Shown one piece after another: positions 1 to 64,000 of a stretch of 64,000 nt of DNA. Below the pieces are notes generated by a model. The model was not told the DNA's origin and ran no database searches. It saw nothing but the letters and a program-made list of their open reading frames with translations. Positions within the stretch are counted from its first letter, which is position 1, and every line of letters begins with the position of its first letter. The stretch is from an uncultured Gammaproteobacteria bacterium (GTDB lineage Bacteria; Patescibacteriota; Microgenomatia; Levybacterales; GWA1-39-11): contig CAZAJO010000005.1 in assembly GCA_964485575.1 (NCBI GenBank), forward strand, positions 1,389-65,388, written 5' to 3'. The position numbers were made by a program, and so were the translations under genes.

Positions 1-1119
1 ACCAGCAATATTTTGTGGAACACCAACTCTCACAGTCATAGATAGCATCCTTTTGGCTGATTCTTCAGCGCCAACTGTCTTTGCTCCACCGCCAGTTATG
101 ACAAGACCGGCTGGGGTTTGGGTAGCAAATCCGCTCTTCTTTATTTCAAGTGCAATCATAGTGAACAACTCATTGAGTCTTGGTCTTATGATGCCCTCAA
201 CCAATGTTTTTGAACTAACTTTTTTAATATCTTCAGGCAGATGAAGCTCATTCAGATCCAACTCATCTTCCTCTGCTCTATTTCTGCGTTGCCCCGTTTC
301 AGGATCAGGAACTCTTACCCGACGCGTGTAATGTTTTGAAAGATACAATTTTATCTTTTCTGCACTCTCAAGCGAAATCTTAAGTCCAATCGCCAAATCA
401 TTGGTGATGTGCCTTGCTCCAATTGGAATGACACTTGTATAAGAAAGTGACCCATCAGCATAAATGGCGATATTCGTAACACCGGCACCAATATCTGCAA
501 GAACTACTCCCAACTCTTTCTCCGTATCAGAAAGAACCGAGAGAGATGAAGCAAGTCCTGCAAAAACAAGGCTTTGAACATTTACTCCTGCTTCTGAAGA
601 AAGGATCTTTTCTACATTTTTGACGCCTGCTGAATTTGCCGTGATGATATGAGTATCAACCTCAAGCCTCACCCCTGACATTCCGACAGGATCCTTGATC
701 CCACCTTCACCATCGACGGTAAAAGTCTTTGGTATGACATGGATGATCTCTCTTGTTGAGGGGAGTGAAACAGCACCAGCTGCCTCAAGCACTCTTTCAA
801 CGTCATACTCTGATATCTCACCATCAGGTTGGCTGACTGCCACAACACCTTTAGAATTTTGGGACTCGATATTTACACCCGAGACAGACACAAAAACTCT
901 ATCAATTGAATGACCGGCCATCCTCTCAGCACTATCAAGGGAAGCATTTATCGCATCAGACGCCTCTTCTATATTTACAATCTGACCTTTCTTTACACCT
1001 TTCGAGGCTGATTCACTGACGCCGAGTATATTTATGATGTCTTCATCTACTCTACCGATAAGAGTAGCTACTTTTGAGGAACCAATATCGATTCCCACGA
1101 CAATATCTGCATTCTTCAT
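1..1119 (-). CDS. ftsA: Cell division protein FtsA (partial; C-terminus runs off the window start)
   Basis: Minus-strand translation from the ATG at 1119 reads MKNADIVVGIDIGSSKVATLIGRV..., the actin-like ATPase N-terminus typical of FtsA. It sits at the end of the dcw cluster. Confidence 0.75.
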   Translation of the reverse strand, partial: MKNADIVVGIDIGSSKVATLIGRVDEDIINILGVSESASKGVKKGQIVNIEEASDAINASLDSAERMAGHSIDRVFVSVSGVNIESQNSKGVVAVSQPDGEISEYDVERVLEAAGAVSLPSTREIIHVIPKTFTVDGEGGIKDPVGMSGVRLEVDTHIITANSAGVKNVEKILSSEAGVNVQSLVFAGLASSLSVLSDTEKELGVVLADIGAGVTNIAIYADGSLSYTSVIPIGARHITNDLAIGLKISLESAEKIKLYLSKHYTRRVRVPDPETGQRRNRAEEDELDLNELHLPEDIKKVSSKTLVEGIIRPRLNELFTMIALEIKKSGFATQTPAGLVITGGGAKTVGAEESAKRMLSMTVRVGVPQNIAG

Positions 1120-1235
1120 ATTTTAACTAGTTTAGTAAAAACACTAAAACTTTACAATGGGTTTATACAAAGTAAAGCTTATTGTTAAGTCTATTATAGC
1201 TTGACGATTGGTTTACGTCCGAAGGACGAAGCCAA

Positions 1236-1754
1236 TTAGAAACGCACTATTGGCTTATTGTACCTCAAATCTATAGAAATTGCTTGCTTCCCGTCTTCTA
1301 TTATCTGACGGGCTACGGCATCGGCCATATCAAGCTGCGCATTTATATCCTTTTCTTTTGAGAGTGTTACAAGAGTTGACCCATGCATAACAAATGTTAC
1401 AGACGCAGAATCTGAGGCAAATTCGATGTTGCTAATGTCCAAACCCTTATTTTGAAGAATGTTTTGAATCTGATCGTTGTCAGGATATCCATTACCCAAG
1501 GGGTTGAGAATGTTTAGATCTTTATGAAATACGCTAGGAAGAACATATGATCTTACAAAGAAAAGTAGTGCAGCCAGCATGAAAAGACCAAGCACCACAA
1601 GAAAAAACCTCATCAATAATTTCTTGTACTCTCTGTGTTTTCTTTCTTTGACGAATGGACGGATATCAGATCTTTTTCTCCTTTTGAAAAGAGAGACTCT
1701 CCGCTTAGCTCTCTTCTCTTGGGGTTGTTGAGCTTGCTTCTCTTCGTTTTCCAT
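1236..1754 (-). CDS. FtsQ/DivIB-like cell division protein (short, single TM)
   Basis: 172 aa with a basic N-terminus, one TM helix and a small periplasmic domain. It lies between murG and ftsA, where ftsQ sits in dcw clusters. Confidence 0.45.
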   Translation of the reverse strand: MENEEKQAQQPQEKRAKRRVSLFKRRKRSDIRPFVKERKHREYKKLLMRFFLVVLGLFMLAALLFFVRSYVLPSVFHKDLNILNPLGNGYPDNDQIQNILQNKGLDISNIEFASDSASVTFVMHGSTLVTLSKEKDINAQLDMADAVARQIIEDGKQAISIDLRYNKPIVRF

Positions 1755-2868
1755 ATCTACGTATTTGTTCTATAATTTTTTCTGGAGCATCAAAATGAAC
1801 ATATTTTTGTGCATTTTTTGCGTTACTTATATATTTTTTTTGTTCTTTTATCATAGCACGCATTTTTGTAAGCAATAAATCTGGCGTAAGTACGTTTTGT
1901 TGAATGTATTCTCCAAGCCCCGTATTTTGGAATAGTTGTGCATTTTCTAACTGCTCGTTTTTTTGTCCGATTGGAAGTGGGATAAGCAAACTCATAGTGC
2001 CCATACTCATCAACTCTAAAACTGTATTTATACCTGAGCGGGATACTACAAGCGTCGCTTTACTCATATAAGAAGCAACTTCTGACGGTGTAAAAAATTC
2101 ACTCACTATATAATTTTTCCTAATACTACTGCCAAGCATGTCATGAAAATTCTCAAATCTCTCAAAGTCCCCGGTTTCTTTTGAGTTTCCTGTCTGGTGC
2201 ACAACAACGTATTCAGAAAGTAATTCAGGCAAGATTTCGTAGACTAGATTGTTTATTGCATGAGCACCGGTACTTCCACCTGTAATGTAAATAATATCTT
2301 TAGTATTTTTAGGTTTTATATTTTCGGTTTTTAATATTTCTTCCCTTATCGGGTTACCGGTCAAAATAACATTCTTTCCTCTGAAATGTTTGATTGATGA
2401 ATCAAAAGAAACACAGATAACAGATGACACTTTTGCAATCAATTTACTTGATAGTCCAGCATTCTGGGTCTGCTCGTGAAGGACAACCGGAATTTTTAGG
2501 ATTGATGCGGCCAAAGCAACAGGAAGTCCGACATACCCTCCGAACGTAACGACAACATCAGGATCAAAATCTTTCAGGATTTTTAGAGCATCATAAATTC
2601 CTTTCGGAAATTTGAGGGCTGAGGGGATAGAGTGGGTGGTTAACTTACGTTGCAATCTCCCTGCTTTAATTTCAGAAAAGGCAATCCCCTCTTTCTTACA
2701 AATCTGGTATTCATATGTCTCGTTGGTATCACCTTCAAAAGCATACTTTCTCCCAATGACAAGCACTTCATCAGATCTGTCCAATTTTTTTATGACTGAG
2801 TAGGCAGGACTGAAATGTCCGCCGGTTATTACAATACGCATAATTTTATTTTCTACCAAAGCGACCAA
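1705..2868 (-). CDS. murG: UDP-N-acetylglucosamine--N-acetylmuramyl-(pentapeptide) pyrophosphoryl-undecaprenol N-acetylglucosamine transferase MurG
   Basis: GT28 two-Rossmann architecture (ITGGHFSPA... / GGSTGAH...). The true start is probably MRIVITGG at about 2841, because the annotated 5' end overlaps ftsW. Confidence 0.85.
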   Translation of the reverse strand: MVALVENKIMRIVITGGHFSPAYSVIKKLDRSDEVLVIGRKYAFEGDTNETYEYQICKKEGIAFSEIKAGRLQRKLTTHSIPSALKFPKGIYDALKILKDFDPDVVVTFGGYVGLPVALAASILKIPVVLHEQTQNAGLSSKLIAKVSSVICVSFDSSIKHFRGKNVILTGNPIREEILKTENIKPKNTKDIIYITGGSTGAHAINNLVYEILPELLSEYVVVHQTGNSKETGDFERFENFHDMLGSSIRKNYIVSEFFTPSEVASYMSKATLVVSRSGINTVLELMSMGTMSLLIPLPIGQKNEQLENAQLFQNTGLGEYIQQNVLTPDLLLTKMRAMIKEQKKYISNAKNAQKYVHFDAPEKIIEQIRRYGKRREASSTTPREES

Positions 2869-3985
2869 AATGACCTTTTTTTACGGAATGTAAAGAGCTT
2901 TTTTTACGCGGAGAATTCCCTTTCTCAAGAGCGATGTTGAACAGTAACCCTATCGCTACAAAATTAATAAGCATTGAACTTCCTCCATACGAAATAAATG
3001 GTAAAGGAACCCCAGTTAGGGGAATAAGAATCGCTTGGGATGCAAGATTTATCAAAGCCTGAGTCGTCACAAAAACAGTGATGCCTGTTGCTAACAATTT
3101 TCCGAACTGAGTTTTTGCATTCATAGCTATCAATATACCTATTGTTGAAAGCGCTACATAAATAGAAACCAATATTACACTTCCGATGTATCCTGCTTCC
3201 TCAGCAAATATCGCAAAAACAGAATCCGTCGTGTGCTCCGGAAGGTATGCGTATTTCTGGACAGAATTACCAAACCCTACTCCGGTAAATCCTCCTGACC
3301 CAAGCGCTATCACTATTTGTTTTGTGTGATAAGAGGTCGCGCTAAGATTGTTGACGTCAACATTCTGAAAGGCGGTTAGGCGCTTTACCCTATATGGACT
3401 TGCCCCGGCCAAAAGCACAATTCCGATAAGACCAACAATAAGAATCGGCGCAACTTCCCGCATTGAAGCACCAGAAACGTAATAAACGATAAAAGATGTC
3501 GCTCCGATAATAAATGATGTCTTCAAATCCGGTTGCAAAAGAACGAGCCCGCTTGCTATACCAAGTAGTATCAAAAATGCCATAAGTCGTCCTTTCTCCT
3601 TTACCGAAAGCCATGATGCGAGGTAGAGAGACAATGTGATTTTAAGAAGCTCTGATGGTTGGAAGATTGAGATCCCAAGGTTGATCCATCTATGTGAACC
3701 GTTGAGTTCAAGTCCAATGACCGGCATAAATACCAAAAGAAGCGTAACAAGAGTTCCTGCAAGAAGTGGAAGAGAGACGTTATAAAGAAACGTCTCTTTC
3801 AGACGAGACACTACAAAAGCAGCTGCGATCCCAAGCAAGATCCAGATGCTTTGATTTTTGATGAAATAGTATTTATCGTGTAGATCAAGTTGTGCTGTAT
3901 AGGAAGAGCTTTCGTAGAGAATAAATAGTCCAAGGCTTGTAAGAATTACAGTTACAACAAGAAGGGACAGGGCGAGTCTATTCAT
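2846..3985 (-). CDS. ftsW: FtsW/RodA/SpoVE family lipid II flippase/peptidoglycan glycosyltransferase
   Basis: 379 aa polytopic membrane protein of the SEDS family, flanked by murG and mraY. Confidence 0.8.
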   Translation of the reverse strand: MNRLALSLLVVTVILTSLGLFILYESSSYTAQLDLHDKYYFIKNQSIWILLGIAAAFVVSRLKETFLYNVSLPLLAGTLVTLLLVFMPVIGLELNGSHRWINLGISIFQPSELLKITLSLYLASWLSVKEKGRLMAFLILLGIASGLVLLQPDLKTSFIIGATSFIVYYVSGASMREVAPILIVGLIGIVLLAGASPYRVKRLTAFQNVDVNNLSATSYHTKQIVIALGSGGFTGVGFGNSVQKYAYLPEHTTDSVFAIFAEEAGYIGSVILVSIYVALSTIGILIAMNAKTQFGKLLATGITVFVTTQALINLASQAILIPLTGVPLPFISYGGSSMLINFVAIGLLFNIALEKGNSPRKKSSLHSVKKGHFGRFGRK

Positions 3986-4993
3986 TTAGTGTATGAATGC
4001 AAGATACAGACCGATAAGTGCAAAAGCAAATCCCATTAGCCATCCGCGCATAACAACCTTTGGCTCCTCCCACCCGCGCTTGAGGAAATACAGATGAAGA
4101 GGTGCAATAGGAAAAGCTTTTCTTTTCAAGAATTTCTTTGAAAGGATCTGGATAAGAGATGATCCTACTTCAACGATGTATACTCCTCCAATAACTGCAA
4201 CAGCCAATTCTTTTCCGGTCAGAAGTCCTATGACTGCAAGTGCTGCACCAAGAGACAAAGACCCCACATCCCCCAACCACAATCGGGCCTTATAGATATT
4301 GAAGTAAAGAAAAGCTCCTACGGAGCCTAAAAGGATAGCTATAAAGATGGCAAGAAAATCGTTGAGAAGTGTTTTTGAAATGACAAGAAATGCGCAAAGA
4401 CATATCAAAAGGACTCCACAAGAAAGACCGTCTAGACCATCTGTGATATTGAATGCATTTGTAAAACTCACGATAACAAATGCCGCAAAAAGGATATATA
4501 AAGGACCAAGCATTATTTCTCCCATTGCTGGAATATGTACAAATGTATACCCATTCATGAATAGAACCCACCCGATAAGAAGCCCTAATATCCATTGGAT
4601 GATGAATTTATGCTTGAATCTCAACCCAAAAAACCCGGTCCGCTCCACATTTAGTATCTTTTTTATGTCGTCGTAAAATCCGAGTGCTCCAAATGCAACG
4701 AAAGAAAAAAGGAGAACAAATAGCTCCCATGGCTTAACGTCAACCCTAAAAAGTCCATACGCCCAGAGAGTAAGGATAGTCACGACAAAGATAATAAGAA
4801 GCCCACCTCCGATGGGGGTTCCGACTTTCCAATCATGCATCTTGTCGAAAAGATACGTCCTATTGTTGAACACGTCTCTTGTCTTTTGTTTCTGTCTCTG
4901 AAGTTTCATCTTATAGAGGAAGTCTATAAATGGAACGATCAGGATAGAGGTTATGAAAAGAGAAAGAATCGCAAAACCAAATACTTTGTCCAT
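3986..4993 (-). CDS. mraY: Phospho-N-acetylmuramoyl-pentapeptide transferase MraY
   Basis: 335 aa polytopic membrane protein with MraY/WecA family motifs (NAFNITDGLDGL, GDVGSLSLG). Confidence 0.9.
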   Translation of the reverse strand: MDKVFGFAILSLFITSILIVPFIDFLYKMKLQRQKQKTRDVFNNRTYLFDKMHDWKVGTPIGGGLLIIFVVTILTLWAYGLFRVDVKPWELFVLLFSFVAFGALGFYDDIKKILNVERTGFFGLRFKHKFIIQWILGLLIGWVLFMNGYTFVHIPAMGEIMLGPLYILFAAFVIVSFTNAFNITDGLDGLSCGVLLICLCAFLVISKTLLNDFLAIFIAILLGSVGAFLYFNIYKARLWLGDVGSLSLGAALAVIGLLTGKELAVAVIGGVYIVEVGSSLIQILSKKFLKRKAFPIAPLHLYFLKRGWEEPKVVMRGWLMGFAFALIGLYLAFIH

Positions 4994-5071
4994 ATGTTTT
5001 TAAACAGAAAGTGATTATATATCACTATATGTCTATTTTACAACGAAGTGAAGGTGAAAAGGAAGAGATAT

Positions 5072-5716
5072 CTACTTTATGGTCTCACCGGACAGGTGGA
5101 CACCTCTAACAGGGACAAGTGGATAAACCAGGGTTTTTGTACCTAAAATCGTACCTGGATTGAGCACTGCGTTGACACCAATGAAGCAATCGTCCCCAAT
5201 AACACTTCCAAATTTCTGCATTCCCGTCGATATCCTAGTCTCACCGTCTCTTATCTCAATTTCTTTCTTATCAAATCTCCAGTTGGCAAGAGTAGCACTT
5301 CCGGAAAGATTTACGTTACTTCCGATAATACTATCCCCAATATAATTCAGATGTGCCAACTTTGATCCCGATAAGATGATGGAATGCTTCACTTCAGTTG
5401 CATGTCCTACGCGTACTCCTGAACCGATAAGTACTCCACCCCTCAGATATGCACTATGACCTATTGTAGAATTATCACATATGATTGCCCCACCCACTAT
5501 TTTGGCGTCACTGTCAATCTCAACATTCTTCCCGATATAGGTGTTTTCGGAGATTTCTTCAAATCCGGAGAAAAAAGGAGTGTCTTTAAAATTCTTTATG
5601 AAGTCATCAATTGACTTCAGTGCTTCCCAGGGATAAGTAGACTCCTCAAACAACTGCCTGAAGATGCCCAGGTCTTCAAAGAAATTTGAGAAATGAAACT
5701 GATTATTTTGATCCAT
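5072..5716 (-). CDS. Left-handed beta-helix (hexapeptide) acetyltransferase, GlmU C-terminal-like
   Basis: 214 aa with repeated [LIV]GxxxxI hexapeptide repeats. It overlaps the upstream nucleotidyltransferase ORF by 14 nt, so together they look like a split GlmU. Confidence 0.7.
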   Translation of the reverse strand: MDQNNQFHFSNFFEDLGIFRQLFEESTYPWEALKSIDDFIKNFKDTPFFSGFEEISENTYIGKNVEIDSDAKIVGGAIICDNSTIGHSAYLRGGVLIGSGVRVGHATEVKHSIILSGSKLAHLNYIGDSIIGSNVNLSGSATLANWRFDKKEIEIRDGETRISTGMQKFGSVIGDDCFIGVNAVLNPGTILGTKTLVYPLVPVRGVHLSGETIK

Positions 5717-6443
5717 CTGAAAGCAGTGTTTCCGCAGCTACGAGATCATCTTTTGTGTTAACTCCATGCCATTTACCATCAGTCAATTTGTGAGCAGCGA
5801 TTTTTCCTTTCTGATGAGCGATGATATCTATGATGTCTGTGATGTAATACTCACCCGTGACAGGATTTTTGTGAATTTCTGAGATATTGTCTTCCAGATA
5901 CTTTTTGTTGATGACATAACATCCTAAATTTACTTCTTTAATTTTCTTTTGTTCATCTGTCGCATTCTTCTCCTCTACAATTCCTATCACTTCGTTGTTT
6001 TCGTCACGGATTATTCTTCCAAGCCCTGTCGGGTCATCAGAATCCATAGTCACAAAAGTTATCTTTGCTCCTTCATCGATATGAGTCTGATAAAGATTTT
6101 TGAAAGTTGTTGCCGTATGAAGAAATGAATCATCTCCATATAATATAAGAAGGTCTTGAGTGTCACTAGGCACTTTAGGAAGTGCTGACACTACAGCATG
6201 CCCTGTTCCCAACTGTTCTGTCTGCTCTGCGACAATGATATCTTCTGAAAGCAAGGGAAGGACTGATTCTTTCGCAAACCCGACAACGACAACGATATGT
6301 GAAAGCCCTGCTTCTTTTAGAATAGAGAGTGTTCTTGCAAGCATGGGTTGCCCAGCAACGTGCATTGCGACTTTATTCGTGTCGGTTGACTGCATCCGTG
6401 TTCCACGGCCGGCAGCCAAAATAATTGCAGTCAAATTGCGCAT
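5703..6443 (-). CDS. Sugar-1-phosphate nucleotidyltransferase, GlmU N-terminal-like (UDP-GlcNAc pyrophosphorylase-like)
   Basis: N-terminal AIILAAGRGTRM pyrophosphorylase signature; 246 aa. Confidence 0.75.
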   Translation of the reverse strand: MRNLTAIILAAGRGTRMQSTDTNKVAMHVAGQPMLARTLSILKEAGLSHIVVVVGFAKESVLPLLSEDIIVAEQTEQLGTGHAVVSALPKVPSDTQDLLILYGDDSFLHTATTFKNLYQTHIDEGAKITFVTMDSDDPTGLGRIIRDENNEVIGIVEEKNATDEQKKIKEVNLGCYVINKKYLEDNISEIHKNPVTGEYYITDIIDIIAHQKGKIAAHKLTDGKWHGVNTKDDLVAAETLLSDGSK

Positions 6444-6444
6444 C

Positions 6445-7773
6445 TTAGTAATCCTCTTGGTCTTCTTTTATATCTGCTCCAACTGCAGACAGTCTTTCAA
6501 CAAATTTTTCATATCCACGCTCTATATGCTCTATCCCATAAACAACGCTTTCACCTTTTGCTATAAGAGAAGCAATGACAACCGTTGCTCCTGCTCGAAG
6601 ATCACTGACGGTAAGAACAGCATTGTGAAGGTTTTTTGGACCTGAAATTCTTATGGCCTGCTTGTAGGTAACTTTTGGATCGTAGTTGAAATTGTAAACC
6701 TCTTCAGGATTTGAAACCTCCGGATCAAAAAAGTCAATTTTAGCACCCATTTTTCGAAGTTCTGATACGTATCCAAATCTATTTTCATAAATTGTTTCGT
6801 GAATTGTTGATTCCCCAACGGCTTGGGTAGTTAAAATCGCCCAAGGTCCCTGCCAGTCGGTCTTGAATCCTGGCTCTGGTGCTGTTGTGACATTTGTTGG
6901 AGCGAGTCCATTTTTTGAGAAAAACCTTACTTTTCCATCTATCTCCTCGTATGTACCACCTGCACTTTCTAATTCTTTCAAAAATTCTCCGACATTTGTC
7001 AAATTGGCATTCTCAAGAAAGATATTCCCACCGGTAAGGATGGATAGCACTGCAAATGTTACTAATTCATTACCATCAGACACTATCTCGTACGATGTTC
7101 CGTGCAATTTCTCAACTCCCGTGATCTCTATTCTTCTTCCCTCAAGCCTTTTTATGTTAGCCCCCATATTATTAAGAAGCCCTATAAGGTCATCAATCTC
7201 GTGTTCTTCCGCAGCATTCTCAATAACAGTTGTGCCTTTTGCTAACGTTGCTGCCATGATCAAAGTCTCAGTTCCTGTATGGGTATTTTTTTCAAATCTG
7301 TACGTTGTGCCGGTAAGTCCTTCTGTTGTTGCATGATAATACCCGTCTTCAGATTTGTACTCTATTTTTGCACCCATCTGCTCAAGACCTTCAATATGTC
7401 TTTCGATAGGTCGCGCTCCGAGTCTGCATCCTTCAGGGTTGGGGACTACAGCGTTACCGGTTCTTAGTAACAAAGGGGATATAAACATCGATGAGGTCCT
7501 AACCCTTGCTCCTTCAGCAAGTGAAATAGTGTGGTTTTTTATTTCTTTTACGGTTATCGTAACCTCCCCATCCTGTCTTTCAACAGTTCCTCCAATTGAT
7601 TCTATGACCTCTAAAAGCGCTTCGATATCCGAAATCTCAGGAACATTTTTAAGAGTAACGGGCTCTGAGGTAAGACAGGCTGCAATCACTGCCTTTGTCA
7701 CGACATTCTTAGATCCCGAGATCCGGATCACACCTGAAAGAGCGTTCCCTCCTTTTATAATATATTGCTTCAT
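6445..7773 (-). CDS. murA: UDP-N-acetylglucosamine 1-carboxyvinyltransferase MurA
   Basis: 442 aa with the EPSP-synthase-like fold and N-terminal IKGGNALSGVIRISGSKN signature. Confidence 0.9.
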   Translation of the reverse strand: MKQYIIKGGNALSGVIRISGSKNVVTKAVIAACLTSEPVTLKNVPEISDIEALLEVIESIGGTVERQDGEVTITVKEIKNHTISLAEGARVRTSSMFISPLLLRTGNAVVPNPEGCRLGARPIERHIEGLEQMGAKIEYKSEDGYYHATTEGLTGTTYRFEKNTHTGTETLIMAATLAKGTTVIENAAEEHEIDDLIGLLNNMGANIKRLEGRRIEITGVEKLHGTSYEIVSDGNELVTFAVLSILTGGNIFLENANLTNVGEFLKELESAGGTYEEIDGKVRFFSKNGLAPTNVTTAPEPGFKTDWQGPWAILTTQAVGESTIHETIYENRFGYVSELRKMGAKIDFFDPEVSNPEEVYNFNYDPKVTYKQAIRISGPKNLHNAVLTVSDLRAGATVVIASLIAKGESVVYGIEHIERGYEKFVERLSAVGADIKEDQEDY

Positions 7774-7781
7774 AGTGATTA

Positions 7782-7850
7782 CGTTAACGTGTTCACGGGT
7801 TAACGCGTTCTAACTTTTTAACTCGTTAACTTTTTAGCCCGTAACTAACT
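7782..7850. repeat. GTTAAC-rich intergenic repeat element, copy A (murA/murC spacer)
   Basis: Reads cgttaacgtgttcacgggttaacgcgttctaactttttaactcgttaactttttagcccgtaac. It is about 85 percent identical to the reverse complement of copy C at 47125..47186. Confidence 0.7.
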
Positions 7851-9298
7851 TTATACACATCCCCAGCTCCAATTGTGAGTATTATGTACTCACTAGAGCT
7901 GAAGTTTTGGTCTAAGTATTCTATCACATCATCAAATTTTTCTTTGTATATGACGTCAACATTTTCGGAAAAAGCATCCACTAATTCTTTTTCAGAAATA
8001 GTATCACCCTCCGTATCTCTAGCAGATTTAAATATTGGCAGAAGCACTAACTTCTCAACTCCACTAAATGACATTGCAAAATCAGAAAGTAACGCTTTTG
8101 TCCTTGAGAATGTATGGGGCTGAAAAACACATACCAATTTTTTTTCTGGGTAACTTTTTTTGATGGATGAAATAGTCGTTACTATCTCCAATGGATGATG
8201 ACCATAATCATCTATAAGAAGTGCTCCATGAGGGGTAGTTCCAATTATTTCTGTCCTTCTTTTCGTACCGGTAAAAACCTTTAGCGCTTGACGGATTTTT
8301 TGATATTCATAACCTAATTCTGAAAGCAGAGCAACAACTGACATTGCATTTTTCGCGTTATGTATTCCTGAAATAGATAGCTCAAATAACCCCATCTCAC
8401 GTCCTTTTTTGTGAACTGTAAATTTAGTAGACAGACCAAAAGAAACAATTTTTGATATGACATAGTCATTCTCAACACCCTGACCATAAGAGACTACTGA
8501 AATGTCTTTTGTGATCTTGTCTTTAAAGGAAGACAAATATGTATCGTCACCATTTACAAACAATTTGCCACCACTTCTGATGTTGTCTGCAAGTTCCAAA
8601 AAAGCACCAACAATCTCGTCAGTGTCTTTGAAAAGGTCCGGATGATCAAAATCTATATTATTAAAGATTGCGTATCTTGGGGCAAGATAAAGGAATTTCG
8701 GAACCCGGTCATGCACGGGCTCTGAGGCATATTCATCGGCTTCTGCGATAAAATAGTCCCCACTCCCAAAATGTCCCGGGGCGGCTGAAGGAAACACCTC
8801 ACCGGTACCCACGCTGTATGAAGGGTCCAAATCTAGCGATGCCATGGTCGTTGCAAGAAGGGAAGAGATGGTGGTTTTTCCATGGGACCCTGCAACGGCA
8901 ATCCCCTGTATATTTTTGCCAAAAATATCACCTTTCATAAATATTGATAAAGCTTGCCCTTGAGAAAGAATTGCTATCTTGTTCTCCCGTGCCCACACAA
9001 CTTGTGGATTATCAAACCCCTTGTGTGCCCCTGTTGTCACGACTAGACAAAGAGCTTTTGATGTATCACTAAAAAAACTTTGGATCGAAGAAACGTCAAA
9101 CCCGGAAGACACAGCAATTTCTTTTTTTGCCAACCATACGCCTGTTATAAATTCCTCCTCAACATCAGATCCACTAACTGCAAATCCTGCCTCTTTTGCA
9201 ATAATGGCAAGCGGAGCCATCCCCACACCTTTGACTCCTACAAAGAATATTTTTTTTATTTTCTCAGGAACTCTCAACTCTTGAGTCTTATATTTCAT
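7826..9298 (-). CDS. murC: UDP-N-acetylmuramate--L-alanine ligase MurC
   Basis: N-terminal FVGVKGVGMAPLAIIAKEAGFAVSGSD, matching the MurC (HFIGIGGxGMSxLA) signature; Mur ligase central GSHGKTT P-loop. Confidence 0.8.
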   Translation of the reverse strand: MKYKTQELRVPEKIKKIFFVGVKGVGMAPLAIIAKEAGFAVSGSDVEEEFITGVWLAKKEIAVSSGFDVSSIQSFFSDTSKALCLVVTTGAHKGFDNPQVVWARENKIAILSQGQALSIFMKGDIFGKNIQGIAVAGSHGKTTISSLLATTMASLDLDPSYSVGTGEVFPSAAPGHFGSGDYFIAEADEYASEPVHDRVPKFLYLAPRYAIFNNIDFDHPDLFKDTDEIVGAFLELADNIRSGGKLFVNGDDTYLSSFKDKITKDISVVSYGQGVENDYVISKIVSFGLSTKFTVHKKGREMGLFELSISGIHNAKNAMSVVALLSELGYEYQKIRQALKVFTGTKRRTEIIGTTPHGALLIDDYGHHPLEIVTTISSIKKSYPEKKLVCVFQPHTFSRTKALLSDFAMSFSGVEKLVLLPIFKSARDTEGDTISEKELVDAFSENVDVIYKEKFDDVIEYLDQNFSSSEYIILTIGAGDVYKVSYGLKS

Positions 9299-9308
9299 AA
9301 TTGTATTT

Positions 9309-9342
9309 TGTTAACGGGTTTTAACTTTTTAACTCATTAACC
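9309..9342. repeat. GTTAAC-rich intergenic repeat element, copy B (murC/murE spacer, half-length)
   Basis: Reads gttaacgggttttaactttttaactcattaac, which matches the core of copy A. Confidence 0.6.
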
Positions 9343-10560
9343 TTTTAACATCTCTTTCACCACTTCTTGGTCGCTCCAGGCAACCTCCCCACTACCATAA
9401 TTCATTGATTTTTCGTGCCCCTTACCTGTAATTATCACTGAATCCTTTTGTCCGGCAATTGATATGGCAAATTCGATAGCTTTTTTCCGGTCGTCTATCT
9501 CATATACTGTTTTTCCTTCTAAGTGACCTTCTTCAGTTTCATTCAGAAATTCGTTACTAATGCCATCCTTTATTTGCCTATTTATATCCTCAACTTTTTC
9601 AGACCGGGGATCCTCAGACGTCAAAATAATGATGTCATCATAAAATGAGGCGACTTTGCCCATCTCAGGTCTTTTTCCACTGTCCCGAAGCCCGGCAGCA
9701 CCAAAGACATGGATAAGCTTTCCCTCGGTTCTTTTGCGTATTTCAGGCAAAATATTTTCAAATGAATTTGCGGTATGCGCAAAATCAACCATAATAAGAG
9801 GTCCTTTTGAGCTACCTATGACTTCTTGTCTACCATTTGGAGCTTCAAAGCTTTGGACAGCACTATCAATCGTCAATGGATCTATCCCAAGAGCAATGCA
9901 TGCAGCAGCGGACGCAATAATATTTTCAAGATTAAAGTCTCCGATAAGGTTTGTCTTTATCTGAAAGGGTAGATTGATCATTGAAAGATCATCGTCATTA
10001 TTGCCATGAAGCGAATAACTGATCATCTTTTCTTTTGGAAGTACTTTTTGGACTTCAGAAAACCACTGACCATTACTGTTGACTATCGCAAGATCAGATC
10101 TTTTAAGAAGTCTTAACTTTGTCCGAACATAATTCATGTAGTCTTTGTGATAATCCAAATGCTCGTGAGTAATATTTGTCAGAACCCCTATATTAAATTT
10201 CACTCCCCATACCCTATTTTGATCAAGAGCGTGAGACGTCACTTCAAGTACGATATGGGTGCATCCCATCTTTTTTGCGAGGCGGATATATTTTTGAATA
10301 GCAAATGGAGAAGGGGTCGTTACATGAAACCCGGTGTCGTATGCCTTCCCATCTATTATCGCTCCTATTGTTGAGATAACAGCAGCTTTTTTCCCCGCAG
10401 TACGCAAAATATGATAAATCAGATTTGAAGTAGTCGTCTTTCCATCTGTTCCCGTGACACCTATTACCGTAAGGCCCTTTGAGGGAAACCTGTTATAAAT
10501 GGTTGCTGTCAAAGCTTGTGCCAGGTGTCCCGTATTTTTTATTTTTCTGATGGTGGACAT
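9337..10560 (-). CDS. murE: UDP-N-acetylmuramoyl-tripeptide ligase MurE-like Mur ligase
   Basis: VIGVTGTDGKTTT P-loop, a VDFAHT motif and Mur ligase domain order. Assignment as MurE rather than MurF rests on the position and the DxAH motif, so it is inference. Confidence 0.7.
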   Translation of the reverse strand: MSTIRKIKNTGHLAQALTATIYNRFPSKGLTVIGVTGTDGKTTTSNLIYHILRTAGKKAAVISTIGAIIDGKAYDTGFHVTTPSPFAIQKYIRLAKKMGCTHIVLEVTSHALDQNRVWGVKFNIGVLTNITHEHLDYHKDYMNYVRTKLRLLKRSDLAIVNSNGQWFSEVQKVLPKEKMISYSLHGNNDDDLSMINLPFQIKTNLIGDFNLENIIASAAACIALGIDPLTIDSAVQSFEAPNGRQEVIGSSKGPLIMVDFAHTANSFENILPEIRKRTEGKLIHVFGAAGLRDSGKRPEMGKVASFYDDIIILTSEDPRSEKVEDINRQIKDGISNEFLNETEEGHLEGKTVYEIDDRKKAIEFAISIAGQKDSVIITGKGHEKSMNYGSGEVAWSDQEVVKEMLKG

Positions 10561-10579
10561 GTTTTAATTATACTAGTTC

Positions 10580-12265
10580 TCACTTGGATGGCTCAATGTT
10601 GTAGTACTGGATGATATCCCGGGCTATGGCAAAGAATGTTGGCGCTGCGGTCTCTGCACCATAAATTGAGGATTGAGGTCTGTTGACTATGACAAGCATT
10701 GTGATCTGGGGGTCCTCAGCAGGAAAAAAACCTACAAAGGAAGCGTTTGTGTTGGTGGGATCGTAATGTCCGGCAACCGGGATCTGAGCAGTACCAGTTT
10801 TTCCTGCGATATGATAATTTGGGATTTTCGCAAATTTTGCTTCTCCATTTTCAACAGCATTTACCATCATCCAGGTCATCACTTTTGCGGTGGCACTTGA
10901 AATCACTTGTTTTTCAACCTGTGGCTCAACATTTATGGTCTTGCCATCTGGAGTTAAGATCTTCTCAACAACCATTGGTTTCATCAATTTTCCTCCGTTT
11001 GCGATGGCGTTGACAGAAGCAAGAAGCTGAATTGGGGTTATTGAAATTCCTTGGCCAAAACTTGCAGTCATAAGATCAATATCTTTCCATTTCCTTGGAG
11101 AACGAAGCTCTTCAGTTACTTCTCCTTGGATGTCGATTCCTGTCAGTGTACCTATTCCAAAATTCTTGAGGTAGGTAAGGAACCGGTCTATCCCTAATTT
11201 TTTGGCTACAAATACCATGCCCGTGTTGTCCGAGTGCTGGATCACCTGGGTCATATTTATATTTGGTATATATTCATCATTCCATGTCTTTATCGAAAAT
11301 CCGTCTTGCTCTATAGGACCTGCACAGTCGTCACATCTGGTGTCCGGGGTAACCAATCCACTATCTATTCCTGCTGCCATGACAAGCACTTTAAAGGTAG
11401 AACCGGGCTCGTAAAGGTTTGAGACGATGGGGCTTGTGTAGTATTTACCGTCGTATTCCCAATATTTTTGTGGATCAAATTTTGGATAAGATGAAGCCGC
11501 CAAAACTTTTCCGGTCTTTGTCTGCATGATAATAACTGTCGCCCCCTCTGCCCCATATCTCTCAAGACCCTTTTTGAGCTCAGTATCTGCCATGTATTGG
11601 ATGGAGCGGTCGATGCTTGTGACGAGGTTCCTGCCATCTATCTTTTTGTCCTCACGAATTTCTGTAAGTATAGGATTGCCCACAGCATCTTTTATAAGAT
11701 ACGTACTTCCTGGTCTTCCGCGAAGCTGTCTGTCATAAAATCCCTCTATCCCAAAATATCCTTGATCCTCACCATCCTGATTTTTGCCTACAAACCCTAC
11801 TAAGTGTGCGGCAAGTGATGCCTCGGGATAATTTCTTTCTGTCTGCTGCTCGAACCCTAACGCATTAAGCTTTAGTGCCTCAATCTGCTTCCTTTGGTCG
11901 TATGAAAGTCTGCTTTGAAGACTCACCCAATATAAGTTTTCTGAAAGTCTGGCGGATATTGATGCTGCGTCTACAGCAAGAACAGGAGATAGTAATTTTG
12001 AATATGAATCCGTTGAATCCACTTTTTTTGGATTGGCGTAGAGAAGATAGCTTATCTTGTTTGTGGCCAGTGGAAAGTTGTCATGGAACAAAATGTCTCC
12101 TCTTTTTGCGGTTGTTACAAGTGACAAAGAACTTTGATCGCGTCCAGCAAGGCGCAATCCCTCTGCTTTTACCACCTGCCAGTAAAACAATTTAAATAAT
12201 ATGGCGATGTAAAAAAGGGCAAATGCTAGAAAGATTGTGATGAGACGTTTTTGGTCTCTTTTCAT
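10580..12265 (-). CDS. ftsI: Penicillin-binding protein transpeptidase FtsI (class B PBP)
   Basis: N-terminal TM helix plus the transpeptidase motifs STFK, SDN and KTG. Confidence 0.85.
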   Translation of the reverse strand: MKRDQKRLITIFLAFALFYIAILFKLFYWQVVKAEGLRLAGRDQSSLSLVTTAKRGDILFHDNFPLATNKISYLLYANPKKVDSTDSYSKLLSPVLAVDAASISARLSENLYWVSLQSRLSYDQRKQIEALKLNALGFEQQTERNYPEASLAAHLVGFVGKNQDGEDQGYFGIEGFYDRQLRGRPGSTYLIKDAVGNPILTEIREDKKIDGRNLVTSIDRSIQYMADTELKKGLERYGAEGATVIIMQTKTGKVLAASSYPKFDPQKYWEYDGKYYTSPIVSNLYEPGSTFKVLVMAAGIDSGLVTPDTRCDDCAGPIEQDGFSIKTWNDEYIPNINMTQVIQHSDNTGMVFVAKKLGIDRFLTYLKNFGIGTLTGIDIQGEVTEELRSPRKWKDIDLMTASFGQGISITPIQLLASVNAIANGGKLMKPMVVEKILTPDGKTINVEPQVEKQVISSATAKVMTWMMVNAVENGEAKFAKIPNYHIAGKTGTAQIPVAGHYDPTNTNASFVGFFPAEDPQITMLVIVNRPQSSIYGAETAAPTFFAIARDIIQYYNIEPSK

Positions 12266-12546
12266 TGGTTATAAGAAAGCTTAACCTGACGAAGTGAAAT
12301 ATAACTCTGATTTGATACAAATCCCAACTGAGCGGCTTTTTGCGAAATTGCTTCAAAAGACGTTTGATCAAGTACCTTTGAATTGAGGATTTGGTTCTCT
12401 TCGTCAAGAGCTGCTATTCTTGACTGCAAATTCTTTACAGATACGCTATCTGAAGCGAGTTTGCTTGAAAGATGGATATTGAGGAGTTCTAAACCAACTG
12501 CAGAAACAGCTAATAAAATTACGATAATTGTTAATAATTTGTTCAT
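12262..12546 (-). CDS. FtsL-like small bitopic cell division protein
   Basis: 94 aa with an N-terminal TM helix and a coiled-coil tail, between rsmH and ftsI. Confidence 0.45.
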   Translation of the reverse strand: MNKLLTIIVILLAVSAVGLELLNIHLSSKLASDSVSVKNLQSRIAALDEENQILNSKVLDQTSFEAISQKAAQLGFVSNQSYISLRQVKLSYNQ

Positions 12547-12605
12547 AGTTAGTTTACATAAAACTTCAAACTTAAAACTTTTAATTCTTTTTTAAAGTTT
12601 TTGGT

Positions 12606-13487
12606 TTATATTTTCTCAAAAATTCTCATTTTTGCGCTTCTGGCGCGTTTGTTTCCGGTTACTTCATTGTCATCTGCAACAAGTGGTTTTTTGGTGACGA
12701 CTATTCCCACCCCTTGCCTTTTTAAGGTCTCAAACATCTGCTTGATGACCCTATCTTCGAGTGAATGAAAGCTTATCGCAACAAGTCTAGCCTGTGGTAA
12801 AAGCATTTCAACTGCATCACTCACACCTTTTTTGATGACTCCAATCTCATTGTTGACCTCGATTCTTATTGCTTGAAAGATTTTTGTCGCTGGATGGATA
12901 GGGCCATCCTTATGAGAAATCTTCTCGCATATCTCCTTCAACTCTTTTGTCGTTCTTATCTCAGTTTTTCTCCTTTTCTCAACTATTGCGTCGGCTATCT
13001 CTTTTGCATTGTGCTCTTCACCGTATGTGTAAAAAATTTCAATAAGCTTGTCCTTCGGGTAGGAATTTACTACATCCAAAGCCGAAAGCGTAGCATCCAT
13101 GTCCATCCGCATATCCAACTCTTCATCGCGTCTAATACTAAATCCTCGTCCTGAGTTGTCCAGTTGGTATGACGATACTCCAAAGTCAAAAAGTATCCCG
13201 TCTACCTTCTCAAACCCATTTTCTTTTGCAATTCTTTTGATGTCTTCAAAATTTCCCTTTACAATTTTTAGCTTTTCAGTTTTAAGTTTTTCGTTTTGTG
13301 TTTGTTTAACAAACTCAATTGCGTCTGCGTCTTGGTCAATCCCAAGGACTATTCCTCCTTTTTGAAGAATAAGTCCAGTATGTCCTCCTCCACCCAATGT
13401 CGCGTCTATATAGTGCTTACCATCCGTTACGTTGAGACCATCAACTGCTTCTTCCAAAAGAACCGGTATATGGTTAAATTGCTTCAT
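12606..13487 (-). CDS. rsmH: 16S rRNA (cytosine1402-N4)-methyltransferase RsmH (MraW)
   Basis: HIPVLLEEAVDGL... DATLGGGGHT SAM-binding signature. Confidence 0.9.
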   Translation of the reverse strand: MKQFNHIPVLLEEAVDGLNVTDGKHYIDATLGGGGHTGLILQKGGIVLGIDQDADAIEFVKQTQNEKLKTEKLKIVKGNFEDIKRIAKENGFEKVDGILFDFGVSSYQLDNSGRGFSIRRDEELDMRMDMDATLSALDVVNSYPKDKLIEIFYTYGEEHNAKEIADAIVEKRRKTEIRTTKELKEICEKISHKDGPIHPATKIFQAIRIEVNNEIGVIKKGVSDAVEMLLPQARLVAISFHSLEDRVIKQMFETLKRQGVGIVVTKKPLVADDNEVTGNKRARSAKMRIFEKI

Positions 13488-13938
13488 CTGATTGCTCCTT
13501 CCTCTGAGTCAGACGGTTGTAATGCCTGACTGCAGTTTCCCTGATCTGCATCTCGCGTATCTTTCCATAATTTTGGTAAATTTCCTCGTCCCATAATTCG
13601 ATGCGTGTACCGACACCAACAAAAACTACTTTTGACTTTGTCTCAATATATTCCGCAAGGGCTACCGGCAGAACAAATCTATTTTTTGTGTCCAATGTAA
13701 CTGCGACCGCGCTACCATAGAAAAATCGTTCCAGATCCCGCACTTCAGGCAACAAACTCGAGTTATCTTTCAGGATTTTGGTTATTATTTCTTCTCCAGT
13801 CTCATATGGCAGAACAATCACAGACTTTTCAAACCACTTGGCTAAAAGTAATTTTTGACCTGTAATTCTTTTGAATTTATTTGGGAAGGTCAGCTGATTT
13901 TTGATTGTGAATTTCGATCTATAAAATCCAAGATACAT
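13474..13938 (-). CDS. mraZ: Transcriptional regulator MraZ
   Basis: 154 aa with a duplicated MraZ fold (YRSKFTIKNQLTFPNKF...), as the first gene of the dcw cluster. Confidence 0.8.
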   Translation of the reverse strand: MYLGFYRSKFTIKNQLTFPNKFKRITGQKLLLAKWFEKSVIVLPYETGEEIITKILKDNSSLLPEVRDLERFFYGSAVAVTLDTKNRFVLPVALAEYIETKSKVVFVGVGTRIELWDEEIYQNYGKIREMQIRETAVRHYNRLTQRKEQSDEAI

Positions 13939-14027
13939 TTGCTTATTGTACGCTCAAACCTCGTCAAAATCTATATCCAATTGCATCAACTAGACTACTT
14001 CCTCCTACTTTTTTAAGGTGCTTATTA

Positions 14028-14056
14028 GTTATAGAAGACTTTTCACGGGTTGTCAA
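14028..14056 (-). promoter_or_regulatory. Putative sigma70-type promoter of the mraZ-dcw operon (TTGACA-17-TATAAC)
   Basis: On the minus strand, TTGACA at 14056..14051 and TATAAC at 14033..14028 are separated by 17 nt, about 90 nt upstream of the mraZ ATG. Confidence 0.35.
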
Positions 14057-14168
14057 CACGTAGATGTGCCTATTTTGAGGGGTGAAAACACTATATAGGA
14101 TATTATTTTGTCTGAAGGTGATTCAGATCATTGCATATAAATAAAATGAGGAATATCATGCAGATATC

Positions 14169-15338
14169 ATGAGTATTTTCAAAAAGAAATTATTGATTAT
14201 TTTTACATTCTTAGCTTTATTTACTTTCATTTTTCCCCTATCTAGTTTTGCTTCAGAAAATTTTGTATCAAAAGACAATGTATTCCTACAGAAAGATGAG
14301 ACAGTCAATTCTGATTACTACGCTGCCGGAGGATCTGTTTTTATTGATGGGACTGTTGTTGGAGATGCGTATGTAGCAGGCGGAAATGTTGTCGTAAATG
14401 GACTTATCAACGGAGATCTTCTAACTGCAGGAGGAAATATCAGTATCAATGGACGGGTTACCGGAAATGTAAGGGCTGTTGGGGGACAGGTTGTTGTCAA
14501 CGGACAGGTTGACCGCAACGTGACTGTCGCCGGTGGCTCTGTCTCATTGCAACAGCCAGCAATCGTTAATGGGTCCATAACTGTTGTCGGAGGGAATCTT
14601 CTGATAGCCTCTCCAATTGGCAAAGGCGCGGTTCTTGCCGGAGGACAGGTCAATATAAATAATGTCATTGGTGGAGATGTTAGAGTTAGTGCCGAGCAGT
14701 TGACGGTACTTCAGAACGCAAAGATAAATGGAGGACTTACCTATTGGAGTCCAAATCAAGCTCATATTGTCCAATTCACGGTCAAAAATGGAGTTACTTT
14801 CCACAAAACTGAGCTGAAGGAGAACAACTACCAAAAACCTTCAAGAGAGAAAATCGCTGCAGCCGCTGCTGGCATCGGAGTCTTTTGGATCATAGTTAGC
14901 TTCTGTGCATCCTTCCTGGTTGGTCTTATTCTCCTTCATTTTGTCCCAGTATTTATGAAGGATATAAAGGATACGATCACTACATCACTTCTGAAAAGCA
15001 TGGGTGTTGGATTTATCACAATTCTACTGTTCCCATTTGCTATCGTAGTACTACTTATCACGCTTATAGGTATTCCTTTTGCAGCACTCTTAGGGGTAGC
15101 ATTTGTGCTCGTTGCACTACTCAATCAGATATTTATCGCATACGCTCTTGGCAAAAAACTTCTTCCAACTGGAAATGCACTTTCACTTTTTGCAGGCTTG
15201 GTGGTCTATAGTGTGGTCAGTTGGATTCCGGTCATCGGGTGGATGTTCAATGCCCTTGCTCTCTTTGTCGGCATGGGAGCTTTGGTCCAGGTCAAAAAGA
15301 AATTATACGATTCACTCCGAACAAAAAAACTCATCTAG
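14169..15338 (+). CDS. Signal-peptide protein with bactofilin/CcmA-like beta-helix repeats and a C-terminal multi-TM anchor
   Basis: The N-terminal signal peptide is followed by many GGxVxVNGxV repeats, then 4-5 hydrophobic helices at the C-terminus. Confidence 0.55.
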   Translation: MSIFKKKLLIIFTFLALFTFIFPLSSFASENFVSKDNVFLQKDETVNSDYYAAGGSVFIDGTVVGDAYVAGGNVVVNGLINGDLLTAGGNISINGRVTGNVRAVGGQVVVNGQVDRNVTVAGGSVSLQQPAIVNGSITVVGGNLLIASPIGKGAVLAGGQVNINNVIGGDVRVSAEQLTVLQNAKINGGLTYWSPNQAHIVQFTVKNGVTFHKTELKENNYQKPSREKIAAAAAGIGVFWIIVSFCASFLVGLILLHFVPVFMKDIKDTITTSLLKSMGVGFITILLFPFAIVVLLITLIGIPFAALLGVAFVLVALLNQIFIAYALGKKLLPTGNALSLFAGLVVYSVVSWIPVIGWMFNALALFVGMGALVQVKKKLYDSLRTKKLI

Positions 15339-15427
15339 AGATTACTCTTCTTCTTTTTCCATTGGGGCAATGAGGGTGCAATATGCATTCCTTCCTAGCA
15401 TTAATTTAAGTATGTTAGTATGTAAAG

Positions 15428-15976
15428 GTGACCTCAGTTTCACTAATTATAAAGAAGATACTACCAATCGTTTCCATATCAGTAATTGCCTTGTTGATAT
15501 TTTACTTTGTAACACCGCATGAATATAAAAATCCAAAAATTGGCAAAATAACAGTCGCAAATAGCTATGGTAATCAGGGAGTTTATCTCTCATTTAGTGT
15601 TGGTATTTCGTGTTCTCATGCTTTAAAAAATCCATTAACCGCAGAAGTTAGGTTCATAGATGACACGACATCTATTTCTGATATCAAATACACATTAATC
15701 CCAGTGAGTCGATATGGATGTGACTACGCAGAACCTATCAGTTTTCATACACTGATTCCATATGACCTTTTTACTTATGATCCATCACGCAACCAAAAAG
15801 TAATTATAAGTAGTGGAAATGAAAAGTTAAAAATGTATATCCAGCACGACCCAAGAACACGATTGGTAATAGTCACAAACACTACTCCAGATAAATACAC
15901 GTTACAATCAGAATCAACATCGTTTACGGAATCTTCAAGTTACAGAGTCATTGTAAATAACGTCTTCGGTAAATAA
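15428..15976 (+). CDS. Hypothetical protein with N-terminal TM helix
   Basis: 182-aa ORF with coding-like composition and no recognisable motif. Confidence 0.35.
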   Translation: MTSVSLIIKKILPIVSISVIALLIFYFVTPHEYKNPKIGKITVANSYGNQGVYLSFSVGISCSHALKNPLTAEVRFIDDTTSISDIKYTLIPVSRYGCDYAEPISFHTLIPYDLFTYDPSRNQKVIISSGNEKLKMYIQHDPRTRLVIVTNTTPDKYTLQSESTSFTESSSYRVIVNNVFGK

Positions 15977-16002
15977 CTTTTCTCTTGTGGTAAAATCGTC
16001 CC

Positions 16003-16437
16003 ATGGCTTTTGAACAGAGACCGCGGACTGTAAGTGAAGGATTTGAAGAAGCTTCTGAATATCTACTTCACACTGAGCATGACCTGGAAGCCCAAGCATT
16101 GTTTGTCAGACAAGCAAAGAAAGAACACTGTCTTTTCGCTAATAAAGAGGTTTTTACTGATTTTGGTGAGTATGACCTGAATGGCTTGGAGTGGGTATGG
16201 CTAAAATATGGCACTTCTGGGGTTGCTCGCTTTTTTAAGGGACATGCATTTGAAGAAAATTTATATGCGCTGCAAAGAGGTGATGAGATAGAGATATTGA
16301 GAGATGTTGATGAAAAATTTCTTCCTGGAAATGCGGGGCTTCAATATATGGTTGCACAAATCAGCTCATCAAGAGGTATCATCTATCAGTCTCCAGGATT
16401 TACTATGCCAGACTCTATTGAGGGTCCAATTTCGTGA
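16003..16437 (+). CDS. Hypothetical protein
   Basis: 144-aa ORF followed by a hairpin and T-run terminator. Confidence 0.4.
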   Translation: MAFEQRPRTVSEGFEEASEYLLHTEHDLEAQALFVRQAKKEHCLFANKEVFTDFGEYDLNGLEWVWLKYGTSGVARFFKGHAFEENLYALQRGDEIEILRDVDEKFLPGNAGLQYMVAQISSSRGIIYQSPGFTMPDSIEGPIS

Positions 16438-16446
16438 TAAATTCGT

Positions 16447-16479
16447 GCTCCTGAGGTCAGGAGCAGTGGGCTACTTTTT
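16447..16479 (+). terminator. Intrinsic terminator-like hairpin (GCTCCTG-AGGT-CAGGAGC) followed by a T-run
   Basis: A perfect 7-bp GC-rich stem at 16447..16464 is followed by CTTTTTAT. It lies 10 nt after the stop of the 16003..16437 gene and between convergent genes. Confidence 0.5.
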
Positions 16480-16821
16480 ATGACCAAAAATCAATTTGAG
16501 GTCAATTCCATTATCCTTTGCCCATGACTGTAATTCAGTCATCTCTTTTTCTCGCTTGTCCTTCCAGTCCGACTTCAATTGCTGCTTTTTCTCAAAAAGT
16601 GATTTGAATTTATCTTCAATCAACTTTTTTTGATCTGCAGTAATTTTACCTTGAGTAACAAGTGCAGATAGCCTTGTCTCAAGGTGCGTCTGGTGTTTTT
16701 GAGGGGAAACTTTGGAAAAATGCATACCCATCTTGCCAGGCCCATGTGCCATGGCTGGGGTTACAGTTAGCATGCTTCCCAGTGACAGAAATGTCACTGC
16801 TGAAATTATGTATTTTTTCAT
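16471..16821 (-). CDS. Small secreted protein (signal peptide, Lys/Glu-rich helical)
   Basis: 116 aa starting MKKYIISAVTFLSLGSMLTVTPAMA (signal peptide), then a charged helical region. Confidence 0.45.
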   Translation of the reverse strand: MKKYIISAVTFLSLGSMLTVTPAMAHGPGKMGMHFSKVSPQKHQTHLETRLSALVTQGKITADQKKLIEDKFKSLFEKKQQLKSDWKDKREKEMTELQSWAKDNGIDLKLIFGHKK

Positions 16822-16885
16822 ATATCACCTCCTCTCAAAAATCAGTTTGTCACACAAAACTTAAAATTAACTGATATTGAAATTG

Positions 16886-17386
16886 TTAGATGATGGGACA
16901 CATCGCAAAAGCGTGGACGTGGACTAGGGCAGAGTCAAAATGGATAGTCTCAACTCCAGTTACTGTCCCACTTTCTTCAAATTTGTCAGTAACTTTATAC
17001 GCATATTGCCATTTGTCATCCGGCTCAGGGGTGCAGTCCTCAAAAAGTCTAGTTCTTTCCCCCAATTCACCAAGTTTTTCAACGAGATAGTCACTCACAG
17101 CATTTTCATTAAGGCCGAAACCTTCAAGAACTTGAATGTCTGGAGCTCCACCGGCATAGACTCGAGTGTATTTTTGGTCACCAACAACTAGAACTTCTTG
17201 CCCTGCCCCTGTTCTTTTTCCCGTGACCCACTCATCGTGATACTCTCCACCCTCTATTTTCACATGACTCGCCTTCCCATCAACTATCCCTCCCCTTTTC
17301 ATAGCATGGATATGACCATCTCCAGCGTACCCGCCAAGAAGACCTTGCGTTAATCCATTTGCAATTAATTTCTCTGTATCCTTCAT
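16886..17386 (-). CDS. Hypothetical protein
   Basis: 166-aa ORF with slightly higher GC than its neighbours and no recognisable motif. Confidence 0.4.
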   Translation of the reverse strand: MKDTEKLIANGLTQGLLGGYAGDGHIHAMKRGGIVDGKASHVKIEGGEYHDEWVTGKRTGAGQEVLVVGDQKYTRVYAGGAPDIQVLEGFGLNENAVSDYLVEKLGELGERTRLFEDCTPEPDDKWQYAYKVTDKFEESGTVTGVETIHFDSALVHVHAFAMCPII

Positions 17387-17505
17387 AAAGGTATTTTAGT
17401 ACTAAAGAATCTCGAAATCCACATTTCCTAAATAAATTTATCTTATAGTTTGATTTGAACCTAGATTGTTGTTATAATTCCGTCAGTCTAGCTCAGGAGT
17501 AGAAC

Positions 17506-17859
17506 TTGTCAGGAAAGATTTACGTGGGTACCAGAGATGGTGCCTGGGTTGTAGGAGTGACGGTCGATGGCCAGAAACTCTTCAACTACGACAAGCACGG
17601 CGACCCCGACAACGGGTTCGAATGGGGATACGGAGGAGGCGGGCCTTTCGCCCTGTCCCTCTCCATCCTCTCCGATCACTACGACGTTGAACAAGGTGCA
17701 GACCCATTTGCGCACGACAGCCATCTGTACATCAAGGCGCAGCAGTTCAAGGAAGAAGTGATCTCCCAGCTCCCGCACAACGCGGGGTTCACTCTCACGA
17801 GTGAGCAGGTAGCCGAATGGATCGCGGACAAAGAGCCCGCTAGCAGGACTCGAACGTAA
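17506..17859 (+). CDS. Hypothetical protein encoded in a high-GC foreign segment (TTG start preceded by AGGAG)
   Basis: 117 codons with strong GC3 bias (aac tac gac aag cac ggc gac ccc...) in an otherwise AT-rich genome. AGGAG sits 7 nt upstream of the TTG start. The gene ends 4 nt before a 13-bp GNRA-capped hairpin. Confidence 0.55.
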   Translation: MSGKIYVGTRDGAWVVGVTVDGQKLFNYDKHGDPDNGFEWGYGGGGPFALSLSILSDHYDVEQGADPFAHDSHLYIKAQQFKEEVISQLPHNAGFTLTSEQVAEWIADKEPASRTRT

Positions 17860-17990
17860 CGACCCTACGGTGACATCCGCCCTTCGGAGCCGCAAGGCTT
17901 CGAAGGGCACCACCCAAAAATCCAGAAATTTTAGAAAAACCCAAATCCTCTGGCAAAAGCCCACTCCCGAAAAACCGTAAGTGCGAGCAG

Positions 17991-18596
17991 GTGTATACTC
18001 AATTTGTGAGAAATATTGAGGAAAATATCATCATGCATCTTAAGGCGTTTTTCTTTCCTCTTCTTTTTAAATTTGTCAAAACAGAAAATTTCTTGGAATA
18101 CCACATAGGTAATTTTTTTGATCGACCGAAAAAGAGAAAAAACACAGAAACCGATGAGCAGTATCTTGGAAGACTTACGCCTAGTCAAGCCGTTAGAATT
18201 TCTCAATACAATTACAATAAATGGTATTACAATAATGCTTCGTATCATGTCGTTCCACCTGATTTGAGCAATTGGGAAGAAGAAAGCAGAAAGACTCTTG
18301 AAAAGCTATTGGATGCACTATTTCTTATTGAGGAGCAATGGAAAGATCTTTATAGAAAATCACTTGATAGAAAAATTGTTGAACTAAAAAAGCCCAAAAA
18401 GAATAAAGGTCTTGAAATCAAAAGCACAATCCTGACTTTTTTACTTGGATGGGTGTTTATATTTATTGGAGGAATAATAATCATGTTTGTTGTGATGGGA
18501 TTTAACCACCTACTTCTTGCCCTTCACATCCCCATCATAAAAGAAGTACCAATTTTTGGTACAAAAATGGAAATCCCTCCCCCACCTAAAAGATAA
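17991..18596 (+). CDS. Hypothetical membrane-anchored protein
   Basis: 201 aa with a C-terminal TM helix and a Pro-rich tail. Confidence 0.4.
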   Translation: MYTQFVRNIEENIIMHLKAFFFPLLFKFVKTENFLEYHIGNFFDRPKKRKNTETDEQYLGRLTPSQAVRISQYNYNKWYYNNASYHVVPPDLSNWEEESRKTLEKLLDALFLIEEQWKDLYRKSLDRKIVELKKPKKNKGLEIKSTILTFLLGWVFIFIGGIIIMFVVMGFNHLLLALHIPIIKEVPIFGTKMEIPPPPKR

Positions 18597-18637
18597 AATT
18601 GGAGATCAATCGGAAAATTTGAAAAAAAAAGAATAAT

Positions 18638-19096
18638 TTAGCAGGAAATTTCGAGGGCTTGCACTCCATTAAATTCCTCATAACCCTCAGTGAGCCTTTT
18701 ATTATTTGCTTCTTTAACAAAGTTAAGTAAAATTCCAGTACCCCAAACTTCTTCATTTTCTCTAACTTGTTTCCTCAACTCTTGTATATATCTTTTTACC
18801 TGAACTGGAAATTCCTCCTTGATACCTGGCTCCGCCTTTAACTCTACGATAACAGCAGTTTTACGTCCATCATTTTTAAGCCAAACTACAAGATCTGGCC
18901 TAACGTCCCCAATGATATGTCCACTGTACGTTATTGGTAATGGCCTTTCGGTCTCATACATAATTCCTTTATCTCGAAGGGCTGTTTCCATGGCGTTGTG
19001 ATAAATCCCTTCAAGCCACCCCGGACCAAGCTCGGTCATGATTGACGAAGCGCACTCTTTTAAAGTAGCTATTAATTGTCCAACTTGCTCTTCCAT
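18638..19096 (-). CDS. GxxExxY protein (PD-(D/E)XK nuclease superfamily)
   Basis: Contains GWLEGIY, which fits the family-defining GxxExxY signature, at the usual N-terminal position; 152 aa. Confidence 0.7.
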   Translation of the reverse strand: MEEQVGQLIATLKECASSIMTELGPGWLEGIYHNAMETALRDKGIMYETERPLPITYSGHIIGDVRPDLVVWLKNDGRKTAVIVELKAEPGIKEEFPVQVKRYIQELRKQVRENEEVWGTGILLNFVKEANNKRLTEGYEEFNGVQALEISC

Positions 19097-19133
19097 AATT
19101 ATATTGTAACTCTATAACATCTTCTCCTCAATA

Positions 19134-20060
19134 TTATTTATCAGGGGCTGCATCATATGATTCCTTAACAATTGGAAAAACATAATTCAAATCTTTAGGG
19201 TTACTTATCTCAACCCACCACAAAGGAGTTTTACCCCAAGCATATGATGCTGGGATTTTTGTAAATCTTTTTTCCTTGTCATTTATTACTTCTTTTCTAA
19301 CAGTGATTCTAAGCTTTTCTTTAAAAAAATGGATAGCAACAAAGTTGTACCAGCTTACTTTGTAGCCGATGTAATTTCCTACCGGCTTTTCCTGAATTTT
19401 ACTATCTAAACCAAAAATTTGTTCACGCAGTTCCTGGAATAAGTCCTGAATATTTTTAGATGACTTTTTTAAATGGTCCTCAACAGTATAGGTTACGATT
19501 TCCTTTGCTGCAGTTCCTGTAAGACTACTCGATGATTTTTTCTCAAGCTTTTTATCACCACCTATTGGATTTATTTGGTCGTACTCAATAAGTCCTCCCT
19601 CGTATATGCCCACTTCCCACAACTCGAAAGGCAAATTAGGTGAGAGTGCTCTTTTTTGATAGGTACTAAATTTGGGACCGATGAACATTACTCGTGTCTG
19701 TCCCCAGTCGACATTTTTCTTGTCTATTGTCTTCCCAGTTTTTGTAATATATTCAAGCAAAACATCGGCCTTATGATCCAATACTAAATTAAGATAAGTC
19801 TGTCCTTGGTCCATCAACGAGAAATTTTCAACCTTCTTGTATTCGATAATTACAAAAGAATTGATAGCGGTATCAAAAGCAAGAGAATCGAGCCAAAAGG
19901 ACTCTATATTAAATTCTGTTGCTATAAATTCTAGACCGAAAAGTTCTTGTAAATTGTACTCAGTAAAATTCTGAAGTTCTTTTTCTTTTTTGAAATGAGA
20001 ATCAAACCCAACTTCTCGGACAGGTGTTAACTTTTTCCCATTTATTTTAAATAAAGCCAT
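19134..20060 (-). CDS. PD-(D/E)XK restriction-endonuclease-fold protein with C-terminal DUF4268-like domain
   Basis: N-terminal D...IIEYKK matches the D-(D/E)xK core motif; 308 aa. The family assignment of the C-terminal half is from memory. Confidence 0.5.
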   Translation of the reverse strand: MALFKINGKKLTPVREVGFDSHFKKEKELQNFTEYNLQELFGLEFIATEFNIESFWLDSLAFDTAINSFVIIEYKKVENFSLMDQGQTYLNLVLDHKADVLLEYITKTGKTIDKKNVDWGQTRVMFIGPKFSTYQKRALSPNLPFELWEVGIYEGGLIEYDQINPIGGDKKLEKKSSSSLTGTAAKEIVTYTVEDHLKKSSKNIQDLFQELREQIFGLDSKIQEKPVGNYIGYKVSWYNFVAIHFFKEKLRITVRKEVINDKEKRFTKIPASYAWGKTPLWWVEISNPKDLNYVFPIVKESYDAAPDK

Positions 20061-20369
20061 TTGAGGTGAATTATATTTGAGTGTAAGCTCAAATACAAGC
20101 TATATGCTTATACGCTCAGTTCAAAACAAAAGCAATTGAGGCCAAACTATAAGTCAAATAAAATATCACTAAACTCAATAGCCTAGGGTATATATGCTTA
20201 TAGGATATTAGCTAGATAGAAGAATACAAAGCCATTTGATCTTCGTTGGCTTTTTTTACAATTTCTTTCAACATTTTCTTTTTCTCGTCGGCCTTTGACA
20301 AGACAAAAAATCTAGAAAAATCTGTAGTAGGAATAAACGATTTTTTCTTTAAAAAGCTAAATACCATAG

Positions 20370-21065
20370 TTAATCTAACAATTTTTCGAGTTCAATTGTA
20401 GTATACATCCTCTTGATATAATAATCAACCTTATCCTTATTAAGTTCTAGGGCATCGAGATTTTGTTGAAAATTTTTTACTACAATGTTAAGTTTAATCT
20501 TATTTCCATAGAGTTTCTTTGCATTATTAACATTATCTATTGATTTAATATAGGCCTTTATAAAAACTTTTTTAGGAACGTTTCTGAACTCTTTCAATTC
20601 CCTTTTCTTTGTATAAGCCCAAGAAAGTAATGGATCCTGATATAGAAAATAAATTTCTACGTTCCTATTATGCTTGAGGGAATGATCAATATTCCCCAAT
20701 GCATCATTATATGCAAAAGTTCCATCAAGGATTATATTCAATCCCATTTTACATGCATAGTCATAAAGAATATTTACTCCTTTAGTTGCCGCCTTTTGGA
20801 AAATATATGCTTTTTTTCCTTTATAACCACTTACGAATTTTCTTATTTCATCAGCGTCAATAATTACAGGCTTTTCCTTAAATGATTCAGCAAGTCTTCG
20901 AGAAAACTCAGTTTTTCCTGCTCCTGGTGAGCCGGCCATGAAAATTGTAGTAGGATAACTATCTGTTGGGGTATTCTCTGGAACAAATTTTTTAATTAGA
21001 TCTTTTCTGTGATCTTTTATCCACAAGTGGGCATCTTCACTTTCTTTTAATTCGTGTTCTTCCAT
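20370..21065 (-). CDS. Zeta-toxin family P-loop kinase (PezT/zeta-like)
   Basis: Walker A MAGSPGAGKT near the N-terminus, at zeta-toxin-like length (231 aa) and with similar downstream motif spacing. Confidence 0.6.
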   Translation of the reverse strand: MEEHELKESEDAHLWIKDHRKDLIKKFVPENTPTDSYPTTIFMAGSPGAGKTEFSRRLAESFKEKPVIIDADEIRKFVSGYKGKKAYIFQKAATKGVNILYDYACKMGLNIILDGTFAYNDALGNIDHSLKHNRNVEIYFLYQDPLLSWAYTKKRELKEFRNVPKKVFIKAYIKSIDNVNNAKKLYGNKIKLNIVVKNFQQNLDALELNKDKVDYYIKRMYTTIELEKLLD

Positions 21066-21131
21066 AGCTTCATTTTACAAAGATAGTTAGCAAATTGCTA
21101 TTTAACATAAATTCTATTACGTCGTTAATAC

Positions 21132-22106
21132 TTAACTTACTACATCAATAAAATGTATTTGTTTATTTTTTCCCCAGTCCATAATTTTTACATACCTACC
21201 ATTGTGTTTTGTTGGGTGATTTAATTTACAACCCTCACATTCATATTTTTCAACTTTATCTGGGGTTTCCCAAAAAAGAGTTTTTTCACCTATTGTAACC
21301 TTTGTTTCGTGATGACAGCTCATGGGTATGACATATTTAAGGCCGTCCATCTGAAATATATTCCAGCTTATAATTTCAGCAAATTCTTCCAGCACATAAA
21401 GAGGTGGTCGTCTATTAAATTTAGCTTTATAGTGATCAATGAGTGTATAAAGTAGATTTTCGCGAGCAATTAAAATATTGTCACCTTGCCATTCGTAACC
21501 ATAGGAACTCTGATATGCAACTTTTGCCCACTTAATCCATTCTTTTGGCTTTTTACAGTATTTAGAAACGTAATGAAGCTTCTTGTCGAGAAAACCAACC
21601 CGGTTCTCAATCTTTATAACTGCTCCATGAGCAATTGGATTGTACCGACTTACTATAAAAGGCGCCTCACCACAAGCAATTTCAAGTTTTATTTCAGCAA
21701 CATAACTTTGCCAATTGGTTTCAGTTACTGAATTCTCATCAACCAATTTATTCATTTGGTCAATAATATGAAGTGGAGTGAACACTTCTCCCTTTTCTCT
21801 TGTACGAAAGCGCTGCTCTTCGCGGCTTTTAACAGCACGAGGCTGAATCAGCTTGCCATTAAGTCCAGTCACCAATTCAGGTTTTATCTGATTTTTTTTT
21901 GAAAACTCTTTACCGTATTTTTCGTAAGAATCAGTTGCCCAGATAATGTTCTTTTTTGTGGTCCTATCAATAAGAAGAATATCTAGAAGCTTGCCTTTCC
22001 GTCGAAGCGTGTTTTCAAGGATGTCAGCATTTTTTTCCGGTGCCATGTTATTCCACGGCTTTGACATGTGTTTCGATGAATTGAATTTCTTTCTCATCAA
22101 GTCCAT
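21132..22106 (-). CDS. Methyltransferase-like protein (gamma-class N6-MTase motifs X and I only, no NPPY) with C-terminal Cys/His Zn-ribbon-like cluster
   Basis: Contains GEVFTPLHIIDQM (motif X) and LEIACGEAPFIV (motif I), then a C-terminal CHH...CEGC cluster. It lacks (D/N)PP(Y/F/W). The true start is probably the ATG at 22046 (MAPEK), 1 nt after the stop of the upstream giant gene. Confidence 0.5.
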   Translation of the reverse strand: MDLMRKKFNSSKHMSKPWNNMAPEKNADILENTLRRKGKLLDILLIDRTTKKNIIWATDSYEKYGKEFSKKNQIKPELVTGLNGKLIQPRAVKSREEQRFRTREKGEVFTPLHIIDQMNKLVDENSVTETNWQSYVAEIKLEIACGEAPFIVSRYNPIAHGAVIKIENRVGFLDKKLHYVSKYCKKPKEWIKWAKVAYQSSYGYEWQGDNILIARENLLYTLIDHYKAKFNRRPPLYVLEEFAEIISWNIFQMDGLKYVIPMSCHHETKVTIGEKTLFWETPDKVEKYECEGCKLNHPTKHNGRYVKIMDWGKNKQIHFIDVVS

Positions 22107-25100
22107 ACTTTTTATAAAGCTGTCTGTCTATATCTGCGATGGATTTGGTCCAATCGATATCTGAATCAGATGTAAAGTCTTGGATAGGTATATATATCCA
22201 TTTTGATGGTGGGTTATCTTGCGTAATCTTTAGCACACCTAACAAGCACCTTAATAATTTTGTTTTGATATATTTTGCAGCATTAATTGCCTCAATTTCT
22301 TTATCAAAAGCCCCAATACTTATGAATGTCGGTGTAGCTGAATCTGATGGTCCACCAACTACCGGTTTACTCAAAATTTCACCAAAGGAACCACTACCGT
22401 TTGCCTTGGGAATAAAAATCTTCCATTTGCCTAGATTATTTTTTTGAGGATAGCGCGGAACCATAAATTTTTTCTCTATCCATCGCCATACTCTTTCTCC
22501 CCGATATAAGCCTAAAATTCTATAGTAATCACTTGAGTTGCTAGGATTTTGCTTCTTGAAAACATCAGTTAAGGATTCAAAAGTTGATGACTTCAATTCG
22601 TATTCTTCATTTGGTCCAAGCTCTGTGACCTCCGGGTGCTTTGCTTGAATATTCAAAAGTCGATCTTTTTTGGAATTTGGATATTCTTTTAGAAATTCTT
22701 CGTTAAATTTCAGGTCTGATCTTCCCCCAAGCATGATTGATGAAAGATTATTTTCACTGCCAGGATTGACCTTTGAAATTATTATTCTTAAATTTGCGTC
22801 TGGAATAAATTTCTTGATAGCACCAAAATTCTTGTTTTCGTCATAATAAATAATAGCTACTCCTCCTTTTATATCAGTGTTCGGAAACACTTCTTTTGAA
22901 TTTGGGTTGTAATACTGAACTTTTAAATGAGCATTATTCAGCATCTTTAAATTCCATAGCTCAGGCGTTAATCCTGCATTAAAAAGGAAGCGAGCAGGAG
23001 AAATTATGCAGTATTTTTTACTAATTCTCTCCGCTAAATCATAAAAATATTGGTAAATAGGTTCTTGTCGATTGTATCCATCGGAAGATACCTGATATGG
23101 GGGGTTCCCAACAACAACGTCAAATTTCATATTTTTGTCTTCATTAAATTTAACTAATAATTCTTCTTCTGTATTCGTTATTCCTTGCCTTAATTTCTTT
23201 ACTAGATCTTCTATATATACAACATTCATCCTCGCACCACCATATCCAGCTAGCGTACGACGGGTTATCATTTGAGCCATTGGACTTTTACAGAGCACGA
23301 AAATATTGTCTGATAGAACTTTATTCCAAAGTTGTCTAGATATTTTGTCCTCAGGATTTTTGGCCTTTCTTAACTGCCTTGAATATATGTTATAGGTCGC
23401 AAGTAAGGGATAGAGCCCTGATTTTGAATTTATCTCAAGTATTTTAGTGTCGTCTTGTGACCAAATCTCTGTAGCCTCACCTTGAATTTTCCATTCTGGC
23501 TTTCCTGATTGATCAATAATTCCACCACGGAAGTCATGACCACCCAAAGTCATAACCATTTGCATATTTACAACATTCCATGGAGTGAGTACTGTCTCCT
23601 TATCTGGATTCTTGAAAGTTGCGAATATCTCAGCTATCGCCTGTATTCGTTCAGTTGGCAAAAGATCATCGCAGTCATAAGTTTTTGCTCGAATGCTGCG
23701 GGTAACACCACGAAATACTTCTTCATCATAATATTTAATGAAGCTTCGGAACAAATCTTTACTTAGTCCTGCCGGCATAAATTCTTTCCATGATTCTTCA
23801 TCAACAAGATCAATAAAATCTTGCAGGGTAATATCTTTATGAAGAGAAACATTAGCTCCATAGACCATCATTGGCATACGTATACTAACGGCTCGCAAGA
23901 TACTAATGGCACTCCTTTTTTGCTCTCGTGCTTCCTTGAGTTTTCTTAGCGCTTCTTTCTCTTCTTCTGATAGTTCTCTTTTTTGTTTCTTTCGTTCTTC
24001 TTCCTCGGCTTTTTGTATTTCAAGATCTGTCATTCCAAGACTATTAACCTCAATCTCGTTAATACGTTCATTTGTACTTGAACCAATAATGGCTTTCAAT
24101 TTATTAAAATTATTGATCGCTAATTCATCCAATTTAAGTAGCTCATCATTGTACAGTTTGGGGTCATCAAACCCATTGCGACTTACACGATCAATAATCG
24201 CCTTCTTAAGCTGATTAAGCATCGAGCCTACATCGTAAGGCTTCATAGATCCTCCTTCTGCTGCAAGAATAGGACAGAAATTAAGAAATTGGCTCATTGC
24301 GTCTTTTTGCTCAGGTGTATTTGTCTTGCCTGATTTATGATTTAGCTCTATAGCTTCGGCAATTAGCTTAAGAGTGCGGTCAGGAGCAAAATCGAACACA
24401 TACCCTTGGGTCTTAAGCTTTCCGTCAATTTTTGCTGGTGTTTGACATCGAAATGCAGTCTGTAAGTAAGCAGTAGCAGAGCTTGTATCTGACATCATAA
24501 AGACTGCTGTCCATTCCGGAATCGATGCACCTGTGGTCAGACGCTGACCCGTAAGTGTAATTGTGTACTCATTGGCCTTTATAGCATTTGTCACTCGCTC
24601 TTTTGCATCCTTATCTTCCTCGTCAACATGATTATTTCCTGAAATGTTTACTATTCCGAACTGACCAAAAATTGGGTGTTCTTTGAGCAACTTCTCCATA
24701 GCTTCAATAACTTTAACTCGATTAGGCAATAGCCACAAAGAGTGCTTATTGTAGTTACGGTATTCTTCTGTTGCATATGGAAACTTTGTTTGGAGTGTAT
24801 TGTCCACTAGTAAATCCAAGAATTTATTAACCATCTCTTCATGAACAAACTCTGCAACATCATTACCTTCATCGTCTTTATGTACTCGAAAAAATTCATG
24901 GAATTTGAAAGCACCATCTAGTGCATCTTTAAATTCAGTACCAAGACTTCCGATGTGACTTGCATATTTATCAATATCATAAGTAAACATGCTAAGAGCC
25001 GGTAATTCAGCATAGGGATTTGGCTTACCAGGATGATGCACGTCCCAGAAGAACTTCTCTTCCTGCTCCATCACATAATCCCAAGTATAAATATCTCTTT

Positions 25101-26073
25101 CTTCGTGCTTATGTAAAATATTAAATGGTGTACCTGAAAGTTGAAGAGTGAAGTTTCTTGGAATTTTTTCAAAAGTAGCTTCTCCTAGGATGCTTTGAGT
25201 ACCTTCATGAGCCTCATCTACGATAAGCATATCCCAAGTTGCATCGAAGACTTCATCGTTTTTATCAAATCCTCGCGCACCTGAATGAGCTGCTTCATCT
25301 ACAACAACTCTTTTGGAAAGACGTAAATCTTGTAATGAAGCAAAATAAATAAAAGGCTTATCACCTTTAACAAGTGTGCTAATATTTTCACCCTTAGTTC
25401 TGGATGAATATTCGTAATTTGTGCCTTCAAATACTTTATTAAAGTCGTCATACCAGTCTACACTTACGCTCGGACGATGCGTAACGATGAGCACCTTTTT
25501 CATCTCATTATCTTTGGCTACCTGCATAGCAGCTGATGTTTTACCAAAGCGCATTTTGGCATTCCAGAGAAAATGTTTACGATTTTGCTTGATTGCCTTG
25601 GTGGTTTTTTCTATAGCATCAAGTTGATTAGGTCTGAAGACAAATTCTCCATGCTTTTCATTTATTCTTTCTTCGGTATTAAGAGAAATCCGGCCTTCTC
25701 TAGCAGCGTTTATTGCATTTTTTGCTACATCAAGACTGATTTCAAACCATTCAGAATGATAATTTTTTGTATTTTCTGATTTTCGCTGGAAACCTGAACG
25801 CATCAATATTCGATGCACGGGTTTATCAACATCTTCAGGCTTATTGCCTGGAGTGGTTAAGATTTCAGCCAATAGTAATTTGTATGCCACGTCAGCTGTC
25901 TTTGTCTGTTGCTCGATGCGTTTTCTTGCAGCTTTTTCTATGGCTTCTTTTGAATTTATTGTTGTCGTTGCAGCACCAATCTTGAGCCGTCCCTTGTGAC
26001 TTCCGTCCCCAATGGTATAAACGTAAATGACTCCGTAGGAGAAAGTCTCATGAATTACATGTTGATTATCCAT
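22048..26073 (-). CDS. T5orf172 (GIY-YIG-like) - SF2 helicase - N6-adenine DNA methyltransferase - C-terminal target-recognition-like fusion protein; Type ISP-like single-chain restriction-modification candidate
   Basis: The N-terminus has YVYTIGD...GRLKIGAATT...HSEWFEI, a T5orf172/MUG113 signature. The helicase part has motif I RFGKTSAA, motif II LIVDEAH and motif III LSGTP. The MTase part has motif X VLTPWNVVNMQMV, motif I ILEINSKSGLY and motif IV VVVGNPPYQ. A roughly 340-aa C-terminal region would act as the target recognition domain. Confidence 0.7.
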   Translation of the reverse strand: MDNQHVIHETFSYGVIYVYTIGDGSHKGRLKIGAATTTINSKEAIEKAARKRIEQQTKTADVAYKLLLAEILTTPGNKPEDVDKPVHRILMRSGFQRKSENTKNYHSEWFEISLDVAKNAINAAREGRISLNTEERINEKHGEFVFRPNQLDAIEKTTKAIKQNRKHFLWNAKMRFGKTSAAMQVAKDNEMKKVLIVTHRPSVSVDWYDDFNKVFEGTNYEYSSRTKGENISTLVKGDKPFIYFASLQDLRLSKRVVVDEAAHSGARGFDKNDEVFDATWDMLIVDEAHEGTQSILGEATFEKIPRNFTLQLSGTPFNILHKHEERDIYTWDYVMEQEEKFFWDVHHPGKPNPYAELPALSMFTYDIDKYASHIGSLGTEFKDALDGAFKFHEFFRVHKDDEGNDVAEFVHEEMVNKFLDLLVDNTLQTKFPYATEEYRNYNKHSLWLLPNRVKVIEAMEKLLKEHPIFGQFGIVNISGNNHVDEEDKDAKERVTNAIKANEYTITLTGQRLTTGASIPEWTAVFMMSDTSSATAYLQTAFRCQTPAKIDGKLKTQGYVFDFAPDRTLKLIAEAIELNHKSGKTNTPEQKDAMSQFLNFCPILAAEGGSMKPYDVGSMLNQLKKAIIDRVSRNGFDDPKLYNDELLKLDELAINNFNKLKAIIGSSTNERINEIEVNSLGMTDLEIQKAEEEERKKQKRELSEEEKEALRKLKEAREQKRSAISILRAVSIRMPMMVYGANVSLHKDITLQDFIDLVDEESWKEFMPAGLSKDLFRSFIKYYDEEVFRGVTRSIRAKTYDCDDLLPTERIQAIAEIFATFKNPDKETVLTPWNVVNMQMVMTLGGHDFRGGIIDQSGKPEWKIQGEATEIWSQDDTKILEINSKSGLYPLLATYNIYSRQLRKAKNPEDKISRQLWNKVLSDNIFVLCKSPMAQMITRRTLAGYGGARMNVVYIEDLVKKLRQGITNTEEELLVKFNEDKNMKFDVVVGNPPYQVSSDGYNRQEPIYQYFYDLAERISKKYCIISPARFLFNAGLTPELWNLKMLNNAHLKVQYYNPNSKEVFPNTDIKGGVAIIYYDENKNFGAIKKFIPDANLRIIISKVNPGSENNLSSIMLGGRSDLKFNEEFLKEYPNSKKDRLLNIQAKHPEVTELGPNEEYELKSSTFESLTDVFKKQNPSNSSDYYRILGLYRGERVWRWIEKKFMVPRYPQKNNLGKWKIFIPKANGSGSFGEILSKPVVGGPSDSATPTFISIGAFDKEIEAINAAKYIKTKLLRCLLGVLKITQDNPPSKWIYIPIQDFTSDSDIDWTKSIADIDRQLYKKYGLDEKEIQFIETHVKAVE

Positions 26074-26092
26074 AAAATAACTTCTTGAGGGT

Positions 26093-26098
26093 ATTCTA
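26093..26098 (-). promoter_or_regulatory. Extended -10 element (TGgTAGAAT) upstream of the giant RM-like gene
   Basis: On the minus strand, TGGTAGAAT lies 20 nt upstream of the ATG at 26073, with an A-tract further upstream. The same TGGTA(C/G)AAT architecture recurs at 26722-26730 and 27412-27420. Confidence 0.4.
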
Positions 26099-26179
26099 CC
26101 ACTCTTGAGGCTGAAATGCTATTTTTTGAGGATTCTCGATTCTTCTATAATTATAACTCTATTAACAAATGCTGCACTT

Positions 26180-26434
26180 CTATGTGTGACATAAAAATCC
26201 CAAAGACCACCAATAACAATGACCAGAAAAAATATCAACAAACCACTTAACTATATATATCCAATAATTAATGGTCCAAAGAACAATGGATAGTACCACA
26301 ATTATCCCTATGATGTTTCTTCCAAGATTCTGCATTTTTTGGGAAGATTTTATTTCGGTACTTTTTTCTAATTCATCTTTAATTACTTTGGGTAAATCTG
26401 GATAAGTCATAAAAGTTTTTATATGAGAATTCAA
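26180..26434 (-). CDS. Small hypothetical membrane protein
   Basis: 84 aa with one TM helix; coding status uncertain. Confidence 0.3.
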   Translation of the reverse strand: MNSHIKTFMTYPDLPKVIKDELEKSTEIKSSQKMQNLGRNIIGIIVVLSIVLWTINYWIYIVKWFVDIFSGHCYWWSLGFLCHT

Positions 26435-26670
26435 ATATCATTTTTTTGTTCAAACATTTTTAAGAGCAGGGGTTCTGAAATGGCTACCGTTACTGCTCCT
26501 CCAAAAAAACTCCCTGTAATTTCCTTAATGATTAATCCGATAATTAAGGCTACTATAGTAGCAATTATTATGCCAAATTTTTTATACTTCTGTTTTGATG
26601 TTGATTGGGAATCGTTTTTTCTCCTTCTTTTTCGAAGCAGATAAAAAATGAAAGTAACAGGAAGAAGCAT
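26431..26670 (-). CDS. Small hypothetical membrane protein
   Basis: 79 aa with a basic N-terminus and one TM helix. Confidence 0.3.
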   Translation of the reverse strand: MLLPVTFIFYLLRKRRRKNDSQSTSKQKYKKFGIIIATIVALIIGLIIKEITGSFFGGAVTVAISEPLLLKMFEQKNDI

Positions 26671-26796
26671 AATAATTAGAAAGAAAATCGAAGTAAAAAT
26701 ATCAAATAAAAATTTTATGTCTATACCAAAATTGTACCACTAGACAAGTGCGAAGCAAGGAGAGGTTTTCTGAGGCTGGATTGCTAATAATTTTAC

Positions 26797-27411
26797 CTAA
26801 TCGACTTTGAGGTATTTGTCATCCGAAAGGCCTGCGCTTCGGCGGAGCTCGTATAGTCTTCCAAATTGAAAAAGGATTTCATTCTTTTTCTGATGGTAAC
26901 TTGCTATAGCATCTGATAACACCTCGGGGTTATTTTGCCAAATAGACGAATCTGTCACAATATCCATATCTTGTTGTTGAAGATAAAAAAGACGAGAAAT
27001 ATCTTGATACCCATCTATTACCTGCCTGTATTCCAATTCTCTTTTAGTGTCGGTAGGAGCCTGCGTGCTATTTGCCGAAGTTGCAGATCCGGCTATTACT
27101 CCAAAAAGAAATATTCCAAAAATTGCAGAAGCGCCCCAAATTACTCTAGGAATTGCTGACAATATGCGTATGGGATATTTTTTTAATCCCAGTACTCGAA
27201 TTCCAATTGAAGTGTGAGAGAACCATCTATATATTGCCTTACGCTTAAAAAATATTACTGTACCTCCAACAAAATAAAGAAAGAGAAAGAAGTTGGAAGG
27301 ATTCTGGTATATAAATACATAAAAAAGAAGAACAGAAAGACCCAAAATTGAATAAGCTAGTAACCGTATCCTGTCGTGAAAGTAACTCTTTTTTCTGCCT
27401 GCCATACTCAA
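26797..27411 (-). CDS. Hypothetical polytopic membrane protein
   Basis: 204 aa with 3-4 TM helices. The likely ATG start at 27405 is 6 nt after a TGGTACAAT -10 element, so the mRNA may be leaderless. Confidence 0.4.
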   Translation of the reverse strand: MSMAGRKKSYFHDRIRLLAYSILGLSVLLFYVFIYQNPSNFFLFLYFVGGTVIFFKRKAIYRWFSHTSIGIRVLGLKKYPIRILSAIPRVIWGASAIFGIFLFGVIAGSATSANSTQAPTDTKRELEYRQVIDGYQDISRLFYLQQQDMDIVTDSSIWQNNPEVLSDAIASYHQKKNEILFQFGRLYELRRSAGLSDDKYLKVD

Positions 27412-27534
27412 ATTGTACCACCTGACACTAGCATAACAAGGAGAATTTTTTTGAGGGTGGGATGGTTTTGTTGTTAAATTTTTTAAATAAGACTAAACTT
27501 ATTATGTGCTTATTCACGGGAAGGGGGTGAATAT

Positions 27535-28542
27535 ATGAAAAAAATAATTGGATTTTTTGCGATTTTTGTTTGCTTACTCACTTTTGTTACCACATCATTT
27601 GCTGATAACAATGAGCATCGGGTGAACCGAGATAACTGGCACGACAACGATGACCACAATGAAAGCAAATGGAAAATTGCTTCTTCATGTGAGATCACTT
27701 ACACGCTAGACAATGTCGGCTATACTCACACTTACGCTCTTACCAATGGTAATAACGGTGCTTTTTCAGGAACAGGAAGTTACAATCCTGACCCTTCATA
27801 CACCGAAACAATTACTGGAAATGTAACGGGCAACGCTGTCACGTTCCATGTCCTCTACACTGGTACAAGTGCAGGTTATACGCTTGATGCAACTGGGGCA
27901 GTTAGTAATACCGGAGTAATTTCCGGTACTGCAACAGATAGTCTTTCACGCTCATTCACTTTTGCAAGCACAGCTTCATGTGCTACAAAGGGAGGTGATG
28001 ACCATCACAATTTGCGACTTGATTGGAGACGTGAGTTGACAGCTTCAAAGTGTAACGCTGTTGGTAGACCTATTGTTAACGTTAGACAAAAGGTCAAAAA
28101 CGACGCAGACTCAGGCTTTGCAGGATATTGGGCAATGGACCAATATACAAGAGAGATAACTGTCTACAAAACTGCAACAGTCGGAACGTATTGCGCGACC
28201 GTAGCGTATGACGGAAAGTTTGTGTCATTTGCAGGCGCGAGCCCAAATAACACAGGGACAATTGCAGCAGGTATAAAGGGAGAAATGAATGGTGGATATA
28301 GATCTACTCTATTTACGGGTACATTACTTGCTACCCCTTTATGGCCAACACATGGAAATGTTGGTACGACTGACTACAATTGCGATAACTTAGGAAATTG
28401 TCCTGGTCGAATCGACTGGACAACAAAGTATTTCTCAACTACATCAGGATTTGAGCTTGCATGGTGGGGTTGGATATACAACACTCAGCATCATGGAACA
28501 TGGATAAATGCCATTTCCGGAAGTGTGGGAGATATTCTTTAA
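27535..28542 (+). CDS. Secreted Thr/Gly-rich hypothetical protein
   Basis: Signal peptide MKKIIGFFAIFVCLLTFVTTSFA; 335 aa, Cys-containing and extracellular-like in composition. Confidence 0.5.
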   Translation: MKKIIGFFAIFVCLLTFVTTSFADNNEHRVNRDNWHDNDDHNESKWKIASSCEITYTLDNVGYTHTYALTNGNNGAFSGTGSYNPDPSYTETITGNVTGNAVTFHVLYTGTSAGYTLDATGAVSNTGVISGTATDSLSRSFTFASTASCATKGGDDHHNLRLDWRRELTASKCNAVGRPIVNVRQKVKNDADSGFAGYWAMDQYTREITVYKTATVGTYCATVAYDGKFVSFAGASPNNTGTIAAGIKGEMNGGYRSTLFTGTLLATPLWPTHGNVGTTDYNCDNLGNCPGRIDWTTKYFSTTSGFELAWWGWIYNTQHHGTWINAISGSVGDIL

Positions 28543-28650
28543 AGGATGTGTCCTAATTGTCGCCTCGCATCTTGTCCCGAGGCGGCAATGGTGAGTGGGG
28601 TTATTTTAATTTTTTTGAGGGTGGCGTTTTTTGCTTTGGAGATAAATTCG

Positions 28651-29034
28651 CTATAAATTTCGTCGGTTTTCGACTTCATCAAATTTAGTATTAGAGTCCT
28701 CTACCAGAGCAGGGTTTGCCAATGCTAATTCATGTCTGATAATAATTCCTGATAATTCAGTGAATAATTCATCCCATGTTTCAACAGATTCAACTAGGGC
28801 CATGTCAAAATCTTTTGGAGTGATTCTCGTCTGGGTAAGCAAAGAGTAAAAAAGTTCAGATGGTGTTGCACTAGATTCTGCTACCGAATCCCTTGCGGCA
28901 TCCCAGTATGTATAAAATTCCTCATATCCATACTCATTTATATAAATTCCTCCCTCGTTATATTTCCTTTCCGCATTAGTTACGAGTCCAGATAATGTAG
29001 GTAATTCCTGAGGTTGTGCATCTATTTCTTTCAT
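28651..29034 (-). CDS. Acidic hypothetical protein
   Basis: 127-aa ORF, highly acidic. Confidence 0.35.
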   Translation of the reverse strand: MKEIDAQPQELPTLSGLVTNAERKYNEGGIYINEYGYEEFYTYWDAARDSVAESSATPSELFYSLLTQTRITPKDFDMALVESVETWDELFTELSGIIIRHELALANPALVEDSNTKFDEVENRRNL

Positions 29035-29164
29035 AAGCTGATTGTAGCACCAACTTTTTCTAAAACAAGAATGTTTCTTGAGACTTTATTGCAAGTTTTT
29101 TAATTTTGAGTTTTTGTCCTCTTTCCTTATAAAATAAATGTGATCTGTCTCACTGTAAATATTT

Positions 29165-29635
29165 TTGCTTTTTTATACTATGTATATAATGAAAATTCTT
29201 AAGATCCTTTTTTTCACAATTATTTTTCTTGTTATTCCAATCAAAGTGCATGCGGAAGGGATTTATACAACCGATAAGCTAATTACTGTTGATACCGGAA
29301 AGCAGAGGCTTTATGCATGGGAAGGGGGACACATTCTCAAAGAATTTAAAGTTTCGACCGGAATGCGATATACTCCTACGGTCAGAGGCAGTTTTTCAAT
29401 CCGCACAAAAATTGAAAAGCAAGACATGAAGGGAAGCTTCCCACCTTATGAGCCTTACTTTATCAAAGATGTTCCCAATGTTATGTACTTTTATGGGGCG
29501 TATGCAATTCACGGAACCTTCTGGCACAATAAATTTGGGTCCCGAGCTTCCCACGGGTGTGTCAATTTACCGGTGGCGGATGCAAAATGGGTTTATGACT
29601 GGGCCCCCGTCGGAACCCGAGTAGAAGTTTTTTGA
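29165..29635 (+). CDS. L,D-transpeptidase (YkuD catalytic domain)
   Basis: Signal peptide/TM plus the catalytic motif SRASHGCVNLP (the HxxxxxxSHGC of L,D-transpeptidases). Confidence 0.8.
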   Translation: MLFYTMYIMKILKILFFTIIFLVIPIKVHAEGIYTTDKLITVDTGKQRLYAWEGGHILKEFKVSTGMRYTPTVRGSFSIRTKIEKQDMKGSFPPYEPYFIKDVPNVMYFYGAYAIHGTFWHNKFGSRASHGCVNLPVADAKWVYDWAPVGTRVEVF

Positions 29636-29637
29636 GC

Positions 29638-30141
29638 TTATTTTAATTTTTTAAGAAATAGTTGTTCTCTTTCCGAATATTGCATTCCAAGCTCGGCAGC
29701 AAGTGCTTCGTATCTTGGTTTTACCATGGCAGAAACAGCTACCTCAACTCCTTCGATCATATAAGCAGGAGGCATGTACATTTCTCTATATGGGCTTTCT
29801 GGATGAGTAGCAATTTCATGGATTTGATCGGCAAAAAGTCGCACCACATGAACTCCACTTACTACTCTATACCCTTCTTGCCTTGTTGCTCCCTGAAATT
29901 GGAGTATAGAAAGAGCATCGCCCTCGTCTCCCATGCTTGCAACAAATCCCTCACGTCCTTTATATCGAAGTATAAGACTCAAATCCCCGGTTGTTGGGGT
30001 TCGAAGAACAGATCTTTCATCTCCTTTTAACAAACCCAACTCCAGTCTTTGAGCATCAACAGGAGGTGCAATTTCCCTCTTTATATACCTTCCTAAATCT
30101 TCCGGTATTAGTGGTTGATAATATTCTCCTGGTCTTGTCAT
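29638..30141 (-). CDS. Hypothetical protein
   Basis: 167-aa ORF with no recognised motif. Confidence 0.4.
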   Translation of the reverse strand: MTRPGEYYQPLIPEDLGRYIKREIAPPVDAQRLELGLLKGDERSVLRTPTTGDLSLILRYKGREGFVASMGDEGDALSILQFQGATRQEGYRVVSGVHVVRLFADQIHEIATHPESPYREMYMPPAYMIEGVEVAVSAMVKPRYEALAAELGMQYSEREQLFLKKLK

Positions 30142-30362
30142 AAGGAGAAATTATATCACACAATCAAGAATTTTGAGGTTAATTTTCTTTTTTTCTGTCA
30201 ATCCTTTCCTGTACTTTTGAACAAAATTATCTTTGTAAAAGCTCCTTCTCGTTGTGTCATAAGGTCTTTACATACCCACCTTGTTACATTGCACTGTAGC
30301 ACTGTAACAATGTAATGATTTTGGAGTCTGTACAAAAATCGTGCTAATATAATAATTCAGTT

Positions 30363-30701
30363 ATGGCGACACTTCAGTCAACTGTGGACTTTATAACTTC
30401 TCAAATAGACAACGCGGGGATGATAACCAGTCGCAAGATGTTTGGGGAATATGCACTTTATTGTGAAGGGAAAGTCATCGCATTTGTCTGTGACGACTCA
30501 TTATTTCTCAAACCTACAAAAGAGGCAAAGGAATTTTTCCCTGAATCACAAGACGCTCCTGCCTACCCCGGGTCAAAAATGTATATGTTAATTCCGGAGG
30601 AGAAATGGGAAGACAGAGAATTCATGTCAGAACTTGTAACTATTACCTATTCCGCTCTTCCAGCAGTCATACCAAAACGAGTTAAAAAGTTAAAGAGTTA
30701 A
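30363..30701 (+). CDS. TfoX N-terminal domain family protein
   Basis: RKMFGEYALYCEGKVIAFVCDDSLFLK matches the TfoX/Sxy N-terminal domain signature. Confidence 0.6.
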   Translation: MATLQSTVDFITSQIDNAGMITSRKMFGEYALYCEGKVIAFVCDDSLFLKPTKEAKEFFPESQDAPAYPGSKMYMLIPEEKWEDREFMSELVTITYSALPAVIPKRVKKLKS

Positions 30702-30722
30702 AGATTATTTTAATCTCAAATG

Positions 30723-31625
30723 TTATAAGGATTGATCTCCTTGAAGTATTTTTATTGCGCGGTCCTTGTCATGTCTGAAGAGAAATCTCCTTTTATGTGA
30801 TACTCTATTTTTTTTATCAATCTGACTTTCTACCATACCAACAGGAACTTTACCTGAAAGTGCTTCAAAATGTCTTGTCTGATTATTTCTATATCGAAGC
30901 CCTGCTTCATCTACAAGCTCTTTTAGGGTCATAAGGCACCCGGAAGGACCAATATTATGTCTATAAAAACTCATCCGTACTTTGTCTAATAATTCTTGCG
31001 CTCTTTCATCAGACATTTGGGGTTCTTTCAATGCTTCATTGATTTCGCGAGCTATATCCAATCCCACAAGTTGATGGGGTATATTGATATTTAACTCTCT
31101 CAATAATCGTCTTCTACTGCTTGCCTCTTCAATCGTCAAACCAAATTCCAACATGACTCCTTGAGCAGTTGCGCCTGTTTTTACGCTCTGAATTATTTTA
31201 TCTACCCCGGTCCCTCTTGATATTGACGATTTTACTTTTGCCCAACCTGTACGAGGTTTTGCTAGCCGTAATTCTTCAAGGGGATATTGAGCTTGTAAAT
31301 CTTCAGGGCTGTATTGATGTAAAAGCCTAACTGCAATATCCCTTCTTCCATAAACGTAAGATTCTGTACCGAAATATTTTTCACCGATATCTTTTGCAGA
31401 AAGTGGTGTATTAAAATAATCATCCGCTACAAGCAAACTTTGGACCCTATCTTTTCTTTTGTCTCCCTCAACGGATGAGAGTACTGCATCATAAACACCT
31501 AATTCGCGAGCTCTATTTAAGAACTCTAACGTATCCGAATACGGTCGCTTACAAGGAGGACATGTTTCAGAAGCACTATAAACTTCCGTATTATTTGGTG
31601 ATATGTGTGATAAGTCTACTTCCAT
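30723..31625 (-). CDS. Hypothetical protein
   Basis: 300-aa ORF with no recognised motif. Confidence 0.4.
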   Translation of the reverse strand: MEVDLSHISPNNTEVYSASETCPPCKRPYSDTLEFLNRARELGVYDAVLSSVEGDKRKDRVQSLLVADDYFNTPLSAKDIGEKYFGTESYVYGRRDIAVRLLHQYSPEDLQAQYPLEELRLAKPRTGWAKVKSSISRGTGVDKIIQSVKTGATAQGVMLEFGLTIEEASSRRRLLRELNINIPHQLVGLDIAREINEALKEPQMSDERAQELLDKVRMSFYRHNIGPSGCLMTLKELVDEAGLRYRNNQTRHFEALSGKVPVGMVESQIDKKNRVSHKRRFLFRHDKDRAIKILQGDQSL

Positions 31626-31686
31626 ACAAAAAAGATCAAGGAGGTATAGTAGCAGATTACAGGATGAAATTCAATATCTTTTGAGG

Positions 31687-32343
31687 CTAGATCGGCTTGA
31701 GAATTTCTTTGAAATCATTTTGAGGTTTGTTGACTAGAGAACTTATTTGCCACGCCTTCATTTTGTCTGAAGGAAATGGGTCTAGAAATTTTTCTATTCG
31801 CTCCTGCTCAATCATGTCAGGATCCAACCACTCATCCTCCTCTTCCCGAGATAAAATAACAGGCATTCTGTCATGAATTGGCTTCATGATGCTATTTGGA
31901 ACAGTTGTAATTATGGCAAATGATAATAATTTTTTCCCATCAATTTCAGTCTCATTGTAAATTCCAGCGAATGCAAAAACATCTTCATCAACAAGTTTTA
32001 TAGCATAAGGAATCTTAATATCCGGTTTTCTCTGCCATTCAAAGAAAAAAGATGCAGGGACTAGGCACCGACGCTCAATAACTGATTTTTTGAACATCGT
32101 CTTTTCAAAAATAGTCTCGGCCCTTGCATTTATGACATAACCTTTATTTTCTTTCGCCCAAAAAGGTAACATCCCAAATTGCATCAATTGCACTTTTTTT
32201 GGAGAATTTCTTGTAATTATTGGAGCTTCTTGAGATGGGGCTAAATTGTATCTGGTGGTGTTATGAACAGTCGCACTTTCTATTTCAAAGCGTCGCCAAG
32301 AGTCTCCTGTCAACATGAATCCATACCTTCCACACATAATCAC
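31687..32343 (-). CDS. SOS-response-associated peptidase (SRAP/YedK/HMCES, DUF159) abasic-site processing protein
   Basis: N-terminal MCGRY with the catalytic Cys2, at typical SRAP length and with the conserved core. Confidence 0.8.
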   Translation of the reverse strand: MIMCGRYGFMLTGDSWRRFEIESATVHNTTRYNLAPSQEAPIITRNSPKKVQLMQFGMLPFWAKENKGYVINARAETIFEKTMFKKSVIERRCLVPASFFFEWQRKPDIKIPYAIKLVDEDVFAFAGIYNETEIDGKKLLSFAIITTVPNSIMKPIHDRMPVILSREEEDEWLDPDMIEQERIEKFLDPFPSDKMKAWQISSLVNKPQNDFKEILKPI

Positions 32344-32478
32344 ATTATAAACCTACATTGCTATCACATCGAGCAGGGAGGTGATGGAAAGAGAGGTCCG
32401 CAAGGGGAAATTATAGCATGATCAATAAAAATTATACTCCAGGATGATGTTCAAGTTCAAAAGTGGTATAATCCACGC

Positions 32479-33030
32479 ATGAAAGATAGAGAACCCATTT
32501 TTGGGCCACCCAAAAACCCTATTGAAATTGTCTCGTCTGAGACTGGTATTTCCTTGCGTCAATTGACGCCTGATGACGCTCGCGTGGCATTTGATCTGAT
32601 TGATCGCAATCGAGAGCATTTATCTCAATTTGGTGACGTCACCGCAAGAAATTACGTGACGTATGATCAGATGTTAAATAGCATCATTCTCCCTAGAAAT
32701 CCATTTCGCCTCAGATTTGGCATTAGAAATGCTGAAGGAATATATGTTGGCAGTATCAACGTAACTCCACAGGTAGAAACACGAACCGTTGGTGAGATAG
32801 GATACTATATCGGAGAAGAATTTCAGGGAAATGGTTACACTAATTCTGCCGTTGAAGCACTCTCTGCCTACGCTTTCGAAAATTTAGGGTATGAAGAGCT
32901 TTTTGGCTCTGTTGTTGATGGAAATACCGGTTCTGTTAGAGTTCTTCAAAAGGCAGGGTATATTGAACGTGAAAGACTAACTTTAAATGACACAGTCCTT
33001 ATCCAATTATATAAAGTAAAACCGGTCTAG
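32479..33030 (+). CDS. GNAT family N-acetyltransferase (RimJ/RimL-like)
   Basis: GNAT acetyl-CoA binding core (...GYYIGEEFQGNGYTNSAVEAL...); 183 aa. Confidence 0.75.
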   Translation: MKDREPIFGPPKNPIEIVSSETGISLRQLTPDDARVAFDLIDRNREHLSQFGDVTARNYVTYDQMLNSIILPRNPFRLRFGIRNAEGIYVGSINVTPQVETRTVGEIGYYIGEEFQGNGYTNSAVEALSAYAFENLGYEELFGSVVDGNTGSVRVLQKAGYIERERLTLNDTVLIQLYKVKPV

Positions 33031-33668
33031 CAGTGGCCTTCGGGGATTGTAATAATTACAGTTGTATATCCAAAAGCCTTGATAAGAGCAGTTAATTGAT
33101 TACGGGCGTTAGTTGCAGCACTTTGCAAAATCCCACCCTCGCAAGCTGCCGTTCTAATGGAATTTTCTGCAGAAAGTCTAGCTACTGACTCCAGATCCTT
33201 ATCCCCTTGAGTCAGGTATCCTAACTTTCTGTCATAAACTCTCGTCTTTTCATTATCAAGTCTGGCAACAAGTATTTCAGGTGCAGGAAGTGTAAGCTTC
33301 ACCGTTGATCCCTCAATTTTAATATCATTTTCACTAAGTTTTGAGAGATCAATCCCTCCTGTCACTTTTCCGTTTGCTATCAGTAAAATTTTATCTCCAA
33401 AAAGTACTTGCTTAAATGCGTTATCCTCATTTTTTCCTGCCTCTATGATCTTTTCTACGCTAAATTCTGCAGACTCGTATCTGTTGAGTGAGCGGATTTG
33501 AGTTATTACCGACTCACCATTTTTGATGGTTACAGATGGCTTTTTAGGCTTTAATAGAAAATAAATACCACTAATGAGAATGATGGTTAAAATAAAGAGG
33601 AAAATAATTTGAGTGCTTGAGAATAGTTTTTTCGAAACTATTGGAGATTTTACCTTATCCTCTTCCAT
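33027..33668 (-). CDS. DUF4230-like membrane-anchored protein
   Basis: N-terminal TM helix followed by a soluble domain. The family call is from memory of the DUF4230 architecture. Confidence 0.5.
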   Translation of the reverse strand: MEEDKVKSPIVSKKLFSSTQIIFLFILTIILISGIYFLLKPKKPSVTIKNGESVITQIRSLNRYESAEFSVEKIIEAGKNEDNAFKQVLFGDKILLIANGKVTGGIDLSKLSENDIKIEGSTVKLTLPAPEILVARLDNEKTRVYDRKLGYLTQGDKDLESVARLSAENSIRTAACEGGILQSAATNARNQLTALIKAFGYTTVIITIPEGHC

Positions 33669-33772
33669 ACAAATAGTATACCATGCGACCTATATATGAA
33701 ACTTGGAAAAGTCTCACTCTACTGCTGCTACTATTGACTTCCTACCTATAAAATTGTTCTAATTAATATGAT

Positions 33773-34930
33773 ATGAAAAAATCCGGACATAAAAAAAAGC
33801 TAGCCAAACGTAGTAATTCCAAATCAATTTCTGTAGTTCGCTTTCGGTATATCAGTATCGGTTTGGGTCTTGTTGCCTTAATTATCGCAGGAAACCTACT
33901 CATTTCTGCCTCAAGCACAGTACATGTCCTGGGCACTTCAACAAGCAATCTACTTGCACGAGGTGGTGATGAATCGCACGATGAGAGTGAATCGTCCGGG
34001 CAACATTCTGATAACAGTAATTCCGGGAGTAGTAGTTCTAATTCAAACTCAGATTCTCCTTCTACAACCAACGACAAACAAACCTCAGCAAGCACAACTA
34101 CAGATAGTGGTCCTTCTCAAAGCACAAAGGTAGATTGTGTCGGCCCAGATGGAAAGCATTTTGTTACAAGTTTTCACGATTGTCAGGAATTGAACGTAAA
34201 ATGGAATAATAGTAATTTTAAATTCACCGTTGTTAGCAACGCCTCCTCAGGCACTAGTAAAATTGTGTCTGCAAATGAAGTCAAAGAACATAGTGAACCA
34301 AAGACAAAAACTCTCGAAATAAAAACAGAAAATACCAAAACGGAAGTGAATTTAGAAAAAAATGGCAGACATATAGAGATCAAAAAGGAGGACGACGGCA
34401 AACTCCACATAAGCTCTAAAGATGAGGATGGGACAGAAGTTGAGCTTGAACAATCCGACGCATTGGAGAAGCTGAATGATTCACTTAAAGATCAGGGTAT
34501 AGAAATAGGGACCGGATCTGCATCCAAATTTACTTTCAAAGCAGGCAAGGTCGAAACTCATACCGATTTTCCACTATCAGTTGATCCATCAACCAACCAA
34601 CTATCAGTTACCACTCCAAGCGGTACTCATGAACTGACTATCCTTCCCGATCATGCTATTCAAAACCTGCTTGATCTTAAGGTTTTTTCGAATATCCTAT
34701 CTACCGCTGATTCCAACACAGCAAGCGCTGAAGCATCGAATAATATCGTCGGACTTACAGAAATTGATAATCAGCCGGCATTTGAAATCGAGGGAGTGGC
34801 AAATAAAAAACTGTTAGGTATATTCCCAGTAGCATTCACCAAGAAAGTTTTTGTTTCATCGGATAACGGTAAAATTCTGAAGACAGAGCAACCAACATTT
34901 GACAACTTCCTCGAGAAAATTTCCTTTTAA
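33773..34930 (+). CDS. Secreted Ser-rich hypothetical protein
   Basis: TM/signal anchor, then a low-complexity Ser/Asn-rich linker and a C-terminal domain. Confidence 0.45.
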   Translation: MKKSGHKKKLAKRSNSKSISVVRFRYISIGLGLVALIIAGNLLISASSTVHVLGTSTSNLLARGGDESHDESESSGQHSDNSNSGSSSSNSNSDSPSTTNDKQTSASTTTDSGPSQSTKVDCVGPDGKHFVTSFHDCQELNVKWNNSNFKFTVVSNASSGTSKIVSANEVKEHSEPKTKTLEIKTENTKTEVNLEKNGRHIEIKKEDDGKLHISSKDEDGTEVELEQSDALEKLNDSLKDQGIEIGTGSASKFTFKAGKVETHTDFPLSVDPSTNQLSVTTPSGTHELTILPDHAIQNLLDLKVFSNILSTADSNTASAEASNNIVGLTEIDNQPAFEIEGVANKKLLGIFPVAFTKKVFVSSDNGKILKTEQPTFDNFLEKISF

Positions 34931-34942
34931 CTTTTACCAAAA

Positions 34943-35668
34943 TCAAATACCTGAGACGTGGAAGAGGCGTCCGATAGAGTACGTCACAACCATTGCGATA
35001 ACTCCCCCACCTACAACTCTAATCGTTGCACGAAGTGAACTAGCCCCACCAATCTTTGCACTTATTACCCCGGTTGCTGCAAGGGCAACGACAACTGAAG
35101 CAAAAGCAACCGGCACCCGAAGACTTGCCGGTGGAAGAATTATTGCAACAAGTGGGATAAGTGCTCCTGCTAAAAACGCACAGGCTGATGCAATGGCCGC
35201 GTGCCACGGGTTTGTCAGATTGTCTGGATCAATACCAAGCTCTATATCAACGTGAGCTGCAAAAGCATCTTTTTTTGTAAGCTCTTTAGCAACAACTGTT
35301 GCAGTCTTTTTGCTCAAACCTTTACGCTCATACAAAGAGATAAGCTCTAGTAATTCTGCGTCAGGAAAATTTTTCAACTCATCCCTCTCTTTTTTAAGTA
35401 GAGCATGCTCTGTGTCTCTTGAACTACTGACTGATACATACTCCCCTGCAGCCATAGATATTGCACCAGCAATGATTCCTGCAATGCCTGCAGTTATAAT
35501 GGCACCAGATGAGCTTGTTGCACCTGCTACGCCAAGGACAAGACCAGCGATAGATACTATCCCATCATTTGCTCCAAGAACTGATGCGCGAAGCCAGTTG
35601 AGTTTGCCTACCGTGCTTTGAGCATGGGGCTCTATATTTGAAAATGCTTGTTGTGTTGAGATAGACAT
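34943..35668 (-). CDS. VIT1/CCC1 family iron/manganese transporter
   Basis: VLGANDGIVSIAGLVLGVAGA signature of the VIT family, with C-terminal TM helices. Confidence 0.75.
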   Translation of the reverse strand: MSISTQQAFSNIEPHAQSTVGKLNWLRASVLGANDGIVSIAGLVLGVAGATSSSGAIITAGIAGIIAGAISMAAGEYVSVSSSRDTEHALLKKERDELKNFPDAELLELISLYERKGLSKKTATVVAKELTKKDAFAAHVDIELGIDPDNLTNPWHAAIASACAFLAGALIPLVAIILPPASLRVPVAFASVVVALAATGVISAKIGGASSLRATIRVVGGGVIAMVVTYSIGRLFHVSGI

Positions 35669-35738
35669 ATTTTCTTTATTGTATACCTACATTCACATCC
35701 GTTGTGTGATCTAGATCATTTGACTTGATACATAAGAA

Positions 35739-36308
35739 GTGCAATCATTTATTATGGCACAAAATGAGTCCATCCAATTTCCTGAGCCACCGATTTCAAG
35801 ATATATATTTTCGGATGTAAAAATGTCATGGCTATGGCTTCTACTCCGTTTGTATGTAGGATATGCGTGGCTTAGTGCAGGTTGGGGAAAAGTAACAAAT
35901 CCTGCTTGGTTTGGGCCTGAGGCAGGAAAGGCACTTACTGGATTTCTCATGGGTTCTCTTGAAAAAACATCAGGTGCTCATCCTGACGTAAGCGGTTGGT
36001 ACGCAGAATTCATCAAAAGCGTTGCACTTCCTAACGCTGCCGTGTTTTCCCATGTTGTTGCACTTGGAGAGCTTCTCGTCGGAATTGGATTAATCTTGGG
36101 TATTTTTACCGGAATTGCCGCATTCTTTGGAGCATTTATGAATATGAATTTCCTTTTTGCCGGAGCCGTGAGCACCAACCCATTACTTTTTATAATTCAA
36201 CTACTCTTAGTCCTTGCATGGAGAACGGCTGGCTGGATAGGAGTCGACCGCTATTTATTACCTGTTCTTGGAACTCCTTGGAAAAAAGGGAAACTCTTCA
36301 AAAAATAG
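35739..36308 (+). CDS. DoxX family membrane protein
   Basis: LLRLYVGYAWLSAGWGK signature and four TM helices. Confidence 0.7.
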   Translation: MQSFIMAQNESIQFPEPPISRYIFSDVKMSWLWLLLRLYVGYAWLSAGWGKVTNPAWFGPEAGKALTGFLMGSLEKTSGAHPDVSGWYAEFIKSVALPNAAVFSHVVALGELLVGIGLILGIFTGIAAFFGAFMNMNFLFAGAVSTNPLLFIIQLLLVLAWRTAGWIGVDRYLLPVLGTPWKKGKLFKK

Positions 36309-36309
36309 A

Positions 36310-36615
36310 TCAGCTTTTCTTAAGCGGAGTATAGACTTTCTTTTTAGTGGTTGTTGTAGACTTCTTTTTAACTGGCATTGACGATTTTGGGGTCTTTTTC
36401 TCTTTACTTTGAGAGCCTGCAAATTCTTCAACTTTCTTTTTAACAGTCATTCCAATCTTTACTGCCTCATCTGAGACTTCATCGATCGTTTTTTTGATTT
36501 TTTCTTGATTCTTTTTATTGGATAGGTATACTGCAGCAGCACCTAATGCTGCGCCAGCAATTGCAGATCCTACAGCAACTGCTTCGCCAACTGTTTGTTT
36601 TTTCTTTTTTCCCAT
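36310..36615 (-). CDS. Lys-rich hypothetical protein with one TM helix
   Basis: The annotated ORF 36310..36687 overlaps metK by 65 nt. The internal start MGKKKKQ at 36615 removes the overlap. Confidence 0.4.
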   Translation of the reverse strand: MGKKKKQTVGEAVAVGSAIAGAALGAAAVYLSNKKNQEKIKKTIDEVSDEAVKIGMTVKKKVEEFAGSQSKEKKTPKSSMPVKKKSTTTTKKKVYTPLKKS

Positions 36616-36622
36616 AACGTCA

Positions 36623-37750
36623 TTATACACCACTCTTTCCAGTTGAGATCTTTTCCCAAGGAAAACCTGTGCGACCGAAGTGACCATAGGCAGCAGTTGA
36701 GCTGTAAATCGGTCGTGCCAACTTTAACGTTTCGATAATAGACCTGACTGACGTATCAATGAGCTTATCCTTAAAATCAAATAGCGCCTTCTCACTCACA
36801 GTAGATGTACCGAAGGTCTCAATTGTCTGCATTAGAGGTCTTGGCTGCCCTATGACATATGCAAGACCAACTTCACATTTTGTAGCAAGACCAGATGCTA
36901 CAATATTTTTTGCGATATAACGGGCAGCATATGCTCCTGATCTGTCGACTTTACTAGGATCTTTTCCAGAGAAAGCGCCACCACCAACCCGCGCGTATCC
37001 TCCATATGTGTCAACGACAATCTTTCTACCCGTAAGTCCAGCATCTGACTCCGGACCTGGGATATGCCACAATCCTGTACCGTTAATAGTTATGTCTGAG
37101 TCTTTCGGAAGCTCTAGTTTGTATTTTCTAAGAACGGGTCTGAAGACATTTTTGATGATCTCATCCCTAACTTGATCAGCTTCCGTCTTTTCATCATGGG
37201 CAACTGCTGCAACGAGTTTTTCTATCCCAATCGGGATACCTTTTTCGTATTTGACTGTCACTTGAGCTTTCCCATCTGGGCGTAGCCATTTCAATATTTT
37301 CTTCTCCCTCACCTCATCTATGCGCTCAACTAAAGCATGTGCCATTCTTATGGGTAAGGGCATCAACTCAGGTGTTTCATTACAGGCATACCCAAACATC
37401 ATGCCTTGATCTCCTGCTCCATCAAGGTCAACACCCATTGCAATTTCTGGAGATTGAGCGTGTATACTGTTGGTGAAAGAAGATTTCTGGCTGAATCCCC
37501 ATGCGGGAACAGTATACCCAAGTTCCTTTACTTTATTTCTGGCTATTTTTTCAAAATTGATTTTTGACTTAGTTCTTATCTCACCAAAAAGACAAATTTG
37601 ATTTGCACCGGCAACAGTCTCTATGCCACATCTGGAATTTGGGTCAGAGGCAAGAGCTGCATCCACAATTGCGTCACTTATCTGATCGCAAATCTTGTCG
37701 GGATGTCCTGCACAAACTGATTCTGAAGTAAAAAGGTAATTCTTTGACAT
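36623..37750 (-). CDS. metK: S-adenosylmethionine synthetase MetK
   Basis: GHPDKICDQISDAIVDA signature. The true start is probably the ATG at 37750 (MSKNYLFTSESV), not the upstream TTG at 37768. Confidence 0.9.
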   Translation of the reverse strand: MSKNYLFTSESVCAGHPDKICDQISDAIVDAALASDPNSRCGIETVAGANQICLFGEIRTKSKINFEKIARNKVKELGYTVPAWGFSQKSSFTNSIHAQSPEIAMGVDLDGAGDQGMMFGYACNETPELMPLPIRMAHALVERIDEVREKKILKWLRPDGKAQVTVKYEKGIPIGIEKLVAAVAHDEKTEADQVRDEIIKNVFRPVLRKYKLELPKDSDITINGTGLWHIPGPESDAGLTGRKIVVDTYGGYARVGGGAFSGKDPSKVDRSGAYAARYIAKNIVASGLATKCEVGLAYVIGQPRPLMQTIETFGTSTVSEKALFDFKDKLIDTSVRSIIETLKLARPIYSSTAAYGHFGRTGFPWEKISTGKSGV

Positions 37751-37757
37751 AATTTTT

Positions 37758-37846
37758 TCCTTGGGCAAGGACGCATCGCTTTGGCAAGCTTGGCACCGAT
37801 AAATTTACGGTTGCCGTTCGTAGCTATACGAAACTCTTGATGCAGA
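37758..37846 (-). promoter_or_regulatory. Candidate SAM-I-family (S-box-like) riboswitch with SD-sequestering hairpin in the metK leader
   Basis: The minus-strand leader reads UCUGCAUCAAGAG...CGGCAACC...GGUGCCAA...AAAGCGAUGCG. It shares the exact octamers AUCAAGAG, CGGCAACC and GGUGCCAA, in the same order, with the canonical yitJ/metF S-box, as I recall it. P1 pairs GCAUC with GAUGC, and UCCUU/AAGGA pairing sequesters the SD. Confidence 0.4.
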
Positions 37847-37883
37847 TATTATTTAAACAAATTGGGAAAAGAAAAACAAGAGA

Positions 37884-38372
37884 TTATTTACTCTTGTTTA
37901 AGACGTTGTAGATGGATTTGGCACCTTTTGCAGTAGGAGAGGCAATAACAGCAGGAATATCATCAACTATACTAACTCCTACTCCTATCAGACTGCTCTC
38001 TACATATCTATTTGCACCACTCGTAAGACCAGCAGCAACAGCTCCACCTATCGCCGCCCCCACAACTTTCCCCCCGATCCCTTTACCCGATTCATTTGCT
38101 ATGCCAACACCTGCTATAACTCCACCCGCCGCCGCCGGGAGAAGATCACTCACCTCACTAGCAACAAGTGGCAACGAAACGAGATGATTAAGAGCCGTCA
38201 AGGCAAGAGAAACACCAACCGCTGAGGTTTGGTGAGGATACTTTTTTAAAAAACCCACTGACTTATCGTAGATACTTGCAAAAAAACGACTTTGACTTTC
38301 AGGGTTGTTCTGCAATATCTCACCGGGGATATCTAGAGGTAAAATTCCCTGCTCTGCTACTCCTTCTTCCAT
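37884..38372 (-). CDS. Gly/Ala-rich hypothetical membrane protein
   Basis: 162-aa ORF with hydrophobic Gly-rich stretches. Confidence 0.35.
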   Translation of the reverse strand: MEEGVAEQGILPLDIPGEILQNNPESQSRFFASIYDKSVGFLKKYPHQTSAVGVSLALTALNHLVSLPLVASEVSDLLPAAAGGVIAGVGIANESGKGIGGKVVGAAIGGAVAAGLTSGANRYVESSLIGVGVSIVDDIPAVIASPTAKGAKSIYNVLNKSK

Positions 38373-38377
38373 GAAAA

Positions 38378-38890
38378 TTAATTGTCAGATGCTATATCGA
38401 GGTCTTTTTTAACAACTGCTGTTGTTCCATCTTTGAGGGTAAGACGGATAATAAATGAAATCTTTTTAACACCCTTGTCATATTTACAAGTACCCGAGCT
38501 ACACGTACCAATCGTAATCTTTCTCTCAATTGAACTATCCCCTGGATTTAATTCCCCTGAGCCAATTGCACCTCTCGGAACTAACTCATCATTTACTAAA
38601 GCGTCATAACTCATCTCGTAGTCAAATGCGGTGAATTTACTAACATCATTTATCTTCATCGTAACCTCTGTAACAGCTGCATTTGGTATCAGCTCAAGTC
38701 CAATTTCCTCAGGCTTCATCTCTATCGCCTCCTCCTCAGCTGTTATCTCAGGACCAGTCCCCTCTTGGGCCTTTTTTGAATTCATCATGTATACACCTAC
38801 TGCAACAAGAATCACGACAATAACGGCTCCTATGCCAAGCATCGCCCATTTGTTTTTCATCAATTTCTTCATTGTGTTCATTGTAATCAT
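38378..38890 (-). CDS. Secreted/membrane-anchored hypothetical protein
   Basis: N-terminal TM helix, then an acidic extracytoplasmic domain; 170 aa. Confidence 0.4.
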   Translation of the reverse strand: MITMNTMKKLMKNKWAMLGIGAVIVVILVAVGVYMMNSKKAQEGTGPEITAEEEAIEMKPEEIGLELIPNAAVTEVTMKINDVSKFTAFDYEMSYDALVNDELVPRGAIGSGELNPGDSSIERKITIGTCSSGTCKYDKGVKKISFIIRLTLKDGTTAVVKKDLDIASDN

Positions 38891-39132
38891 AGGGAAAATG
38901 ATAAGTCAATGGGTTAGACTTATGAGTAAATTATTCGTCGATTGCAGGTCTGTACTTGAGATTTTATATGAGCGAACGAAGTAAACAGCCGGAAAGGCGA
39001 AGCGTACTCGCGAAGTCCGGGCTGTCAGTGAGAGAATGAAAAATCGAACGTTCAAGGCTGCTCCTCGACGAGAGCTTTTGGTTCTTTTCTCGGCAGAAAA
39101 GAACAAGAAATTAAGGATTAAATTGAAAATGG

Positions 39133-39153
39133 ATCCCGCATCGAGTGCGGGAT
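39133..39153 (-). terminator. Hairpin ATCCCGCA-TCGAG-TGCGGGAT downstream of proS
   Basis: An 8-bp perfect stem lies 13 nt after the proS stop, followed on the minus strand by a U-rich CCAUUUUCAAUUU. Confidence 0.45.
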
Positions 39154-39166
39154 GACAGAAAAACAT

Positions 39167-40585
39167 TTATACGAGTTTTTGTGCGAGGAAATTTCTTAGC
39201 TCTGATATCTTCATCCTGACCTGCTCCATAGTATCTCGGTCCCTAACTGTTACCGTATCAGACTCCAAGGTATCAAAATCTACAGTAATGCAGTACGGTG
39301 TCCCTATCTCATCTTGAGCAAGGTAACGCTTTCCGATATTTCCCCGTGCGTCAAAATTTATATAAAAACTTTGTGAAAGATCCTGGTAAATTTCCTGTGC
39401 TTTTGACATGAGCTCTGGCTTATTGGCAAGCAGTGGAAATACAGCAGCCTTAAAAGGAGCTAACTTCGGGGAAAGCTTGAGTACCGTTCTTGAATCAGTC
39501 TCCTCGTATGCGTCAGACAAAGCCATCAAAAATATCCTGTTGATACCAACTGCAGGCTCTATCACGTGAGGGAGCGTCTTTTTTCCTGTTTGGCTATCTA
39601 CAACTTTCAGTTCCTTCCCCGATCCCTTCTCATGCTGGGAAAGATCATAATCAGTCCTATAAGCAAGTCCCCACAATTCCTTAAATCCAAATGGAAATTT
39701 GTATTCGAGATCCTCTGTCCTTTTACTGTAAAATGACCTCTCTTCGTCACTATGCTCTCGCCATCTGAGATTTTCCTCGCGGATTCCGATCGTTTTTGTG
39801 ATGAATTCCCACATCTTCTTCTTCCAATCTTCGTATAATTCTTCCCAATTTGACACTTCCGGATCAAAGAAGAACTCTATTTCTCCTTGTTCAAACTCCA
39901 AAGTACGAAAAACAGAATTTCCTGGAGTGATCTCATTTCTAAAACTTTTTCCAAGCTGTGCAATACCAAATGGCAACTTTACGCGGTTACTCTCCATGAC
40001 ATTCTTGAAATTGACAAACATTCCCTGAGCGGTCTCTCCCCGTAGATATGCAAGACTTTGATCTCCTTCAACTATTCCAAGATGTACGGGAAATAGAAGA
40101 TTGAACTTTCGTACTTTCGTCCAATCATGCTTACCGCAATTTGGGCAAAGGATCTTGTTCTCAGAAATTATCTTATCCAATTCCTCATCAGACAAACCTT
40201 CGACTTTGACTTCTTTTTCCCCACTCAAACTTTCTTCGATAAGATGGTCTGCTCTCTTTCTTAACTTACAATTTTTACAATCAACCAAAGCATCAGCAAA
40301 TCCCCCCACATGGCCTGAAGCCTTCCATATCTCCTGATGTGAAATCAAAGACCCTTCAAGACCTACTATGTCATCTCGTCTATGAACAAATGTCTCCCAC
40401 CAAAGTGATCTGATATTTCTCAAAAGCTCAGTTCCAACCGGACCGTAATCGTAGGTGTTTGCTACTCCTCCATAGATCTCAGATCCAGGGTAAATAAAAC
40501 CCCTACGCTTGGCTAACGCTACTATTTTTGAAAGACCTGTGTTTTCCATAAGGTAAGAGGAGTATAACAAAATGAGGCAAAACAA
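39167..40585 (-). CDS. proS: Prolyl-tRNA synthetase (archaeal/eukaryotic-type class II)
   Basis: 472 aa with class II aaRS motifs and a C-terminal Zn-binding-type extension typical of archaeal-type ProRS. Confidence 0.85.
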   Translation of the reverse strand: MFCLILLYSSYLMENTGLSKIVALAKRRGFIYPGSEIYGGVANTYDYGPVGTELLRNIRSLWWETFVHRRDDIVGLEGSLISHQEIWKASGHVGGFADALVDCKNCKLRKRADHLIEESLSGEKEVKVEGLSDEELDKIISENKILCPNCGKHDWTKVRKFNLLFPVHLGIVEGDQSLAYLRGETAQGMFVNFKNVMESNRVKLPFGIAQLGKSFRNEITPGNSVFRTLEFEQGEIEFFFDPEVSNWEELYEDWKKKMWEFITKTIGIREENLRWREHSDEERSFYSKRTEDLEYKFPFGFKELWGLAYRTDYDLSQHEKGSGKELKVVDSQTGKKTLPHVIEPAVGINRIFLMALSDAYEETDSRTVLKLSPKLAPFKAAVFPLLANKPELMSKAQEIYQDLSQSFYINFDARGNIGKRYLAQDEIGTPYCITVDFDTLESDTVTVRDRDTMEQVRMKISELRNFLAQKLV

Positions 40586-40657
40586 ACAATAATTGAGATG
40601 GATCCCTGGTCAAGCTCGCCTCGCTAATGCTTGTCGAAGCGGGCCAGGGACGACAAG

Positions 40658-41197
40658 TTAAACAGTGTCGAAATTGCCGATGACTCTGGATTTAATCTTT
40701 CGCTCTATAATGCTTTCTATAAATTGCCGGGATTCTGCCTCCGTCGAAAATTTATTTTTCATATTCCAATACCCTAAGTTTGTCAGAAGGTCAGTCTCAA
40801 ATTTCAGGATTGCCTCGTCACTAAATTCTCCATCCCGTAAAAAAGTGCCTACGAGCGTGAACATCTCAGCATTTACTTGGCCTTGAGGACAAAGATTGTC
40901 TATAAGTTCGCATACAAGAAATGAAACCTCGCACTGCTTTAGTGTATCTTTCCTTTTTTCAAAAGAGTTAAGAAGAGATGTCTCGGTCAGTATAAAGTTT
41001 TTGGATGTTTTTATGGAATTGAAGCGTACCAAATTAAGAAGCTCTATATGAGAAGATCTTTTGCTCGTTATTTTCCGGACACCTTTGGCAAGCACCTCAA
41101 CCTTTCCATTGTTTTGGGTAAAAATAGTAACAAATCTGTCTGCTTCTCCTAGATTTATACGCTTAACGATAAAACCTACATCATTAAGATATGTCAT
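40658..41197 (-). CDS. recO: DNA repair protein RecO-like
   Basis: N-terminal OB-fold region (GEADRFVTIFTQNNGKVEVLAKG) typical of RecO; short form of 179 aa. Confidence 0.55.
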   Translation of the reverse strand: MTYLNDVGFIVKRINLGEADRFVTIFTQNNGKVEVLAKGVRKITSKRSSHIELLNLVRFNSIKTSKNFILTETSLLNSFEKRKDTLKQCEVSFLVCELIDNLCPQGQVNAEMFTLVGTFLRDGEFSDEAILKFETDLLTNLGYWNMKNKFSTEAESRQFIESIIERKIKSRVIGNFDTV

Positions 41198-41202
41198 TGG
41201 GG

Positions 41203-43158
41203 TTAATAACTAAGATTCAACTCCACGTCAGTCCTCAGATCAATTACAGGCATCTTCTTGCCGTTAACTTTGATTGTTGTTGGGATATTGTCTACTCCTG
41301 GCTGCTTTTGGATCAAAAGCGGAAGCACGCCACCTGATGGCTTGAATGGAAGTGTATATTCATATGTCACAGTCGCCTTACCCAATGGATTTACCGTGAA
41401 GAATGCATCAAAAACGGTCTTGCCTAGATCTTCAGAAGTTCCTACTTTTACTTGAGAACCCTTTGAACTATCCAAAACACTTCCTTTTGGCACCAATACT
41501 CTTTGATAGTTCCTCAATGTCGCATTCAAACAAAGACCTCCACGCTCCAGATTACAGTCTGAATGTGGCTTTGGATTCTTGTAGTCTATAGTCACTTTTT
41601 TCTTGACTGTCCCATTAGATCCTATCGTGTAATCAACTTCCATAGATTTTACGACGAAAAGATTTGATTTCTGTCCACCAAAGTTTGCATCATTCACATA
41701 GAGATAATCTCCGTTAAAGTCTTTTACCCGACCTGCCCAATTGAGGGCTTCTATGCCTTGTTGTGCGTTCTTATCATTGAGGGCAAAGAGAATATTTTTC
41801 TCATTAGCATCGATTATGAATTGCTGAAATAATCTACCCCAATATAATTTCGGTGAAGACTTAAGAGCTTTATTGAGAGTTGCTAGCATCAGATCTCCCA
41901 ACAGGCCTTTCCTATTTGTCTTGACATAATTTACCGGACGAGATATTTCATTTTCCAGAGCATAAACCACTTGTGGACAATCACATGCAGGATCGTTATC
42001 GGCCGTGAATTTCAAGCCATCTGCCTCAACTTCCCCAAGAATCCTTATGATATTAACAAAGAAATGGGTATTGACTGCAATAATCCCGTCAACATCTGAT
42101 TTTTGAGACGACTTCTGATATAAAGCGTCAAAGTCTTTCATTGAGACGATGAAATCAGGAGACAGATTGATGTCTCTTATGAACTGCTGCGATACACTTG
42201 GGAAATATTTTTTGATGATAGGAGATGCTGCCCCGTGAGAACCGATACTATTATCAAGACTATAGATGTCTGAAGAATTATCGACTTTGATATCCCCCTC
42301 TTCTACCCTAAAGACTGAATAATATGTCAAAAATCCACCAGTCGGACGTAGTTCTGCATCGTTCTGGAAAAGCATGAGGTATTTTCTACCCTCATTCTCA
42401 CCAAGAAGTGATGGGAGTGCTTTGATGAGAGGCTTTCCTTGCCCTACAGCAATAACAGCTCCATCCATGACGTTTCTTGCTTGCTCCAAACCTTCACGTA
42501 CTTTCTTTAATTTACCTATTGGGGGATAGTGTTTTGTGTTTACTTGGTCTACTTCCTTTTGGGCCAATTTCAATTTTTCCTCAATCTTATCTATCTGAGG
42601 CACAACTTTACCCATGGTCTTAACTGCAGTTCTGATGCGGTCTTGTGCTGTTCCCCCAGTAAAAGTCCCTTTTCCTTTAAGACCCAAAACGTCAACGTAG
42701 GGGATAAGCGCGTCAGCTGTAACAATCCCTGCGTCAATACTGTAAGAACCTGCTCTTATGAGATGGTCAGCGTCGTTATAGTAGCCGGATGCCAATGGGA
42801 CAAATTTAAGGAATGCGAGTCCATGAAGTTTTGACTCAAGTACTCCAACTTGGGTTTGTGTCTTTGCCAATTCCTCACGAGCAGCTGCAATATCCTGCTC
42901 TTTCAATTTTGCAAAAGCTGCACTTGCCTGAGTTTTTGTGACCATTGCCTGCTTATAAACAGCAAAAGCCTTTATCCCAATAAATACGGTCAGTATGACA
43001 AGAACGGCAATGATAATCCCAGTGGACGTAAAAAGCTTCTTGTGCTTCTTGAATGAAAATCTTCTATTTCTACGAATAGTTTTTGATGTCATAGATTCTG
43101 GAGCTGCTTTCTCTTCCGGACGTGCTAAATCAATTTTTTGAAAACCTTTTTCTTCCAT
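41203..43158 (-). CDS. DUF4012-like membrane-anchored extracytoplasmic protein
   Basis: N-terminal TM helix and a large periplasmic domain containing NDAELRPTGGF. It is the lead gene of the glycosylation locus. Confidence 0.55.
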   Translation of the reverse strand: MEEKGFQKIDLARPEEKAAPESMTSKTIRRNRRFSFKKHKKLFTSTGIIIAVLVILTVFIGIKAFAVYKQAMVTKTQASAAFAKLKEQDIAAAREELAKTQTQVGVLESKLHGLAFLKFVPLASGYYNDADHLIRAGSYSIDAGIVTADALIPYVDVLGLKGKGTFTGGTAQDRIRTAVKTMGKVVPQIDKIEEKLKLAQKEVDQVNTKHYPPIGKLKKVREGLEQARNVMDGAVIAVGQGKPLIKALPSLLGENEGRKYLMLFQNDAELRPTGGFLTYYSVFRVEEGDIKVDNSSDIYSLDNSIGSHGAASPIIKKYFPSVSQQFIRDINLSPDFIVSMKDFDALYQKSSQKSDVDGIIAVNTHFFVNIIRILGEVEADGLKFTADNDPACDCPQVVYALENEISRPVNYVKTNRKGLLGDLMLATLNKALKSSPKLYWGRLFQQFIIDANEKNILFALNDKNAQQGIEALNWAGRVKDFNGDYLYVNDANFGGQKSNLFVVKSMEVDYTIGSNGTVKKKVTIDYKNPKPHSDCNLERGGLCLNATLRNYQRVLVPKGSVLDSSKGSQVKVGTSEDLGKTVFDAFFTVNPLGKATVTYEYTLPFKPSGGVLPLLIQKQPGVDNIPTTIKVNGKKMPVIDLRTDVELNLSY

Positions 43159-43231
43159 ATACCTACGGTAATTTATTTAAACACAATTAAAAGTTTGATT
43201 GCAACTCAGATGGTTATTATACCAAATATGA

Positions 43232-43870
43232 TTACATTGCGCCTTTTCCGGAGAACATAGCGATAGGAGTCTTTAATAACAGATAGAAATCGAAAAGTAT
43301 TGACCTTCTCTTTGCATATGAAGCGTCCAGCTGAATCCTCTTATCAAAGTTTATCTGACTCCGCCCTGTTACTTGCCATATACCGGTGATACCAGGCTTT
43401 ACAGACAACACAACTTTCACAGCGTCTCTGGTAAAGGGGTATTTTTTCTGTTGATCACGAAGCTCATCCGGGTAATATGCACGGGGACCAACAACACTCA
43501 TGTCCCCTTTCAGAACATTGACGAATTGTGGAATCTCATCAAAAGAATATTTTCGTATGAAACGTCCGACCGATGTAATCCTTGGGTCATCCTTCAGTTT
43601 GTATCCACCCTTCTTATATTCTGATAGAAGATCTTTGTATTTTGGGTCGTTGACCAATATCTCATGAGCATTTGCTACCATAGATCTGAATTTATACATA
43701 CGAAAAGACCTTCCCCCTTCACCTATACGGGGTGGAGTGTCAGCCAGAAGTGGCCCTTGAGAGTTGAGGCGTATAGCAATTGCCGTCAATAAAATAACAG
43801 GTGAGAAAAAAATAAGAGCGACAATTGAGATGAGAATATCAAGCAGACGTTTTGAGACATCATACAGCAT
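43232..43870 (-). CDS. Polyprenyl-phosphate sugar phosphotransferase (bacterial sugar transferase, WbaP/ExoY C-terminal domain family)
   Basis: YKFRSM...DEIPQF...GDMSVVGPRA signature of PF02397 with a single N-terminal TM helix. Confidence 0.85.
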   Translation of the reverse strand: MLYDVSKRLLDILISIVALIFFSPVILLTAIAIRLNSQGPLLADTPPRIGEGGRSFRMYKFRSMVANAHEILVNDPKYKDLLSEYKKGGYKLKDDPRITSVGRFIRKYSFDEIPQFVNVLKGDMSVVGPRAYYPDELRDQQKKYPFTRDAVKVVLSVKPGITGIWQVTGRSQINFDKRIQLDASYAKRRSILFDFYLLLKTPIAMFSGKGAM

Positions 43871-43872
43871 AT

Positions 43873-44958
43873 TTAGGTTAGTGATTCATGTTCTGTGCCT
43901 GATAGACTTTCGACAAGTTTTTTGATCTTGGGGACCGAATCTTTAGGACAAACAAGGACTACATCTTGCGTATTAATCACAAGATATGCAGAAAGGTCGA
44001 TTCCAACGACTAACTGATTGGTATAGTTAAAGACAAGACTGTCGGTAGAATCCTCAACCATAACCTTTCCTTTTGTGACATTCTCATCTTGCGTCTCTGA
44101 CAAAGCCTCTTTCAGTGCTTCCCATGCCCCGATATCACTCCATCCTATGTCTACCGAAAGAACTCTTCCCATTGAGGTATCCATCTTCTCAAGGATTGCG
44201 TTATCAAATGATATTTTTTCGATCGTTGGATAAATAGAAGAAAGAGTACTGTCGTAATCGGGAGTATCGATACTATCGTGAATTTGCTTCAACTGAGAAT
44301 AAAGCTCAGGAGCGTATCTTTCGAATAAAGACCACAAGAATCGTGGTGTCGTGACGAAATATCCGAGATTCCAAGAATGATGACCGTCACTGACAAACCG
44401 CTCAGCGACTGACAAGTGTGGCCTATATTGAAATCCTGTAAAAGAAAATACCGGGGTATCTCCGATCCGTCTCAACTCATCTCCAAATTCGATGTATCCA
44501 AGGTTCTGATTTGCAAACCGTGGCTTTTGACCAACAAAAACGATCACCTCATGCTCGTTGTTGACTACCTGCTCGGCACTTCTGAGAGCATTTCTGAAAG
44601 CCTGTTCATCTTTTACCAGATGGTCACTTCCCCACAGGATGGCAAATGGTTCATCGGGGAATTTACGTGCAAAAAGCGCGGTAACAAGTCCAACAGCCGG
44701 ACCAACGTCACGCATTTCAGGCTCTACCAAAATATTTTCGTGGGGAAGCTGAGGTAGCTGCTCCCTGACTGTCTCTTCGTAGTGTTTTCCTGTTGAAATA
44801 TAGATATCTTCCCAAGAGAATTCAGGAAATAATTTCTGCACTGCTATCTGAAGCATTGATTGATCGCCAACGATTTTTTCGAACTGCTTTGGTGTGTGCT
44901 TACGCGAAAGAGGCCATAACCTCGTTCCGACTCCTCCTGCAAAAATTACTACTTTCAT
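43873..44958 (-). CDS. Mannose-1-phosphate guanylyltransferase-like NDP-sugar pyrophosphorylase
   Basis: N-terminal VIFAGGVGTRLWPLSR signature, with no cupin domain. Confidence 0.75.
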   Translation of the reverse strand: MKVVIFAGGVGTRLWPLSRKHTPKQFEKIVGDQSMLQIAVQKLFPEFSWEDIYISTGKHYEETVREQLPQLPHENILVEPEMRDVGPAVGLVTALFARKFPDEPFAILWGSDHLVKDEQAFRNALRSAEQVVNNEHEVIVFVGQKPRFANQNLGYIEFGDELRRIGDTPVFSFTGFQYRPHLSVAERFVSDGHHSWNLGYFVTTPRFLWSLFERYAPELYSQLKQIHDSIDTPDYDSTLSSIYPTIEKISFDNAILEKMDTSMGRVLSVDIGWSDIGAWEALKEALSETQDENVTKGKVMVEDSTDSLVFNYTNQLVVGIDLSAYLVINTQDVVLVCPKDSVPKIKKLVESLSGTEHESLT

Positions 44959-46043
44959 ATATATTTATTTCTCTTCAATAAAGACATGAATGACGTCTTG
45001 AATTTCTTTTCAGAAAAAAGGCGCCCGTTCTTTCGACAATCTTTACCATTATAACGACTGTCTTTGAAATTTATCAAGACTTGAGAAAGAGAACCAACAG
45101 TCGGCTGATCAAAAAATGTCCCCGTAACACCCTCTTTTACTATTTCAAGGGCTCCACCAGCCTTGTATGCGACGACCGGTTTTCCGGCAAGCTGTACCTC
45201 AACCATAGTTATTCCAAAATCTTCTTCGCCGGGAAATAGTAAGGCCCTGCAGTTTTGGTAATAATAAATAAGCTCTTGATCAGTCACTTTTCCTTTAAAC
45301 TCAATCGTATCCCCGGCAATGGCTGATAGTTTCTCCAATTCATTCCCCTCGCCAATAACGATAAGATTTAACTTTAATTTCGTACAGGCTTTTACCGCCA
45401 GATCAATTTTTTTGTAATCCACCAACCGGGATACTACCAAGAAATATTTTTTTCCGTAATTTTTCCCGACCGGACCCACTTTTTCGCTAAATAGTCTGTC
45501 TGCAGGTGGATATATTACAACGCTTTCTCTTTTATAGTATTTTTTTATGCGCCTTTGGACCGTACGGGATATCGCAATCATCATATCCGGCCTAGTTGAA
45601 GCGGCTAGATCCCATTTTTTCAGATACCAAATGAGAGGATAGGCGATAAATTTTAGTATTGGATCCCTAAAATATTGATCAAAACCACTCCACAAATACC
45701 TTGTCGGTGTAAGACAAATGCATATATGGGGTACATTCGGAGGCACTATAACCCCTTTTGCTGCTTCACTTGTGACACTTATCACAAGATCAAATCCTGA
45801 AAAATCAAAAGATTCAAATGCAAAAGGCATAAGATAAGGAATAAGTTCGTGTTTTCTGTTAAGAATAGGGATATTTTGCAAGTAGGAGGTTCTTACGGTA
45901 AATTTTTTGGCCCAAGGGGTATTTTTTTTGTTGTAGATTGAGGTAAAAAGTATTGGTTTTTTAAATAATTCTGATAAGGATTCCAAGACACGCTCGGCGC
46001 CTCCAATCTTGTTAACCCTGTCATACACTATTGCAACTTTCAT
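44955..46043 (-). CDS. Glycosyltransferase family 4
   Basis: C-terminal E-x7-E region EDFGITMVEVQLAGKPVV, typical of the GT4 (GT-B) family. Confidence 0.8.
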   Translation of the reverse strand: MKVAIVYDRVNKIGGAERVLESLSELFKKPILFTSIYNKKNTPWAKKFTVRTSYLQNIPILNRKHELIPYLMPFAFESFDFSGFDLVISVTSEAAKGVIVPPNVPHICICLTPTRYLWSGFDQYFRDPILKFIAYPLIWYLKKWDLAASTRPDMMIAISRTVQRRIKKYYKRESVVIYPPADRLFSEKVGPVGKNYGKKYFLVVSRLVDYKKIDLAVKACTKLKLNLIVIGEGNELEKLSAIAGDTIEFKGKVTDQELIYYYQNCRALLFPGEEDFGITMVEVQLAGKPVVAYKAGGALEIVKEGVTGTFFDQPTVGSLSQVLINFKDSRYNGKDCRKNGRLFSEKKFKTSFMSLLKRNKYI

Positions 46044-47106
46044 ATATTTTTAATGTCTTTGTAACCGCATCATCCCAAGAAAATTTTTTACTTTGTGATA
46101 GTCCTTTTTTGATAAGACTTTTTCTCAAAGCTTCATCTTGAAGGACCTTCTTCATCTTTTGCACTAGATCCTGACTATCTTCAGGATTGAAATACATGAC
46201 TGCATCGTCCCCAATTTCGGCAAAAGAACTGGTATCAGCACAAACCACGGGGCAGGAAAGACTCATTGCTTCTAAAATAGGCAAACCAAATCCTTCCATT
46301 AAAGAAGGGGATACAACTAACTTCGCATTAGTATAATAATCGAAAAGTGCCTGATCATCAATATCGTGGAGAAAGGAAACGTCGGAAAAACTACTCTCAA
46401 GTCTTTCGTAGAAAAAATCGTTTCTTCCAATACAAACCAGATCTATGTCCATCTCTTTGCGTAGAAGTAGATACGATGATAAAAGTCTCTTCAAATTCTT
46501 ATGGGGATAAGCGTTTCCGACATAGAGAATATAATTTTGTGAAACAAGATCTGTTTTTGATATACGGTCTTTTATAAGAGGGTCAAATCCCTCATACACT
46601 ACCTCTAACTTATTTATTGGCGCCTTATAATGATCTATCAATTCGTTCTTTGTTGCATTTGAGGGAACGATTATTTTTTTTGCTTTCTTAACTGCTGACT
46701 TTGTGATCTGCTTGTATGCTAAATATTTTGCATAATAAACCGGAAGTGCATGCGAACTTGATATCCCTGTCGGATAATGATCAATTATGAGATCGTGGAT
46801 TGTTATGACAAAACTTCCTCTATAAAAAACCGGGAAAGAAAAATAAGGGAAATGAACCAGGTCAAGATCGTGCCGTTCTAATATCTCTTTGAATTTCCAC
46901 TGCTCTGATATCGTATGCCACTTCACATCAGCTAGAACTTTCTTGAAATTCGGGTTCTTAAATTGCACTTCGTTAAATGCCTTACGAGTAAGAAATATTG
47001 TGAAGGTGTGAGAACTTTTTTTACTTTCCAGTCCAGTAACTATATTTCTGATGTAGCGGCCAACACCGCTTTCATACCATAACCGAGCATCGATACCTAT
47101 GTTCAT
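46021..47106 (-). CDS. Glycosyltransferase family 4
   Basis: EGFGLPILEAMSLSCPVVCADTSSFAEI motif, typical of GT4. Confidence 0.8.
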   Translation of the reverse strand: MNIGIDARLWYESGVGRYIRNIVTGLESKKSSHTFTIFLTRKAFNEVQFKNPNFKKVLADVKWHTISEQWKFKEILERHDLDLVHFPYFSFPVFYRGSFVITIHDLIIDHYPTGISSSHALPVYYAKYLAYKQITKSAVKKAKKIIVPSNATKNELIDHYKAPINKLEVVYEGFDPLIKDRISKTDLVSQNYILYVGNAYPHKNLKRLLSSYLLLRKEMDIDLVCIGRNDFFYERLESSFSDVSFLHDIDDQALFDYYTNAKLVVSPSLMEGFGLPILEAMSLSCPVVCADTSSFAEIGDDAVMYFNPEDSQDLVQKMKKVLQDEALRKSLIKKGLSQSKKFSWDDAVTKTLKIYESCNSV

Positions 47107-47124
47107 AGTTTATTCATTTATAAA

Positions 47125-47186
47125 GTTAACGAGTTAAAAAGTTAAAGTGTTAACGCGTTAACACGTTAACAAGTGAACCCGTAAAC
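47125..47186. repeat. GTTAAC-rich intergenic repeat element, copy C (GT4/GT2 spacer)
   Basis: Reads gttaacgagttaaaaagttaaagtgttaacgcgttaacacgttaacaagtgaacccgtaaac. Confidence 0.7.
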
Positions 47187-48079
47187 TACGATGTTAATTT
47201 TTTGAGCTTGATACCAATTTTAACCAAACCAGTAACTATTGGATTGTACTTATTCTTATAGTGCTTGTCATAAAATATTTCCATAGCTCGAAACCTGTGA
47301 TAAGTTGCAAGTTTTTTTGTAGATTTAGATGCTTTTGTTATACCTTTTGACACTTTCTTAATTCCGCTTGAGACTCCCTTCATATGTAATGCCGCAAATT
47401 CAGGGACAAAATAGATCTTATATCCTGCCTCTTTGATACGATAACAAAAATCAATATCCTCCCCATAAAAGAAGAAGTCCTCATCCCACCATTCTAATTT
47501 ATCACCAAGGCCGCGAGGCACTATCATAAATGATCCAGCCAAAGCATCTATCTCGTGCGTTTTAGAAAGATCGAGATATGTCATGTTGTATCCTCCAAAT
47601 TTCTTTGACTTGGGAAATACTTTTGATAGTCCTGAGAAATGGGATAATGCCCTAAAAGGAGTCGGAAAACCCCGATGTGATGAGTCGTCTAAGGTTCCAT
47701 CCGGCAATTTCATAAAGCATGTTGCTGCTCCACATTCAGGGTGCCCCTTCATGAATTCTATCATTCCATCGATTGTTTTTAAGTACATCTTTGTGTCAGG
47801 ATTTAGGAAAAGCAGATATTTTCCTGAGGATTTCTTTATTCCTAAATTATTCCCTTTAGAAAATCCATAGTTCCTGTCGTTATGAATATAAACTACTTTG
47901 TCATTGTCTTTGAAGTTTTCCAAAACAACATTCTTTGTCTCATCATTTTCACTGTTATCAGATATGATGATTTCAAACGTGTGATCAGTGGTCGTTTCCA
48001 GAACTGAATTAACACAACCGACAATAGTGTCAGTTGAATTGTAGGAAACGATTACTATGGATACGTCAAGACTTTTCAT
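47186..48079 (-). CDS. Glycosyltransferase family 2
   Basis: N-terminal VSIVIVSYNS... and a DNSEND-type DxD region, as in the GT-A fold. Confidence 0.8.
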   Translation of the reverse strand: MKSLDVSIVIVSYNSTDTIVGCVNSVLETTTDHTFEIIISDNSENDETKNVVLENFKDNDKVVYIHNDRNYGFSKGNNLGIKKSSGKYLLFLNPDTKMYLKTIDGMIEFMKGHPECGAATCFMKLPDGTLDDSSHRGFPTPFRALSHFSGLSKVFPKSKKFGGYNMTYLDLSKTHEIDALAGSFMIVPRGLGDKLEWWDEDFFFYGEDIDFCYRIKEAGYKIYFVPEFAALHMKGVSSGIKKVSKGITKASKSTKKLATYHRFRAMEIFYDKHYKNKYNPIVTGLVKIGIKLKKLTS

Positions 48080-49251
48080 AAAGATTTTTTCCAGACTGAC
48101 ATCAACTCATTCCCAATCCCTTCCCAGTCGTAATATTTTTCGATAAGATTTCTTGAATTTCTGGCAAGCTTTTCACGCAGCATACTGTCATCATATAGTT
48201 GCTTGATTTTTTGTACGTATTCATCACCGGTTCTGGCACCCAAGAAATGTTCTCCCTCAAAAGCCCTAAGACCACCGAGTCTTTCAGGCTGGGCAACAAT
48301 AGGGATCCCCAACGACATCGCTTCAAGAACTTTAAAATTTGTTCCTCCGCCTATTCTTATCGGAAAAATAAGCATATCAGCCTTTCTATATTCTGCTATC
48401 AGATCTTCAACGAAATCTTTCATAATAATTCTTTTATTATTGAACTTAAATTTTTCATTACATTTCTTTCCGATTATGGTAAGTCTCACATCGTCGTCAA
48501 GCTTTTCAAAAACGTTCTTGTAAAAAAATTGGACTGCATCAACATTCGGGAAATAACTGAAATTACCGACAAACAAAATATTTTTTTTGATTGACGGGTC
48601 GTATTCATACTTGTAAAGACTTGGCTCTATACCATTTGCCACGATATGGCATTTCACTTTTGTCAGATCCCCTAAAAAATCAGCTTCTGATTGAGTTATC
48701 GTGGTTACCATATCTGCATTTTTGACCATATAAAGTTCTTCATTTTTCAAACGTTTCGCTTGATAATAAACAAATGGTTTTAGATAAAACTTTGAGAGTT
48801 CTTTTGCATAGTCGAAATACAGCTGGAACTCGATATTTTCAGTTCCTAAAATTTGTTTTACCCCCAAGCGTTTTAACTCCGGACCGATGAAAAAACCGGT
48901 ATAAGTAGATTCGAAGTGAACGATATCAATCTTCTCTTCTTTTACAAGGGCAATTATTTCAGAGAATACTTCCTCATTTTTATAGAGAGTCTGAAAAATA
49001 GACGAATTCCTGATCACAGTCTTTGTGAAATTTGTTATGGCGGAAAGTTTTGCCCTTTTTTTAACTTTTATGCTTTTGACCCCCAAAGCTAATATTTCAT
49101 TATTTGAATCGGGATTATAGTCTTTCCGGACGTAAGAATAGAGAAATACATCAGCTTTTTTTGCCGTATATTTCAAGAGGTGATACGCCCTATTTTTACC
49201 ACCTGAAGTGGTTGGGTAAGGAAAATCGTATGTTACAAAAAGAACCCTCAT
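48076..49251 (-). CDS. Glycosyltransferase family 4
   Basis: Two-Rossmann GT-B architecture with a C-terminal donor-binding E-x7-E-like motif. Confidence 0.7.
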   Translation of the reverse strand: MRVLFVTYDFPYPTTSGGKNRAYHLLKYTAKKADVFLYSYVRKDYNPDSNNEILALGVKSIKVKKRAKLSAITNFTKTVIRNSSIFQTLYKNEEVFSEIIALVKEEKIDIVHFESTYTGFFIGPELKRLGVKQILGTENIEFQLYFDYAKELSKFYLKPFVYYQAKRLKNEELYMVKNADMVTTITQSEADFLGDLTKVKCHIVANGIEPSLYKYEYDPSIKKNILFVGNFSYFPNVDAVQFFYKNVFEKLDDDVRLTIIGKKCNEKFKFNNKRIIMKDFVEDLIAEYRKADMLIFPIRIGGGTNFKVLEAMSLGIPIVAQPERLGGLRAFEGEHFLGARTGDEYVQKIKQLYDDSMLREKLARNSRNLIEKYYDWEGIGNELMSVWKKSL

Positions 49252-50733
49252 TTATTTGGAAAGTGTGGCTACGATATCGGGTTGGCAATTGCGAAGATCA
49301 ATGATCACATATGTTCCGGTTTTTTCAACGACTGTACACTTTGCTATCCAATAGTTAGTAGTATCATCAAAATTTACAGACACTAAGTGAGTCGCGCCTT
49401 CTTTTATGTATTGAGGAATCTTGTCTCCCCCATAGGTAAATCCGTGTCTATTCGTCTGATACAGAAATGCCGAATCATTGTCGTAAGGAGCAATAACTAT
49501 TGCGTCTTTGGGCAATATCCTATCGACTGCTTTACCCGCCTCAACAATTTCAGGATGGTTGATGTTAAAGTATCCTCTAACCTCATACCACCCAAATGCA
49601 AACATCATCATAAGTAAGGCAACTCCAACTAAAGCGTTTACTCCCCGCCTTACCTGTCCTATGCCGTGAGTCAGTAAAAAATCAAATCCAAGAGCTATCA
49701 AAACGCACCCGATAGGCACAATCGGCATTTGGTAGTAATCGTGCGTCACATTTCCTTTAGCGATAACGACAAAGAATGCAAAAATCCCCAGGAGCCATGC
49801 GATATAAAAATATCCTTCCTTCTTTCTATGACTGCCAACAATCCCCAACCAAAAAAGAACAAATCCACCTGTCGCAAAGATGAGTCTATTCATTCGGTCA
49901 TATATAAGCCATCTGAAATAGGCACCAGTAAAACGAATGTTCCCTTGGTTAAATAACCACGTAGTTCCAAACATTCCCTCAGGGTGTTGATAGATGTGAT
50001 GCCTCCACCATAAGAATGGTACAAGAACCAAAAGTGAAAAAACGTACACACTCCATTTCAGAACCAACCTCCATCCCCATTTTCTGTAAAAAAGATAGAA
50101 AATCGGGATTACAAGAACTAGCGCATACGGTTTTTCAAGAATCGCCAATGTCCCGGCTATTCCTGAAAGAATCATAAATATGATGTTTTCTTTCTCCAAC
50201 CATTTGCTTACAAGATAAAGCGTTGTGACACTAAAGAATATATACATGGGATCAGGCAGGATGACTTGTCCATAAAAGATGTTATATGGCAAGAAAGCAA
50301 ACACCAACGAAGCAACAAGAGCAACTCTCTTTGAAGAATAGAAAGACACCAGAAGATACATGAAAAGAATCGTTGATACTGAAAAGAAAATGCTGATCAT
50401 CCTGGCATATTCTTCATGGATCCCAAATTTTTGATACGCGAAGTAAGTAAGTATGTTGTAGAGCGGAAATTCTGCAAAAAAGTATCTGTTAGGATTTGGC
50501 TGCCCTGTTTCATTGAGAGGATTTAGAGCATCATACTGAGGATAGAAAGGATTGAATCCGTCTTTCACAAAATTCCGAGAAACAGCAGCAGTGTCTGCTT
50601 GACGCCAACTATGCCAATCTGCAACAGGGTTGTGGATCCTATATGTCCTAACAAAAATTGCCCCAAGAATGATTGGAATCAGCAAAAGAATCGTATATTT
50701 TGAATCAAAAAGAATATCTAGTATTTTTTTCAT
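49252..50733 (-). CDS. GT39/GT83 (PMT/ArnT-like) polytopic membrane glycosyltransferase
   Basis: 493 aa with about 11 TM helices, an N-terminal loop RTYRIHNPVADWHSWRQADTA and a C-terminal soluble domain. Confidence 0.6.
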   Translation of the reverse strand: MKKILDILFDSKYTILLLIPIILGAIFVRTYRIHNPVADWHSWRQADTAAVSRNFVKDGFNPFYPQYDALNPLNETGQPNPNRYFFAEFPLYNILTYFAYQKFGIHEEYARMISIFFSVSTILFMYLLVSFYSSKRVALVASLVFAFLPYNIFYGQVILPDPMYIFFSVTTLYLVSKWLEKENIIFMILSGIAGTLAILEKPYALVLVIPIFYLFYRKWGWRLVLKWSVYVFSLLVLVPFLWWRHHIYQHPEGMFGTTWLFNQGNIRFTGAYFRWLIYDRMNRLIFATGGFVLFWLGIVGSHRKKEGYFYIAWLLGIFAFFVVIAKGNVTHDYYQMPIVPIGCVLIALGFDFLLTHGIGQVRRGVNALVGVALLMMMFAFGWYEVRGYFNINHPEIVEAGKAVDRILPKDAIVIAPYDNDSAFLYQTNRHGFTYGGDKIPQYIKEGATHLVSVNFDDTTNYWIAKCTVVEKTGTYVIIDLRNCQPDIVATLSK

Positions 50734-53700
50734 TTATTTTTTGGTTATCCTTTTTAGACTTCCATCCGGCTGGAACTCAAATGCCCATTTTGTCAGAGAT
50801 GAAAAGACATCTTGAGGAACATCACTGACGGTAGGAACAGTTATGACATTTACGGTATCTGACTTGAAAGCAAACCACACCGCATCAGAAAGTCCAACTG
50901 GCAAGATCCATGCGTTACCACTCTTTACTGGGACGTTTGCAAAATAAAGATCGACTTTTTGCTCGGACCATGCATCAGAATACAGTGAATCGATTGATGC
51001 TAAAAAGCGCTGTATTTTTTCACCGGACCCATTCCACTCAATTATCGCCTGTTGGGCTTGGACAACATGCACCAGACAAAAAACAGCAACAAGAGTCCCT
51101 ATGGCAGAAATCGCCACATCTTTACCATAAGACAGAAGGTATCTATATAATTTCGCTATAAAAACAACGAAAATCATAATAACCCCAAACGAAGCAAGAT
51201 AGGAGTATCTGAATGTTATGTTACCAAGGCCTAAGAACGGAAGAAGACATATGATGATAAAAAGGGAAGAGAATAAGATAATCCTTTTTTCATTTTGTGA
51301 GAGATTTTTGATAAGTATCTTCCCTCCAAAATATGCTAAAACCCCAAAGATAACCAGAATAAGAAGCGCAACAGGTATGTTGGTTTTTGTAGCATCACGC
51401 AATTTTTCGTAGAAAGGATAGCTTAACGGTCCGAAGAGTGAGATAAGTACATACCCAATAGTATTCCCGACTGCGTTGAATGGTAATTTTAAGATGTTGT
51501 AACTATAGTCCCCATTAAACCAGTGGGTATGAGACATGACTCTTACGACAAAATAAATAACATCAGGAATGAAGATGAGCAAGAATAATTTATTCTTCAG
51601 GAATTCGAAAATAGATTTCAGACCGTAATTTGGAAGTTCAATGAAAAGATATGCCATCATCAAGAATGGTGTTACAATCCCTAGCTCATAGAAAGTGAGG
51701 GCTATCAATGACGACACAAGCGAAACTGATAAGAAGAATATATTTTTCGTCTCGTGCCATTTTATGAACATGAGAAGTCCTAAAAGGATGAATACTGCAT
51801 TGAATAAATGACCGGTTGCCGATATCCACAGTACTATTTCTATGTAACCACTGGCAACCAAAAACATCAGGCTTGATGCAGCTGCCATCATGTTATTCTT
51901 AAATATTTTTCTTGAGACGAGATATAGAAGAATTACAACAATTAGATGAAGCCCAATCGAAACCATGTGGTAGACAACTTGATTGAGCGAGAAGAAATGA
52001 TAAAAAACAAGGAAATATGCCTTGGTCCCGGGTCTATAGAAGAATCCGGCCGAGTTGAAGAAGTATGAGAATATCGTCGATGGGACACTACCACAAGTCT
52101 GCATAAGATACTTACAATCTGCTGCCCACCGGAACCAGGTAAAGTCATCACCAATAAAATAACTCCCGATTGTTGTTGAAAAGATAGCTGTAGTCATGAG
52201 AATAAAATAAGTTATCGTGGCATAAGTTGAAGATGCTATCTTCACAAGCTCTTTGTATAAATTGAAATGTTTCGTCTGGTACAAAGACAATGCGCCAACG
52301 ACAACTCCAACAAGCAACCACAGAGTAAAAGCTACCTTCGATGCTTCAAAAACATCAATTAAGGTAGCGTTTAGGGCAAGTCCAATTACCCCAGCACTAA
52401 ATCCTAAGATAAAATACCGAATGACCGGTGAATCAACGCTTGGAAGTACTCTCTTGATATATACTCCAAGAACGATAAATATCAAAAGGAAAGATACCGT
52501 ACCCAATAACCCAGTCTCTCCAAGCAATCTGAGGTAGTTATTATCAACAGCCAAGCTGACCGATCCATATCCGCTTCCGAAAAACAAATTTCTCGTAAAT
52601 GCGAGCAATGTTTTTGGCCATTCACCCTGAAATCTCGTCGTAAATGATAGATCATATGCAGATGCCTTCTTGACGAGGTAGTCACCTTGGACGATCTGGA
52701 TTGCAGCTGAATCGGTAGCCTTTCCTGGAGGATATTCATAGAAAAAGTTTGGCAGTCTTTTTGTAACCGGGGACAATGACAGATTTATATATGAACTTCC
52801 CTGCGGTAATGTCTCACCGGTCGAGGTGACTACAGCATCAATGATGGCAACATTTGTTGGTAGTAGGTATTTCCTCAGGGCAAAAGGAACATGATCTGAG
52901 GCTGGATATTTATACAATGGGGTCAGTGATTCTGTCGTAGTGTCCACTTTATCTTTCTCTTGAAGAAGTGTTCTCTCGCTTAAGTACTTTCTTGGAGCAA
53001 ATCTGACCTGCCCAATTGGTGCGCCAGTTGCAGCATCAACCAAAACATCAACCTCTTTCACGGTGTTATCAAACCGTGCCAGAAGTGAGGAACGGGAATA
53101 AAGAAATACAGCTCCAACTATGAGTATCAAAGGAACAAACAGAAAAATAAGTTTTTTCTTGTAAAAGAGAAACGTTACAAGAAGAGCGACAGCTAGAGCA
53201 AAAAAGGATACCCGAGAAACGGTCAGAAACATAAGCGCCAACCCTAACGCTGCGGTTATCAAAAGGAAAATTTTTATAAAAATATTTTTGAACCCAAAGA
53301 AAAGACTCACTAAAATTGGGATAATTAGAACCAAATAAGCGGCGAGGTCATAATGCCCTGCAAAAGTTGATGATACTCTGTTGAGAGGTGAAATAAGTAT
53401 TGGAATACCCTTCGCATACTCTTCATTCATGGTGAGATAGGCTGGAAATGATAGATATTTCTGTCCAAACCCGTAAAGAATAACTCCAAGAAGTGTTACT
53501 ATGACGGTCCATATCGAAGCAAACACAAATTTTTTGCTTTTGACTGCGGAGAAAGCAACGAAGAATAAACTGAGGTATTCGATGTGACGAAGATATTCAA
53601 GTAAAGCGACATTTGGGAATACATCTTTGATCTGAGGAAAGATAATAACGACACCATGAACTGTTACTATTGCACCAACTATCCAAAAGGCCATAATTGG

Positions 53701-53916
53701 GATAGTCAAAGGAGACTTGAGGGTAACCTTCTTTTTGACAAGCATCACAAACCAAACCAGAAGGACAAAAAGCACGAGGAAATCCTCAACTCTAACATAA
53801 ACCCAAGTATTTTTAACGTCAATTAAGGGTAATTTTGGATAGAGCGGTATAAAAAGCATCAAAAGGAGGACTAGGGATGGAAAAAGATATTTCAGGATAG
53901 TGTTAAATAACTTCAT
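50734..53916 (-). CDS. Giant polytopic membrane protein with O-antigen ligase/polymerase (Wzy_C)-like domain fused to a second multi-TM module
   Basis: 1060 aa with more than 20 TM helices. The DNNYLRLLGETGLLG segment resembles the conserved Wzy_C/WaaL-family motif. A large extracytoplasmic loop is followed by a second TM-rich half. Confidence 0.55.
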   Translation of the reverse strand: MKLFNTILKYLFPSLVLLLMLFIPLYPKLPLIDVKNTWVYVRVEDFLVLFVLLVWFVMLVKKKVTLKSPLTIPIMAFWIVGAIVTVHGVVIIFPQIKDVFPNVALLEYLRHIEYLSLFFVAFSAVKSKKFVFASIWTVIVTLLGVILYGFGQKYLSFPAYLTMNEEYAKGIPILISPLNRVSSTFAGHYDLAAYLVLIIPILVSLFFGFKNIFIKIFLLITAALGLALMFLTVSRVSFFALAVALLVTFLFYKKKLIFLFVPLILIVGAVFLYSRSSLLARFDNTVKEVDVLVDAATGAPIGQVRFAPRKYLSERTLLQEKDKVDTTTESLTPLYKYPASDHVPFALRKYLLPTNVAIIDAVVTSTGETLPQGSSYINLSLSPVTKRLPNFFYEYPPGKATDSAAIQIVQGDYLVKKASAYDLSFTTRFQGEWPKTLLAFTRNLFFGSGYGSVSLAVDNNYLRLLGETGLLGTVSFLLIFIVLGVYIKRVLPSVDSPVIRYFILGFSAGVIGLALNATLIDVFEASKVAFTLWLLVGVVVGALSLYQTKHFNLYKELVKIASSTYATITYFILMTTAIFSTTIGSYFIGDDFTWFRWAADCKYLMQTCGSVPSTIFSYFFNSAGFFYRPGTKAYFLVFYHFFSLNQVVYHMVSIGLHLIVVILLYLVSRKIFKNNMMAAASSLMFLVASGYIEIVLWISATGHLFNAVFILLGLLMFIKWHETKNIFFLSVSLVSSLIALTFYELGIVTPFLMMAYLFIELPNYGLKSIFEFLKNKLFLLIFIPDVIYFVVRVMSHTHWFNGDYSYNILKLPFNAVGNTIGYVLISLFGPLSYPFYEKLRDATKTNIPVALLILVIFGVLAYFGGKILIKNLSQNEKRIILFSSLFIIICLLPFLGLGNITFRYSYLASFGVIMIFVVFIAKLYRYLLSYGKDVAISAIGTLVAVFCLVHVVQAQQAIIEWNGSGEKIQRFLASIDSLYSDAWSEQKVDLYFANVPVKSGNAWILPVGLSDAVWFAFKSDTVNVITVPTVSDVPQDVFSSLTKWAFEFQPDGSLKRITKK

Positions 53917-54833
53917 GATATGTTCTTCAAGGCCTTTTGATAGGTTTCAACTAGCGTCCGTCTTCCGAAAACACTTGCAATAAAAATTATAAGTGCGGCC
54001 TTCAAACTAAGCAAGTTCTTGACGTACTGTTGCATAAAAAGACTACTGTGTTTTGAGTTGAATATCTGAATACCTTTATAAATATTTACGATGGCAAATT
54101 CCCGGTTAGAACTACCTTGACCTTGATGTCTTATCACAGCACATGGCATATAAATAGTCTTAAATCCCAATTCTTTTGCGCGGAAGCAAAGGTCCATATC
54201 CTCAACATACATAAAGTAGTCCGCGTCGTATCCATTCAACTGCTTGAAAACTTCGCCTCTGATAGCGACAAACCCACCACTCACATAGTCGACTGTGGTA
54301 GTTTTTTTGGGAGCAAACCGCAGCGAAAAGATATTCTCCAACCCAATGGCAAACAAAAAGAATGTTACCGCGTTGTAGAATTTTCCTGCTGTTTTTTCAT
54401 CTTGCCCTTTCGAATCAACAAGTCTTAACCCCACAACACCCAATTTGTTGTCTGTTTGAAATCTATCAATCAATGCCTCGAAATCCGATTCCAAAAGTTG
54501 GGAATCCGGATTTATTATGACTAAAATCTCTCCATTCGCTTTTTTAGCGGCAAGATTGATACCACTTGCGTATCCTAGATTTTCCTTACTTTTTTCAAAT
54601 TGAACATGTCCCTCCCATTCTTTTTTTTCGGAAAGATACTTTGAGATTTTTTGGATCGTGTCATCTGAAGAATCATTGTCAACAATAACAATCTCAAAAT
54701 CCCCTTTCTTTAATTTTGAATCAATTTTTTCAGATAGAGAATCCAAAAGAGGATATATATAGGAAGAAGAATTATAGGTAAGAATTAGAAATGAGATGGG
54801 CATAAATTTAGCGGAACCAAGCTGCCCTTCCAA
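53913..54833 (-). CDS. Glycosyltransferase family 2
   Basis: ISFLILTYNSSSYI... and a VDNDSSD (DxD) motif. Confidence 0.8.
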   Translation of the reverse strand: MEGQLGSAKFMPISFLILTYNSSSYIYPLLDSLSEKIDSKLKKGDFEIVIVDNDSSDDTIQKISKYLSEKKEWEGHVQFEKSKENLGYASGINLAAKKANGEILVIINPDSQLLESDFEALIDRFQTDNKLGVVGLRLVDSKGQDEKTAGKFYNAVTFFLFAIGLENIFSLRFAPKKTTTVDYVSGGFVAIRGEVFKQLNGYDADYFMYVEDMDLCFRAKELGFKTIYMPCAVIRHQGQGSSNREFAIVNIYKGIQIFNSKHSSLFMQQYVKNLLSLKAALIIFIASVFGRRTLVETYQKALKNIS

Positions 54834-55413
54834 GCTTGTATGTCAATGTTGATTCGTCACGTGTACCAATTTCTTTTGCCGGAACTCCTCCAACAATTGT
54901 TAACGGTGGTACATCCTTTGTGACGACTGCTCCTGCACCAACAACAGCACCGCGTCCGATAGTGACCCCTGGCAAGATAATAGCCCTTGGACCTATAAAG
55001 ACGTAGTCCTCAATAACGACTGACTCTTTTACAGTATCTTCAACTGTCGCAAAATTTGCGGATTTTATATCATGTTGTGAATTGTAAATCATAACCTCTG
55101 ATGCAATATCAACGTGATTTCCAATAGTAAGTGGGGCCCTTCCATCAAGGACAGCAAACTCACCAATTATTGTGTCCTTTCCAATTTTAATGTTTGAAGG
55201 CTTGTAAAATCTTGTTCCCATATGAAGTGCTGAACCCTTTCCTATTTCGACACCGGATATTCTGTATAAAAACCTTCGATAATGATGGAAAGGAACAAAT
55301 CCTGCGATGTGAAGTTTAAAAACCCAGAATTCAAGAAGAATTGTTTTAATTCTAAATAATGCCTTGCTTGAAACTTCATTTCCAGATAGTTCGCGTCCTG
55401 TTTTGTCTTTCAT
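54808..55413 (-). CDS. Hexapeptide-repeat (LbH) sugar O-acetyltransferase
   Basis: Tandem hexapeptide repeats (IGKDTIIGEFAVLDG... IGPRAIILPGVTIGRGAVVGAGAVV). Confidence 0.8.
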   Translation of the reverse strand: MKDKTGRELSGNEVSSKALFRIKTILLEFWVFKLHIAGFVPFHHYRRFLYRISGVEIGKGSALHMGTRFYKPSNIKIGKDTIIGEFAVLDGRAPLTIGNHVDIASEVMIYNSQHDIKSANFATVEDTVKESVVIEDYVFIGPRAIILPGVTIGRGAVVGAGAVVTKDVPPLTIVGGVPAKEIGTRDESTLTYKLGRAAWFR

Positions 55414-56534
55414 AGTTTAACTCCCGCTACTTCTTCAATTGCACTAAGTACTTCTTTTGCTGCTTTCTCCCATGTAAATTTCTTATAATGTTCCCGTCCA
55501 CGCTCTATCATTTTCTCCCTTAAAGATCTATCTGTCAAAACTTTTTCGATTGATTTCTTGATATCATCAACATCCTCCGGCTCAAAATATTGCGCAGCAT
55601 CCCCACCAGCTTCCGGAAGAGAAGAAACGTTACTTGTAATTACAGGGCATCCATATCGCATTGCTTCTAAAACTGGTAATCCAAACCCCTCGTAAAGACT
55701 TGGAAGCACAAAAACTTCAGCCTTTCTATAGAAATTCGGAAGATCTTCATCTGAGATGTAATCAAGAAACACAACCTTGTCTTTTACGTTATACTTTTCA
55801 GGAGCAGACAAAATGTCTTCATACAACCATCCTTTTTTACCTATTATCACTAATTGGTGGTCTGATGAAATTTCTTTGGGAAGTCTTGAAAATGCTTCAA
55901 TAAGTCTTGAAATGTTCTTCCTCGGCTGAAGAGTTCCGACAAAAAGGATGAATTTTTGATTGACTCCAAATTCTTTTAGATCTTTTTCAGAGGGTGCATT
56001 CATAGATAAATTCTTTAGTCCCAAATGTACAACTTTTACTTTTTCCGGCCTTACTTTGTAGTACTTAATTATATCATTTTTACTACTATTACTAATGGTT
56101 ATGACTTTCTTTGCTTTCTTAACCGAATATTCAGTCCATTTTGTCAATTGATACAGATCATTTTTCTTGAAAGTTTGTGGATAGTGAAGATACGACAAAT
56201 CCATGACAGAGACTATTGTAGGGATTCTGGAAAAACGTGGTCCGTAGTGTGTCAATGTCAGAAAAACATCAGGCTTTCTTGATGTCGTTATGAGATGGAT
56301 TGGAAGCCCGATTTGAGTCCAAAGCTTTGACGGTTTTACAACTTTATAGTTCCACCACGAAGTTTTATTAGGCAAATGCTCCAAAGGATCAGACTTCAGA
56401 TAGATCGTATAGTTATAGTCATTATCATTTACCTCACGAAATGCATAAAGCTTTATCAGTATTTGATATGCGTACTCAGAAATTCCGACGCGGGAGAGAA
56501 CATTTGCCTCATTTGCATCAATACCGATATTCAT
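55410..56534 (-). CDS. Glycosyltransferase family 4
   Basis: EGFGLPVLEAMRYGCPVITSNVSSLPEAGGDAA motif. Confidence 0.8.
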   Translation of the reverse strand: MNIGIDANEANVLSRVGISEYAYQILIKLYAFREVNDNDYNYTIYLKSDPLEHLPNKTSWWNYKVVKPSKLWTQIGLPIHLITTSRKPDVFLTLTHYGPRFSRIPTIVSVMDLSYLHYPQTFKKNDLYQLTKWTEYSVKKAKKVITISNSSKNDIIKYYKVRPEKVKVVHLGLKNLSMNAPSEKDLKEFGVNQKFILFVGTLQPRKNISRLIEAFSRLPKEISSDHQLVIIGKKGWLYEDILSAPEKYNVKDKVVFLDYISDEDLPNFYRKAEVFVLPSLYEGFGLPVLEAMRYGCPVITSNVSSLPEAGGDAAQYFEPEDVDDIKKSIEKVLTDRSLREKMIERGREHYKKFTWEKAAKEVLSAIEEVAGVKL

Positions 56535-56569
56535 ACTGTTAATTGTATAATAACTATTATACTTAGAAC

Positions 56570-58153
56570 ATGTTTAAATTAGTATTTTCGGGAAAACTGA
56601 GAATTATCCTAACTGTTTTAATTGTTGCCTTCTTGTTTGGTGTACTATACAAACTCTATATCCCAAGAATAAATGCTTTTGGATGCTTTGATGACTGCTT
56701 TAACATAGTCGGTGGTTATTTCATTTTGGGTGGAAAAACACTCTACAAAGATCTTTTCTTCAACCACCAACCGGGAATGGCTATATTAAGTGCTGCCATT
56801 CAAGCAATTACTCATCCTGATTCTATCCCAGAACTGATACTTCGCCATAGACAAGTCATTTTTCTCATATCCTTTCTTGCCACCTTGATCATTACAATAA
56901 GGTTTGGCCTGTTTTTCATACTTTTTTCTATTCTTTATGAGTTAACAAAATTTTATGTATTCGGTGATAGATTTTTGGCAGAGGGAATAGTTGGATACTT
57001 TCTGATTTATCAACTTGGAGCAAATCTTGAAAAAATGCTTTTCAAAAAAGTTCACAAAATAGATATCTTCCTCATACCAATGTTTACGTGGGCGGTGATA
57101 TTTTTACGTGAACCTTTTACGCTTGTTACGGCAGTATTGTTTGTATCCTACTTTTTTTCAACCCCAAAGCTTGTAGATAAGGAGGCCAAAACATATTTAG
57201 CAGCTTTTGCGATTCCAACAATAATCACCCTACTTTGCACATATCTTCCCGGTTATTTCTTCAATATGGTGACGGTCAACAAAATAATTCTTAATTCCGA
57301 ATCACAAGGACAACCGCTACCTGTCAGACTTATAAAAAGCCTACTTTATCCTTTTTATCTTCTTGTTGGTAGTGAAAACTGGAATTATTTCAGGACAATA
57401 ACTGCTTCTTTTTCAATCTTTTTCATAGTCACATCGGTTGTATTTCTGAAGTATCTAAAAAAACCATTTGTGTTATTTCTTATTATTGGTATTCTTGCGT
57501 TATCTAACCTAAGACCCCCCGTTGCCAATCAAACGTTCTATGAAAGTTTTCATATTGCACCATGGTATGGACTTCTGATTTTTTCAATTATTTTTCTTGT
57601 GAAGACAATCAATCTCAAATCCAAAAAAATTGCTTTAGCACTTGTAGTTTTTATCTTACTGTTCGGTGTTTATATAATCTCAGACCTTAGATATTTTGGA
57701 TACGAAAAAACGGATCTTCAAAATGAATTCTTCACAAATTACAGTGTGGTCATGGGAAGAGGAACAATTATTAGAGACCTTTCAGACAGTAAAAGCACTC
57801 TCTTTCTTGATGACTATGACGATCTTGTATATTTTGAAGCAAAATTGACGCCTTCCTACAAATACAGCTGGTACACATCCTTCATGAATCAGGTACCAAA
57901 ATACATCGATGCACGGGAAGAAATGTTTATGAATTATCCTCCGGATTTTTATTATGGAGACTGCAAAGGTGGCCAAGGTGTTTTACCGACTTACATCAAA
58001 AATAATTATCTTGAAGTGTTTGAAGGAGAGAATGTGACATGCATTCATGTTTCAAAAGACAGAATCGGAAAATTTACTGACAAACAGAAGGAATTGACAC
58101 ACACAATCTACTCCTTAAGAGAGAGTACGAAAGCTGCAACGCTAAACAATTAA
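56570..58153 (+). CDS. Hypothetical polytopic membrane protein (possible polysaccharide polymerase/glycosyltransferase)
   Basis: 527 aa with about 12 TM helices. It is the only plus-strand gene embedded in the glycosylation locus. Confidence 0.45.
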   Translation: MFKLVFSGKLRIILTVLIVAFLFGVLYKLYIPRINAFGCFDDCFNIVGGYFILGGKTLYKDLFFNHQPGMAILSAAIQAITHPDSIPELILRHRQVIFLISFLATLIITIRFGLFFILFSILYELTKFYVFGDRFLAEGIVGYFLIYQLGANLEKMLFKKVHKIDIFLIPMFTWAVIFLREPFTLVTAVLFVSYFFSTPKLVDKEAKTYLAAFAIPTIITLLCTYLPGYFFNMVTVNKIILNSESQGQPLPVRLIKSLLYPFYLLVGSENWNYFRTITASFSIFFIVTSVVFLKYLKKPFVLFLIIGILALSNLRPPVANQTFYESFHIAPWYGLLIFSIIFLVKTINLKSKKIALALVVFILLFGVYIISDLRYFGYEKTDLQNEFFTNYSVVMGRGTIIRDLSDSKSTLFLDDYDDLVYFEAKLTPSYKYSWYTSFMNQVPKYIDAREEMFMNYPPDFYYGDCKGGQGVLPTYIKNNYLEVFEGENVTCIHVSKDRIGKFTDKQKELTHTIYSLRESTKAATLNN

Positions 58154-58689
58154 AAAAGAGGTAACCCCGGGTAAATAACTTTGAGTTTGCTTTTTTCAAT
58201 ATTTAATAGTTTGCCTGCATCATTTTTAGTTGAATCTGAAATACAAAATATTAAGTCACTCTCCTTCTTGACCCAAGAGAGTTTTTTCTTTTGCACATTT
58301 ATTATTTTCGCATCTGTCTCCTTTGGAAATTTATAGATGATTAGATCATAAAGAATTGTTGCTTTTTTTGCTTTTTTTGTCGGTGGTTCAGTCCAGTCTG
58401 AAGTAATAAATAAATCAACAGGTCCGATGAATGATTCTATCGGGAACTTATGGATGTTATTCCACATAAGATTGAGAGCTGCAGGTGGGAATCTAAAAGT
58501 TTTTAATGAAACGTTTGGGTTTTTCACAAACTCATCAACTGAGGGCGGTACACTCCTTCTTAAAGACGAAAAAAATAATACATATTCATTACCATTCTGT
58601 CTGATAAGCTCACGAACCAGATTTTCTAAATAGTTAGCAACGCCGGTGTTTGAATATGCTAATTGGCTTACATCAATTCCTATTTTCAT
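58150..58689 (-). pseudogene. Truncated GT4 N-terminal domain (possible gene remnant)
   Basis: 179 aa starting MKIGIDVSQLAYSNTGVANYLENL, which parallels the N-termini of the GT4 genes at 46021..47106 and 55410..56534. It lacks the C-terminal donor-binding domain. Confidence 0.4.
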
Positions 58690-58700
58690 ATTAATTAATT

Positions 58701-58733
58701 GTTAACAAGTTAAAAAGTTAAAATGTTAACGAG
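58701..58733. repeat. GTTAAC-rich intergenic repeat element, copy D
   Basis: Reads gttaacaagttaaaaagttaaaatgttaacgag, nearly identical to the 5' half of copy C. It overlaps the stop codon of the four-helix-bundle gene. Confidence 0.65.
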
Positions 58734-59115
58734 TGGAAAATTCTCCATCACTTTTTTTTGCTTGTAAATATCTTGCAAATTTACCTATCATACTAGAAAG
58801 TTTTACAAGCTGATCACTTATAGCTAAAAATTCCTGCTCAGTAATATATCCAATTTCCTTACTTATATATAATTGAGTTCGTAGTTCGCCACATGAACCT
58901 TTTGCTATTCTCAAAAAATAAATAAATTCGTTATTATTGTTTCTCTCAAATCCCTCGGTAATGTTTGATGCTACTGAAACTGAAGCTCGTCGAAGTTGAT
59001 CAGTCAAACCGTAATCTTTTATAAATGGTGCTTTTTTTGTCATCTTATAAATTATTACAGCTATCTCAGTGGACAGTTTCCAAATCTCAAGTTCTTCAAA
59101 TTTGTGTACTTTCAT
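58726..59115 (-). CDS. Four-helix-bundle protein (23S rRNA intervening-sequence protein family, TIGR02436-like)
   Basis: 129 aa containing SVASNITEGFER...AKGSCGELRTQL, which matches the family signature as I recall it. Confidence 0.75.
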   Translation of the reverse strand: MKVHKFEELEIWKLSTEIAVIIYKMTKKAPFIKDYGLTDQLRRASVSVASNITEGFERNNNNEFIYFLRIAKGSCGELRTQLYISKEIGYITEQEFLAISDQLVKLSSMIGKFARYLQAKKSDGEFSTR

Positions 59116-59128
59116 AATCTAATTAATG

Positions 59129-59184
59129 TAACCCTTTAACCCTTTAACCCTTTAACCCTTTAACCCTTTAACCCTTTAACCCTT
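59129..59184. repeat. Tandem octamer repeat (TAACCCTT)x7
   Basis: Seven perfect head-to-tail units span the stop region of the 59168..60082 gene and the intergenic spacer up to the 4HB gene. Confidence 0.9.
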
Positions 59185-60082
59185 TAACGTTTATTTTACT
59201 GATCTTCCTTGTCTCTTTGTTGCCCAAGTATCCTAAGAAGTGCATTAATTCCACAATGATTGTGAGCCTTTGATATCGTCTCTTTAACATGAAATGCTCC
59301 CTATCCCCTACCTCTTCGTTCTCTTTCTGTTTTTCGGGGTACTTAAATGGAACAGTAACTGACACTACTCTTAACCCTTTAAAAAGGGCCTTAACGACAG
59401 GGAAAAATTGAGCATTTGAATATTCTTCAAGGTTGAATAATTTGTGCTCTAAGAGCGTATCAAATGGATTTGCATCGTAATGCGAAAAGAGATATTTCAA
59501 CTTCTTTGGGTCATTTTTAAATACCCGGGCTCCAAAAAAAACGTCAAGGTCCTCTGCGTGTGGTGATAAGAGTCCGTTTGCTCTCAAAGCTTCACTGTAA
59601 AGAAGATTTGCCTCAACTTCTGATTCAAACATGTAAGAGGGGTAGGTTTTTTTGAAGAGTGTAACCTCCCGCCTTGGGATAACCAAGTCAGCCTGATCAT
59701 TCAATACGGGGGCAACAATTTCTCTCATGCAGTCGGTCACGAGAGATACCTTTTCAATCTCTGTCATCACAATCGCTTTTACTCCAGGAATTTTTGATGC
59801 CTCAAAGATGGCCTTTCTCCTATTTGGCGATCTTTTAGGTATCTTCGCTTTGAAAAGCTTTACACCAGGAATTCTTTTAAGCTCTGCATAAAGAGTTTTT
59901 GAGCTTCCACCATCTACCAAAACGACCTTGTATCCTACCCCTGCAGCAAATTTTACAGAATATAAAATAAGGTCACCCCGAATCTTATCAGTGTGTTTTA
60001 TACTTTTCAGGGGACCGCTATACCATTTAGGTAGATATACAATACCAATCAAAGCAATTTCAGAAGGCTCAAAAGACTCCAT
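59168..60082 (-). CDS. Hypothetical protein (possibly glycosyltransferase-related)
   Basis: 304-aa ORF whose last three codons (KG-LKG) are encoded by the octamer repeat. Confidence 0.4.
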   Translation of the reverse strand: MESFEPSEIALIGIVYLPKWYSGPLKSIKHTDKIRGDLILYSVKFAAGVGYKVVLVDGGSSKTLYAELKRIPGVKLFKAKIPKRSPNRRKAIFEASKIPGVKAIVMTEIEKVSLVTDCMREIVAPVLNDQADLVIPRREVTLFKKTYPSYMFESEVEANLLYSEALRANGLLSPHAEDLDVFFGARVFKNDPKKLKYLFSHYDANPFDTLLEHKLFNLEEYSNAQFFPVVKALFKGLRVVSVTVPFKYPEKQKENEEVGDREHFMLKRRYQRLTIIVELMHFLGYLGNKETRKISKINVKGLKG

Positions 60083-60085
60083 GTA

Positions 60086-60304
60086 TTAATGATACCGTTT
60101 TTTTATGAAGAAAAGAAGACTGGCAAGGAGAAAAAAGAAAAAGGCATACATAATAAGCCTTTGACCGGTAAAGAAAACCCAAAAAGCGAAGAAAGGTATA
60201 GAGACAATCAAGCAAATTATACCGGCCCAAACCAACCACTCATATCTTTGCCTATATAGTAGAAAAAGAGTAAATACAATAAACACGATATCCTGTATTT
60301 TCAT
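60086..60304 (-). CDS. Small hypothetical membrane protein
   Basis: 72 aa with two TM helices. Confidence 0.3.
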   Translation of the reverse strand: MKIQDIVFIVFTLFLLYRQRYEWLVWAGIICLIVSIPFFAFWVFFTGQRLIMYAFFFFLLASLLFFIKKRYH

Positions 60305-61527
60305 TATTTTTCAGTGAAAATCTTGATAATTTCTTCTCTCTCAGAACGAGTAAGTTCTGCGTTGTTTCCAAAGTAAAGTCCCTGCTCATGAATTAATTTC
60401 GCATTTGAGTTCTGCTCTAGATACTTTTTCATATACTTACTGAAGAATGGTTGCTGAGCCATATCTCCCCCAACGATTGGTCTTATCTCGACTCTTTCAT
60501 TACACTTCTTAACAAGCTCATCTCTAATTTTTTGAGTCTTGCAGATAACTGGGAAGGCAAAATTTGAGAATGTATCCAGATGACTATATCTGACAGGGTA
60601 ATATCTCGGGTCTGAGTAAATTTTCTTTGCCAACTCCTTAAAATTGGACTCTCTCTTTTCTACTATTTCTGGCAAATATTTTATTTGAGTGTTTCCTACA
60701 AATCCATTTATCTCTGTCGGTCGAAGATTATAACCCAAATCATAAAAAGTGTACCGTGAGTAAAATGTAGAGTTGACTTTAAATTTATCCCTTATCTTCT
60801 GTTGTTTTTTTGAAGTTAAGTTCCTATCCCAACCATGAGCTCTAACCAGGCGTAATTGGTTTGCTAGGTTGTCATTGTCAGTGCAAATTGCGCCACCCTC
60901 TATAGTTGACATATGATGCCCAACATAAAAAGAGATAGTTGAAGCGAGTCCAAAATTACCAAGTCTAGTACCTTTGTAGACTGTTCCTAACCCTTCACAA
61001 TTGTCTTCAATAAGGATTATCTTATTTTTTTTGCAATAATCACGTATCCTATCTATATCATCGGTAAATCCCAACAAGTTTGTAAGAAAAATCATTTTCA
61101 ATTTATACTTTTTTAATGTTTCTTCAATTTTTATACTAGATACATTTAGGGTGTCTAACTCAACATCAATCGGAATTGCTGTTAGACCTAGTTGAATAAG
61201 AGGCATTACATTAGTTGACCAAGTAAGAGCAGAAAATCCTACAAGATCTCCTTTTTTCAACTTCCCTAAATTAAGCAGTGCCTGTATTAACGCTAGGTTT
61301 GCTGAGCTTCCTGAATTTACGAATATACAGTGTTTGCTTCCCTGATATTTAGCGAAATTTTCCTCAAATTTTTGACACTCTTGACCAAAACTTAAAAATT
61401 TTGCCTTTAAAATAAAATTTGCGAGCTTTTGCTTCGTCTCTCTTTCTTTATAGAATGTGGATTTGACTAATTTAATCATTTTTTTTCTTGGTGAATTTAA
61501 CTGAAATATATACCAATCCAATAACAA
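60304..61527 (-). CDS. DegT/DnrJ/EryC1/StrS family PLP-dependent sugar aminotransferase/dehydratase
   Basis: The fold-type I PLP enzyme core, with a Lys region FYVGHHMSTIEGGA typical of DegT-family sugar aminotransferases. Confidence 0.8.
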   Translation of the reverse strand: MLLDWYIFQLNSPRKKMIKLVKSTFYKERETKQKLANFILKAKFLSFGQECQKFEENFAKYQGSKHCIFVNSGSSANLALIQALLNLGKLKKGDLVGFSALTWSTNVMPLIQLGLTAIPIDVELDTLNVSSIKIEETLKKYKLKMIFLTNLLGFTDDIDRIRDYCKKNKIILIEDNCEGLGTVYKGTRLGNFGLASTISFYVGHHMSTIEGGAICTDNDNLANQLRLVRAHGWDRNLTSKKQQKIRDKFKVNSTFYSRYTFYDLGYNLRPTEINGFVGNTQIKYLPEIVEKRESNFKELAKKIYSDPRYYPVRYSHLDTFSNFAFPVICKTQKIRDELVKKCNERVEIRPIVGGDMAQQPFFSKYMKKYLEQNSNAKLIHEQGLYFGNNAELTRSEREEIIKIFTEK

Positions 61528-63382
61528 AAGTACTGATACTTACTAAAAATAATATTGACACCCAGTTTTGTGGTTCATAACTAATTTCGATATTATAACT
61601 GTCATTATTAGGTATTACAAAGCTATTGAGCCCGTGATAAGATTTTGACTTGATTGTTTCAATTCCCGTTCTCATAATCCAATTGCTATCGTAAGTGTCT
61701 CCAAAAATTAAGACATCGTTTGATGAGGGAAGTATTGAAAGTCTATAAAAATTTGGATTGCTTGAAATTATCTTTATCCTTCCATTAGAATTTTCTTCAG
61801 CAAATCTAAAATGCTCTTCATAACCTTTTGTTTTGAACAGAATAATCGATCCAAAAGCTCTATCTTTTGTAAGGTAGGGAATCTTCTCAAGTTTTTCTAT
61901 TGAAAGATTGTATTGTGCCCTGTCAAATTTTCCATCGTCAACAAAAATCTCCCCCTCAGTGTCTGAAGGCACAACAATATATTTGACAGAAAGCTCTGAC
62001 AACCTTTGCTCCATGTTAGGATTTGATAGTTCGTGAAGCATCCCTTTCATACTTTGATCTTTAAATATCTCGCCTCTTCCGATTGCCGGATGGTTGTTTG
62101 AGAAATACCCGAATCTTTGGATTTGTGGAATCCACAATGTTCTATAAAACTCTGGCTGTTGAGTTATGAATTTCTTATACTGTATATAGTCTGAGGAGAC
62201 TGTTCTTAATTTAAATATTCCAGTTATTTTCCCTTGGAAAAGAGGGAAGGATAACACAATCCATAATATGGTGAAAGAGATAAAGACAATATTATTTGAT
62301 TTCTTTTTTAATTTTTTGAACTTGGAAAGTATTGAAACAAGATATTGAAGACCAATTGGTATGAGGAGTGCATAACAAAAAGCTATAGGAATATAAAATT
62401 TTGTAGGATCTCGAAACATGGAAAACCCGGGGACACTTTTTAGAAATTGAAGATATACAAAACCAAGAGGATCATTAACACCTTTTGCCAGGAAGATAAA
62501 CAACAGCAAAACAAGCGTTATAGTAACAATTTTTTTAGTTTGCTTTTTATTATTATTTAGTAATGAAACGAACGCTATTGTTGGAATTAGAATAAATTCA
62601 GGACGCATGAAATGTACCCTTCCAAAAATATTCTCCGGCCAATTCGGGTGAAGTAGAGAAATGGTGTTCTCAAGTTTTGCAAAACTGAAGAATGAAAAAT
62701 CATTGGTTGAAGCATAAATAGTAGGAGTGATCTTTGAACCCGCGTAATAAAGTAATATTGGCACTACCCAATATCCATGGGTTAAGAAAATCAAAATTAG
62801 TGGTAGCAATATCGTATATTTAAATGCCTTAAAGAATGCTTTTAGCTCTCCCATGAAAAGAAGCAATCCAAGCAAGATACAAGTTATAAAAAATATGCGC
62901 GGATCAAAAAGAAGTTGAAATGAAAAAACCAATCCAAAGAAAATAGAGTTTCTTAGGTCTGGTTTTCTTGCATTTTTAAGAAATCTAAAGACCACTAAAG
63001 GTACCATGCTATAGGAAAGTGCAACGCCTAATTGCCCCCCGGAAAAAACCATCAGGAAATAAGTGTTGCCAATATAGACAAGGCTAGAGATTATTGCAGA
63101 TTTTTTATCGCAGTCCCACAAAAATCTTGACAGTAGGTACATGGATAAAAAGCCAATAAGTATTGAAGGGATTATCCAACACAAAAGGCCTATTGCATCC
63201 CAAGAAAATCCAATCCTAGAAAGCAAGGAAGTCATATAGAGATATCCGGTTATCCAAAGCGTATTTAGCTGCGGTTGTCCTACTCCTGTATTAAGACTGG
63301 AATCCCATGCTGATGGAATGCCTGAGAAATTGATAACATTTTCAGGAAAGAAAAATCTCCAATCACCACCGGCTATATTCAT
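61472..63382 (-). CDS. Large polytopic membrane protein (YfhO-like / putative glycosyltransferase)
   Basis: 636 aa with more than 12 TM helices and a C-terminal soluble domain. The 5' end overlaps the DegT gene, so the start is probably internal. Confidence 0.45.
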   Translation of the reverse strand: MNIAGGDWRFFFPENVINFSGIPSAWDSSLNTGVGQPQLNTLWITGYLYMTSLLSRIGFSWDAIGLLCWIIPSILIGFLSMYLLSRFLWDCDKKSAIISSLVYIGNTYFLMVFSGGQLGVALSYSMVPLVVFRFLKNARKPDLRNSIFFGLVFSFQLLFDPRIFFITCILLGLLLFMGELKAFFKAFKYTILLPLILIFLTHGYWVVPILLYYAGSKITPTIYASTNDFSFFSFAKLENTISLLHPNWPENIFGRVHFMRPEFILIPTIAFVSLLNNNKKQTKKIVTITLVLLLFIFLAKGVNDPLGFVYLQFLKSVPGFSMFRDPTKFYIPIAFCYALLIPIGLQYLVSILSKFKKLKKKSNNIVFISFTILWIVLSFPLFQGKITGIFKLRTVSSDYIQYKKFITQQPEFYRTLWIPQIQRFGYFSNNHPAIGRGEIFKDQSMKGMLHELSNPNMEQRLSELSVKYIVVPSDTEGEIFVDDGKFDRAQYNLSIEKLEKIPYLTKDRAFGSIILFKTKGYEEHFRFAEENSNGRIKIISSNPNFYRLSILPSSNDVLIFGDTYDSNWIMRTGIETIKSKSYHGLNSFVIPNNDSYNIEISYEPQNWVSILFLVSISTFVIGLVYISVKFTKKKND

Positions 63383-63387
63383 TTGAC

Positions 63388-63774
63388 TTATTTTTCTTCC
63401 TTTATTATTCTAATGAAATTAATGACAATTATCGAGAAGAATAACATATAACTGATTTGGGCAAATGTGTCGGCAACATCATATAGATGTAGGTATGACA
63501 AAGGCATCGCAAAGATAAGAAGAAGGAAGGCAAACTTAAGAATTTTTGTGACTCTTGGTTTTAGAAGAATTAGTAGCAATACAATCGACACTATAAGGGG
63601 CAAAGTCGGGATAAGCCCAAGCAATATACTTGCGTATGGAACGGACTTTAAAAGATAGGTCCCGCTAAAACCAACAATTACGATCAGTATTTCCGGTAAG
63701 AAAAGCCTATACCACGCGAATAGTTGTCTACTTTTTTTAAGAAATGAGTGGATCTTATTTTTTAACTTTTTCAT
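63388..63774 (-). CDS. Small hypothetical membrane protein
   Basis: 128 aa with 3-4 TM helices. Confidence 0.35.
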   Translation of the reverse strand: MKKLKNKIHSFLKKSRQLFAWYRLFLPEILIVIVGFSGTYLLKSVPYASILLGLIPTLPLIVSIVLLLILLKPRVTKILKFAFLLLIFAMPLSYLHLYDVADTFAQISYMLFFSIIVINFIRIIKEEK

Positions 63775-64000
63775 AGATAAGAAAAGCTAGTATGCTCAAA
63801 AGTGAAAGGCCAGAAATAATAAATCCAAGGGTAACCAGTCTCTGGGACTTATACGTTATACTCCCTGAAGCGTCTTTTCCTACTATCCATGCGTTTGCAT
63901 ATCCATTTGCCAAGAATTTTGCATTATTCCCAGTTGTTTCCCATTCTTTACTAAATGAGAATGGAAGCAATACTAACCCACTTTTTCCTTTCTCGTAGGA

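Follow-up and report, generated by a model that had tools for sequence, protein, structure and literature searches.

The GTTAAC-rich element at positions 47123-47188 of the window, i.e., the whole 64,000-nucleotide stretch of DNA analysed here, is probably a gene-less two-armed copy (copy C) of an intervening-sequence-type mobile element, altered in length by slippage and possibly acting in part through RNA. The full element consists of a gene for a 23S rRNA intervening-sequence protein (IVP, also S23p) held between inverted arms, with GTTAAnnn units on the 5' side and nnnTTAAC units on the 3' side. Copy C and its relatives are tandem arrays of 8-nt units of the form GTTAAnnn, whose GTTAA core is conserved, in contrast to a variable 3-nt spacer. 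Six array sites (A to F) were located in the 64-kb window, in spacers adjoining gene ends and in either orientation; every copy in the window adjoins protein-coding ORFs, and the sites are operon-internal stop/start junctions. The original prediction had listed four copies, all of which exist where it placed them, and two more were found at 30681-30704 and 59125-59188. It had overlooked the 8-nt periodicity, the copy-number change in 8-nt steps, and the IVP gene. The features are as follows.

7781 to 7850, minus strand: copy A, gene-less, between the stop of a Mur ligase gene (490 aa) and the start of a murA-like gene (EPSP_synthase fold)
9310 to 9349, minus strand: copy B, in the spacer of two Mur ligase genes, overlapping the upstream stop codon
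30681 to 30704, plus strand: copy E, single-arm array in a convergent spacer, providing the stop codon of the TfoX_N gene
47123 to 47188, minus strand: copy C, gene-less two-arm element at the GT2/GT4 junction
58691 to 59193, minus strand: whole insertion of array F, IVP gene and array D, about 503 bp, delimited by filled/empty comparison with ends uncertain by about 2 nt
58699 to 58732, minus strand: array D, 3' arm of the IVP element, overlapping the IVP stop codon
58726 to 59115, minus strand: IVP gene, 129 aa, 23S rRNA intervening-sequence protein (four-helix-bundle protein, S23p), PF05635
59125 to 59188, minus strand: array F, 5' arm of the IVP element, contributing the stop codon to the 304-aa gene upstream

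Enrichment of the repeat was measured against dinucleotide shuffles of the window. With at most one mismatch allowed, GTTAAAAAGTTAA gave 10 matches (0.35 expected) and TTAACNNNTTAAC gave 38 (7.6 expected; shuffle maximum, 20), while runs of at least three GTTAA cores spaced by 8 nt gave 10 strand-hits at the six loci compared with 0.03 expected. The hexamer GTTAAC by itself was not enriched in the window relative to the same shuffles (18 sites, 14.4 expected), and 10 of the 18 sites fall within arrays. The pairwise identity of 80-90% previously ascribed to the copies applies to a shared core of approximately 25-30 nt only; over the full alignment the mean column identity is 60%, and five degenerate copies have an identical order of units. 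The occurrence of copies in both orientations was confirmed by the alignment of the reverse complement of copy A with copy C, the host gene pairs of both being on the minus strand.

A TAA is present in every unit on both strands and all six frames are blocked after three units. These stops bar the arrays from ORFs (none of the approximately 105 placeable arrays from other genomes lies within one) and intergenic bias is therefore uninformative as a test of the motif. The overlap with the upstream stop codon that had been noted for several copies is true of A, B, D, E, and F, in part because of these recurrent TAA triplets, and the C-terminal residues of array-adjoining genes come from the repeat, which should be considered during annotation. 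A role as a phase-variable contingency locus acting through the upstream reading frame was rejected: the arrays lie after the coding region, and their copy number leaves the outcome for the upstream frame unchanged, since TAA recurs in rotating frames and terminates the upstream ORF no later than the third unit at any copy number. Searches with Rfam found no rRNA in the window; the sole match in the whole window at the gathering threshold was a SAM-I/IV riboswitch elsewhere, and the region around copy C, searched with E-values up to 10, gave chance-level matches only (E ≥ 2.5).

On the gene strand copy C reads TAG-TTTAC GGGTTCAC TTGTTAAC GTGTTAAC GC / GTTAAC ACTTTAAC TTTTTAAC TCGTTAAC and extends from the GT2 stop codon to 18 nt short of the GT4 ATG. 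It contains eight units according to the core-spacing scan (TRF: period 8, 7 copies), with the 18-bp perfect palindrome GTGTTAACGCGTTAACAC at its centre, and its right half closely matches arm D. The predicted fold is a 23-bp imperfect hairpin (-20.4 kcal/mol, z = -3.7). The copy is unchanged across four close strains; in a sister species (76% GT4 identity) the GT2/GT4 junction has no array and consists of TAA + 2 nt + ATG, and in another lineage the heptamer array (AGCTAGA)5 occupies the junction instead of copy C. The hairpin could also be read as an intercistronic terminator or attenuator, i.e., a host regulatory structure lowering the transcription of the downstream glycosyltransferase genes. 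Besides the z-score of the fold, a terminator consensus scan points to this function, having identified on the gene strand (47171-47148) a stem of 10 bp, 4 of them G-C pairs, that leads into the tail CTTTAACTTT, the one match found on the minus strand compared with 0.2 expected. The U-tract is interrupted, however, in the opposite-orientation copies A and B the stem is preceded by A-rich units and lacks a U-run behind it, any spacer is missing from this junction in the sister species, and the periodicity, the copy-number variation, and the link to the IVP gene are left unexplained. We consider it very unlikely that copy C is simply such a host terminator or attenuator.

Copy A is the same gene-less element as copy C in the opposite orientation, and the upstream ORF terminates within it. 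Related strains have either 2 or 10 GTTAAAGA units at this murC/murA junction, a polymorphism in 8-nt steps; a lineage with 87% MurA identity carries (AGTAAAT)3(AGTAAAA)3 at the same junction, and a lineage with 81% MurA identity has no array there. The named relatives of this MurA belong to Candidatus Levybacteria (76% identity), which places the source of the DNA among Levybacteria-like CPR bacteria. Copy B reads GTTAAAAG GTTAATGA GTTAAAAA GTTAAAAC CC GTTAAC on the gene strand and forms a weak predicted hairpin (z = -2.05); a longer version in related strains holds the 22-bp perfect palindrome GTTGACGTGTTAACACGTCAAC. Copy E consists of GTTAAAAA GTTAAAGA GTTAAAGA and is unchanged across eight strains. 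Taken singly, arrays A, E, and F showed no significant fold by structure prediction, and a hairpin role therefore cannot fit every array.

The original prediction had offered, as one of two interpretations, a palindromic operator in which GTTAAC and TTAA half-sites would bind a dimeric regulator. The 18-bp palindrome of copy C and the 22-bp palindrome in the relative of copy B would suit such an operator. This interpretation was not borne out: the sites lie at stop/start junctions inside tightly packed operons rather than at promoters, the number of units varies between 3 and 16, many units are non-palindromic and only some represent the palindrome GTTAAC, arrays E and F have no dyad, and unrelated heptamer arrays occur at the same junctions in sister lineages. 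Such an operator, or a classical REP with a RAYT transposase, which is addressed below together with the gene-carrying element, is extremely unlikely.

The IVP gene is present as a single copy in the window and is bracketed by the inverted arrays F and D. Its product matched PF05635 (E = 2.4e-37), the NCBIfam models TIGR02436 (123.5 bits compared with a cut-off of 24) and NF008912, and PDB entry 2GSC (XCC0516; E = 6e-19). Array F is (GTTAAAGG)7 with units that are 100% identical (TRF: period 8, 7.5 copies, 100%). L004 and L005 have at least 14 units and L001 has 16, compared with 7 here and in the comparison sequences L002 and L003; short-read contigs break within this array. Array D reads C GTTAAC ATTTTAAC TTTTTAAC TTGTTAAC on the gene strand and finishes 11 nt before the next ATG. 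Compared with the sister species, 5 of its 12 spacer positions are substituted and none of its 20 TTAAC core positions (Fisher p about 0.004, hand-computed). Array D alone has a predicted hairpin with z = -5.4, the predicted RNA duplex between F and D has -30.4 kcal/mol (z = -4.2), and in the minimum-free-energy fold computed for the element as a whole (515 nt) the pairing of F with D forms the closing stem.

An empty site was identified in four contigs from four samples (L240 to L243), which have flanks 99.8-99.9% identical to those of the block in the window, neither IVP gene nor arrays, and two host genes that overlap by ATGA. Since the block is missing from near-identical strains, the approximately 503 bp represent a discrete insertion, bounded by ...GATCAGTAAAA on one side and (T)ATGAAAATAGG... 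on the other. Comparison of the filled and empty sites revealed no target-site duplication beyond A/T-rich similarity. Within the block, identity to the sister species is about 0.9; in the flanking sequence it lies at 0.63-0.8, and it falls sharply at the right end. Within the IVP gene, codon positions 1 and 2 are 96% identical to the sister species and position 3 is 79% identical, compared with 50-51% third-position identity in both neighbour genes. Judged from these alignments, the IVP gene is under purifying selection and the IVP block is younger than its flanks. Here as in every other comparison, the sequences compared with the window were metagenome assemblies.

The alternative interpretation of the original prediction, a REP/MITE-like repeat, was upheld in part. 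Partly palindromic copies are scattered over intergenic sites in either orientation, the gene-carrying version is discrete and missing from near-identical strains, and copy C is missing from the sister species; the flanked gene, however, is an IVP gene (PF05635/TIGR02436) rather than a gene for a RAYT or other transposase, and no target-site duplication was seen. As in REP/REPIN-RAYT systems, imperfect palindromes are scattered through intergenic regions in both orientations (six copies in 64 kb, of which C, D, and B fold), the repeat types are genome-specific, and one gene lies between inverted copies of the genome's own repeat, an architecture similar enough to speak for a classical REP with its RAYT. 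The product of this gene is a four-helix bundle in place of an IS200/IS605-type Y1 transposase and the IVP is without a transposase or nuclease fold, a scan of the ten ORFs that flank the arrays revealed neither a RAYT-like ORF nor a transposase domain, and the arms are tandem arrays, in contrast to single palindromes with a conserved GTAG-type head, which is lacking here. The resemblance to MITEs consists in short gene-less copies in either orientation that form hairpins and have ends in common with a longer gene-carrying element. Unlike a MITE parent, this element encodes the IVP only and no transposase, it ends in tandem arrays that vary in length, and its insertion site showed no target-site duplication.

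The association of IVP genes with arrays was then examined in other genomes. A first test proceeded from the arrays outward, using 120 genome loci chosen by four TTAAC cores at 8-nt spacing, and at first spoke against a link to IVP genes: only 4 of approximately 125 TTAAC-type arrays lay within 40 bp of an IVP gene, and most arrays were solo. The reverse test, proceeding from IVP genes, gave a strong result. Its sample was the best 80 of 558 protein-pattern matches, which are 42-58% identical to the IVP of the window; PF05635 branches such as DGR Avd fall outside it. Among these best 80 of 558, arrays with a period of 7-9 were found within 120 nt upstream of 63 of 72 IVP genes and within 120 nt downstream of 66 of 72, arrays were present on both sides of 54 of 64 genes (84%), and the upstream and downstream arrays had an equal period in 59 of 61 cases. 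The two flanking arrays are reverse complements of each other with units that differ from locus to locus, and array density was 3.3 per kb beside the IVP genes compared with 0.40 per kb elsewhere in the same loci (best 80 of 558). For the 64 IVP loci from the same best 80 of 558, the predicted arm duplex had a median of -68 kcal/mol compared with -44 kcal/mol for shuffles, 75% of the loci had a duplex z-score below -3, and the predicted ungapped stem had a median of 35 bp with 81% Watson-Crick pairs. Pooled over loci, G.U pairings between arms exceeded A.C pairings (165 compared with 110, p = 0.001), an excess that would indicate folding of the sense RNA but is modest and not robust per locus (only 28 loci compared with 20). 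To date, we found no description in the literature of IVP genes held between tandem-array arms, and a literature search with the literal octamer strings gave no relevant match.

The median number of units per arm was 4.6, 4.4, and 4.1 at periods 7, 8, and 9, respectively. When arms fixed in units were compared with arms fixed in nucleotides the outcome was intermediate, neither quantity being cleanly constant across periods. A GTYNAA-type core is common to many 5'-arm units, and the repeat period agreed between 68% of nearest relatives along the IVP tree compared with 36% expected. Of 25 distant solo arrays, 11 had the same unit as the IVP arms nearby (0.8 expected; maximum of 5 in 1000 permutations), and among 123 TTAAC arrays of other genomes an inverted GTTAA partner was located 5' in 26 and 3' in 1. 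Based on these shared units and the polarity of the arms, the solo arrays would be derived from IVP elements.

A simpler explanation would be that the arrays are plain microsatellites, generated by in-place slippage of AT-rich junction sequence, neutral and unrelated to the IVP gene, at junctions that merely tolerate stop-rich repeats. Homogeneous arrays do change their copy number by unit steps, units and periods differ at one junction among sister lineages, arrays in other genomes are mostly solo, and stops in all frames keep them outside ORFs; long simple-sequence repeats of 5-11 nt are, moreover, known from many bacteria (Mrazek, as cited in PMC4679880). Neutral slippage does not account for the constancy of cores next to varying spacers, which is seen inside single arrays as well as from species to species (in array D, 0/20 compared with 5/12 positions), for the single order of units in five degenerate copies, or for inverted pairs of fixed polarity (26 to 1). 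It likewise fails to explain why arrays appear and vanish with the IVP gene as one block, why, among the best 80 of 558 matches, 84% of the IVP genes with both flanks have matching complementary arrays, and why solo arrays carry the unit type of the local IVP arms. Microsatellites unrelated to the IVP gene are thus an unlikely explanation, although in-situ slippage is another possible source of the differing units that sister lineages have at one junction.

The units may alternatively be candidate binding sites, in RNA or DNA, for a pentameric toroidal IVP, in which case the IVP-flanking arrays would serve autoregulation or packaging and the solo arrays would constitute a post-transcriptional regulon. 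The unit arrays proposed as candidate IVP ligands are (GUUAAAGG)5, (GTTAAAGG)5, and (UUUUUAAC)4. The IVP is the sole protein encoded by the element and is under purifying selection, and arms typically have 4-5 units. The PDB entry of its homologue XCC0516 comprises five chains with a single sequence, and the protein has been described as a homopentameric toroid (Lin 2006, cited in PMC4990558). Consistent with recognition by the protein are also the GTYNAA-type core of many 5'-arm units, the genome-specific unit types in common with solo arrays, and the partly heritable repeat period (68% compared with 36% expected); a hypothetical binding protein for similar repeats was invoked by MacGregor, in a Nostoc study, and in the Geobacter paper. 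On the other hand, arms show no clean constancy across periods in either unit count or length, the repeat period is not the same in 32% of nearest IVP relatives, arrays span from 3 to more than 20 units, and covariation of protein and repeat is equally predicted by linked inheritance. As a separate account of the arrays we regard protein binding as quite unlikely; it overlaps with the preferred interpretation as a mobile element and does not exclude it.

According to the mobile-element interpretation, elements would insert at stop/start junctions of co-transcribed genes, where the arm beside the upstream gene would give the stop codon and the other arm would end a few nucleotides before the next start. 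Homogeneous arms lengthen and shorten in 8-nt steps, in keeping with slipped-strand mispairing, and gene-less copies with the same unit type, putatively non-autonomous derivatives, are present in either orientation at other junctions. In the operon transcript, the arms of the full element may pair into a long stem of approximately 37 bp including G.U pairs, and copy C may form in the transcript its 23-bp imperfect hairpin followed by U-rich units. By analogy with the RNase III-cut stems of 23S rRNA intervening sequences, such a stem might be a site of RNA processing, attenuation, or insulation.

In the intervening sequence (IVS) of the Coxiella 23S rRNA a 28-bp inverted-repeat stem is cut by RNase III, the S23p ORF is located in the loop, and the 5' part contains tandem GACAGAT heptamers in strain-variable number (PMC4990558). 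IVS with an S23p ORF, such as those of Leptospira and Coxiella burnetii, are regarded as selfish and possibly once mobile (PMC4990558). IVP ORFs are also known from 16S and 23S rRNA insertions in CPR and between cas genes. The full element at 58691-59193, as opposed to the gene-less copy C, resembles the 23S rRNA IVS in its PF05635 ORF in the loop, its terminal inverted repeats with a stem of about 28-35 bp, which is predicted here, and its short tandem repeats with strain-variable copy number. Unlike in the IVS, the host site is a stop/start junction of protein-coding genes and not an rRNA helix, the unit has 8 nt and both arms are wholly tandem arrays, and there are gene-less copies at other junctions as well as a filled/empty polymorphism.

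The cyanobacterial STRR heptamers are a case related to the TAACTGA repeats. The latter, direct repeats of an intergenic heptamer, occur in Beggiatoaceae, Cyanobacteria, and some Bacteroidetes (MacGregor 2015, PMC4679880) and were proposed to be binding sites of S1, Csp, or CsrA (PMC4679880). The arrays described here have the head-to-tail units and the strain differences in whole units of short tandem intergenic repeats (TAACTGA/STRR/LSSR type). With the TAACTGA repeats they have in common the position in spacers, mostly a few nucleotides before start codons or over the end of the upstream ORF, stop-rich units, a patchy distribution, and a TAAC core; they differ by a period of 8 instead of 7, the TAACTGA repeats being direct repeats without inverted partners in an account that does not mention IVP genes (PMC4679880). 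In Geobacter metallireducens, paired “global regulator binding sites” (GTTGCTYN x4, TCTCCGTS[Y] x3, and MTYCTGA x5; Aklujkar 2009, PMC2700814) were interpreted as IHF/HU sites, with class 1 sites being insertion hot spots of IS110 and IS481 (PMC2700814). They are alike in forming opposite-strand pairs, each of 3-5 tandem units of 7-9 nt, in their intergenic and in some cases operon-internal position (proB/proA, moaA/mosC), and in having tens of copies per genome that are missing from the sister species. No IVP link was noted for the Geobacter sites, and their behaviour as IS hot spots was not seen here.

We know of no function established for the large 23S_rRNA_IVP/S23p family since the early 1990s, and short tandem arrays of heptamers or octamers between genes have been described repeatedly, with a new suggestion for their role in every account. 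The evidence presented here joins the two, most of the IVP genes in a sample drawn solely on protein similarity (best 80 of 558) being located between complementary arms of 7-9-nt units. One of these blocks is shown to be a discrete insertion that moves horizontally and occupies an ATGA overlap of two genes, and other junctions are filled by gene-less arrays with its type of unit. If the mobile-element interpretation is correct, it would describe a class of small mobile elements in operon junctions and rRNA helices of many phyla, with CPR genomes heavily populated, explain a recurrent cause of contig breaks and the spurious “functional associations” recorded for IVP genes, among them the one with cas operons, and make cheap, concrete experiments on the role of the IVP protein possible. 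It is conceivable, though doubtful, that IVP proteins and tandem-repeat hairpins represent one pan-bacterial system, fragments of which (rRNA intervening sequences, STRR, TAACTGA repeats, Geobacter sites, and cas-locus IVP genes) have come to light over 30 years and in which the pentameric IVP would recognise the 7-9-nt units of its own arms and mobilise or maintain both gene-carrying and gene-less forms. This would amount to a REPIN/RAYT-like partnership on a protein without a transposase fold. The IVP family is akin to the DGR accessory protein Avd, and given this kinship the arms might be made by template-directed repeat synthesis. Telomere-like repeats (TTAAAGGG compared with the Chlamydomonas unit TTTTAGGG), the TMV omega leader with its 8-nt repeats, and a complementarity to 16S rRNA are regarded as resemblances only.

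The window (38.6% G+C) holds a cell-wall cluster of the dcw type and, on the minus strand, a long operon of glycosyltransferase genes. Its MurA protein is 76% identical to proteins of named Candidatus Levybacteria, and the host is an uncultured, Levybacteria-like bacterium of the Patescibacteria. The operon genes mostly overlap or abut (gaps of -4 to +5 nt), and the spacers 7773/7826, 9298/9337, 47106/47186, 58689/58726 and 59115/59168 are almost wholly array. The string GTTAAAAAGTTAA was found 10 times in the window with at most one mismatch (0.35 expected) and TTAACNNNTTAAC 38 times at the same tolerance (7.6 expected); the GTTAAC hexamer alone was not enriched there (18 occurrences vs. 14.4 expected), and 10 of these 18 sites fall within arrays. 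Placed in register, all copies resolve into head-to-tail units of 8 nt with a constant GTTAA core and a variable 3-nt spacer, copy C reading GTTAACGA GTTAAAAA GTTAAAGT GTTAACGC GTTAACAC GTTAACAA GTGAACCC GTAAACTA. A search for runs of three or more cores spaced 8 nt apart gave 10 strand-hits, vs. 0.03 in dinucleotide shuffles, and Tandem Repeats Finder recovered the same arrays with period 8. The recurrent GTTAAC-rich element of the original prediction, whose four copies lie where they had been placed, was hereby confirmed and extended to the following six loci.

Octamer arrays in the window (scan for at least three cores)
7781-7850: array A, between murC and murA
9310-9349: array B
30681-30704: array E, a single arm
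47123-47188: array C, between two glycosyltransferase genes (GT2/GT4)
58699-58732: array D
59125-59188: array F, a perfect (TAACCCTT)7.5, on the gene strand (GTTAAAGG)7 (Tandem Repeats Finder)

TAA is present on both strands of every unit, and the unit length of 8 nt is not divisible by 3; three units therefore close all six reading frames, which is why upstream ORFs end inside the arrays. Of about 105 arrays from other genomes that could be placed, among the matches listed, none lies within an ORF; intergenic bias is an empty test because six-frame stops bar arrays from ORFs. The possibility that the motif occurs as often as base composition dictates, without intergenic bias, fails in its first part, the shared string far exceeding chance in the window, and carries no weight in its second.

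Arrays F and D enclose the only gene in the window for a 23S rRNA intervening-sequence protein (IVP), an ORF of 129 aa that matches PF05635 (23S_rRNA_IVP, E = 2.4e-37) and TIGR02436 ("four helix bundle protein"). The protein shows no recognisable fold of a transposase or nuclease and is related to Xanthomonas XCC0516 (PDB 2GSC), which PMC4990558 describes as a homopentameric toroid.

Order of the IVP element on the gene strand
Array F, (GTTAAAGG)7: contains the stop codon of a 304-aa gene
17 nt: spacer
58726-59115 (-): IVP gene
Array D: C GTTAAC ATTTTAAC TTTTTAAC TTGTTAAC
11 nt: spacer
58150-58689 (-): truncated GT4 gene, from its ATG

The two arrays are mutually inverted. As RNA they are predicted to form a stem of about 37 bp, in which GG opposite UU gives G.U pairs, a duplex of -30.4 kcal/mol (z = -4.2) that closes the predicted minimum-free-energy fold of the entire 515-nt stretch. 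The GT4 gene downstream retains only its N-terminal half (179 aa, Glyco_transf_4 domain alone) and overlaps by 4 nt, at its end, a convergent 527-aa ORF (56570-58153, +) without a match in Pfam or NCBIfam. This arrangement is identical in all strains and in a sister species, so the truncation is not a recent break.

The same locus was reached in other samples via proteins at least 90% identical to those of the window. Four contigs from four runs (L240-L243), with flanks 99.8-99.9% identical to the window, have neither the IVP gene nor arrays, and their upstream gene encodes 297 aa (304 aa in the window) and overlaps GT4 by ATGA. The window therefore bears a discrete, polymorphic, gene-carrying insertion of about 503 bp (roughly 58691-59193), bounded by ...GATCAGTAAAA and (T)ATGAAAATAGG; no target duplication was evident between filled and empty site. 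In the sister species (contig Ga0114917_10020; about 77% DNA identity and 92% MurA identity to the window) the block occupies the same junction and is about 90% identical, vs. 63-80% for the flanks, with a sharp drop just beyond the right arm. At third codon positions the IVP gene is 79% identical and each of its two neighbours 50-51%. The block is therefore younger than the divergence of the hosts, which would mean horizontal movement to the same site, a slower clock being the less likely alternative. At codon positions 1 and 2 the IVP gene is 96% identical, and the protein is under purifying selection. Within array D, 5 of 12 spacer positions and none of 20 core positions differ from the sister species (Fisher p ~0.004, hand-computed). 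Homogeneous arms vary by whole units: in L001 the 5' arm F has 16 units, in L004 and L005 at least 14, and in the window and two further contigs 7. Contigs assembled from short reads break within this arm, many of them (L001-L016, L137) beginning 43 nt before the IVP gene inside perfect (GTTAAAGG)n; perfect arrays are a systematic source of assembly breaks in these genomes.

IVP loci were also taken from metagenome contigs using conserved peptide patterns, to avoid selecting on repeats, and of 558 matches the best 80, which share 42-58% identity with the window IVP, were retained. The arm architecture is general to most of these 80 genes. Arrays of period 7-9 lie within 120 nt upstream at 63 of 72 loci, downstream at 66 of 72 and on both sides at 54 of 64, and the two periods are equal in 59 of 61 cases (7/7: 28, 8/8: 16, 9/9: 15). 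Array density in the same loci is 3.3/kb beside the IVP gene vs. 0.40/kb elsewhere, and the usual arm has 4-5 units (about 32-37 nt). The two arms are mutually reverse-complementary although the unit changes between loci (for example ACGAGTTA/TAACTCGT, GTTTCGG/AACCCGA, GGTCCAAG/TGGACCTT, AGTTCCAG/AACTCTGG and AGTAAGCG/CTCGCTTA), which amounts to covariation of whole arms. The predicted RNA duplex of upstream and downstream arms in these best 80 of 558 has a median of -68 kcal/mol vs. -44 for shuffles, with z < -3 at 75% of loci, and the best ungapped stem a median of 35 bp (81% Watson-Crick). A strand test for RNA-level pairing gave a modest excess of G.U over A.C (165 vs. 110 pooled, 28 vs. 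20 loci). Of 25 more distant arrays on the same contigs, 11 share their unit with the local IVP arms (0.8 expected, maximum 5 in 1000 permutations); thus each genome has its own unit type, common to gene-carrying and solo arrays, as in the window.

Other operon junctions bear gene-less arrays, in either orientation, built from the unit type of the IVP arms. The left half of copy C, a three-unit GTTNAnnn arm, reads on the gene strand TAG TTTAC GGGTTCAC TTGTTAAC GTGTTAAC GC, and the right half, which closely resembles arm D, reads GTTAAC ACTTTAAC TTTTTAAC TCGTTAAC and is followed by 18 nt and ATG. The halves meet in an 18-bp perfect palindrome, GTGTTAACGCGTTAACAC, and the copy is predicted to fold into a 23-bp imperfect hairpin (-20.4 kcal/mol, z = -3.7). 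Its central stem plus CTTTAACTTT resembles a terminator on the gene strand in a consensus scan; a host terminator or attenuator at C fits one orientation only and is very unlikely. Alignment bore out that A is the same gene-less element reversed, the two being reverse complements relative to their host genes. B is a shorter gene-less element, longer in related strains, where it has a 22-bp perfect palindrome. Copies A, B and C may be non-autonomous gene-less derivatives of the IVP element type, or independently inserted hairpins of that type.

Histories of two operon junctions
GT2/GT4 (copy C), window: octamer hairpin, identical in four close strains
GT2/GT4, sister species (76% GT4 identity): TAA + 2 nt + ATG, no spacer
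GT2/GT4, lineage with 83% GT4 identity: heptamers (AGCTAGA)5
murC/murA (copy A), window: octamer array; close strains with 2 or 10 GTTAAAGA units
murC/murA, lineage with 87% MurA identity: (AGTAAAT)3(AGTAAAA)3
murC/murA, lineage with 81% MurA identity: no array

At such junctions, arrays with lineage-specific units have therefore appeared, disappeared and been exchanged over short times; both unit type and period are lineage-specific, and the junction is reused. Heptamers (AGCTAGA, AGTAAAT/AGTAAAA, AGTCATT) at the window's octamer junctions were seen in sister lineages, at 2450-2500 of L246/L247 and at the murC/murA and murE ends of L236/L237.

An exact scan for four TTAAC cores at 8-nt spacing, with one genome per species, returned at least 120 loci. 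Those listed are mostly from Bacteroidota, the others being from Planctomycetota, Patescibacteria, Cloacimonadota, Atribacterota, Clostridia, Melainabacteria and a few Gammaproteobacteria, and their units are diverse (CAATTAAC, GGATTAAC, TCCTTAAC, TACTTAAC, CCCTTAAC and others). Among the matches listed, an IVP gene directly adjoins only 4 of about 125 arrays; in these cases, and around a second IVP gene of L070 with GGGGACTT-type octamer flanks, the gene lies between short tandem arrays, inverted in three cases, with one clear arm only in L103 and direct arrays on both sides of the L070 gene with CAATTAAC flanks. The two IVP genes of L070 (Salinimicrobium xinjiangense; 4151-4537 and 6261-6659) are 1.7 kb apart; octamers of the GGGGACTT/AAGTCCCC type flank one, and CAATTAAC arrays flank the other. 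A genome can therefore harbour several unit types, each with its own IVP gene.

Among the matches listed, arrays with TTAAC on the coding strand end 6-30 nt before the downstream ATG and those with GTTAA abut or overlap the upstream stop codon, and an inverted partner of the TTAAC array lies on its 5' side in 26 of 123 cases and on its 3' side in 1 of 123. This position rule and polarity fit a hairpin with a GTTAA arm running from the upstream stop and a TTAAC arm running to the downstream start, of which the search pattern would catch the better-preserved arm. Gene-less inverted pairs were seen in L181 (2823-2890), L205 (3129-3240), L061, L084, L098 and L129, with arms of about 32 nt, as around IVP genes, 5-50 nt apart. 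Neutral microsatellites arising in situ would explain copy-number variation and different units at one junction, but do not account for the conserved cores, the common order of units, the inverted pairs and their 26:1 polarity (among the matches listed), the co-transfer with IVP or the sharing of unit types, and we consider them unlikely.

The feature is most likely an IVS-type element (IVS, intervening sequence) at protein-gene junctions, together with gene-less copies. The arms would pair within the operon transcript, and by analogy with the 23S rRNA IVS their stem may be a site of processing, attenuation or insulation. We have reasonable confidence in this account as a whole, that is, an insertion element with complementary arms, gene-less relatives and an RNA-level role, its class assignment being more secure than its RNA-level function. 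Arrays serving as binding sites for a pentameric IVP toroid would be compatible with it and would suit IVP as the sole encoded protein and arms of 4-5 units; across repeat periods, however, arms are cleanly constant neither in their number of units nor in length, the covariation of protein and repeat (68% vs. 36% expected) is equally expected from linkage, and such binding is improbable. The REP/MITE-like repeat of the original prediction survives in part, in that gene-less copies are dispersed in either orientation and the insertion is discrete, but the flanked gene is PF05635. The palindromic operator for a dimeric regulator proposed alongside fails on location and variable unit number; with the identity of the flanked gene also against it, an operator of this kind, or REP/RAYT, is the least credible explanation.

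IS110 elements target REP elements, a habit which the class 1 octamer sites of Geobacter metallireducens recall. These paired sites (GTTGCTYN x4) are often neighbours, at a fixed spacing, of insertions of the IS110 (ISGme8) and IS481 (ISGme9) families (PMC2700814, table S4). The pairs of opposite-strand sites in that species, with 3-5 tandem 7-9-mers, were taken for IHF/HU sites (PMC2700814). The TAACTGA heptamers described by MacGregor immediately precede start codons and vary among strains by steps of 7 nt (PMC4679880), and "heptamer repeats" occur near start codons in Nostoc; IVP genes are unmentioned in these three descriptions. Among described systems the nearest is the rRNA IVS that carries an S23p ORF. 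In Coxiella this ORF lies within a loop closed by a 28-bp stem of inverted repeats, which RNase III cuts, with tandem GACAGAT heptamers of strain-variable number upstream (PMC4990558). The ORF family, the enclosing stem (predicted here) and the variable tandem repeats are alike, whereas the window element does not lie in rRNA. IVP genes have been reported between cas genes (PMC3936711) and in CPR rRNA insertions, with arms unmentioned. A literature search of incomplete coverage found no generalisation of IVP between inverted tandem-repeat arms outside rRNA and no documented filled/empty polymorphism of such an element. A large protein family of unknown function is hereby tied to a recurrent, unexplained class of bacterial repeats, and both are made testable.

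Further repeats were noted in the window. GCACTGTA occurs three times with period 8 at 30291-30314, in the divergent spacer upstream of a TfoX_N gene whose 3' end bears array E. AGTTTTA AGTTTGA AGTTTTA (gene strand, 12556-12580), in a 59-nt spacer directly upstream of a 94-aa gene after mraW, may be a small array of a different unit type. A SAM-I/IV riboswitch (37743-37848, -; 47.5 bits vs. a Rfam gathering score of 41.1) lies upstream of a 381-aa ORF (36623-37768), and a repeat of 21-nt period at 55866-55920 (2.6 copies, 73% match), in frame inside a 374-aa GT4 ORF, is probably a coding repeat.
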